Assembly: GCA_051362555.1 (NCBI GenBank)
Contig: CM120646.1
Coordinates: forward strand, 20,956,001-21,020,000
Direction of reading: 5' to 3'
Length of the DNA: 64,000 nucleotides
From: Lingula anatina
Taxonomy: Eukaryota > Animalia > Brachiopoda
The position numbers and the translations under genes were made by a program. Below, in pieces: positions 1 through 64,000 of the stretch. Under the pieces are notes generated by a model. The model made no database searches. It saw nothing but the letters and a program-made list of their open reading frames with translations, and had not been told where the DNA came from. The stretch's first letter is position 1, and every line of letters starts with the position of its first letter.

Positions 1-851
1 GCATGGGTGGTTGAGAGGTTAAATGATAAGTCCCTTTTTTTAGCCGGCAAATGTCCCCTCTGACTCAATATTGATTTACGTTCTACGTGTCAGCATTTTC
101 TGAAGATGGGCAACAAACTTAAGCCCCATTTACATAGACGCCATAGATCTCCCATCGATCCAACTTAGCTGAATCAAACATCTCCTCGAGCAGCTAGGGG
201 TGATTAACTTTCGCGCTGTTTCGTGCTCTCGGCTCCTGGTAGCTCTTTCACTTCGTTTTGGGTGCGACCAGTTGTCATCAGGAGATAGAGCCCTTTAAAC
301 GGCAACTTGATACATGTGCGGTCTGTTGTTCTAGCAATATTTTATTTGTCTGTCCCACATATGGATGTGTAGGCTGGGTCACCTTTTTTCTCTGACACCG
401 GCTTAAATTCGATTAGTTACTCGAAAACAGCAAAAGGTCAAGAAACCAGAGTAAAACTAGAAGGGTCATTGTTTGAGTGAAATGATTTGAATCACACACA
501 TGCTCTCGCGCGCGCGCGAGCGCACACGCAAAAAAGGTGATCACTATGCTATATCACTATAGGCCAAACTGTTTTCTTTTTTTTTTACATGATGTACTGT
601 GTTTAAAGCGATTGGGGTACTGTTGGTCAGCCTGGCAGGAGAGGAGCAAACAATGGAACCATTCCCAGACCCTGTCGTACTAAAGCTTTTGTTCAATGAT
701 GCATTATAATAAGGGGCTCATAATCCCATGACGAAAATATCAATACCAAAATGACGGTACAGGATTGGAGCCCAAACTTGTCGATTGATTTGAGGTGTTA
801 AAGTTGTTAAAGGTGTTAAATTAATGCTAATTTTTAATCCAATGGACTCAC

Positions 852-1445
852 CTATTGGGATTTTTATCGAATGTCCCAATATACGAGTACTGGTATCGAT
901 GACACTGACATCTCGTAGAAATCTTGGTCGGAGATGAAATCGCTTGAAGGCCTCGATATTCTCTCCATGCGTCTGCCCCGCAGTCTGCACGGCTTCAATG
1001 AACATGTAGGCGCCTGGATCAAGTTGGCGTTTTGCTGCATCTTTGTAGGCATACACATTAACCAAAGTGCGGCCCACCTGACATAATAAAGTAATATGTT
1101 ATGGTAAGAGGACAAACAAAAACGTGCTCAGGGGCGGATTTAGGCCGTCTTCTGGGTCTTCCGGAAGACGGTCAGATTTTCAAGTTTACTTTGACAGGTA
1201 TCCAATTTTTCATGTTGGAAGACGGTCAAAATTAGAGGGTGAATCAACAAAGATAATTTGGAAGACTGTCAGAAAATATCTGCCGTGCTTGTGTTCTATT
1301 GTGTATGGTTTGTACTTGTATGCCCGTGACTGAGATATCCACATTTGATTTGCATTGACCAGAGGCCTTGACAAACAATACACAACGAAAAAAAAATACA
1401 TACATCACCGGCGGCTCGAGTTAAAAGCTCCGTAGGAACTGACAT
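852..1445 (-). CDS. FMN-dependent alpha-hydroxyacid oxidase (HAO1/HAO2 family), 5' exons only; gene continues beyond window start
   Basis: Exon 1 is 1445-1404 (MSVPTELLTRAAGD, donor GTATGT, phase 0). Exon 2 is 1077-852 (acceptor CAG, donor GTGAGT) and encodes VGRTLVNVYAYKDAAKRQL...ENIEAFKRFHLRPRFLRDVSVIDTSTRILGHSIKIPIG, typical of the glycolate/hydroxyacid oxidase N-terminus. No further exon recognised in 1-850. Confidence 0.8.
1129..1283. mobile_element. MITE (CAGGGGCGGAT-type terminus), copy 1, right end eroded, in HAO intron 1
   Basis: Aligns over ~150 bp with 3372-3535. Flanked by the direct repeat CGTGCT (1123-1128 and 1284-1289), a possible 6-bp TSD. Confidence 0.65.
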
Positions 1446-2198
1446 GACTAAACGGGAACTTCACAATAAACAGTTTCTCTACCACAGCGTTGCTTGACCA
1501 CTGAGGAAAAGATAGTAAAACATAGCCAACTATTCTGATTCACGTGATTTGGTGACGACGTTTCTCATGCGGGCGCGACAAATAAGAGTTGTCAACACAA
1601 TTGGAGTCATACACCCTGTATTACAGAAGCCGCTAAGACACTGGAAACACTCCTTTATAGCAGAAAGATCAGATCCTAGAGTTCTATGAAGCTCAGGGTT
1701 GGCCCATAAAAGTCATAAAACGAGGATTTTATAGTAATCCCGAGGCACTTGTTGCGAGCGATTTCTATCCGTGTGATACGTATTTATTCGCTGAAATCAT
1801 AGTACCTGAGTGCACGTTCAAGTAAATTATGTTGTCTGGCATACCAGACAAGAAGACGTGCGAGAATCCGCTTGAGGTGGGAGTTTACTCTTTAGTCATA
1901 ATGGTGTAATATTACGTCATATGGGAGATCTTGAGATATCTCGGATCATTACCATTTTCTCAATATTTTATTCAACCCAATAACCGGGTAACCTTTTTTT
2001 TGTAATTGTGGTTTATGTTAATGCAAGTGCTAGTGCACTATGCATCCCTTTTCAACAGACCATGTGAAGCAAGGTCATTTTCACTTTTACATCCCATTAT
2101 ATTCTCTTGATAATGAACCCCGATAAACTAAAAAAACAGATCTGTGTAATCGGCTTCGTGACAATTCTTTACTTTGTCTCCAAACTATTGTATGAATA

Positions 2199-3047
2199 CA
2201 GTGCCGCCGGAATCTAACCTTACTTACTCTGCGGGTCCCTGCGGGTTGTTCATACGGCCTATCGCGGTAAACATGGCAATACCATTGCCATCCATGTGGT
2301 GTTTTTTTTTTTTTTCTTTTAATAATATTAAAATGAATCAAGTGAAAGTTTGTAACTCTTCGTTTTGGCCAAAAAAGAATTTTCCTGGAGTAAACAACAT
2401 TTTTCCCAAACTTACCAATGGTTAATGAATACATTTTTACATTCAAGGTTAGTCCCTGTTTTTTTCTGAAAAGTTTTTTTTTTTTTTTTTTTTTGTTATA
2501 ATCTCTTGAGAGATTATAACAGAGTATAGCCATCGGTGGCGGTCATGTGGTCTAAAGATAAGCTCAGATATCAGAATAATAGCTATAACTGCTGTTTTTG
2601 TGGTAAAACAGAATATATTATATTTCTACGAGTTGTTCACAATGTTATTATTGTGAAATATAGATCTCATACGAAGAGTTATTATCCATTTAAATAAAAA
2701 TGGCATATATGTTTTAAAATTAAGACTGATCTTGTTCCTCAGTGTTTTGTTCTCATATTCGATCTGCCTTTATTCTAGTCTTCTGTTGCAATTGATACAA
2801 CATAACCCGTTATTGTCTGCTTGTGTTGATAGCAATTTCTTTGCATTAGTGAAAAAGGAAAACTGATGTGAGGCAATTAAGAAGGAGTAGAGAGTGTTTG
2901 TTGGACCGACTAATTTGGTTGTCCAATAAGGATTACTTGCCGATTCTCCTACCCTGTAAATATCATGCGGGCTCTATTGTGCGACCATGCGGGGCAGGGT
3001 TGGGAGTCCATGTGGCCTTTTGGTAAGGTTAGTTTCCGGCGGCACTG
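2199..3047. mobile_element. Non-autonomous Tc1/mariner-type MITE with TA target duplication
   Basis: Left end CAGTGCCGCCGGAATCTAACCTTAC is the near-perfect reverse complement of right end GTAAGGTTAGTTTCCGGCGGCACTG. TA on both flanks (2197-2198, 3048-3049). No transposase ORF. Confidence 0.8.
2353..2683. mobile_element. Nested, internally deleted MITE of the same family as 18389-19004 (inverted orientation)
   Basis: Ends TAACTCTTCGT...ACGAAGAGTTA. 2353-2425 is the reverse complement of ~18930-19001, and 2560-2683 the reverse complement of ~18392-18520. Confidence 0.65.
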
Positions 3048-3371
3048 TATGCCGAAAATGTAGACTTTTTCGGCAGAACCATCCTCTGATATTTTCGTAC
3101 TGGAACCAGCCAGAGAATGATACCCAATAAAATCAACGCAATAACATATTGCAGGAGTGCCACAGGCACAGTTGGTACTGACACACCTGACTACAAATTT
3201 CTCTGATTACATATCTCATATGCGATATGCTTTAACATGTATTTGAAGTCATTTTTGCCACAAAAGCCTAGAAAACGCCTCCATATAATTTCAAGTAGTA
3301 CGTATTCAGAACAGCGGGCTAAGAACAGAAGATCCGAGGCCACAAAATGCGCACTTAAAAACAGGTAGTAT

Positions 3372-3535
3372 CAGGGACGGATTTAGGCCGTCTTCTGGGT
3401 TTTCTGGAAGACGGTCAGATTTTCAAGTTTACATTGACGGGTGTCTAATTTTATCTGTCGGAAGACAAAAATGGAGGATGAATCAACAAAGATAATTTGG
3501 AAGACTGTCAGAAAATTTCTCTGGATCCGCCCTTG
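3372..3535. mobile_element. MITE (CAGGG[A/G]CGGAT...ATCCGCCCTTG), copy 2
   Basis: Terminal inverted repeats. Homologous to 1129-1283. Flanks TAGTAT/CAGTAT suggest a 6-bp TSD with one mismatch. Confidence 0.7.
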
Positions 3536-3606
3536 CAGTATGGTCCGATCTGCCGGTAAATTCGGGATCATTCGGTGCCGAATATGTTAGTTGGGTAGGC
3601 CCTATT

Positions 3607-4365
3607 TTGTTCCTAGTCTTCAAGAGGCAGAGCGACAGGCAAAGTCTCCCTCCAGGCCTATGGGGGCTGCCAGTGGTCGAGTTCTCCTTTTCTCCTTTGG
3701 AAATGAACCTCAGCTCACTAGTACTGACGGAACGGGCTAACAAGAACGGTAACATTTTCAACGTGAAATTGGAACTACAGCAGTTGTTATATTGAATGGT
3801 TATGAAGCCGTCCGGGAGGCGTTTCAGAAAAAGCTTTGTCGTCAGGCAGGCCGCATATTACGACTTTGGAATTCATCGAAAGGAAAGGTATACTCGCTAG
3901 TTAATATACCTGTATAAAGGGTCAACCCAAATTGCATTCCACTGCAAGAATCATATATACTATATTGTTCGGAGACAGACAGAAATACAACGACGCAGAC
4001 TTTAAAAAAACTGATCAATACATATTAAAATTTCAGAATTTGCTATTGATTCTTTCGTTTCTACTTCAGTTTAGCAAAAAGAGGGATGGAACGCATTTGC
4101 AAACCACGTCAAACGCTTTCTGAATCGGCAAAAAGTGGTATGGTGCAAGCGCCACGAGAGGTCTGGTTGCTCCTTTACTGCACAGGAACAAAAAAAAAAC
4201 ATAGACGACAACTCAATAACTAAATTACTGCCGATGAAATTCTTGCCAATTGCTATACGATTTATCACGGTGGGTCGGAAACGATATCGACGACGTTGTC
4301 TAGGGGAACACTGTTCCTTTTATGTCACCCTGACGTCTGCGACATGATTCAAGCTGAATGTTGGG
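3607..4365 (+). pseudogene. Degraded cytochrome P450 (CYP2 clan) pseudogene fragment
   Basis: Collinear P450 motifs in shifting frames: LPPGLWGLPVV (Pro-rich hinge), GNIFNVKL, VILNGYEAVREAFQKK, GRPH, RIIYTILFGDRQKYNDADFKK, and I-helix GGSETISTTL...LLCHPDVCDMIQAE (from 4269). Frameshifts and deletions; no heme-binding FxxGxRxCxG found. Confidence 0.8.
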
Positions 4366-4920
4366 GTAGGTTTAAAGGCTCTGAAGGGGGGGGGGGCACG
4401 AGTCCGTTTACTTCAGACCCAGACATTTGGGGGAATAATTGAAAAAATAAATAAGATTGGGAAAATATTACGATCACCCACGTCGTTGCATATTAAGGTC
4501 CCTGAATGAACGAATACTGGAAAAATGTCCCATGAAATGAAAATGAACACATGGAAAAGCAGTGCCAATAAATAAATATATTTTATGTTAGTTCAATCTA
4601 TGTAGTGTTTTTCATATGGACGGTTTTTAATAACTATGTACCGGTTCTCACTGTTCATCAAGTACATGTATATATGTGAACATCTAAGTATGAACTTTAA
4701 ATGAAGTACAATTTCCACATAGACACAGGGATCAGAAGAGTAACATTCTGTTTCAAAGATTGCTGCAATTCACACTACTTACAATAAATAAATATAAGAT
4801 GAGATCATTAAATATCTTGGTCCTAATATACAAACAACTGATCCAAGACATGACAACTGATCCAAGACATGAGACTGGTTATATTCAGCTTCCTAATGTG
4901 TTCTAAATAACTTCTACCCC

Positions 4921-4951
<31 letters not shown>

Positions 4952-5408
4952 ACACAAACACACACAAATGTTCACTTTGGTTAAACCCAAAAATTGGGTA
5001 CCCACAATAATTTTCACAGACCGTTCCATAAGTTTTGGTACACCTTGTACTGTGCAGGGAACAGTAATCTTGGAGACACAGTCATGTGATATGTTAAGAA
5101 CAAGATCTGTTGAGTACCTAATGGCTCCAGTAACCACAGACTGCTAAACTCAGGTGAGAGCTTTAAGACACACCCCTACACATTTTGCCTTTAATACTCC
5201 AACAGTCGTTACAGCAACATTCAAGGGTAATTGCACTGTAACCAAGCTCTAGGCAACACCCACAAATGTTCACATTGTTATCAAGATTATCACTATTAGG
5301 TAAACTCTCTGAAGTTTTCTTCTTTTTTTTTTTTTTACATCTAGACTCAGGTCCATATTTTTCTCAGCTGTACAATGTTTCATGTTTATAACAAAGTGAG
5401 GCCTGATA

Positions 5409-6439
5409 TCAGAGAGCCTCTAGTCTGTCCTTGACAGCGTTCCCCACAGCTTCTAAACTGTCCACGTCCAGCTCCTTCACCAAACACAGGGCTGCCTGGA
5501 GGAGGTTGGCTTGCTGGAACAGAACACAAACCATGAGCAATATACAGACTGGGAAATATTTATTAGTTGACTTCTAGCTAAGAATAGATGAGGAGGCTAT
5601 CATGTACAAGAGAGTCCCCTGCGAGGGTCTTGTTCCCACTGATTGGTAAAGGAAAGCCCCACCCTTGATTTTGAGATGGGTTCTTAAGATTCCACAAAAC
5701 TTAACATATCTGAAGAAAACAGTAGATAAATCGATAAAATTAACTTCTTCAATTCTACAGTTAACTTGAAAAACAGCAGAAACATTTGACACAATTTCTC
5801 ATTGAAATAACATGAATATAAAATCTTACCCTGGCCTTGCTGCCCCCAGGCCTGTGATGTTTCACTGGAGAATACTTTTCTGTGGAAACCGGCTTCAGTC
5901 CAAGCTCTTCCCTGATTTTACTGAAACAAATCCAGTGACAATAATTTACAGGTATTTTGGCAAAGGATTCAAGTATGAGAGCAGATATAAACAGTCACAT
6001 TAATATAACTAAAATCATTTCTGTGAACAAGTTCCATTTTTCCAAAGAAATTTCTTTTGAGTTGAGTTTTTTGAGTTGGGTAAATATGTTATACAGACCA
6101 TAGTTTTAGATAGCCTATATACTTTCACTCATTTAAAGCTCTTTCAATCAATTTATCTCCGTTAATATAACTGATCATTACTTTGTCTGTTCCAGTGTCA
6201 GTTTATCAGGATCCTCCACCGGTGACCTGTCTTTGTCTTTCTTAGCAGATTGGGGTCTCTGAGAGGAGGACTTGGATGGGGACCTTGACGACTCGGGCAG
6301 GTGAAGGTCTAATCCCTGCTCTATTGCATCGTTTAGTTCTTCTACTTGCACAGCTGCGTTGTTGATGAAATAGAAAAGAAAATGGTAAGATATAATGTCC
6401 AAATGCCAGTGAGGTAGGACGAAGAGTGCACGTGTGCCT

Positions 6440-6484
<45 letters not shown>

Positions 6485-7911
6485 CATCCATGTGTTTATT
6501 AGTGTACTCATGTGTTTGGGTGTTTGCATGTGCATATAACAATTCAAGGCAATACTTCTATACTACCATGACTGAAATAACACGAGTGTATTTCAAAATG
6601 AAAAATGATGCTTGACTCGTTGATCATGATCCCCTCCTCCACACACACCCAAAAAATAAAAATAAAAAGTAATAATAATAAAATAAAAAAATTTCTAAAA
6701 TTTCCACCATTTACCAATATTATCCAATTTATGTAAATTAGGCAATGTTTTCAGCACAGTGAGCCTGTATCTATCTCCCACTGCACAGGGGTTGTCACTG
6801 AGCCAGAGGGTCCTCAGGTTTGGCAGGTGCTTCAGATAACAGATGTCTGCCAGGTTAGTGATCATATTTTTACGGATGTACAGCTCTTGGAGCTTGGAAC
6901 AATGAGCGAAGTCGGCTAAACTGGTGATTTTGTTTACACTGAAAAAAAAAAGAAACATTATATTGGTAATTACACATTACAAAGCCATGTAAACAATAGT
7001 TTTCTTTAACACTTTTAACTGGTTCTGTACATTTTTAAATAATGATAATGAGCAGCACTTTCTTAATTTAATTATGCTTATCAAAATTAAGTTTCTTATT
7101 GTTGCATCACTCGTATAATGGAAATGGAAACTGGTGAATTTTTTGTATGGCTCTAAAATGAAAAACTATTTTCTTCCAGGAGTTTGGTAATGTATACATG
7201 AGTGATTTTGGGAAAATTGCTGATAAATATATATATTTTTAATGTTTTTGTGAAACTTAGGTGATTAAGAGAACCTTCGTGAAAATTTTAAGATAATCTT
7301 TTGTAATCATCAACAGTTAATGCACATGAAATACCTTCAAGGTTCAGACTGCTACCTAATGTTTTTTTTTTTTTTCTTTTTAAGATCATTTGTCCTCACC
7401 TGAGACTGACCACTTCTACATTAGACATGTGTTTAAGAATGCTGACATCATCTAGGTCACTCCCCCTTTATAAAACAAAGATCGAGGTTATATATAATGA
7501 TGCCACAGTTATAGTAATATCATGCACTGTATTACTCGATCCTAATTTTTCTAAATGTACACTTGTCTTGGAGGATATTTATTGTATCGGAAGACTTATT
7601 TCATCATGTCGTGCATTTAACTATCAACAATATACAGAAAGGTGAGTTAATTAATTTCTTTCAAATAATATCAGTGGCTACTGAATAAACACTGAGACAT
7701 ATATGATAATCATAAACGACTTTGTGTTTGTGAGTGTATGAGCTTCAACTTTTTTCAGGATATTATCATTTCTGTCGTGTTAAAAACATTGTTTAACTTG
7801 GAAACCAACTTAAAAAACCCCATATACCGACCAACAGTTCAGTTTCCTGACGCTCTCCAAGTCTGACGCCCTGGATCTCCCCAACACTAAACTCTCTGTA
7901 AGTTTGACCAT
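5409..7911 (-). CDS. CFAP410: Cilia- and flagella-associated protein 410 (C21orf2), LRR protein
   Basis: Exons 7911-7832, 7465-7400, 6938-6715, 6353-6182, 5920-5830, 5513-5409, all GT-AG and frame-consistent. [31 protein letters not shown]...SVNKITSL...LQELYIRKN...LWLSDNPC...NLLQAALCLVKELDVDSLEAV...RLEAL* matches the C21orf2 N-terminal LRRs and C-terminal domain. Confidence 0.93.
6442..6480. repeat. (TG)n microsatellite in CFAP410 intron
   Basis: Uninterrupted GT dinucleotide run; source of the spurious HTHTHT ORFs. Confidence 0.95.
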
Positions 7912-8245
7912 AATGCACACTAGATATGCTAACTTAATCTCAATGAAAACTACACTAACAAATACTTTCACAAAACTGCCGCTTCCCCAAGAACTTCCTG
8001 TTCGTCGGAGACGGTAAAAATTTCGAGGTTGATTGGTGGATTTTATAGATGCACAACCAACGCAATCCATTGTCGCAACTAACACAATGACATGTGGTAC
8101 ATTTCTTGACCTACTTCTGTGTCACAAAACACTGCCATCTAGTGGTAAAGGCCGTATCAGCCAATCATATTGTACAACGTCTCACATGCAGCCTAATTTT
8201 ACTGATATTGGCCACTTACAGGTACACACTTCCTGTAGTAAGTTC
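7912..8245. promoter_or_regulatory. Putative bidirectional promoter CFAP410/SLC35B1
   Basis: Start codons point away from each other with 334 bp between them. CCAAT boxes and an ERSE-like CCAAT-N9-CAACG at 8161-8179. Confidence 0.65.
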
Positions 8246-11200
8246 ATGACACCGGCCTCAGAGAGCCTAGAGAGGGGAGACGGCGACTTGCAAGATTCGG
8301 ACCACACTCAAAAAATGCAAAATAATCGCTTCAAGTTAGCACTTTGTGCTGGAGGTATTTTCGTGTGCTACTTTTACTACGGAATTATTCAGGAATCAGT
8401 GTAAGTCGTGTTGTACTGTATTTTATTTATGATTCTTTTCAAAAATATGCATGATGCTGGTTTCTTTTAATGAGAAATGCAATCTTTTACCAGCTGTTAC
8501 AATCTGAGTGATCTGCATTATGTAGGTTAAGTACATTATAATCACAAACAGAATTGGAAATTTTGACAAGCAGTGATGTACTGTACATGAGAGTAATCAT
8601 GTTCATTTTTAAAAAGGTGTACCGTGTATATAATATATACTGTGTGTGGCAGTAAGTTTCATTAATAAAAGTAGTCAGTTTTGTCACTTTTTTTAACCAT
8701 ATATGTTGGACATATATTATTATAAGAATCAGTTTCATGAATAGTAACTTTTAACTTATAAATTGAAAAATTTGAAAAGTAGAAATATACAGTCCGTGAT
8801 ACAACTGTATTTATATGTTTAATTAAATTATTGGTCTCTTCTGTTAATTTACAGCTGCATTATGAATAGTTTATTTATTTATTTTAGTACAAGTTTCCAA
8901 AATGACTATGAGCAAACAATATACTATATCTTCTTAACTAGAACTTCAAAGACAGTTTAAAATTAGGCTTACACAAAGATCGAATTCAGACAATATTATC
9001 CAGGTGTACATACAATCAGTTACACTTAAGTGATTATAAATGAGTGACTTATGTGATATAAACCAGTGTTATATATATCTCTGTATGATATTCAAGATGC
9101 AGAATTGTGAAATCATAATTTTGTCATAAATATACCCGTTCCTGCTTGCAATAAAATGGTTGCATCAGATGCATTAGAGTACATGTGCGTGAAATATATA
9201 AATCCATGATTTGTTCAATGCAAACCCACAATAGAAAATTGTGTCATTTAATCTTATTACATATTTACATTGGGTGCAGTTGACTGGAAATAATAATTTC
9301 ATCCTCTGTCAATTATATCTGATCTGGTGAACTTAATGTACTGTCCAAACAAATTATAGTACAAAACCAGCAAATTGAATTTGGCATTGTCAAGTATATA
9401 GGCCCTGTATGATGTATAATTGAATGTCTATCTGTATATCCTGTAATTGTATAGTATTTCTATATGATGTGGTCCATATGTGATGCTTAACTGGAGGTGC
9501 ATATATACCATCTGTATCATTACATTTTTCAGTTGTGTATTACTGTTATTTACTCTATTAAATTATATATTTCATGTTATTAAAATTTTCAAGTAGAACT
9601 AACTGTAGACAGACACAAATTATTTTATATTATGGGGACCGGGTTTAAGTTTGTGTTCACTATTCCATTTCAACCATAAGATGGAAGAATTTTCTTTCTT
9701 TAAACACACTGAGTTTTAGACCTTAATATAGCAAAAAAAAAAAAAAAAAAAAAAATCAATTTTAAATACTTTTTAATACCATTTTAAAACCATCCATGTA
9801 AACTTATAAGAAAAAGGTGAATTTTACTGAGCAAGAAATTTAGAACTTTTGAAAGGTGTTACACTTTAATACTGTTTATTAATAATCTATCAAAGAATTT
9901 TAATAGATAAAGACTAGCATTATTATTACTAGTTAAATGATAGATATATACTTATAGGAAAATTATTTCAAGTTTAAGGAAATTGTTGATTTTTTTATTT
10001 GTTATACAATTTAGGAAAGGATTAGTGCACATTGCATGCCTTATTTCACAAAAAAAAGATGATGAAAAAGTACAGGCATTGCCTGCATGAAAGCTATAAT
10101 TATTAGTTTTGATATATATGACTGATGCAGAGTTCGCCTCTAATGTTTCCCAATGATTTCTCATATTTCAGAACAAAGGGGAAATATGGAGAGGGAGAAA
10201 ACCAGGAGAAGTTCACCTTTACTCTGTCTTTGGTCTTTATGCAGTGCATTATCAATGCTTTGTTTGCACAGATTGGTGAGTGTACTAGTACATCATAGAA
10301 CAGAAGAATAAGGTCTTACGGGTTGTTCAGGGTGAGTTGGGTCACAATAGCAGATGCACAATAAATCCATGAGGACTCTCGCTGAATGCAATCAAATTAA
10401 CAGGCTAACATGCCTCCTCCTGGAATTGAGTAGATTACAGAGAAGCTGGTGATTGTACAAGTATTTGGAAACAAGTGGAGTGTTAGTTTGTTATTCTGAC
10501 TGCATTCAGCAAGAGTCCCTGTGGAGCTAGTGGACATAGGCTATGTTACCTAACCTGCTCCAAGTAGTCACACAGGGTGATCTATGGCATTGTGAAGGCG
10601 TCTTAGCTTGATATCATGAAAATACATGTTGATTGATAAGATTGCCAGACAGAAATGAATTTGTGAAAATGTTTTTTCATTAAAATTTTTCTTTAGTTTT
10701 AGGTATGTTTATTATATATGTCAGTTTGAGTTCATGTAAATCATTGAGAAGTCAGTCTCTCTCTCTTTTTTTGTCTCTTCTCCCTCTCAATATGATTCTT
10801 AATATTTTGCAGCAATATCTGTGACATCTCCGGGTCCTGATAAAACTCCCAGCAGCCTGTACGCCATATGTTCCCTGTCCTACCTTGGCGCTATGCTGGC
10901 CAGCAACCATTCACTCCAACACATTCCATATCCCACCCAGGTATAGTGAGACCAACGCCCCTTTCACATCGCGTGGTATACTTTTCTGTTTCATGCTATT
11001 AGGATAGATTATCATCAATAACTTACATGTACGTGTAACAGCTTGGGTGTTATGTTGAAGAAATGTCTAAACAGAGTTTCCTGGGCTAGACACCACCAGT
11101 TAACTGAAGCAATTTTGATTGGTCCAAACATTTGAAAGTCGACTCATGAAAGGGAAGGAAAACGATGACAGTCAACATGGTGCAAAACAGGAAAGTGTAC

Positions 11201-12094
11201 TGCAAGATGTGAAATGGGTCTAATTTGAGTTTTAAAGAAAGCCATCAAAACTCTTTCCTGGATTATTTTTAGGAAATTTCATAGCAAAGATTCTAGAGAG
11301 ATGCCTACTTTTGAATAAAAATTCATAGATTTATACTTTTATGAACTTTTCTTTTACCCTGAAGGTTCTGGGCAAGTCAGTGAAACCTATTCCTGTGATG
11401 ATTTTGGGTGTTCTGGTTGCTAGGAAACGATACCCTTTGTTGAAGTACCTGTTTGTGTTGATGATAGTGACTGGGGTGGCCTTGTTCATGTACAAGGACA
11501 AGAAGCCAAAAAGCGGCCAGGAGGAACATAGCTTAGGAATGGGAGAGATCCTACTGGTAAGGACATTAAGATTTTCTTTTATAATTTTCCAATGAGCTGA
11601 AATGTTTAAGGCACTTACTTCTGACCTCACACTTCTTGTAATATTTTTCTTTTCTTTTCTTTAGCTGGTCTCCCTGACCTTGGACGGCCTCACTGGAGGA
11701 ACGCAGGACAAAATGAGATCAGAATACAGCTGTAAATCCCACGCCATGATGTTCAATGTCAACATATGGTCTGTGCTCTGGCTCACTCTAGGTGAGGGCA
11801 AAATTTGTATTATATTATTATATTGGATTTTACAGTTATTATTATTATGATTATTATTATTATTACATTCATATCACTTGCTTTACGTATTTGGCCTTCT
11901 TTCAGTATTCTGTGCTGAGAAACTAAAATCAATTAATTTACTGAAACTGAAATTTTAATACTTTACAGGTTGGCTGTTGACTGGAGAGGCAACAACATTT
12001 ATTGGTTTTGCCCAGAGACATCCCTCTGTCCTCATGAAAATGTTCACCTTTTCTGTAGCCAGTGCATTGGGCCAGGTATATTATGTATAATACT

Positions 12095-12149
<55 letters not shown>

Positions 12150-12540
12150 AACAATATTTTTTTCACTTAAACAGACTGAAAAAAATCTGCTTCAGACTAT
12201 ATTTATCTCTGTTGACAATCCAGGGAAGACCTGTGAAATAGGGTGCTTCATTTCCATCATGTACTGAACTAAATAATCATAAGACATGAATTCCAGTTGT
12301 GTGAAATATATTGTTCACCCTTTTTTCTTTCAGAACTTCATCTTTATCACGGTGACATCATTTGGACCTCTGACCTGCTCCATTATCACGACAACGCGAA
12401 AGTTCTTCACCATTCTAGGCTCCGTACTTATTTTCGGTAACCCTATGGTAGGACGGCAATGGATAGGAACTGTCTTGGTTTTCATTGGTCTCTTTTTGGA
12501 CTCTAAGTATGGCAAAGAGAAGAAAGTTGCCAAATCTTGA
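8246..12540 (+). CDS. SLC35B1: Solute carrier family 35 member B1 (ER ATP/ADP exchanger, UAA nucleotide-sugar transporter family)
   Basis: Exons 8246-8400, 10172-10275, 10813-10940, 11365-11556, 11665-11791, 11969-12075, 12334-12540. Motifs [86 protein letters not shown]. The start ATG could instead be the one at 8315 or an upstream in-frame one. Confidence 0.93.
10345..10545. repeat. Imperfect long inverted repeat (old MITE relic) in SLC35B1 intron 2
   Basis: GGACTCTCGCTGAATGCAATCAAATTAACAGGCTAACA pairs imperfectly with TGTTAGTTTGTTATTCTGACTGCATTCAGCAAGAGTCC. Confidence 0.55.
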
Positions 12541-15500
12541 TGATAGGTTGTACCTTAGTTGTTCTTCGTCTTGGGGCTTTAAAGGAAATCAGATAAAGCT
12601 TTTTTTTTAATACACAGTCTTTCTGTTGTTATTTAAGCACCAGTATGAGGGCTGTGACAGTAATTTATCTTTTAGGTCACTAATCACATGTTCATTTTTA
12701 CTCTGTACACCAAAGTGTTAAAATTTCAGGATTTTCCATTTTTCTTGAAATTTATTCTTTTCTCAAAATTCACATTTTTTATTCAGTATTACTTAAGCAT
12801 TCATTTTTTTATTTCAAATCTGTCAGTTTCTTTAAGCGAAAGGTAATTTTAAACTGTGTATTTAAACTCTGTTGCTCAGAGTTACCAGTGCCAAAAACCT
12901 TGGGACCTTCTTAATGTCTGGTACATCAAGTTCTGGTAATCTACTGCCTGAGAGCAGAAATGGTGTCCAGTAACTGAACCATTACACCCAATTTCTCTGA
13001 GTTGGCTAGAGTTTTACAGGCATTTGGTGCAGAGTCAGTGCTTGCTTTGCGGACTGGATCAAATAATTGTGTCAACAGATTTTCAAAGCTTACTTTTTAA
13101 CTGATAATACCCTTTGATATTTCAACAGTATGATTGACCTAGTAACTCTCTGCTGATGCTACACTTCAAATGGAAAAATAATCCGTTATGAACTCAGTAC
13201 CATGGTGTACAAACTGAATTGGTGGTACCCACCCAGAGAATGGTTCTAAGCTCTCCGAACTGCCGGATAAATTAACCATTAAGTTTTGTTATTAAATATG
13301 CTTTTTTCAAAAGAGTCCAGAATTTGGCGCCAATTGAAAAGGTCTCGGAGAGATATTTTTATGTGCATGCTGGGAAAAACTCAGATATTTAGAAGTGGAT
13401 TTTGTAGATCCTATTTGGCCAGTCCTTTATATTTGTTACAATAGGCTTGTGTCCATCTTTGTTAAACTTCATTTCTTTCTTTTTTTCCTTACAGAGAACT
13501 ATTGGCAATACAAATCATTTAACTAAACATTCCAAATAGGTTATTAAGATTATTGGGATAAAAATTTGGAAGATTTTAGTTTTGGTGCTCTTTGTATAGT
13601 TGTCCATTGACATTATTATTTAAGGATGAATAAAACATGACAAAAAATTTGTCTTTTATTATTTTTTTTAAGGGGTACATCACAAATTAGTTTTACAAAA
13701 TATAAATTGTGTCTTGTCCACAACCTGTTTTTTGTTTTTCAGGAGAATAAACTGGCCATCAAAGTGAGGATAAATCAAAAACATTTCTGGAAGACTGCAC
13801 TCTTTTTATTTCAACATTAATATCTGGCCTAATACTTGTAATATGAAGTCCTGTGTAATATAACTTCTAGTTACACAATCTACTAAAAGCAAACTTAAAT
13901 GCATTATCCTAACACCACCTGAAAATGACTACACTTCTCATTCAATTTTTAGATCAACCTAAGACCAATGATAAGCAAATATATGCCCCTTATGAGCTAT
14001 AAAAAGGATTTTTTTTAAATTTTGCAAAATATTGCACGTATCTGGGTACTTCAGCTCAGGAATTTAACAAATTAGAGTGAATACCTCACCCAACCTTCTG
14101 GCTTCTTTGCAAAAAGCAAAACAGAATGTTTGGAAAATGTTGCCTTTTACAGTGACTGTAGTAAATTTAAAGGAAACTAGGCATCAAAGCTGTCAAATGG
14201 ACAGATATGTAAATGCCAAAACTGATGACAATGAAACATACTAATGTCTTGCTGCATTCATCTTGCCTCAAAAAAAGATATAATTGCATACATAATGTTT
14301 TCTTCTGTAAGATGTGAAACAAATGCAAGCATATATGAGACAACTTACTTAGCTTAGTGCACAAAATAACTTGAAATTTCTTTAACTTGTGCATCTATTA
14401 TATTCATGATAACTTTTACTTTTTATTTTCCAAACATGATTTCATTGGCACTGGGAAAAAACCCTGAATAAGTGTTAATAATTACTAAGTGAACACATTT
14501 TGTTCAATAAACCATAGTTTTGTTATTTCATCTTTTACAAGCGAGGATTTAGCACTGCTACATACTGCAGCATGCCTGGTCTCTGATCCACTTTTGACAC
14601 AACTTGGATTACTGACACATTTAGTTGACTTTGGGTTTATCTTAATACTCAGGATAGGAAAACTATACATGTATTTAACCTTTCTGTAAAAAACTTGTGT
14701 CACCGAAAAGCCTTTCTTCATCTAAAAAAAAGAAAGACAACTCTTCCCCTCCAACAAGTGTGGAAACTACAGAAACATACATAGATTGCTTAAATTCCTA
14801 GCATGCTATTGGTAAAAGGGGGCCCTGAGCTCATTTGCTGTCTCCAAGACTTATTTTACCTCAACTGGTCACTGCCATTATACAGGAATGTATGGGATGG
14901 GGGGGATTCTGTCAGGGCACCTGCACTTTTATCAATTAGGCTTTTAATGATGAAAATATTACATCATGCCTGTACACCTATCAATATCATGTTAACAAGA
15001 AATCTCTTAATGTTTACAAACCATTATGCAATGAATAAATGAATTACCTAATACTCTACATTTAGACGATTCTGTCTGTCATGATATATAAAAACTGACA
15101 TGAGAAAAATGTATAAGCTTGCTGTATTTTATGTGGCAATGATAAAGAAATATTTTGATGTAAAATCCAGCTTTACTCTGATCAAATACTCTGACTGCTA
15201 ATAGTTTTTACAATAAATTTAAGCTGCCATGCCATTTTTGCACTGAAAGATTAAAGGTATACAATCTGTGTTAAAAAATGTCTGGAAGGCAAATTTTCTG
15301 TCTCCATATTTTTAAAAAATACCTATCTTTGAAAATTCAGAGCTTGAAGATAAAAAACCCTCCAAATTAAAATACCTGATGTTGATAATTCTTTCTGAAA
15401 TGTACTGGAAAGCCTGGCAGTGTTAGTGACTAGCCACTCATTTTCAACTAATTTATCATTCTAGAACTAGATTAAATATTGAATCCAAGTGTTTAGAGAA

Positions 15501-15631
15501 GAAAAAATGCTTCCTTTTCAGGAAAATTTTAATCAAATTGGCTGGTAAACCCCAGATAGAATACCTTTAATCACACTCATACGTGTATTGCATAACCTGA
15601 ATTAAACACTTCATGACCTTCAATTACAAAT

Positions 15632-17069
15632 CTATCTTTCATTAAATCCTGGCATAGGGAACTGTCCAGCAAACTCTTCCACTTCCTTCTTGAGGCTTTT
15701 AATTTTCCCTTGAATGGCATCATCCTCCAGGAGGAATGCCTTGTAGTCCTTCAGAAGACCTGGCAATGGATAAATTAAGACCAAGCTTAATGTCAAAATA
15801 TTTCTATTTCAAGGTCCAAATAATACTTTTTTAATTTTTCTAGACTGCTATGTCTAACATTCATCTCCATGCCCTAGATTTCAATTAGGATGCAAATTAT
15901 CTTACAAATAACTTCCTATTATAAATTCCTTTTCTTCAATTTTCTGTGACATTCAATTAGTTGTGGGACCTGGTCAAATACTGAAAAAGGAAGCAACTGA
16001 AGCACAGTACCAGCCTTTTTCAGAATTAACCAAGTGAAGACCAATTTAAGAGGGCTTCGGTCCACTGAGAATAAATAATCACTATATACATGCAATATTT
16101 AGGCTAACCATTCATTCTTGGGATCTATGGCATTTACATTTTACATGACAAAACAAGTAACAGTTGTCTTACGTGTCTGACTTTGTGCTTCTAATCCAAT
16201 CTGTGTTGCTCTGTCGATAAAATCCACCACTTGGACAAATTCCTTTTCCTTCATGCCTCTGGAGGTCAAGGCAGGTGCTCCTGTACACATAATAATAATA
16301 ATAATAATAGTAATAATTTATTCAGCCAAAAAATAAATATATATAATTCTTGTGAGGACTGAAATATAGTTTTTTATAAAATTTTGTTCCAAATTACTTT
16401 ATTCTCACCTTCAAAACACTTTCCAAAAATTCAACACCTTGGAATCATGAAAGATTTGACAGAAGAAGCAAATTCTAATTCATTGCAGAAAGTCAAATTC
16501 TGTGACCCAGTCCTGAGGCACATGTAATATTTTGTGATCTAGTTTTGTGACCTACTAACCCAGTCTTAGGCCACCAGGGGTCATTGCACTCTTATCCCCT
16601 GGACAGGTGTTCTTATTGGCTGTAATATTACACAGCTCACACACCCTCTCTATCCTGGCGCCATCTGTCCCCTTGGGTCTCAGGTCCAGCAGACACAGGT
16701 GGTTGTCAGTTCCTCCTGGATACAGAACAATATATAGGACATCATTTCAAACACAGAAAGGGGTGATTTCTGATGGGTACTATCTGGTGTTAGCTTTAAT
16801 TATTGATTAAGTATAACATGTAGTGTAACACACCGGAATCCTAAACTGTACCAAATTGGCACAACGAAACCCTTCAGTATACCAATCTATGTATATCAAT
16901 CCTAAACTGTACCAATTTCATTGAAATCATTAACTGTACAACAAATCTAATGCATTAAAATCCTTAACTGTAGCAATCTGCATGTAACAAGTTGAAATCC
17001 TTAACTATATAAATGCTGGTACATGCATGCCTTTGCATGCATGCCTTTGCATGCATGCACAAACACGTG

Positions 17070-17138
<69 letters not shown>

Positions 17139-19372
17139 CTGACACAATGGAATACCCCCTCTCCAGCAGAGCATGTGACATGGCATTAGCATTCTTCAGC
17201 ACCTGAAGCTGGTACTCCTTGAACTCAGGGCTCATAGCCTGCAGGAAACAAATACATCAATTAGACATGCTAGTGACAAAATATCTGGCCTGCAAAATTG
17301 TAACAAAAGTATTTAACTATGGTTTCTTTAATTTTCATGTTTGACTTGTGAATGCTTCAATAATTAAGACCAACTTTGCAAAAATATTCTGAAGTTTCAA
17401 ATTCTATTCAATTAATGGGTTGGTGGGTGGGGGGTGGAGGGTTACCTGTAGACTTACCTGTTTCAGAGCCACTGCAATACCCCCTATGTTGTTTTCATGG
17501 GGGCCTCCCTGAAGACTGGGAAACACAGCAAAGTTGATCCTGGACTCGTAATCATACATGATCTCCTTTCCAGTCTTTTTGTTCACTTCTTTCACTCCTC
17601 TGCGGAAGAACACCATACCTGCCCTTTGGTAAGAAGAAGTAGAGTAAGATGAGAGAGAAATAAAAAATGGGACCTTAAAGTACCTGTTAGTCTATTTTGC
17701 TACTCAATAATGTTGCTGTCATATCACACAGCTGCTAAAACAAGAACTTCAAACAAGTAATTCAAAACCATTCACTACCTAAATGATACTGGAAAAACAG
17801 TAACTGTAACAATGTTTGAGACACAGTTTGACCCGTTCTGACATATTTCACAAAAATATTATTTCTGATCTCAATATAGGGAAAATTGTAGCCATTAAGC
17901 TATATATTTATTTCCACTTTTTAATTTTAATAAAATCAGCATTTTGACCTCAATAAAAACTGTGCAATACTTTGCATTTCTTCTGAAAACCTCATATTCT
18001 GTTTTATACCTAGCTGTACTTTATTGTCATACATTCACCCTTCTTCTGTTTTAAATTTTTGCATTATTTCATCTAAATAATCACTAATTCAATTCCCAAA
18101 CATCCCACCTTGGTCCTCTCAGGGATTTGTGTGTTGTTGTCGTGACAACATCTGCATACTCAAATGGACTGGGAATCACTCCAGCTGCCACCAGCCCTGA
18201 GATGTGGGCCATATCAGCCAACAGAATAGCCTTGCTCTCGTCACAGATCTACAAGGAAAAATGTTTCTCTACATAATGAGTGAAAAACAAAACTAGGGAT
18301 TCATTTAGAATTTTTAACCATCCATTACAACTACGATACACAGTGTAACTTCTTTTCTTTAAGAAAAATACCTCGACTTTTAAAGCAATAATAACTCTTC
18401 CTTTGAGATTCAAAATTCCGCAAGAAATACATTGTAAACAACGCCTGAAAATATATTCTGTTGCATTTTCCCACTAAAACGACTGTTATTGTAGTAAAAC
18501 TAAAATATGTGCTTGTCATTTGGGCTTTCGATGCTTTCTTCGCGGTCGACAAGTGCATCCGTTGCTAATGACGTAATGGTGTCACGCGGATTCTCGCGTT
18601 CATTCGAGACCAAAATAACATGGCGGGAAACCCTCAGACGTAAGTTGCGAGTTTTTTACAGTGCGTCGGATAACGAAAAGCCCAGAATTGCACACATTGT
18701 AGATATAAATGCATTTTGAGCAAAAAAGACGAATATATCTTATGAATCTTATAATATTGTTATATAGTGTTGTTGTCTGCTTTTCCCGCGGTTTTAAGTA
18801 GGTCACTAGAAACTATCACTCGATACGAGAGGGCTCTGTCAGTTAAAATCTCTTAAGAGATTTTAACAAAAAACCGTACGTTTAGGAAAAAAAACCTGGA
18901 TTAACTTTGAATGCAGGAATGGGGTCGTTGACCATTGGTAAGTACGGGAAAATTGCCGTTTTTTCCAGGAAAATCGTATTTTTGGCCAAAACGAAGAGTT
19001 ATTATGACTTTAATTTATAACTTTTGAGATATTTCATTCTTTCATGTTAAAACTGAAAATCATTTCTTTCTCTGTTTAGCAAAAAAAAAAGAGTGTGTGA
19101 AAATGTTCATTGGACAATGACAGTCTTATACATATGCTCAATTGGGGAAGTGATTTCATGAATGTCATCATCAGAAATCAGTCTGTGAATACTGTACACT
19201 TCAGCGAGAACCTACCTCCCTAAACCTCTTGTAGTCCAGGAGTCTGGAATATGCACTGGTGCCAGCAATGATCAGACGTGGACGGAACAGTCTTGCAAGT
19301 TCAGCCAACTTGTCGTAGTCTATGTACCCAGTCTCAGGCTATTAAAGATAAATGTACAAAATTACATATACA

Positions 19373-19424
<52 letters not shown>

Positions 19425-22400
19425 ATATGTGCAAGAAACCTTTAAGAAGATGCATTGTTGTTTTAATTACAACTTAATAAATCTAGAAAAAGAATGAAGC
19501 CATATTATATATATAAAATAGCAAAGCCTACCACTTACATTAAGCTTATATCCCAAGGACTCGAAATAAATGGAGGTGGCAGATATTCTCTTCTTGTCTG
19601 ACATGAAACCATGGGTAAGACTGGTAACAAGATCAGAAAACTTTGATCAGGAAGAAATAAGCATAATATATGCATCATAGTAAAACTATTCAATTGAGTT
19701 ATCCAAGAGAATCAAAAAGAATCACAGTTATGTAACATACAAACAAAGGCATACTATAATTCAAACAATATCATAAAAATGCAAAACACTGTTTAAAAGA
19801 TTTGTCAATGTCTCCTGTGTGTACTGTGTGTAGTGAAGGGAAAAAAGCTAACTGTTTCTAAAGGAGACTAAATTTGGAGTAAATAATGTGATCTTGGTTC
19901 CTTAACGAAGAGTCGAAAAGTCGTACATTGAAAAACATCAACACTTACTCTCTTTAAAAAGACTTAGTATTTTACTAACTTACTTCAGTTATGTAATATT
20001 TTTATTACTGCATTCTTCCTGAAAAACTTAAATATCAGAGATATCACAAGTGAACTCACTGTCCCCCATCAGGCAGATCTAGTCCCATGATCCTGTCGTG
20101 TGGCTGCAGCAGACCTGTGTATGTGGCAAAGTTGGCTGGACTGCCGGAATACGGCTGGACATTCACGCCCCACTTCTCTGGGTCCAGACGGAATGCCTCC
20201 AATGCTCTATTCTGGCACAGAGTTTCAACCTCATCAATAAACTCATTGCCACCATAGTACCTATAAAATAACAGAAATTGATATTAACTGCAGAATTAAA
20301 CAATTTCTTGACCCTCTTCCTTTTTTTTTTCTTTTGTTTCTTTTCTATTTTCTTCTGATGCACTTGAAAAAAGTTAAAATCCAAGTCTTCTATGGTCTTC
20401 TTTCAAGTATCTAATTTTTCTGTTAGCACTTGAGAGAAGAAAAAAATTGAATAACATCTCTTGAGCTTTTCAAGATCCATGGGTTTCAATACTTGGTATT
20501 TTTCCCCATCACTTTATCAATATGTATCAAAATGTATATGTCTACTGTAATCACCTGGCCCCAGGGTATCCCTCAGCATATTTGTTAGTGAGACAAGAAC
20601 CCAGACATTCCATGACAGCCTTACTGGTGAAGTTCTGGAAATAACAGAAGAAAAATTATCAAATACATTCAATGGTAATCAGGTATGCATGGATTGAGAC
20701 TAAAAGATTTGAAGACAATATTTTGAGTTTTATTTTTATATGCAAAGAGTGATAATATAAGTACAAGAAAAAAGTAGTAGGCCTTCTTACAAGAAATAAG
20801 TTGTTATTAGGAGTTTTAAAGTGAGAACACTTTAAAATAATAGTATTTCCACATGGCACTTGAATGGTGCCCAGTAGAACTCTGATCTTGACCAACCTCT
20901 GAGGCAATGAGTTCCAAACCAGTGACTTGTCTGTGCTTTTCCTTCTTAACAATGGCCATCATCTCTGGGTCATCTTGGTCCAGTGTCTCCTGACCTGACA
21001 ATACATGGGTTATGTTCTAATTTGATCGATTTTTCATATCTTTATATTAATTACAATTACAAAAGTCGAAAATAATATTTCTTTTAAAAAGCAAGGACTT
21101 GAATTTTTTTCTTCAAACCAAAATGACATGTTAATCTTGAAAAATGCTTATGCAAATTGAAGATAAAAACAATTCAAACCCTACAAACAGGATTCGCAAA
21201 ATACATTTTGTCTAAGGTTGGTGAATTTTGACAATGCATGCTGAACTTAATTATGTTCTTATCTTTACCTGTCCATGCCTTTCTGGAGGAGGTCAAGGTC
21301 AGTGACCTCTTGAAGGTCACACCCACATTACGCTGGAGAGACTGAAAAAAGTTTGTATTTATGTATATGTGTGCTACTGTAATTAAAATTATTGAAATTA
21401 ACGCTCTCATTTACCATGACCATATTCTGACCTTCACCTTCACTTAATGTTGACTTATGTTAAGAATTAATATAATAATAATATGCTAGGCTCCAAAATA
21501 AGGGATGTGTTACTTACAGATTCAAATGCTCAATTAATACTAACAGCTACGATCATTTTTGTTCTCATTCAGCCAAAATTATTTGTATTAAAGTACATCA
21601 AAATACCTTAATTACTCTTATTTATCTAAAAAGCAAATAGAAATAAATCTATAAGTGAAAATCTTGAGAAAACTAAATGCTGTTGTTGTCATCTTGTTCC
21701 AAAACCCGTTTTAGCACAGCTCAGTCAGACAGTGATCACAATATATACAGATATATAGAGTCTGTACAGAAAATTGTCCCTCTTGTGATGGAATTTGCAG
21801 TATATTCTTCATATATTTCTTTCATTAAAACCAGTGTAAGCCCTTAATTCACCTCTTCAAATAGACATAAATGATTAGGCTTATTACTTGACTAAATAAC
21901 AGGATTATTTGGTTACTATGGATAACAAACGAATGTAAATAACAGTATCTGCTAATGCAACAGACTGCAAGGGTATAATTGTGCCACAAAGGAACCAATT
22001 GATAACATCATCTTACTTGAAAGATGGCCTTGTTTTCTTCAGAATAAATAAAACTTCCTTGTTTGATAGGTCAAAGTTTGTTTTTGTTTTAAGTTTAATT
22101 ATGCAACGTCTATACACTAAATAGTGATTATTGTTTGTGTCTTAGTGGACAGCTGTTGTACAGAAGTGGATCCTGTACAAAGTACTGTTTTCATCCAGTA
22201 TCATGGGCACTTGTCACGCAAAACAAAACTTATATAAGTATGTAAATCACAATCTGATGCAAGACTTCTCGGCCTTCTTGCCTGGGCTCTGCGACTCCTG
22301 TTTGCATAAAAACACATGAAGCCTATGGTTACTTTAGCAGTTGCAATACAGATGTATCTTTACCAGGCAACATCGTATTCTTGTTCGATCCACTTACAAC

Positions 22401-22475
22401 GTGAAAATGGGTTGCAAAGCCTAAGAATAGTGAACTTACCAACCCAAAAACTTTCCCAGCACGGACTAAGTTCAT
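15632..22475 (-). CDS. SHMT2: Serine hydroxymethyltransferase, mitochondrial
   Basis: Exons 22475-22440, 21341-21269, 20994-20897, 20634-20555, 20260-20060, 19620-19539, 19338-19216, 18248-18109, 17623-17458, 17238-17139, 16715-16560, 16280-16173, 15759-15632. Motifs [43 protein letters not shown]-lysine [28 protein letters not shown]. The N-terminus [39 protein letters not shown] is basic and lacks acidic residues before WTG, like a mitochondrial presequence. Confidence 0.95.
16836..17009. repeat. Degenerate minisatellite (AAATCC[T]TAACTGTACCAAT motif, ~6 copies, variable spacing) in SHMT2 intron
   Basis: Motif recurs at roughly 16836, 16866, 16897, 16924, 16958 and 16995. Confidence 0.6.
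17074..17138. repeat. Compound (CT)n(CA)n microsatellite abutting an SHMT2 donor site
   Basis: Directly visible. On the minus strand the donor GT is the first unit of the (GT)n run. Confidence 0.95.
18389..19004. mobile_element. Unclassified MITE in SHMT2 intron
   Basis: 12-bp terminal inverted repeat TAATAACTCTTC/GAAGAGTTATTA. CpG-richer than the flanks. Both ends are homologous to the 2353-2683 copy. Confidence 0.7.
19374..19425. repeat. (TAAA)n microsatellite
   Basis: About 13 tandem TAAA units. Confidence 0.95.
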
Positions 22476-22712
22476 GTTCGTTTCACCAGCAGATCTTGCC
22501 TGCGTGTTGCCAGTAATAGGGTCAGGGTCACTGGGTTAGGGGCCCAGAGATCTTTTGTTTTCGAAGACCCGAAGTTAAAAAGTCTCGTATTATCTCATAT
22601 ATTCTCGTATAATCATCAAATGTGAAATTGCCAGGATTTTTTTCTCGTAAGACACATTTCTCAGCCCTGAAAACAGATAAATATCAGAAAGCTGCAAAAA
22701 CCTTAACAAAAG
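22476..22712. promoter_or_regulatory. Putative bidirectional promoter SHMT2/UBXN4
   Basis: Divergent start codons with 237 bp between them. Confidence 0.65.
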
Positions 22713-25700
22713 ATGAAGTGGTTCACGGGTGGAATTCCAGAGGCCATCCTAAAAGCCAAAACCAGCCTCTCGGTATTCATTGTATACGTATCAGGTAAGT
22801 CGAGTTTCGCATTTTGATAAATGCTAATTAATTGTTAACTCAGCTAAAAACAAGGAAGGTAGAAGGGATTTCCGCCGTTTTTTACAGTCCCATTGACTTT
22901 ATACATTGCATGCAGTTATAACCCCAAAGACTTTTTACGTCTTTGGTGGCAACAAAGCTTGCTTCTGTAAGTTTTGCCCATTTGATTGGATTACATGTTA
23001 CACACTGTTAGAAGATAATCATAGGCTTTATCTTCGTGGTAGGTTATGATGAAGTCTCTAAGAAAATGGATGAAACGTGGGAGGATAGTGCAGTCAGCAG
23101 GGAGTGTGAGGAGGGTCATTGTGTTGGAATAAAACTCCAAGCTAACAGGTACAAGAGGTCACTAATTATGTCCAAGGAAGGGAAAGGAAGTAAATTCTAA
23201 TTATCAACAAGTAAAAGTGATACTAGAAATGAAATTTGTAAGGTCCTGTTTCTGTATGGAAAATCATGTTCATTTTGTACATTTTGCCATGATGATGATA
23301 AAGAAATTAGTCTCTGTATGAGAGATGTTTTTTTACCAGTGCATGATTTTTTAAAGCAGATACGAATGAAACAAAAATCTGACTGAGAATGAGGGGTTGC
23401 CTCTTGAGAATACAAAAAGGCATGCCTTTGCAATTATTTTGTATATTTTGTTGTTTCATAATATCAAAATGCATTAATTTACTTATTTCCTTTCCAGTGA
23501 AGAGTGCCAGCAGTTTTCCCAGCTTTGTATCCTTTTCCTTACCCAGGATTTTTCTTTTGACAAAGATAGCTTCCTTACTTCATTTTTAAGCCAGAGTGAG
23601 AAATGATTTTATTGTGTCAGATAACAATATTCAGGAAAAAAATACACTGGCAAAATTGATACTCTTTCTATATAAAATTATTTTCTAATCTGATTCACAT
23701 GTTTGATATACAGTGTTGCAATTTTAGTTACTTCACACATTGTATACTAACTGTCAGAAATATCATCTTTAGTGAATTCTTTAACCGACACAAAGACCCA
23801 GTGGTATGCATTCCATCTGCTTTCTTCATTGGCAACAATGGTGTACCCATTGAGATCACTGGGGGTCACATAGAACCAGCACAATTTGCAGCAAAGATAA
23901 AAAATGTTGTACAGGTGTGTATTTCTTTTGTAATTTTATATTACTTATTGCAGAAGGAAAAACTATTCAAAAACATTTGAGTTTCTCTTTCTGAATATTA
24001 TATTGAGATATCCAGTTGCAATAAAGTGAATATGGTTCTGTTTACTGGCAAGGTTAAATGGAGTGTCCTGTATTACATCATCTTTTGGTCCAAAGGCATA
24101 AGTGACCAGTGTCTTACAGAATTTCTCATGATGAGAATGAATTGTTGGCTTCATTTTAACATTGCCTAGTGAAAGAATTACTGGTACTTAACATTAACAT
24201 TCTTCACATTAATAGGATGTAGACAGAAAAAAATTATATATATATTAGAATGCTTTATATGAATTTTAAAGGATTGTTTCGAGTGTTAAAATGCATCCTA
24301 TCTGTTAACTTAGATGCACCAGTTACTCCACCCACAGCAACAACAACAACAACAACAACAGCAGCAGCTTTCTCAACCCTCCACAGAAACAGCAGCAACA
24401 GTAACAGCAGCAACAGTAACAGCAGTAGCAGGGGCCTCAGCACAAGTACTGTATAGTTTTTGTTGTCGTTTATTTTCATTACTTGTCACTTATTGCTATT
24501 TATTTATTGAATGAGAGATGTCATTATTCTGATTCCCAGATTTGAAAAAAAAAATTATTGCAAACAAGTATAATTTTTGTCTTAGTGTAGTAGTGGAATT
24601 GACTTAAACAATGAAGTTGCAAATGAACTGTCACTTTTTACTATAGAAAAAACTTATGTTTAGATCAACACTACTCAGAACTTCGGGATTAGAAAGAAAG
24701 TTGAAAAAAATCAGGTGTATTAAGAGTTATACGCCAATATAATCTCATTGCAACCACATTACTTTACAGTGCATTGCACTGCATTAAATTAATTTATGGA
24801 CCATGTAATCCTCTCTGATGTATCAGGTCCCAGCCAGCAGTGAAGACAAACAACTTGAGGAGGACTCCAGCCCAGTTCAGAGGCCTGGAGAATCAGCTTC
24901 AGATTTAGAAGCTAGAGTAGAAAGGTAAATCAAATTCTGTTTAAGATCTAAATTTTGGGAAAAAGCTACTGTAACCTGCCGTAGCCTTTGTGCATATGAA
25001 GCCAGTTGAACGTGACACTTCCTCAGAAGAATGTGAAGGTTGTTTAGTGACCTCTAATTTAATTTAATGATGCCCAGCACTTAAATTTGATGTATGTCAT
25101 TGTATAAAAGCTTTGCTGGTAATAAGGTTTAGCAATAATTGACAAGGAGTCTTGGTAAAACAATCATGATCATTGTAGTACGTGCTTGTTTGATATCATG
25201 GTGCAAAGGTATGGTTTGAAATAAATCTGGACAACAAAATTTAGAAAGGGCTAGCAAAATCTGGTGCATGATGAAGTTTAAAGCAGATACTTATTGTTTT
25301 TCTCTTAGATATGTCATGGCTCTTTATTTCAGTCATTTGAATTATTATAATTGTTTACTTCCAGAGCCAAGCAACTCATAGAAATGAACAGGATAAAGAA
25401 AGCCAAACAAAAGGAGGAGGTAGACAATTAAAATAATTAAATAAAATTAGAAAATATCCAAATGGATTAGGACATTATTGCACCGAGCAGGTGTAGATAA
25501 ATCGTAATTAATGGTTGGGGGGGGGCATAGACAAGTAATAATTGTAGTGTCTGATGCTATTTTCCACATCTAAACTTGAAAAATGTACAGGTAAAGATGG
25601 TTTTTGTTTTGCAGGAAGAGAAGAGGAAGGAAGTGGAGAGGAGGAATCTGGGTCGTGACATGGCAAGGTTCCGTGAAATGAAAGCTGAAGCAGAAGCCAA

Positions 25701-28042
25701 GGAGTTACGTGATCAGATGAAGAAAGACAAAGAAGAAGAGAAGCTGGCAAGAAAAAGGGTGAAAGAGCAGATAGAAAAGGACAGGTATGGATAACTGGAA
25801 ACAAGCAAGTATCCAGCACTACAAGTCTTGCTTAGGTTATACAGAAAAGAAAGTATGGTGAGAGAGTGAGAGTATCCATCAATGGTAGATAAGATTCTAT
25901 GGTGTGGAAAGATTCTGCCCCATCAAGAGATATGAAATTCGTTAAAATACATGTTTTCATAATTCCAGATTAGAAAGAAAAGCCAGGTACGAAAAGGAAA
26001 AGCAGGAAAAAGAGAAGGCTAAGAATGAGGCCAGAGAAGCGAAGGAGGAAGAACAGAGGAGGTCGCTCGAGGCGGCAGAAGCAGTCAAAAGGTTTGTACC
26101 TCACGGTCTACTCTGTACAGCTGTCTTGTGACCAAAAACAGTTTGATTAGCCTTCTAAGGCATTTACAACATGTAGATCTGTAATATGCTATTAAATGTA
26201 TCATCAGAACCATTTGTCTCCAAAATTACTTTTAATTAATTTACTGTTCAGCATTTTGAATCTAACATTTTATTTTGGAAGCTGAACAGATCCTTTAATT
26301 CTCATCTCATTTTCTGAATTTGTCTCCTTGTTTGTTCTAGAGAAACAGCTCGTATCCAGTTCAGGTTACCAGACGGGTCTGCGCTGACGGAGCAGTTCCC
26401 CTCCCACCAGCCTTTACAAGCAGCCAAGGATTTTGTGTGTCAGGTAAACTTATCTACCAGTGACAAAATTGCTTCATTAAATTATGTATGGGCAGTTTTG
26501 ATTTTTCTTTTTGTATAATGCTTAATTCTCAGTCCTTGATAAGCAGTTTATTAGTTGTTTATTAAATGGAGGAACTGTAATTTGAGGTTTTTTAACATGT
26601 TAAGCATTATTTATTTATTTATTATTTATTTATTCCAGGATTGCATAGTAGATATACTTGATATTCTTGTTCAATTTTAGACCCAGTGTTGTATACACAA
26701 AAAATCAAAATGTTTCAGTCGCTGACATCAAGTGTCTTCCTCTTTGTTTTGCAGAAGCTGGGCAGTTCCTTTGGTCCATTCCAACTCCAAATGACCTACC
26801 CTCACAGGACGTTTGTGGACAGTGACATGCAGACATCTTTTCTAGACCTACAGCTTGCCCCCTCTGCTGTTATCTTGGTGAAACCTGTGAGTAGCTGAGG
26901 TTGTGGTAAATGATATGTAAACTGTGACATTGTTTGTGCCCAAATTATGGTTTCTGTTTGCTAAATATGAAACTAATACCTTCATCATAAACTCTTTTAC
27001 TCCAACTTAACATTCAATTGTGGTATGGATACCAAAAATGCTAAAAGCACATTTTTTACTGTATTACTTGTGATATAATTTATGTACACTGAAAGTTTTC
27101 ATTATATCTTAGCTTTTGTCACTATAATATATTGTAATGCACTGTTAGGTCATTGCCATGCACTACAACTCGTAAAGATTAGATCATCATAATATAAGCA
27201 CATTTTTCTTTCAGGGCAAGGCTTCATCCTCAGTGAAGCCCAGTGGTGGGGACTCTGGCTTGATAGCTCTGATACTGGCACCTTTCTTATGGCTGTGGGG
27301 TATTTTATGCTCCATGCTGTTTGGGTCACCCAGTCAGCCCAAGGGGGCATACAACTCTCCCCAGGAGGCGCAGTCTCCACGGCAACAACAGTCCACACAA
27401 CAGACAGATCCAAGTCCGTCGACTTCATCGTCAACACGATTAAACAGACCAAAAACGTATGTTATGATGTAGTGTAGTTGTTCTAAAAAAAGTGTCGTGT
27501 TAAATAAGTGTAGCAAATAGTTCATTGACAAATGAAATGTTCATTTTGCAAAAATGTAATTCTTATAGTTTACGTAAAGAAAAAATATTTATGTTACATG
27601 GTTATTAGTATTGTTATTATTATTTTAACAAGTTACGAGTTATGGTGTGATTTTTTTTCTATTTGAGCTGTATAAACTCTAATGAAATCATATTTTACAT
27701 AGAAGGGTAAATTTGAATCAAAATGTCGATGTCTCTAAAATCAATTTTTTTCAATTTTACATAGTTTTAGCTGCATTATGATACGCTGAGAGAGGAGAGT
27801 TTTTAATTGAAAGCTTTTAGATTTTGGTGTTAAGTACAAAAATTACAGCCCAAAATGCAGCACTGTTAACTTGAATGATTCTGAAACATTCTAGTATATG
27901 TCATCTTGTTTCATATTTTAGGGCTTACAAACGGAGGACCCCAATAAGCACTACAGAGGGGAACGTGCATAAATTTAACAACCCAGGGGACGAAGATGAC
28001 GACACAGCTACATGGAACGGGAACTCAACACAACAGATGTGA
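22713..28042 (+). CDS. UBXN4: UBX domain-containing protein 4 (erasin; p97/VCP ERAD adaptor)
   Basis: Exons 22713-22794, 23043-23148, 23498-23526, 23796-23914, 24314-24445, 24827-24924, 25365-25419, 25615-25784, 25969-26091, 26341-26443, 26755-26886, 27215-27456, 27922-28042. N-terminus MKWFTGGIPEAI, FSQLYPVVCIPSAFFIG, coiled coil, UBX motifs ARIQFRLPDGS, TYPHR and LDLQLAPSA, a hydrophobic hairpin, and the C-terminal hallmark TWNGNSTQQM*. Confidence 0.94.
23527..23795 (+). other. U12-type (minor spliceosome) GT-AG intron in UBXN4
   Basis: 5' site GTATCCTTTT. Branch site TTCTTTAAC at 23777-23785, ending 10 nt before the 3' splice junction, with no polypyrimidine tract. Splicing restores FSQL-Y-PVVCIP. 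Confidence 0.88.
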
Positions 28043-29218
28043 ATAAGACTGAAATAAGCTAGAAATCACGGCCAATCCCCTTTTCAATCTAGAGTCTGAC
28101 TACAAAGCCACAATGAGCCTCTCACGGTGGTAACATGTACCGAGTAGTATTCAAGACTGTTACACGTATAAACCATAGGATCTGACCCATGAACGTGATT
28201 TTTTCCTCATGAGGGGTGACAGATTTTAGCTTCAATATAATAATATACAATATATCTGTAATCAGGAACAGAGTAACTCCTTACCAAAGAAGGCATTTAT
28301 GGGGCATTTTAGAGAGGAGGCCAGAGATAAAAGAGTTTGTGTATGACCTAAATTTCAAAAATTCCAGAAACACAACGTTGAACATGACATCAATGTGCTG
28401 ATTTCACCTACAACATTTCATGAAAGTGAACCATTGCATTCAGAGAAAATGGGTCGGTAAATAATGATTTGAAAAAAAATAATGATGCTGTCATGAGAAA
28501 AAAGTGGCAATAATAGCACAACCTATCAGGATTTTTGTTTTGCTCTCCAGTTGACTGGCCCTCTTGGGAGTTCAATATTTATAATCATTTTGGACTGGTT
28601 TTCACTTTGTGGTTTTATGGTGACCTCTTTTTATTATGACTGTTGACTGCAGACACTTGGCTGCATAACTGCATGCTTTTGAGCAATTTCATTCAATGAA
28701 TAGAAAAAAAAAACGATCATGTTGCAGCTCAAAATATTGATATGACCAAGTGGTGGTGGCTGATATTTTGATACTTGCAGAAGAAAAAAAATAAAACTTA
28801 CCAAAAATGCTTTTCAATCACTTTTTAATCCATTTAATCTTTACAGAAAAATGCGATGATAAACTTAATTTAACGCATCAACGCTGGCAAACATACGGAC
28901 ACCAGTCAGCAAAAATCATTGAAACAGTAGTTACAACCAAGGCAGCAAAGCTGTCAAATTGACAGGCAAACAAGTTGTCAAAACTTTGAGAAATTGTGAT
29001 TTTGAAAAGGAACGCCTCAAATCCAATCGTAGAAAATATCAATTTGCGAGAAACAAGGAAAAATAAAAAATCATGAGAACTTTAAGAAAATCCAATCAGG
29101 TTGGTTTTTGAATTCGAGTAGTATCCGAGTTAGCGAGTGAAAATTCCACGAAAGTTGAAAGTTACAATGGGTTTTGGGACCTAAAATAAAGTCTTAGCGT
29201 CACGAAAATGCATTCTTC

Positions 29219-29220
<2 letters not shown>

Positions 29221-29264
<44 letters not shown>
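29221..29264. repeat. (TA)n microsatellite
   Basis: Directly visible TA run. Confidence 0.95.
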
Positions 29265-29266
<2 letters not shown>

Positions 29267-29959
29267 GGAGACAAAATGTTGGGTGGGTTCAGAAGTTTTG
29301 GTACATTCAGTTCAATTTTTTCATTCCCATATTCAACCGAATAGGTGTTAAAATTGATATAGCACACAGAGTTATTTTACTCTACCTTATGACTTTTTGT
29401 ACGAATTTGCTATTTCAGAAAACAAGAACAAGTTTCCAGTCAATTTCAGACCTAAAATAGGTTTCAGTACTATTGCAAACTGTGTTTGTGTTAACACATT
29501 TGATGAAACTACCAGGTGATGGAGGTATGTCAATAATTTTCATTAAAATAACCTGCTGGGTTTTTAAAGGGACTTTTTTTACTCAAACAAAGCCACGTAG
29601 TAAATGTAAAGTTACTAGTGATTAAAAAATAAAATAGTGGCAGTTGTAGTCACATTCAGATATAGTTGCATTGGACAGCACAGGCAGTCTGTATATATAA
29701 GTTCATTACTAGTAAATTGCATTGGCAGGTTGCATAAATGGAGTAACTTGGTAATTATTTATCATTTTCAAAGCATTTTTTCTAAAGATGGTAGTAGACA
29801 AAAAAAAAAAAAAACTTAATTCATTTTGACGTAATTTTTTTTTCTTTTTTGTCAGTTTGAAAATTAAAAAAAACTAGGCTAAATTGAAAAGTCCTAGTTT
29901 CACATATCAGTAAGTCATAATATGATAAAGAAAATAGAACAAGAACACAAGATCAATTT

Positions 29960-31853
29960 TGCACAAAATTCAATAATTTATTAAATAGTGCCCAGAAAAT
30001 TTGGCCAACTCGAATATCCACTACATCCACAGACAGAACACTGTCAATTGTTAAATCCACCGACGATACTACACTATATACTCCCATTACAGGCTCACAG
30101 ATTCAGAGTCAAATCAAATGCAAAAAATACAAATCCACATGTCAAATTGAATTGAAGGCATGATAAGTCACCACTATCAAAATGATACAGTGAAGATAAA
30201 TAATTGGTATAATTCTAATAAATCCACTTGGCAAATAAATCTATCACTAAATCTATCAAACCGACACTTGAAGAAATAATACTACACTCCAACTATGAAC
30301 TAAGTTTAAATCACCAACAAAGTGTTAAACCTTGGTAATAATAAATACAAATATAGATCTACACTCACCAGCTTGGAGAAACACCTAATAACCATAAACT
30401 AATATTCAAACCTCCTGTAGCCATATGATAACATAGCAGCATGGTTTGCATAGGGAAATTACACCAATGACTTACATAGCTCTTTCAGTGTTAGCATCCC
30501 TGCTACCAGTGGGGGTGGGTGTTCAAACTGAACCCAAATACATATTTTAAAACCATACAGTGTCAGTTTCTAGTAAACATTTTTTTTAACCTTCAGAAGT
30601 GGATATGTGAAGTAAAATTCATTGGACAAGCCCTCCCTCAACCGAGCTACTTTCCTTCCAGAGGGGCTTGTAGCTGAGTTGATGAAAGGCTTCTGCTTGG
30701 ATGAGGCACAGTCCAATTATCAACAGCATGATTTGTCTTTATACAATATCTGTTTGGTTGACCCTAAGTATCCTCAGCATAAACTCCATCATGTTTTTCT
30801 ATCCAAATATCACCAAAAACAATCCCCCACTGTAGCTATAAACACCTTCGACACTGACTATCCATTTATCATTACATATCGCTGGCTAAAAAATAAATGC
30901 ACAACAAAATTTCTTAAATATAAGTTAATACACATAATCCAACAAACCCTAATCTGAACCAGTTTTCCTACAATGGGACCATGCTGGGAGGACCTGCACT
31001 CTCTTAGCACTGACAACTTCTCAGATCTGGCCACCAACATTTGGATTTACAGGACTACAGTCAATGTCAACTTAAAAAACAAATTTGAAAACATAAATGA
31101 AATGCAACTGTCTACTTTGGCTGAAATGTGGAAGGCTATTCCTTGGCACATCTAACTGTTGATTTTTTCCTTGTAGTGTATTGAAACAAAATCCACTGCC
31201 TCACGTTTTCATTATCACAGTCTTCTTTTTTATTCGAGGCACAGAGATATAAAATATTGTAATATATTTTCATTTTAATATGCTACAAGATCAATGGATG
31301 AAGAGGTAGAGTGGAATGACCATTATCTATAATCAATAGACTGCATAGCTCTTTTACTGTGCAGGACCAAGAAAGGTTAACAACTGGATTATTAAATGAA
31401 ATAAAATTCAACAACTTAAATAACAGGCTTGGGTTTGGGATCCTATACTAAATATTCCATTTGTAGCAAAATGCTTTAAGGCATAAGGGGAGAATACTTT
31501 GAATAAAATAAAGTTTCGTGATTGGTAACTATGGCATGTTTAAAACATTTTAACTTTCTTAATTGTAAGTAAAAAGTGAAATCAGACAGGCTAACAATGG
31601 CAAGGCATGATTATCAATTTTGTTAGTCCCAAAGTGACCTGTAAAATTGTACTGAGGTGTCGTTTAGAATGAAAGAATAAGATCGTGAAAATCATATTGA
31701 TCAAAACCTGTTTTTACACAGTACAATCCACCCCTATGCCTTGAAGTTTTTACCACAAGGACAGAAAATTTGTTAACAATGAAAAGGACTTGCAAATGGT
31801 AGCTTATTTCTTACATAAAAACAGTCCAAAAAAGTTCTATTTCTTTCTTTTCA

Positions 31854-31899
<46 letters not shown>

Positions 31900-34800
31900 C
31901 AAACTTGTCATATCACAAACAATTTGAATGAGTATTGCATAAATTACTGTGAAAATCAAACAAATGTTTGCCAAAAACTACAACGCATTTCAAATTTACT
32001 GAGCTACCGATTTAAAAAATGACAAATTTTAAAGACAAAAACCAAAATTTCAGAATCCAACACAATTCCTTCCCACAAGTCCCCAGCATGGCACTATATA
32101 TCAACCTAGAATCCAGTCCCACAGCTCTCTAGTAGCTGTCTACTCATCACACTTTGTACTGCATCAAATGGCTAAATATAAAAGATAAATATCAATATGA
32201 CCAGGCTACTTGAACAGCAGTTATAATATTAATTATAATAATAATAGCAGCTGTGAACAACTTTAAACCTTGATTAAAAACAACTACAGAACATGAAAAA
32301 TTGTCAAAAATTCTAAACCTTGAATACAATAATTAGAATCCAACTCATAGAGTGAGAACATGGTCAGAAGACAAGGTTGACCTCTGGTTTGTATGGGTCA
32401 GCACAGGACTGAATGATGAAAGACACTTCACCATACAAATAACTGCGAAACGGAAAATCGCCCACTGTAACTAAATTTACAAGATAAACTGTATTTCAGT
32501 CCAATTTTCTAAAAGATTGTAGTTTTAGTTTATGTCTCTGAAAACTTTCAATTAAATTTATACTGTAATATATACCAGTATCAACAAAAAATATATTTAG
32601 TACCAAATTTCTCTCAAGTCAGATGTGTAAGGTTATTGGCCAATGTCAAAAAAGTATCCTGGCAGAATACCGTACTTCTAATCCAAGCTTGTGCTGAATA
32701 CATACAAACCAGTATTTTTCCTTTCTCGCCAATTTCAACACTCCTAATAATATACTACATACACACACATAACTAATGAACTTCTTCAAAACTTGAAACA
32801 TGATTTGCAAAAATACATGACATTATATGCTAATATTTATACATACTATGTGAGACTACCAAAACACTCTGCTTAAATATAATACATGTCCCAGTAACTG
32901 TAGAATCTCCACAAAACCCTGATTAAATTTACTATAAGGACTGCCGCATGTGCTTTCCTTATATTTTTATGTATACATATATCACTACAGGGATATAAGC
33001 CATAGAAAGCCAACAACCACTCACAACCCATTGTGATAATTCAAACAAACCGCAGATCCCTGTGACACTGCACAAATTTTAACTGGACAGATACTGAACC
33101 AAATTGGACCCTTCCCATCAGCCCTATTAAACTATTCCAATTCGTTTGGATTAAATCTCAGTGCAGACATATGCCATTGCTGTGTTTTACCAAAGGATTA
33201 AAGTCTTTCTCACAACCATATATCCATCATCCCGACAGTCCTAAGCTATTTAGTACATCTCCTCATACCCTATATCTTATATGGTATTCAGTAAAACAGG
33301 AAACCTGTAGTGTGCATAAATCTGTCAGATATCCCAGTCTTTCTACAGACCAATACCAAATGTCAACACACTCCTTTTTACCAGAAAACAGGACTTTTTA
33401 TGCTCCTCTTGGTGACAAAAGGCAGTTTCCCATAAAGCATTATAAATTAGCAATAGTTGTACAGGTATATTTTCCAGATTGCACATCTGTATCACAAAGA
33501 TATAATGCTCAATGTCAAAAAGACCTTTGGTGACAACCAAGTTTGACCACTAAAATGTCGTCATCTGGATTTACATGAGACTATTTTTAAGTATAATGAA
33601 AACAAGAAACAAAATGAAAAACATCTCTAAATGTAGCATATACCAGAAGCAGAAAAATGCCACCAGTAAGTAATCTGTTGCATGGTAGTTCTTATGACCA
33701 ATTCTGATTATTACAAAAATGGAATATGACAAGGTAGGCATCACAAGCGTCATGTTACTTACTGCAGTAAGACTCGGTTTCTAGCTCAAGAACTTTACTA
33801 TCTAAATATCCACTAACACACATCTTTAAATATAATCCAAGTCTATCTAGAAGATCCCTTAAAGCTGATATTTTTAATGTATATAATCATCATACTTATT
33901 TTAAGATAGCTACTTTTTATCTGTGTATTCAATACCTGGATAACTATCAACTGTATCCTTTAACATTACAAAAATAAATATACCAGCCTATAAGTCTGAT
34001 TATAGATAATGACACATTGAACCTTTAAGCACTTGAACTGGTTTTGCATAACACTATTAAATATTTTACTAAGAATCGAAACATACTTAATGTATCTCCC
34101 AAGGTTAATGCAGTGTATGGCATTTTACCTCTAGGAATATGACACACAACAGTAGATCTCTGATAGCCTAAAGACACACGAACCACTGACATTGTATGCA
34201 GCGTCAATCCTCAATTTCAAATGCTCTCCATCATGAATAATGTGTATTCTTGGGAGTAGGAGTTTCTTAAAAGATGCATGTGAACAGTTAGGTTTATGAC
34301 TTATATTAGTGTGATGTAATGTCAACCAGTGTGTCATACCAAGTGCCCCATCATCATATAACTATCTAGGTTGCTTAGCTACAGTATCACATAATAATAT
34401 GTATTTGATTTGGCAACTGGAGTCTTTTTTTTTATCTACATATGAAGTAAACTGTCACTAGTCTCTGGTAATTACAAGTATCACAAGTCTGGAAATATAT
34501 CTCATATCTCTTTTGTTCAGTGAAATGGAATGTGGGTAATCTCCAATTGTAATAACAGATCCAATATTCCTATGGAAATGACGCCTTAGCTACTGGGAAT
34601 TGCTCACTGCACTCTGTAACCATAATCTGATACTTTAATTAACAATCTGCTTTAATTCTTATCATTATTTAGAACTTGTAAAAATTGGATCATTCTTTAG
34701 ATAATAGAAATAATAAGCTTTTGAAAAATTGCAACTATCATCTCAAAATATAGCTTTACGTGAACTGTTTAAAGGGAGAGAAAAGCTATTTGGTAATGTT

Positions 34801-37247
34801 TTAAAATCAATGGTTTAGCATGTACTAGTGACACAGATACTGAAATAATAATAGCAGAATATTTGATTTTCCCACTGAACACTTACCTGCAGTGAAAGCA
34901 CATAATAATATAATGCACATTAAAATATTATGCAGAATTTTTGATGCCTCTATTATGTTGGCATCTAAATTAACTCTACAACCATTATTAACCGAATTAT
35001 TTTTACACTTTTCACAGACTTCAGACCACTTGATGTTGCTCCTGTCTACACAACGTGTACAAAACTCACAGATGAAGAATCTAGAAAAATCGAACTCTAG
35101 GTCCTAATCATTCAACAGCACTAAAAGGTATACTTCGTTGTTTTGTGCACATCAGATTCCCAGTACTCGTCAATTAATTAGATACACCATTGATTAGATG
35201 CCATATACCTGGAGTTCATATGTATGTCCTATACACTCCCTGAAAAAGGTGCTGTGAGTGGGTGTACCCTTGTAACTGGGTCCTCTTGTTATTTAAAGTA
35301 ATTGTTTCACATACTAATTTAGTCTTGCAAAAAAATATATATATAACTGAACTAACTTGTTAGACAGGTAGAAGCCAGACTAACCTACTTCTGCATTTGC
35401 ATGTATTAATACATGCAATATTTATATCTACACATTCATCCCTCTTTCAATGCTTCAATACACTATTCCTTTCTATATACAGAATAGGTGGATTTCAGTT
35501 TACCTGAGATAAAGCAGAATATATTGTGACAATATTTGTTCACTCAACTCCTTATTCAGAGACCATATTCTATGCCTTTTTAAACTATCTGTTAAAATAT
35601 TCCAGTCTCTTCTATACAGTATCAAGTGCTCACACAGAGAGACAAGTGATCATCTGAACACCTACACACCTGTGCCGGCATCAAAACATAAGTAAACCAA
35701 CAATATAACACAACAGCTGAATTAAAGAATTGCTTTTGAGAAAAAATGTCAAAAATTGCACACTAACATTTCAACCAGCATTGTCAAAACTTCATCAAAC
35801 TCTAATTCTATATACATTATAGTACAGTTCACAGTGATATCTATCTCCTATACATTACTAGCTACATATACAGTTATTTGGCCTTGGGAGAGATAGTTCT
35901 AAAGTCCTTAAAAGCTGGAGAATAAATGACACTCACAGCCACTATGTGTTGTTTACTATCTGCCTGATCTACTATAAGGATTTGCAGTCTGCAAGGCAAC
36001 TTCAGGCACAAAATGTCTTTTCATAATTGAGCAGCAAGTCATGACACTCCATTATTTCCACTGATGCTGAAACCAAATATTTCTGCAAGTGCCAGACCAA
36101 AGTTTCCAAGCAGCTGCATCCCTGTCAGCATGACCATCCACCAAGCATTACAGAATTACCTTTGCCTCAGAAGAGACACATACACCATGTGAATTATCAG
36201 TCTAAACAAAATAAAGAAAATGAAACTGTAGCACAGCTTTTGTGTAAGAATTGGAAAAATCTACCAAAGCTGTAGTCGTCACTCAATCGTCACTGGTTCC
36301 ATCATCAGTGTGTTGAAGCATATCCAGTTTCCATGCCATGCAGGCATAATGTCGATCAATGTTTAGCAGTTATCAAGAAAATATACTGTTTAATGCAAAG
36401 GCTGGTATACCATAAATGTCTTTCAGACAATACAGGGTAATTAAATAACCATTACAATAATAGCAACATAATCTGAGTAAATGTAAATTAATAAATAGCA
36501 AAGCCACAACACATTCCATTACACACTCTTAGACCTACATCCACTGACAAATCCCTATAACTTTTCAGTGATAGAGAAACAGAGATCATCTTCAATACCC
36601 GGATCTGAAATATTATAAAATGGAACATATTGCAGAACTGTCACTGAAGAAACCACTCCAGAGTAATAACAGTGGTTAACCTGCACAGAAAGCAAATATA
36701 TAACACCGTGCAACATACCAAATACATCTTTTAGAGTTTGGTACTCTGCAATCTATCACAATCATAGTAGACTAGCATCAGACTTGTCATAATACTTTCA
36801 ACAATAAACATATCAAAATGCTTATTGGTTTCTATCATAATCCCATATTATACTGAAGCATTCAAAAGCCATATTATTCTATTCAATCCCCCCTAGATTT
36901 AGTGATTGGAACAATATGCGATGTACTACAATCACACACAGCATTTGAGCACAGAGAGGGTTCAGAAAAGTCCTTAACACTTTATAACATATAATTAACC
37001 ATCTATATCAAACTTAATTGAGTATTACTCCATAAAGTTTAGCTCAATGCTAATTCTTGTCACAGAGACTGCATGCAACAAGCATTAACTTTGCCATCAA
37101 ACTTTGGAACTCTTTTTCAAATCCAGTGAGCGTCAAAGAATAAGGCTGATTTTGAGGTTGATAATACCATGTAAAAAAGGCAAGCATGCTTAGTTTTCCC
37201 TAATAAACTTAGATCAAGCGATAAATAACAGTACTCAATATAAGAGG
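29960..37247 (-). other. Probable very long MEIOC 3' UTR
   Basis: No exon-like coding sequence seen. Minus-strand AATAAA at 29982-29977, followed by a GT-rich tract (TTGTGTTCTTGTTCT). Extent is inferred. Confidence 0.45.
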
Positions 37248-44661
<7,414 letters not shown>

Positions 44662-45079
44662 GTAAATTGAGCGAAACCAGCTGGTTTTTCTCAGTCATGT
44701 TGTATTGAGAGCGCCATAAGAAAACATCTTGATAGAATATGCAAATCGTGTGCGCGATCGCTGTTCCATTTCGCGCCCCCTGTTGAAGTTATGCAAAAAA
44801 AATGATAGCAAATTGTGAATACCGTGCACGCAGCGGGAAAAGTTTCAATGAAAAATATAGCTAATATTCTACTTATTCACTGTGCCTTATGTTACATAGT
44901 TTTGATCAAAACATAGGCACCCAGCAATTATTATCCTGATCTCGATCCAAGTTTCGTGATCACATCACCTTGGCATTCACAATTTTATATGTCACCAAAA
45001 TAATACCCCATGATGCATCAGTTAGCGCGCCATCATCAAGAAAGCATCGTCAGCTGAGATAATTTTGTTTTTTATGCTA
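44662..45079. promoter_or_regulatory. Putative bidirectional promoter MEIOC/DNAJC9 with E2F-type sites and octamer
   Basis: Divergent ATGs with 418 bp between them. TTTCGCGC at 44769-44776, GCGGGAAA at 44833-44840, ATGCAAAT at 44739-44746. Confidence 0.6.
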
Positions 45080-47066
45080 ATGGGCTTGCTGGACGAGTGT
45101 CAGGAGCTTTTTGGCTCCTCCGATCTGTATGAGGTTCTTGGGTTGACAAAGGCATCGTCTGCAAGTGAAGGTATTCATATTATCAACGGAATCGTGGTTT
45201 ATGTGAAGGGGAAAGATTCCCAGGATTTACACATTTTTATCTTGAGACTTTAAGACTATTCCCAGATATTATCGTACTAACTTTTGGTCGAACTATCTCC
45301 AAGGGGATTCTCGCTTAATTGCAATTACTTTAAGCGGCTTAGATGTCTGTCACGCCTACTGAAGCTGATAGGGGGTAATTAACTATCGTTTAGCAGCTTT
45401 AGTAGGCGTCCCAGACATCTGAGCCACTTAAGCTGAAAGCAATTTAGCGAGATGGACCGATCCTGTTAGATCGACCCTGTTAGATCGATCGTGGGATAGA
45501 AACCCAGTCTTTGACTGGTTTCCATGCCTAGATAGATCCATCTGGATCGGTCTAATTCCCTGGGGTGTTTCACTAAATTGCTATCAACTAACCTGGTACA
45601 TACGAACCAAGCATTGGTGGAGCACGGATTCCCAGTAACACATGTAAACCACTTCTACTAGTTTCTTCTACGACTCTAATAAATTCGACATGCCAAGGGA
45701 TCAACTGAATAAATCATCTGATCTGCCATAAAAGAGCTTTAGAGTGCTCCTTTCTTTAAATTTTTGGTTGTCAATTTAACCTACTTTCCTGACCTACTTT
45801 TCTGCCCCATTGACAATCAGCATAAACTGCTAGCAGAAAAATCTGTTTAAACATCACTTTCGGGTAAAATTAAACAATGCCTTTTGGTAATTCTCTTAGT
45901 TATACTACTTGAAACTATATGCTGGCATTTGGTTGGTTTTTATGACAAAAAATTGACTTTGTATGTATCTTTAAATGTCTATCACACCTACCAAATCAGC
46001 TAGGAGGTAAAGATAATTACTAGTACCCCTTACAATTTTACAAGACGTAACAGACATTTAAACTGTTTAAAATGATAGCAATTTAGTGAGACCCCCCAGG
46101 GAGATAGATCGATCCAAATATCTGTTGGAATGGTCCCTTTGAGTAATCATTCAAATACAACTACGTACATTGTCTGCAGAGAGTCTATTTAACGCTGCTA
46201 TCTTAAAACATGACTAAATAACACTCAATAATGGTGTAACCTGAAATGGTTAGCTGCAACTTGCAATGCCTTATAACTTACCATGGTTTCCAATGCACCT
46301 TCCACCCTTAGCCTTGCCTTGTTATGCCGTACCCCCTCCCCTGCCTACCTAACACCATGGGTGAAAGTCTTCAGGATTATGCCAGATTTCAGGATATACA
46401 TTCAGTCTTCATGTTAATCATTTTTTTCATATGGATAATGGTGGAAGTGTTATGAGCAACTTTCACTTAATGTGGGTTACATGTCTTTGTTTTTGTCTTT
46501 TCTCTTACGTGGTGGTTTTGATAAATGTCTCTGCTATTCAGAGTAACTTTGGCAATGTTATTTACTCCCTCATTTCCACTAATCCCATTAAAAAAACTAT
46601 GGGAGTTAATTTCAGGAATGAACACCAAAAAAATCAGTAACAAAACTCATTTGAATAACAGAGACACTGTTTACTTTCAAGTCACTTCATAAGATGGGAA
46701 TGGGAACATACTGCCCAAGTACTCCAAATTCTAGTTTAATGCATGTAATAACATTAGACCTTTTATAATGTTTATGGTATATTTTCTGTATGCTTGCTAC
46801 AGAATGCACATAGCGAAAAGAAAATGTCCACACAGTCTTGTGGGCAGTCGAAGGTCTTTTTCTGTCGGATGTGCCAAATTTTATTAAAATTTTTGATATT
46901 TGTTTTGTTTTAGTGAAAAGAGGTTACCATAAATTGTCCCTTCAAGTTCATCCAGACAGAGTAAAACCCAGAGAAAAAACTGTAGCCACAAAGAAATTCC
47001 AAGCTCTTGGGAAGGTCTACTCCATTCTGTCTGACAAGGACAAGAGAGCTGTTTATGATGAAACAG
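45080..47066 (+). CDS. DNAJC9: DnaJ homolog subfamily C member 9 (J-domain histone H3-H4 co-chaperone), exons 1-2 only; remainder expected beyond window
   Basis: Exon 1 45080-45170 ([22 protein letters not shown]...SE). Exon 2 46914-47066 ([17 protein letters not shown]...[28 protein letters not shown]), with the HPD motif. Exon 3 not seen in the window. Confidence 0.9.
45303..45458. mobile_element. Palindromic (fold-back) MITE related to 45560-46099
   Basis: CTCGCTTAATTGC...TTAAGCGGCTTAGATGTCTG...ACGCCTACTGAAGCTG pairs with CAGCTTTAGTAGGCGT...CAGACATCTGAGCCACTTAA...GCAATTTAGCGAG. Termini resemble the neighbouring element's TIR. Confidence 0.65.
45560..46099. mobile_element. MITE, probably PIF/Harbinger-derived, in DNAJC9 intron 1
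   Basis: CTGGGGTGTTTCACTAAATTGCTATCA versus TGATAGCAATTTAGTGAGACCCCCCAG gives a 25/27 inverted match, including CWG flanks. Confidence 0.75.
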
Positions 47067-47356
47067 GTGAAATAAAGCTAAAACTTGAGTCCTTTATTAA
47101 GACAAAAGTGCTGCTGCAGTTGAATGTAATTGGTGGATAAGACCTCAAAGAAGAAAAAAGAAAAAAACTAACAGAGTCATGGTTTAATTCATTTTCTTAG
47201 TCCTAGGGACTTGGGGAAATTGGTTTTAAAAGCAGTCATAGGGAACAGGGCATTGTTTAGGCTTTGTGAAGAAGTACTAGTCATCCAAAATGGAGTAGTC
47301 TACAGGGGCGCCCATTTTTTTCTGGATTCTAACAGTTTGTCAAGATGTAATTATTG

Positions 47357-48934
47357 TACCACCAGCGTTAGCGCTGGCGGTACACATGGTTTCGGTCTCG
47401 TCCGGATCGTTCCGCCGGCTCCGCCGGCTCCGCCGGCTCCGCCGGCTCCGCCGGACGGCTACCGTTACCGCTTCTCCTCCTAGACGGTAAGGCCCCCCAT
47501 ACCCATCTCATGGATTTAGGTCACCTATAATCTCAACTCGTTCCACGTAAAATTTGGGCTTTGTCGGTATTGGGGTCTGGGTGTGGCACTCATTGCAATG
47601 CACCCTTGTCCAAAAATGGCAAAATTAAATGCTAATTATCTACCCTACGGAAGGAGTTACGGGAAAAATTTCTACAGACGGCTTTCCAAAAGTCATATGT
47701 GTAGATTTCAAATATACCCTCGGATTTGACCTTTGACCTTTACTTCAAGGTCAAATGGGCCAAAATTTTCAAAAAAATGAAATTTTTTACGAAAAAAAAA
47801 TTTTTTGCCCTGTTATTCAGACACCACACAGACTTAACCAATAATATTATTGGAAAGTGTTACCCTTCAGGTCATCTTTCATCTCCGTGAATTTGGGGTC
47901 AATCGGTGCATTTTCACAGGAGTAGCGGCCATAAGATAGTGAAACTGAAAACTGTCTCTAATTCGGGAACCGTTAATGCTAGAGACCCATTCTTTTTTGC
48001 ATTTTGTAGAGCATGTAAAGCCCAACACTGGAGGTGGTCTCGGTTTTTTTGTATTCCATACGGTTTTCGAGTTATGCTGTATCAAAAAGTACATATTGGT
48101 GGTGAAAGGAAAATGTACGGAAGCCCACTGGTGCCATATGTAGAAAAAAAAAATTATCTCGAAATTTCGAGATACTATTTTGAAATTTGAACAAAAAAAT
48201 TTACCACCAGCGTTAGCGCTGGCGGTACACATGGTTTCGGTCCCATCCGGTCCGTTCCGCCGGCTCCGCCGCCATGTTACCGTTACCGCTTCTCCTCCTA
48301 GACGGTAAGGGCCCCCGTACCCATCTCATGGATTTAGGTCACCTATAATCTCAACTCGTTCCACATAAAATTTGGGCTTTGTCGGTATTGGGGTCTGGGT
48401 GTGGCACTCATTGCAATGCACCCTTGTCTAAAAATGGCAAAATTAAATGCTAATTATCTACCCTACAGAAGGAGTTACGGGAAAAATTTCTATAGACGGC
48501 TTTCCAAAAGTCATATGTGTAGATTTCAAATATACCCTCGGATTTGACCTTTGACCTTTACTTCAAGGTCAAATGGGTCAAAATTTTCAAAAAAATGAAA
48601 TTTTTTACGAAAAAAAAATTTTTTGCCCTGTTATTCAGACGCCACACAGACTTAACCAATAATATTATTGGAAAGTGTTACCCTTCAGGTCATCTTTCAT
48701 CTCCTTGAATTTGGGGTCAATCGGTGCATTTTCACAGGAGTAGCGGCCATAAGATACCGAAACTGAAAACTGTCTCTAATTCGGGAACCGTTAATGCTAG
48801 AGACCCATTCTTTTTTGCATTTTGTAGAGCATGTAAAGCCCAACACTGGAGGTGGTCTCGGTTTTTTTGTATTCCATACGGTTTTCGAGTTACGCTGTAT
48901 CAAAAAGTACATATTGGTGGTAAAAGCAAAATGT
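47357..48934. repeat. Head-to-tail duplication of the ~750-bp Helentron-like terminal segment
   Basis: 47357-~48116 and 48202-~48934 are nearly identical. Each begins with the hairpin, and they differ mainly in the (CCGCCGGCT)n copy number. Confidence 0.92.
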
Positions 48935-49177
48935 GCAGTACGGTAATGGATAATAAATTTTGAACTCTGGAAAAATAAAACATTAGGCTTGGCAAAGCAG
49001 ACAACTTGTGTTCAAAAATGACATTATTTCATCAAATTTGAACTTCTGAAACTTCAGAGCACCTCCTATTTCAAGAATTTTGACCAAAATGACATTTTCT
49101 TTATTTTAATTAATTTTTTTTGTACGAAATTTAAGGCACATTATGGTAACTCCAAAATTATAACATTTAGTCCCTTA

Positions 49178-50507
49178 TATCTCCAAAACTGGCAGAGATA
49201 GGTCTATAGTTACTATTGAAGTTGAATAGGAAGTCATATACTGGCAATCTATATGTGACCTTAAAATTGACCTTTGACCTACTTTTCACCATGAACTGAA
49301 CTTTGCAAATTTTTCTTCCCTTTTATCTCCAAAACTGGCAGAGATAGGTCCGTAGTTACTATTGAACTTGAATAGGAAGTCATATACTGGCAATCTAAAT
49401 GTGACCTTAAAATTGACCTTTGACCTACTTTTCACCATGAACTGAACTTTGCAAATTTTGCTTCCCTTTTATCTCCAAAACTGGCAGAGATAGGTCCGTA
49501 GTTACTATTGGACTTGAATAGGAAGTCATATACTGGCAATCTAAATGTGACCTTCAAATTGACCTTTGACCTACTTTACACCATGAACTGAATTTTGCAA
49601 ATTTTGCTTTCCTTTTATTTCCAAAACTGGCTGAGATAGGTCGGTAGTTACTATTGGACTTGAATAGGAAGTCATATACTGGCAATCTATATGTGACCTT
49701 CAAATTGACCTTTGACCTACTTTTCACCATGAACTGAACATTGCAAATTTTTCTTCCCTTTTATCTCCTAAACTGGCAGAGATAGGTCCGTAGTTACTAT
49801 TGGACTTGAATAGGAAGTCATATACTGGCAATCTAAATGTGACCTTCAAATTGACCTTTGACCTACTTTTCACCATGAACTGAACTTTGCAAATTTTGCT
49901 TCCCTTTTATCTCCAAAACTGGCTGAGATAGGTCCGTAGTTACTATTAGACTTGAATAGGAAGTCATATACTGGCAATCTAAATGTGACCTTCAAATTGA
50001 CCTTTGACCTACTTTACACCATGAACTGAACTTTGCAAATTTTGCTTTCCTTTTATCTCCAAAACTGGCTGAGATAGGTCCGTAGTTACTATTGGACTTG
50101 AATAGGAAGTCATATACTGGCAATCTATATGTGACCTTGAAATTGACCTTTGACCTACTTTTCACCATGAACTGAACATTACAAATTTTTCTTCCCTTTT
50201 ATCTCCAAAACTGGCTGAGATAGGTCCGTAGTTACTATTGGACTTGAATAGGAAGTCATATACTGGCAATCTATATGTGACCTTGAAATTGACCTTTGAC
50301 CTACTTTTCACCATGAACTGAACATTACAAATTTTTCTTCCCTTTTATCTCCAAAACTGGCAGAGATAGGTCCGTAGTTACTATTGGACTTGAATAGGAA
50401 GTCATATACTGGCAATCTAAATGTGACCTTGAAATTGACCTTTGACCTACTTTACATCATGAACTGAACTTTGCAATTTTTTTCCATTTTATCTCTAAAA
50501 CTGGCAG
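49178..50507. repeat. Tandem satellite array, 146-bp unit, ~9 copies
   Basis: CTCCAAAACTGGC recurs, with minor variants, at 49181, 49327, 49473, 49619, 49765, 49911, 50057, 50203, 50349 and 50493. Each unit carries TGACCTTTGACCT. Confidence 0.97.
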
Positions 50508-50520
50508 AAAAAAAAGACAA

Positions 50521-50925
50521 CTTTCACATTGTTAGCGAAAGTTCATTCCCAATGTGAAAGAGATGAGGACGTGATTTTCATATTTGAGTCTTCGTTGGCC
50601 AAAGAGCAAGGAAGAACGTAATATTCGTATCCTCAGTGGGGGATCGTTGCAATCGTATATTCATTCAGTGGCTTTTGTTTGCGAAAGATCCTCAACTAGT
50701 GAGACAAATTAATTTTTCGCAATTTTCATATTTGAGTCTTCATTGGCCAAAGAGCAAGGGAGAACGTAATTTTCGTATCCTCGGTTGGGTATCGTTGCAA
50801 TCATATATTCATTCAATGGCTTTTGTTTGCGAAAGATCGTCAACTAGTGAGACAAATTAATTTTCACATTCAATCAAGTGAATTCGTGAAAGAACGTTAG
50901 CAGAAGATCGCTATCGATTGTTTTT
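50521..50925 (+). mobile_element. Small HINE/DINE-1-like non-autonomous Helentron with two 148-bp internal repeats
   Basis: Left CTTTCACATTG...CAATGTGAAAG inverted repeat. Internal direct repeat with period 148 (TTTGAGTC at 50583 and 50731). Right end GTGAAAG, then stem-loop GTTAGC..GCTATC, then TTGTTTTT. Confidence 0.55.
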
Positions 50926-52209
50926 AACCATCCTTCCCCACTGAAATTTATAATTAAAAATTTTTTTTTTCATTTCATTTTAACCCCCTCCCCCTTTTTG
51001 TGACCAGGTTGCCATTGTACCCCAATCCTAGAAAAAACTTTTGTTCTGGGTAAAATAATGTAATGGAACTTATTTAAGTCGTCAGAATGTATATAACTTA
51101 AACTGATGATATTATTACTAGTGAAAATGAAGCTATGATATTTGGCACATTTAACTTTATCTGGCCTTTATCTGTTTTCGTATGTTTAGGCCTATATTTA
51201 CTTGTACATGGGGATTTTGAAAATTTCTACTTACAATTTTAAAAGGTCTGGTACCTGTGTTTGGCAAAGATACACCTGCAGTTCATATTGAAATTGAATG
51301 AGATATATGTTAATGTGCCCTTAAGTTTACTTTTTACCGAAACTGCATTTTACAGATTTTCTGATTTCTTTGCCTTCAAACCTAGGAGATACACCACATC
51401 ATACTGTTTACAAGATGAAATTGTATGTCAGAATAAGGAAATTTTTGTAATAATAATTTTATTTTCAAAAACTACACTTTCAAGAATAATGTTTTGAATA
51501 AAAGTTATGAATCAATGAATCAAAATATCTATTACATGAAAGTACACATTAAAACATTAGTTTTATAATATTATAATACGAAGTTAACTATCTGCCTATG
51601 TATGCATATAAGTAATATACCTATCATACTATACAATATAACATCTATATTAATCAAAATTTACTAATCTATGCATACAAGTATAGTTTGTTATTAAATT
51701 ATACAATTAAAATTTTTTGTAAATCAGAAATATAAAATAATCTATTTATAAGCATACATAATTTAACAACAACAACAAAAAAAAGACAAAGACATTTTCC
51801 CACTAAAATTGATCTATAAAAAACAAAACAATTAATAATGATCAATATTTTTTTACTTAGTGGAAATTTTTAAACCACTGGAGTGAACCTTTTAATCAAA
51901 TTAGACATACCAAATATACTGCAAATATTCTCTTTATCATTATTATGAAGCTGTTAAAACATATTTATATACATGTATAATAAAATCAAATCACAACATA
52001 TGTCAATCAAAAATATGGTCATGATTATTTGATATCTACTAGTTATCATACAAATTGAAATATTTTTCAAACAATCTGTGTATATCTGTAATTTACATAT
52101 TGTTAAACAATCATGTATATTAGAAATAAAACCAAAACATGACTTAATCTACACTTTAAAAGATAAAAGCTTTGCCTAATATGTTATCAAATACATAAGG
52201 CCATTCACA

Positions 52210-52849
52210 TTTGAAGAAAATATTTACAAATAATTTACATTAACAATTTTTACATACATATAATGTTTTTCATTACTGTTTACACATTTTCATTTGCTAT
52301 GCATTGTGTATATAATGTGTTTTAAATACATTAGAGCATTAACATCTGAAGAATAGTAATTACAAATAATTTACATTTACAGTTTTTACATATATACAAT
52401 GTTTTCCATAACTGTTTACACATTTTCATTTGCTATGCATTGTGTATATAATGTGTTTTAAATACATTAGAGCATTAACATCTGAAGAATAGTAATTACA
52501 AATAATTTACATTTACAGTTTTTACATATATACAATGTTTTCCATAACTGTTTACACATTTTCATTTGCTATGCATTGTGTATATAATGTGTTTTAAATA
52601 CATTAGAGCATTACAATCTGAATAATAGTAATTACAAATAATTTACATGAACAGTTTTTACATATATACAATGTTTTCCATAACTGTTTACACATTTTCA
52701 TTTGCTATGCATTGTGTATATAATGTGTTTTAAATACATTAGAGCATTACAATCTGAATAATAGTAATTACAAATAATTTACATGAACAGTTTTTACATA
52801 TATACAATGTTTTTTATAACTGTATACACATTTTCATTTACTATGCATT
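52210..52849. repeat. Tandem array, 136-bp unit, ~4.6 copies, starting at the transposase stop codon
   Basis: TACAAATAATTTACAT recurs at 52225, 52361, 52497, 52633 and 52769. Confidence 0.95.
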
Positions 52850-55800
52850 CACGGGAATAATAGTATATACAGGATCATGGTCGCTGTAATATGTGCACAG
52901 TGTACCTGTTTCTATAGTGCTTACATTTTGTACATAAATGTGATCTAACAGGCTAGTATACCCTTTGACACCTCTAAATGTTGGAGAGGCAACCATTTGC
53001 TTATGGTATTGTAAGCTAGGAAGACAAACAGATGTTGTAGGAGCTTTTGACAAATCAATATTGAAATCACCTAACAAGATTGATGGTTTAATGGGCTGTT
53101 TGTTTTGGCTTAAAATTTCTTGTATTTTCCTATTAAAAGTTGGACCTACAATAGATGGTGAACGGTACATAAAGCATATGTAATAACCATTGATTTTTAT
53201 ACTTACACATTCAAAACCCGGCTCTGTAACAGAATTATTTTTGACCTCTGTTACTTTCAAGTAGTTACGAATATAAACAGCAACTCCACCTCTAGAGGTA
53301 TCATTTTGACGATCACATCTGATGAGCTGAAAACCAGGTATAGAGTATTTACCAGATGGGACATTGCTATTTAGCCAACTCTCAGTAATACCTACAATAT
53401 CTGCCACAGCCATTTCTGGATTACTTGTTAAGTCTTTGAAATGAGCTGGAAGAGATTGGATGTTGTGACATACAATTGTAAGTGTTTTTTGTAATGGTCT
53501 TAAAATAGGTAATGAATCTGGGTTGACAGGTCTCATACTCTTCATTGCATCATCTACTTTAGTGTCACAATACAAGTTTGCTTCATCATTTTGATCAAAA
53601 CTTAAAAGTTGAAGACCTGATAATTTAGTTGCACGACTTAGTGCAACATACCCAATACCAGGTGCAAACACATGTTTCAATGAAACAACAGCATCAGTGA
53701 CAGTTTTTCCTTGGGTTTTATGCACAGTGCAGGCCCATGCCAATTTTAGAGGGTATTGGTATCGAGCCACTTTCACTGATTGCTGATCAAAAAGTTCCAC
53801 ATGTGGCTTAATCTGTACACTGTTTGTGGGAATATTTTCAGGTCTTACTGTTTGTTGCCTGGTATTTGCCCCAATTTTGGGATTGTCAAAATGTACCCAG
53901 ATGTACTGTGGTTGATTAAGTGGTTTTGTACCATTTTCTATTTTTACGACAGTTCCCATAACACCATTTGAAAGGCCATCACTGACATTAAGATTTGTGG
54001 TTAGCATTACTCTTGCATTTACAGCAATTTCTATCAAGGGCTTTAAAGCTAAGGAATCTTTAGCAAAAGGGACCTTTTTCCTTTTTGTTTGTCCTGACCT
54101 TGTATGTATGATATCCGCTGCTTCTATTGTTATAATATCAGAGCAAAGAGATTGTAACATATGTCTGTTATGTTCATCAACTTCTTTGTTTCTAGGAAAA
54201 ATATACAATTTTGATGGATCTGCTATGAGTTGATCATTTACACATGTTAGAAGCATAGCTTTATCATGAGGTTGTAATGCTTGTTCCTTTTTCTTAGTTC
54301 TAATGGCATTTAGTAAATTTGCAAATGGTTTGTCATCCTTTTGTCTCATTATGATTGAAAGATTGTATGTAAAAAAATGATCCCATTCTGATTGATAAAG
54401 TTGTCCTGGGTCAGACACATAGAGGGCTTTATCTGCTACAGGTGCTACTTGATAAAAATCACCTACTGCCAAAACACTGATTTGTCCAAAAATAGATTCT
54501 GCAGAAGTGGTTTGTTTAATTTGGTTAAGTCGCTGGCTAATGTTTGTCATCATATTCTGGCCAACCATTGAAATTTCATCAATAATCAAAATTTGAAGAT
54601 TTCTGTATTTTACTCGAAGTTCTGTTAACAACTCTTCACCAAGTGGTACATATTTTTTTCTGTCTTTACCTTTTTGGCTTCGGATAGCAAAAGCAGAATG
54701 AATAGTTTGGCCCTGTATATTAAAAGCGGCTGTTCCAGTAAATGCCACTAACAGAACTTTTATGTCATCAGGCTCTTCATTGGGTGAGTTGCCATTTGAT
54801 GTCAGAATACGTTCTGCTTCAAATCTGAAAGCATTTATAACATGTGTTTTACCTGTGCCAGCTCCACCAGTTAGAAAAATGTGAAACGGTTTGGGATTTT
54901 TGCCTTGACTTTTATGAAGGCACCACTTACGCATATAATTAAAGATTTGTAGTTGTTGAATATTCATGGACTGAATCAATTTTTCTGCTTGTTTTAATGA
55001 AATTTGGGACTTTACTTTTTCAGTTAGTAAGTTTGTTTTTTGGTATGGATTTTTATCTGGTAATGTTTGGTCTAAATCTGGTAACTGTACTTCTTCAGTT
55101 ATATCATCACTTTCAATGGGCAACACTTGTTCCATTTTATCATCAATTCTCTGTTCCTCTGCTCCTGGAGCAATATCTGCCCAAGCATCTTCATGATCAT
55201 CATACGAATGCTGCAGAGCTGTATCAATTACCTCTGCATCTTTCTCAAAGGGGGCACTGTTAGTGTTAACTATCTCACAAATAGGGATATCATCATCATC
55301 ATTAAAGACAAAAGAAGCATTGTTATGAAAAGTTTCATATGATGTGAAAGTAGCAGGTAAAATATCTTGACCTCTATGGGGAAAAAACAGACGCAGTCTA
55401 TTTTCATAATATCTTTCTGGGTCACGGTCTATTGACCCTTTTAAATACCTAATCACAATTGGTCTACGCCGTACACTGATATACCCAAAGTTGTTTAATA
55501 AGGCAATGTCTTCTTTGCCCTCATTATCGCTATCATCATTGTCACTCCCTGAGTTTTCTTTGCTTTTTTTGCCCACTTTGGAACCATACATTCTGTAATT
55601 GGCAACAAAGTGAGCAAGAGACATATTCTCAAATTTTCTGTTATCTGGCCTATTCCAGTACCTCTCTAAATCTGACTTTGCCCATATTTGATCCAATCTC
55701 TTCTCTCTAGCTTGTTGTTTTAAAATGTTTAGCGGCAAAGACAACCTTGTTGCATCTTTATCTGCTGCTATCCAACGCACTTCTCTACTTGAAGACTTTA

Positions 55801-58800
55801 GTTTCATGCCTGTACATCTGTATATAGCTTCCATAACACTAATTTCTCTATGAGTAATATAGACTTTTCCTAGTGTTTTAAGCTCATTGACAGCTTCAGT
55901 ATTTCCTTCCCTAGCTTCCTTTTGAGCAGCCTTTAAAAGTTCACCCTCTTCACTTTCTTTCTTTGAAATGTAGGATACTATATAACAAATGCATGCATAG
56001 GCATCTACAATATATTGTATATCTATATTGGCATCCCACGCTTCTAATAAATGTGGATTATACTGATTAACCCAACATTCCTTCGGTTCCCGCTTTAAAA
56101 CTATGATGGTTTTTCTAGCTAGAATGCCCATTGAATATTCAAGCCCCTCCTGCGTCATGCCTGCTAACTCTAAACATTGTTGGGCTGTAAGAGATATATT
56201 TTTTTCATCACTAGTTACAGTTGCCAGTTTCTCTAATGCTTCCCTGGCTGCTTTTCGAATGATATGTTTTGGCTTCTCTTCATCTAACTTAATAGGCTTA
56301 CATACAAAAGTTCTAGTAGATACTGGTCTAGGAAAATTGAATCTACAAGTTTGGTTCCCTTTCCTGCAACTCCGAGAATGATTTTTGCTATGCATTTGCA
56401 ATTTAGATACTTTTTCAAATAATGCTTCTTCTTCATGTGGTAAGCTACAATTAACAAACTTGTCAATGAAATCTGTTACCTCTTTTTCCTCAGATCTATC
56501 AAGCACAGGTGCATCCTTAACCCAAAATAAAGCATGAATGTGTGGCCACCCCCTTTGCTGAAATTCTATCCTATAAAAAAAATCTATCACATTACCAATT
56601 GGATGTGAGGAAGACTTGATTATATCATTGATTAGATGATTTGTACGCTTATCAAACATGGCTGCAGCAATAACTGGATTACTATTAATAACCTTACAGT
56701 GTTCTGCCCAATCCATTTCATCAGGGACTGGTTTTCCTTGGGATTTCAGAATTGCATGAACAATTTCTTTCCAACGTCTATCTGCTGCAGAAAAACTGCA
56801 AAACCAAGTTGGGATACCCAACTGTTTTACCATAGCACACAAATCTTTCATAGTCCTCTCCCAATAAGGTGCAGACCCACGAACTTTTGCTAAAAACTTA
56901 TAACCTTCATTGTTTCTTAATATATTTTTCAATGATTCTTCTGATTCGAAACTATCTATACTGATGTTACCTGATTGTGCTGAACCTTTTCTCTGACTTA
57001 TTTTAGCAGAAGACAAAACTTCTTGAAATTCTTTAATGTACTGTAAATAAAATATATATTGCGTATTCATAGCAAATTTGGTGTTTGCAGAAAACAGTCT
57101 ACTTTTAATATATTGGCTAAATGTTAACTTGTGCTTCCGTTTTTCTGAAAAAGCATTTTTCCCATTTGGGAATAAAGTTGGAAAAGACTGCACTTCCTTA
57201 TTGAAGGTAGATTCAGGATGTTGATTTTCTGCAGGAGCAAAACATAATATTCTGTCTTCGTACTTATCTGATATGTACTGTGACAAATCTTCCGGTTGCA
57301 GGCATGTTACAAGTGGTGCGCTTGTTTCTGTAACTTCATCTTCAATATTATCTGGAAAAAAAATATATATATAAATAATCCTATTTATCAAAATATTAAA
57401 TGTAGGCGTTTGATAAATGGGGTAGTTGGTTTTCATGATCAGCATGGTCATTTCCATTAACATTAATTTCCTGTTTTTTTTTTCTTTGTAAATTTTTCCC
57501 ACAGATAAGCATTTAAATAGCTTTTGTATCCTATGGAAATAAATTACCTTCTAGTTTTTATTTGTTCAAGAAATAAAAATGCTAAAACTTTATTTAGTAT
57601 TCATGCTTACATTTTGATTGTTCCTTGCTTGTAGTTATTGGGTCTTCTTCCACATCAACATTGGTTTCCGCTAAAATGAATGAATTAATATATATATATA
57701 TATATATTACACATCTGTAAAATATTTTGATGGCAGTTAGGACAGAGAAAAGTGTTACTGAATCACATACATGTTTTCAGGGGCTTTTATATCCTATGAA
57801 AGGATATCACTTGCTTTTCCTCCAATTATTATACAAACTATATAATGAACAACCAAGAATGAAAACTATGCTCACTATTTCAGATCATTTCATACTCATG
57901 CTTACATCTTGATAGTTCTTTGCTTGTAGTTATTGCGTCTTCTTCTACATTAACATTGGTTTTCACTAAAATAAATATTTATAATGACTACAATTAAATC
58001 TTAATGTGATCATTTTTTGTTTACTTTAATTTTTCTTTTTTTTTCCTTCATAATTTTTTTCTCACAGATAAGCATTTGTAGTGGCTCTTGTATCCCATAG
58101 AAGTACATCACTTTTCAGTTTTCCATTATTCAACAAATAGCACAGTGCACATACTTCATTTAATATTCATGCTTACATTTTGATTGTTCCTTACTTGTAG
58201 TTATTGGGTCTTCCTCCACACTTACATTGATTTCCACTAAAATATATATACAGTAACATATTTAACTCCACACTACAGTAAAATCTTCCACAGCAATTAT
58301 TAATAATATAAAAACACAAAAACAAACATTAAAAATATTGTACTAACAACACAATGTCCATGCCTTCAGTTCACTTGTTCCATGCTTGAAATTTCAGTAT
58401 CATCTTTATTAGGTACCTCAAGTTCATTTACAATAAAAAAGTACATACCATTTTCATCTTTTCCGGAAGACTCTCCCTGATTTTCTTTTACGCTTGTTTC
58501 AAAAACTTCCTGATTTATACCTTCAACATCTGTCAAAAGAAACACCAAATAACGTTTATCATTTTGTATATTACTTCAAACAGTGTTTTTAGTTAGTTAG
58601 TTTTTATCATTACATCAAGTGCACAATTTTATTTATTTTACTAATTTACCTGTTATTTCAGTATCCTGATTTGTAAGATGCAACATAGTACTTTCTACTC
58701 TTCTTTCATCATAGGCAATAGCTGGAAATGATATACAAGTTCTTTTTGAACATATCTAAAAATTATCTCATTATTAATTCTAATTGTATTCATATAAAGG

Positions 58801-61441
58801 CATGATTGATCACCAAAAAAAAAACAAATTATTTTGTACATTATGTGACATTTTCAGAAAATACTTTTTTATTCAACTATGCTAACAACTATGCACAAAC
58901 ATGAAATTGCAGTTGAATTTCAAGACTAACAAAATTTTAAAGTAAAAATTATTCTAAGAGTAAAGAATTGTACACAGACAATTTTTAAAAATACCAAATA
59001 CATATCCACTTACCAGAAAAATCAGGATGGTTTTCCAAAAGAAAGTTAAAAGCTCTTTTCACTGTTTGTGGATTAATTTTCTGGTACAAGTGGTGCCCTT
59101 TGTATGCAAGTTTTCGCTTCAGTTTTACTCTAATTAGTCCACTTTCATGTGGCAAGGAAGGTAATCTCGTAATTGTTTCTTTGACGTTGGCTGGAACACA
59201 CACAATAGGACCATGCACTCCATGCTGCTGGCTTTTTGGCAGTGAAACAATTTTCATGAATGGTATCACTGGTGTTAGCAGTAGTTGTTCAATTGGATTT
59301 AAATCTCCTATATCTTGTGGCATGTCCATGGTTTTTATGCTATTCCCATCATAACTAATAGGTGATACCTTCTTCTGAACCATTTTCCGGTGACAGTAAG
59401 TGCAAATTATTTTTTGGGGTCCCATATCTAGAATTTTGCTGGAAATTAATGTCTCTTCTGTATAATTTTGCTCTTGAAATTTTTGTATTTGATTCTTAAA
59501 CCGAAGCCGATAACAACAACAGCAGACATACTCAGGAAGTTCCTTGCATTTTGCATGAAAATTTTCTATGGCAATTTTTATATGTGTTTGCTGTTCCTTT
59601 AGCTTTTGCATTTTAAGTCTTTGAGATTGTATACCAGATCTGGTCTTCCTCCATTGTTTGTCCCACTTCCTTCTGTGTTCTCTAATATGTTCTTGTGCAA
59701 GATATCTTTTTGCCTTTTCCCGTAGCTTTTCTTTTATTTCCCTCTGCAAAAGATATGATTTTCTTTTTAGCACTTTCCTTGTTCCCCCATCCCCCTTGGA
59801 AAGGTAAGCCTTCTCTCTTCTTTGTCTGGCAGTTTTGGTTTCTGATTCAGCACGCTTTTTAGAGTCACGTTCTTGGATTCGCTTTTTTACATCAGGCTTG
59901 CTACGGTGTTTTTGCTGCACCTCTTTTTTTCTTGTTCCCCCATTTCGCTTGGAAAGGTAAGCCTTCTCTCTTCTTTGTCTGGCAGCTTTGGTTTTCGGTT
60001 CAGCACGCCTTTCAGAATCCCGTTCTTGGATTTGCTTTTTTACATCAGGCTTGCTACGGTGTTTTTGCTGCACCTCTTTTTTTCTTGTTCCCCCATTTCG
60101 CTTGGAAAGGTAAGCCTTCTCTCTTCTTTGTCTGGCAGCTTTGGTTTTCGGTTCAACACGCCTTTCAGAATCCCGTTCTTGGATTTGCTTTTTTACATCA
60201 AGCCTGCTACGATGTTTTCTCTGCACTTCCTTTTTCCTTGTTCCCCCATTTCCTTTCGATAGGTAAGCCTTCTCTCTTCTTTGTCTGGCAGCTTTGATTT
60301 TCGGCTCAGCGCGTCTCTCAGAATCCCGTTCTTGGACATGCTTTTTTACATCAAGCTTGCTCCGATGTTTTTTCTGCACCTCCTTTTTCCTTGTCCCCCC
60401 ATTTCCCTTGGAAAGGTAAGTCTTCTCTCTTCTTTGTCTGGCAGCTTTGGTTTTCGATTCAACACGAGCTTTATAATCTCGTTCTGCAATTTTCTTCTTT
60501 ACATCAGGCTCGGAACGGACTGTTTTCTGTAACATCTTCTTCCTCAATTTTACATCTGCTCTGGTAAGATAGGTATCTTCTCTTCTTCTTCTGGCAGCTT
60601 TTCTTTCTGGTTCTGCACGACTTTTAGAATCTACTACCCTTTGTCTCTCTTTTCTTTGTTCTCTTTTCTGCATATCTTCTAAATGTCTCTGCTTTTCAAA
60701 GTATGACTGCAGTTCAAAAGGAAACAGATCAATAGCAGTACTAATAGTACAAGGCGTCACTTCGAAAGGACTACTCTCGCTGAGATTCAAGGAAACTGCC
60801 AATTCCCTCAAGTAATGTACTAAACTAGCTAATGTATTCAATTCTAAAACTATGGCTTTCCCATTTGGATCTCCAAGCCCATTTCGATTACGGCTATGCG
60901 AATCAAAGACAAAATACCTTCCATCATGCATTGAAAACACCATAGTTGCATAACTCAAGTGTTCAGAGCCCATAAGGAAGAAAAAATTCCCAGTTTGTGT
61001 ATATGCAATGTCTACAGCTTCTTCCAAAGTGTAAAATGGTAACTGTGTTTCTAATAAATTTAGAGATCCATTTAAAGATTCTTCAGTGTTAATAGTATAA
61101 GCAGTTTCATTATATTCAATTCTTGATGGCAATTCTTTAACAAGCAAAAATGTTTGGCTCCCTCTATTCCTCCGATAAATAACATCACCAGCGTAGAGAA
61201 TAGTGTCTATGTCACTTGCATCCCACTCTCTTACATTTTTAACCTCATTAAAGACAAGTGCCATTAATGCCATACAGGTGCATTGTGATCCAGCAGTACT
61301 ATCTAAGAATATGTCGCTGCCTTGATGGATCCTGCCTTGGACAACAGACATAATGGTATATCTTGACTGACGTAAATTTCTCATACTTTCCCTTTTCTTT
61401 GCCAACATTTGTGTTGTACTTTGCTTTCCCTTTCTTGGCAT
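52841..61441 (-). CDS. Helentron transposase: viral-tegument-like deubiquitinase + basic repeats + Zn finger + DUF6570-like + HUH Rep + Pif1-like SF1B helicase + AP endonuclease (2423 aa predicted)
   Basis: Exons 61441-59014, 58721-58650, 58529-58449, 58236-58177, 57965-57906, 57670-57611, 57351-52841. All introns are phase-1 GT-AG; total 7272 nt with no internal stop. Motifs: HQG...GSQCTCMAL and YFVFDSHSR (C76-like protease); CCCCYR...CTYCH; IPFMKI...HGPIVCVP...VKLKRKL; IEFQQRGWPHIH (HUH); YIVSYISK (two catalytic Tyr); GGAGTGKT, IIDEISMV, GDFYQ, QYPLKLAWACTVHKTQG, YVALSR (Pif1); HNIQSL, ITESWL, YRSP, GDFNID, LDHIY, SDH (EEP/APE). Confidence 0.9.
59780..60640 (-). repeat. Coding tandem repeat, 153-bp (51-aa) Lys/Arg-rich unit, ~5.5 copies
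   Basis: Unit KAARQRREKAYLSKRNGGTRKKEVQQKHRSKPDVKKQIQERDSERRAEPKT. AAGGTAAGCC recurs at 59801, 59954 and 60107. Confidence 0.95.
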
Positions 61442-61590
61442 TTTTTCTTTTTTGATCTTCCACAACTGAATAATAAAAAGTTGTCATTTAAAACTTACAA
61501 AATTTAAAACAAAATGATATTACAATACAAATGTACTAAATTTTCTGATCCATAAGTTCTTACATTCAACAGCAGCAAAGACACACCGAC

Positions 61591-63770
61591 ACATCACAAT
61601 CTTTACATTACACCAAATCTAAACCATTCTCATAAAAACAGTTGTTGTACATATTATGTACAAACTTCGAAATATAAATTTGATTACCCAATTCTCAGTA
61701 TGATAACACCTTTTTACAAAACTTCATGTTCACAAATAGAACTGTTTTTCCCTTCCATTTCAAACCTATCACATTCACAAACAAAGTATGCTACCCTAAT
61801 CGTCCCAGTAGTATCTGTCTCAGAAGAATAGGCAGATTTTCAGTCCAACAAAATCCATTCAGTCCAAAAAATGTTTCATTATTGCCAGTCCAAATGTCTG
61901 GTATAACATAAAAAAATAACTCCCAAGAAAACTGGACTCCACCAGTCAAAATTACATAATGAAAATCTGACCCCCCCCCCCCCCCCCCATGGAATTTTGA
62001 CTCCCTATCACAAACCTTTATAAATCTTATTTTATTTGAACAAATCATTTTTAAATGTAGTATGCATAACGGAGGAAATGTTGACACTTTTTGAAAATTT
62101 TCATAAAGATATAAACAAATTAAGAAACAAATTTTCTCACCAAATAACTCCTATGAAAAGGCTATGGGAGTCATAATGCTACAGGTAGTAAGATAAATTA
62201 TTCTTTCAAACATTATCAAAGTTCACCAAAAATGTCACCACCAAACTTTCAAATGTCAACGAAATATATATCTCACAATGCAAAACGTGTGAAAAACAAT
62301 GCCATACTGACTTCATATAAAATAGTTCCCTTTCTTCATGACAGTCCAAATCCAATGTCTATGAATGTAAAAATTTTCCATTGTTTTTCTTTCATTTTGT
62401 TTTTGCACCTAATATTTTACTACTAAACTATCAAATATTTCCAATATATTCTTTATAACATTTAGTAAAAGGACAAAAATTGAAATAATCACCACACAAA
62501 TATCAAATGAAAGCCTTTTTCATAGTAGAGCCATTGAATAATGAAAAACACATTTTTCATTTTCTTATTTTCACATTAAAATTTTTACCTGCACACTAAC
62601 AAAAAGAGCAAACATATCCTTCAATATGCATACTACAATATAAAAGTGATATATTCAAACAAAATAACAATTATTAAATTTTGTGGGAGAGACAAAATTT
62701 CATGGGGAGAAATCACATTTTATTATGAAAATTTTACTGAGAAGTCGCATTTTAAGGGAATCAGATTTTCATGCTTCACCAGCCATTCTAAAAAGTTTTC
62801 AACATATCTGTTATAATACAGAAGTAATAAATTTCTCAAACTCTTAAAGGAATAATAACTCTTCATTTTGACCAAAAAAATGAATTTTCCTTGAGTAAAC
62901 AACAATTTTCCCACACTTACTAATGGTTAATAAATCAATTTTTACATTCAAAGTTACTCCTTGTTTCTCTTAGAGAAAATCTTAACAGTACTGCTATCAA
63001 CGGAGGTCAACATGTCTAAAGACAAGTTCAGATATTATGCAAATAAGTATAATGGCCGTTTTTGTAGTAAAACAGACTACATTTTACTTCAATGAGTTCT
63101 TCACAATGTTTTCATTGTAAATAAAAGATTTCATACAAAGAGTTTTTATCCCTTTAACTCTTCCCTTCAATAGGATTTTACACACACTTACACATCACAA
63201 CTTTTACATCACACCAAAGCTAAGGCATTTCTCATACAAAACAGGTGTTGTACATATTATTTACCAACTTCAAATATAAATTTCATTGCATAATTTCCAG
63301 TATGGAAATATTTCTTTACAAAACTTCATCTTCACAAATAGAATGCCTATAACCATTGAAAATATTTTTCATATTTTTTTATAGTCAGAATTCCACAATT
63401 TTAAAATCCCATCCCTAATCAATGAGTTGTACATGATTTTTTTATTCTGAAATATAAATCTCATACAAAATGTTTTATCTCTTTAAGTCTTACCTTCAAT
63501 AACTGTTAACAAACAACTACACATAACAACCTTTCCATTACACCAAAGCAGAAAAAAATTGGATATAATATATACCAGCTTCATACTTAGAATTTCCAAA
63601 CTTAAAAATCCCATCCTTATTCATTAAAATACTACCTTTGTATCAAAAGCAATCAAAATATATTTCCTTCATTTGCTCACAATAATATAAATGGATAAAG
63701 TGAGCACATTTAATATAATTTAGTATACCAACACCTATTTACAAAACTTCCTTTCACAAATTAAATGCCT
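61591..63770. repeat. Dispersed degenerate ~150-bp repeats upstream of the Helentron gene
   Basis: ACATCACAA..TTTACAT.ACACCAAA.CTAA...GTTGTACATATTAT...TTTACAAAACTTCAT.TTCACAAATAGAA at 61591-61741 and 63192-63342, with partial copies near 63521 and 63721. Confidence 0.7.
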
Positions 63771-64000
63771 AAATTGAAAATATTTTTGAAATTTTATACT
63801 TAAAATTCCACTTCTTTATAATCTCATCTTTTGCATTTCCTATGATATTATAACAGACATGCTGAAACTCTTCATCCAATCACTCTGATTGAGAAATGTG
63901 TCTTGGCTGGTTAACAATTAAACTTGGTCAGTCCACAGAAATGACATTAATTTGAAGAATCGCCATTTTCAATTTACAGTCATCATTTTACATACTTCAC

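What the first reader, a model, noticed from the sequence alone, without database searches (positions are those of the whole stretch)
52841..61441. Intact, spliced 2423-aa Helentron transposase fusing a deubiquitinase, Rep, Pif1 helicase and AP endonuclease: candidate active element
Seen: the two long ORFs (826 and 1553 aa in the track) join through five small phase-1 exons into one stop-free 7272-nt frame. All expected catalytic motifs appear present: protease Cys and Asp-x-His, HUH, two Tyr, Walker A/B, and APE N/E/D/D/H. Internal repeats are highly homogeneous. Known: Helentrons combine Rep-Hel with an APE, and some carry cysteine proteases, but the roles of APE and protease in transposition are not established. 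Inference: a young, potentially mobile four-enzyme machine suited to reconstitution.
Basis: partly seen in the sequence, partly recalled or inferred. Interest (0 to 1): 0.8.

Follow-up and report, generated by a model that had tools for sequence, protein, structure and literature searches.

The report
Intact Helentron transposase with deubiquitinase domain
This is an unbroken copy of a known kind of rolling-circle jumping gene (a Helentron), likely from a Lingula-type brachiopod; its predicted spliced protein joins a likely ubiquitin-cutting protease, a DNA-nicking domain, a helicase and a second nuclease, a layout that is already published, and whether this copy still jumps is untested.

Summary
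The sequence observation holds. Seven minus-strand exons joined at GT-AG, all phase 1, give 7272 nt and 2423 aa with one terminal stop. Catalytic residues align with tested residues of a zebrafish Helentron deubiquitinase (8ADD) and of Helraiser; the C-terminal domain folds like LINE-1/AP endonucleases. Two Lingula anatina RefSeq models (97% and 88% over exon 7) carry the same fusion and matching linker peptides. The layout is not new: tegument-type deubiquitinase plus RepHel plus AP endonuclease is published (PMC9741609, PMC11417382), zebrafish domains of this type are proven deubiquitinases, and 29 of the 120 listed relatives keep all 15 catalytic residues checked. 'Young and active' is not shown: no junction rows among those displayed, little RNA, no termini found, and the repeat array is less homogeneous than a relative's. 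For it: purifying selection and near-identical stretches in a second DNA sample. The scan noted other Helitron-deubiquitinase fusions on other DNA, not this one. Verdict: new member of a known kind; a usable but not special substrate for the open question of what the extra enzymes do.

The parts
59014..61441 (-). Exon 1 (ATG at 61441; aa 1-810): VTD protease, basic repeats, Cys motifs, DUF6570
   Evidence: same N-terminus in P0001 and P0002
60746..61327 (-). Viral-tegument-like deubiquitinase (VTD, Pfam Herpes_teg_N), aa 39-232; C54, D180, H182
   Evidence: Pfam E 2.4e-7, above cut-off; 8ADD E 9.9e-15 with QC and D-S-H aligned; triad tested in PMC9741609
59774..60631 (-). In-frame 153-bp (51-aa) tandem repeats, about 37% Lys+Arg; likely nucleic-acid-binding or localisation spacer
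   Evidence: function inferred
59015..59530 (-). Cys-rich motif pair (aa 639-684) and DUF6570 (aa 696-809), a marker of HLE2
   Evidence: Pfam E 3.4e-13; motif; marker status from PMC11417382
58650..58721 (-). Exon 2, 72 nt, phase 1-1
   Evidence: near-identical peptide in P0001
58449..58529 (-). Exon 3, 81 nt, phase 1-1
   Evidence: homologous peptide in P0001 and P0002
58177..58236 (-). Exon 4, 60 nt, first of three duplicated exon-intron units coding an acidic linker
57906..57965 (-). Exon 5, 60 nt, second unit (49 and 52 of 60 alike to the others)
57611..57670 (-). Exon 6, 60 nt, third unit
   Evidence: same peptide end in P0001
52841..57351 (-). Exon 7, 4511 nt (aa 921-2423 and stop): Rep, linker, Pif1 helicase, AP-type endonuclease
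55775..57196 (-). Rep (HUH-Y2) nuclease; H1191/H1193 and Y1377/Y1381 align with Helraiser H593/H595 and Y727/Y731
   Evidence: Pfam Helitron_like_N E 3e-29; 7LCC E 5e-13 (the Tyr stretch alone is weak, 2.9 bits); residues tested in PMC4778049; both Tyr invariant in 120 of 120 relatives
53522..55015 (-). Pif1-type SF1B helicase
   Evidence: Pfam PIF1 E 1.7e-21; model pLDDT 88.6; Z 31, rmsd 3.2, 400 aligned to 7BIL, Z 27.9 to Helraiser
52844..53488 (-). AP-type (EEP-fold) endonuclease, aa about 2209-2423
   Evidence: Pfam Exo_endo_phos E 6.6e-10; family profile hits LINE-1 endonuclease E 1.9e-13 to 5.3e-13; Z 22.2, rmsd 2.5, 203 aligned to 2V0R
52177..52849 (.). 136-bp x 4.9 tandem array directly after the stop codon; absent from at least one related copy
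   Evidence: joint 52149>52841 in one X5 contig, 29 letters on the short side
61466..61563 (-). Candidate 5' UTR intron (GT-AG), unverified
   Evidence: sequence only

Best explanation
This is a frame-intact transposase gene of an HLE2 (Helentron-type) rolling-circle transposon, likely from a Lingula-type brachiopod, likely spliced into one 2423-aa protein that is predicted to copy the element by nicking and unwinding its ends. Mechanism, step by step: (1) shown here: domain order VTD - basic repeats - Cys motifs/DUF6570 - acidic mini-exon linker - Rep - helicase - endonuclease, with catalytic residues in place; (2) inferred from Helraiser (PMC4778049): HUH and two Tyr nick and join single-stranded ends and the helicase peels the strand, probably through a circle as suggested for fungal HLE2 (PMC5148889, abstract); (3) inferred from zebrafish Helentron VTDs (PMC9741609): the N-terminal domain is a deubiquitinase and probably protects the transposase or its partners from proteasomal removal; (4) my inference, untested anywhere I found: the LINE-like endonuclease nicks T-rich target DNA to open the insertion site, as an accessory rather than essential step. 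The copy belongs to a multi-copy family under purifying selection; I put the chance that this particular copy can still move at about 0.3.
For: Splice model and motifs; Pfam; solved-structure matches; confident model of helicase plus endonuclease, pTM 0.87. Lingula anatina RefSeq proteins of 2441 and 2511 aa cover both long ORFs in one chain and have linker peptides matching the small exons; isoforms of one differ by exactly one 20-aa unit. Relatives such as P0008 (2159 aa on a 7351-base contig) hold all four domains with almost no room for introns. 29 of 120 listed relatives keep all 15 catalytic residues. DNA runs show a family: X2 records 83/78/98/96 of 355 and X5 80/169/190/145 of 584 in the 99+/95-99/90-95/under-90 bands, with frameshifted copies among them. 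25 of 39 displayed coding differences are synonymous against 21% expected. X2 has three listed pieces of 409-491 bases with 0 differences, two of them across introns.
Against: No row at any of the six junctions among 15 joints shown (73 hidden) or the 13 listed. RNA depth on the coding bins from 52924 to 57011 is at most 0.64 in X11, X12 and X14, while the neighbouring DnaJ exon has 42-48 reads in X11 and X12; reads in X17 and X18 are mostly under 90% alike (168 of 285, 190 of 366), so they come from other copies. No subterminal inverted repeats or strong 3' hairpin were found in 50500-52200 against 61460-64000. The Rep motif has Trp where the 2014 Helentron signature has Ser. The 5' side holds decayed small insertions. 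HLE2 elements without the endonuclease also insert at TT (PMC11417382), which weakens step 4.
Confidence: 0.85

Rival explanations
1. The gene is intact but this copy is immobile: silenced, or lacking an end. It is a recent leftover of a family whose drivers are other copies. (A rival on activity only; compatible with the identity above.)
For: Near-zero RNA in 3 of 5 RNA runs laid and almost no reads at 99% or more on the ORF in the other two (0 of 285, 4 of 366); no termini found; left flank 50490-51260 is a patchwork of other multi-copy repeats; repeat array has drifted more than in P0001.
Against: No stop or frameshift in 7272 nt; zero-difference pieces in sample X2; only about 6-26 in 100 of each RNA run was read and tissues are unknown; the 5' end probably lies beyond base 64000.
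Confidence: 0.55
2. The small exons are partly or wholly skipped, or the two long ORFs are expressed apart, so the real protein is not the 2423-aa form.
For: Direct exon 1 to exon 7 joining is in frame; RefSeq isoforms of relatives differ within this linker by 6 and 20 aa; related DNA copies gain or lose whole units (joints 57496>58110 in X2; 57868>58155 and 58113>57826 in X5); no junction reads seen.
Against: All five small exons have canonical sites and matching peptides in two RefSeq models; exon 7 starts in an acidic stretch after a strong acceptor; 54 of 120 relatives in which both anchors were found have an acidic linker of 42-192 aa at this place. Skipping would change linker length, not the four domains.
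Confidence: 0.25
3. A domesticated host gene: a Helentron transposase kept for a cellular role (for example a germline deubiquitinase) and no longer a transposon.
For: Introns, purifying selection, no termini found; domesticated VTD genes exist (PMC9741609).
Against: Many copies over a wide identity range including frameshifted ones; at least three loci in L. anatina at 97, 88 and 85%; low expression; likely position inside an intron of a DnaJ gene among other mobile elements; selection between lineages is expected for transposases.
Confidence: 0.05
4. The C-terminal domain does not nick the target but resolves the protein-DNA link or repairs ends (TDP2-like or true AP-endonuclease role).
For: The fold also matches AP endonucleases (Z 21-22) and TDP2 (Z 18.1-18.9); TT insertion does not need the domain.
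Against: By sequence profile LINE-1 endonuclease (E about 1e-13) is far closer than APE2 or plant APE (E 0.03-0.04) and TDP2 is not listed; a retrotransposon origin is the published view (PMC8788227).
Confidence: 0.2

Closest known systems
VTD-bearing Helentrons of zebrafish, DrT1 and DrT2 (Erven et al. 2022, PMC9741609; PDB 8ADD)
   Same: [quoted passage not shown] The Glu377 equivalent is kept (E103).
   Different: One VTD and no OTU domain here (DrT1 has two VTDs, DrT2 a VTD plus OTU); the Asp376 equivalent is Lys102; brachiopods are not named in the passages seen or in 3 supplement files searched.
HLE2 subgroup b of the HELIANO classification (Li et al. 2024, PMC11417382)
   Same: [quoted passage not shown]
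   Different: Placement by tree not run; terminal inverted repeats and TT site not found; Lingula not in the main text or the one supplement file held.
Lingula anatina LOC106168004 and LOC106153597 (RefSeq, 'uncharacterized')
   Same: Same start, domain order, 51-aa repeat and acidic linker; Rep 569/580 and helicase 484/500 identical to P0001.
   Different: VTD region 232/260, repeats 249/340, mini-exon linker 71/111; each copy has homogenised its own repeat consensus.
Helraiser (bat HLE1, reconstituted; PMC4778049, PDB 7LCC)
   Same: HUH, two Tyr, Pif1 helicase with aligned catalytic residues.
   Different: Helraiser is 1496 aa, has TC/CTAG ends and a GLPH Rep motif, and its described domains include no protease or AP endonuclease.

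Membership tests
Helentron / HLE2 subgroup b | AP-type endonuclease fused C-terminal to RepHel in the same ORF | tested here: met
   Single exon 7 encodes Rep, helicase and EEP domain; definition in PMC4067079
Helentron / HLE2 subgroup b | HUH motif and two catalytic Tyr in Rep; Pif1 helicase motifs | tested here: met
Helentron / HLE2 subgroup b | DUF6570 upstream of Rep (HLE2 marker) and Herpes_teg_N (enriched in subgroup b) | tested here: met
Helentron / HLE2 subgroup b | Rep signature 1: F/Y-x-R before motif 2 | tested here: met
   FYR at aa 1179; signature from PMC4067079
Helentron (2014 shortcut signature, not the family definition) | Rep signature 2: Ser between Gly and Pro (Helitrons have Leu) | tested here: not met
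   Trp here; of 118 of 120 relatives with the motif, 67 have SP, 49 WP, none LP. The authors call the signature sufficient 'in our sample'.
Helentron / HLE2 subgroup b | Subterminal inverted repeats, 3' stem-loop, insertion between T and T | tested here: inconclusive
   No convincing pair between 50500-52200 and 61460-64000; no genome held; the 5' end probably lies outside the window
Helentron / HLE2 subgroup b | Phylogenetic placement of RepHel in the HLE2 clade | not tested
   No tree was built
Autonomous, currently active element | Transcript, circles, new or polymorphic insertions | tested here: inconclusive
   Low RNA depth, no junction rows shown, mixed DNA evidence
VTD deubiquitinases (PF04843) | Catalytic Cys with Asp-x-His | tested here: met
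   C54, D180, H182 align with 8ADD; invariant in the 34-37 of 120 relatives aligned there
VTD deubiquitinases (PF04843) | Cleavage of ubiquitin or NEDD8 substrates | not testable with these tools
   Needs purified protein
Canonical Helitron (HLE1) | GLPH Rep motif, no AP endonuclease | tested here: not met
   GWPH and a C-terminal EEP domain

The most novel reading that the evidence does not exclude
This copy is a naturally intact, still mobile Helentron driver, the first of the endonuclease-bearing class that could be rebuilt without any repair; in it a LINE-like endonuclease docked on the helicase opens the target, the deubiquitinase shields the transposase, and an expanding and contracting array of 60-nt exons tunes the acidic linker in front of Rep by splicing.
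Probability: 0.2. Interest if true: 0.65.

Novelty: new member of a known kind. Interest (0 to 1): 0.3.

Why it matters
The roles of the endonuclease and protease carried by Helentrons are open (PMC8788227 says undetermined as of 2021; four searches, listed reconstitutions only for Helraiser and for wheat Feng8, whose paper does not mention Helentrons or HLE2). An intact natural copy is what such an experiment needs. But 29 of the 120 listed relatives are as intact at the residues checked, some from fish with better resources, and this copy's ends are not known, so the locus adds a candidate rather than an answer.

Tried and rejected
No whole genome is held, so copy number, flanks and the 5' end could not be read. 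No RNA holder was listed by the run index; this is not evidence either way. The first read lay was swamped by neighbouring high-copy repeats. A single-sequence fold of the endonuclease failed (pLDDT 35.7) and a single-sequence search of it found no solved relative; the family profile and the alignment-based model did. The protein atlas gave no answer for the DUF6570 region, so its fold is untested. I considered the hairpins at 47357-47385 and 50520-50560 as the element's 3' end and set them aside: the first starts a separate high-copy element on the plus strand (loose ends at 47351/47353), the second fits a self-contained 148-bp-repeat element that is multi-copy in DNA. A weak hairpin at 51859-51879 has no partner. 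The RNA joint 55509>55828 is not GT-AG in any register and sits on a 4-base microhomology. Repeat homogeneity as a clock was rejected. No earlier scan note on this place or sequence. Search for Lingula with Helitron listed 8 papers, none on this element by title.

Full report
Observation. Two long minus-strand frames lie at 52844-57550 and 58988-61483. Scanning donors and acceptors between them gives five small exons of 72, 81, 60, 60 and 60 nt. Because every small exon is a multiple of three, exon 1 joined directly to exon 7 is also open, so the frame alone does not prove the small exons.

Domains. Pfam finds Herpes_teg_N and DUF6570 in exon 1 and Helitron_like_N, PIF1 and Exo_endo_phos in exon 7, all above their cut-offs. 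The N-terminal domain matches the zebrafish Helentron deubiquitinase 8ADD at E 9.9e-15 with the Gln-Cys and Asp-Ser-His motifs aligned; those residues are the tested triad (PMC9741609, section read). Of the two acidic ubiquitin-contact residues named there, Glu377 is kept and Asp376 is Lys here (read from the alignment). Rep matches Helraiser at E 5e-13; H1191/H1193 align with H593/H595 and, in a weak second stretch, Y1377/Y1381 with Y727/Y731, residues shown to be needed for transposition (PMC4778049, passages). A 41-sequence alignment (41 of the 120 listed hits plus query were cut to this size for the fold) gave a model of helicase plus endonuclease with pLDDT 88.6 and pTM 0.87; it matches Pif1 helicases (Z 31, rmsd 3.2, 400 aligned) and LINE-1 and AP endonucleases (Z 22.2, rmsd 2.5-2.7, about 205 aligned), with TDP2 at Z 18-19. 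The family profile prefers LINE-1 endonuclease (E about 1e-13) over cellular APE (E 0.03-0.04). The high pTM hints that the endonuclease packs on the helicase; this is a model only.

Relatives. A search with exon 7 gave 476 proteins at E 1e-50 or better among 7986 candidates scored; 120 were listed. The top three are Lingula anatina RefSeq proteins at 97, 88 and 85%, so the window is probably a Lingula-type brachiopod. P0001 (2441 aa) and P0002 (2511 aa) also cover all of exon 1, start with the same Met, and contain peptides homologous to each small exon. Their RefSeq isoforms differ only inside this linker, by 6 aa and by one 20-aa unit. That such isoforms usually rest on transcript evidence is my recollection, not a call result. 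Relatives from fish, molluscs, amphioxus and metagenomes carry the same domain labels, some on contigs barely longer than the coding sequence (P0008). 29 of 120 keep all 15 catalytic residues checked; in the Rep motif 67 of 118 have GSP, 49 GWP like this copy, none GLP.

What is in print. [quoted passage not shown] PMC4067079 (passages) gives the Helentron definition, termini and Rep signatures. PMC8788227 (passages) states that the endonuclease's function was undetermined. PMC5148889 (abstract and outline) reports joined ends for a fungal HLE2. PMC13286980 (passages) reconstitutes a wheat Helitron and does not mention Helentrons. Searches listed no reconstituted endonuclease-bearing element; the library lacks most subscription journals, and figures in supplements could not be seen. 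Neither of the two main papers names Lingula in what was searched.

Expression. Five RNA runs labelled as the same species were laid, 6-26 in 100 of each read. In X11, X12 and X14 depth on the bins from 52924 to 57011 is 0-0.64, while the DnaJ exon at 46914-47068 has 42 and 48 reads in X11 and X12 and none in X14. X17 and X18 cover both long exons at about 1-10x and the small-exon region at 0-0.5x, but 168 of 285 and 190 of 366 reads are under 90% alike and only 0 and 4 reach 99%: the family is weakly transcribed from other copies or a diverged population. No displayed joint falls on a predicted intron (15 shown of 88; 13); at this depth and divergence that is uninformative rather than negative.

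Age and mobility. DNA contigs show a multi-copy family from under 90 to 100% alike. X2 has three listed pieces with 0 differences, two across introns, and coding pieces at 13 of 891 and 11 of 790; this fits recent copies or simply a shared allele. The 8 listed X5 pieces differ by 2-12% and its intron depth is 4-8 against 40-165 on exons, but 80 of its 584 records are 99% or more alike at places not shown (946 pieces hidden). One-base indels at 52881, 57152 and 55465-55482 mark broken copies. Of 40 differences displayed (of 1254), one is non-coding and was dropped; 25 of the other 39 are synonymous against 21% expected (P 6e-9; 2e-4 against 35%), a non-random sample that still points to purifying selection between lineages. 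The 51-aa repeats match at 40-46 of 51 within this copy, 49-51 within P0001, and 35-40 between them: arrays are homogenised lineage by lineage, so homogeneity does not date the insertion, and this copy is the less uniform one. Termini were not found; the left flank is a patchwork of other repeats and the right side runs through decayed small elements and diverged units to the window edge.

Context. A plus-strand DnaJ-domain gene has exons at about 45080 and 46914-47068; no further exon was found by motif scan to base 64000, so the element probably lies antisense in a long intron, next to a very abundant non-autonomous element at 47353-50508.

A small new detail. The acidic linker between DUF6570 and Rep is built from duplicated exon-intron units; related copies gain or lose whole units in DNA and RefSeq isoforms differ by one unit. 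An acidic linker of 42-192 aa is present in the 54 of 120 relatives where both anchors were found. I did not search the literature for this feature specifically.

Verdict. A real, intact-coding member of a described class (HLE2 subgroup b type, VTD-bearing Helentron), with membership met on protein features, one shortcut signature not met, and termini untested. Interest 0.3.

Noticed in passing
window 45080-47068, + strand: DnaJ-domain host gene (Pfam DnaJ E 6e-14); resembles DNAJC9 (label recalled, not from a call). Its next exon was not found before base 64000, so the intron would exceed 16.9 kb.
   Followed up: partly
window 47353-50508, + strand: Very abundant non-autonomous Helentron-like element: T-rich start, GC-rich hairpin, 9-bp microsatellite, an 845-bp tandem duplication (93% alike) and 146-bp x 9.2 array; RNA depth in the hundreds to over 1000, mostly sense to the plus strand in stranded runs. 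No link to the coding element was found.
   Followed up: partly
window 50519-50925: Second small element with 148-bp x 2 repeats, hairpins at both ends, multi-copy in DNA but nearly absent from RNA.
   Followed up: partly
window 62844-63157: TTAA-flanked inverted-repeat element, high copy, diverged from its family; related to 2353-2693 and 18379-19013.
   Followed up: partly
window 61745-61988 and 63961-64000: In other copies these two stretches are contiguous through about 28 letters and are transcribed on the minus strand (joint 64000>61745); here they lie 2 kb apart in reverse order.
   Followed up: no
window 60700 and 53619: RNA reads in X17 (3) and X18 (5) join 60700 back to 53619, a rearranged or tandem copy, or a circle-like junction away from the expected ends.
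   Followed up: no
window 55510-55827: In-frame 318-base skip in 3 reads of X17 and 1 of X18, removing about aa 1430-1535 after the catalytic Tyr; non-canonical ends on a 4-base microhomology.
   Followed up: partly
window 37251-37724 and 39218-41754, - strand: MEIOC-domain exon (Pfam E 2e-9) and two further long open frames without Pfam match, probably one meiosis gene head to head with the DnaJ gene.
   Followed up: no
window 43245-46119: Nested long inverted repeats (74, 62, 47 nt arms) around the first DnaJ exon, probably old foldback elements.
   Followed up: no
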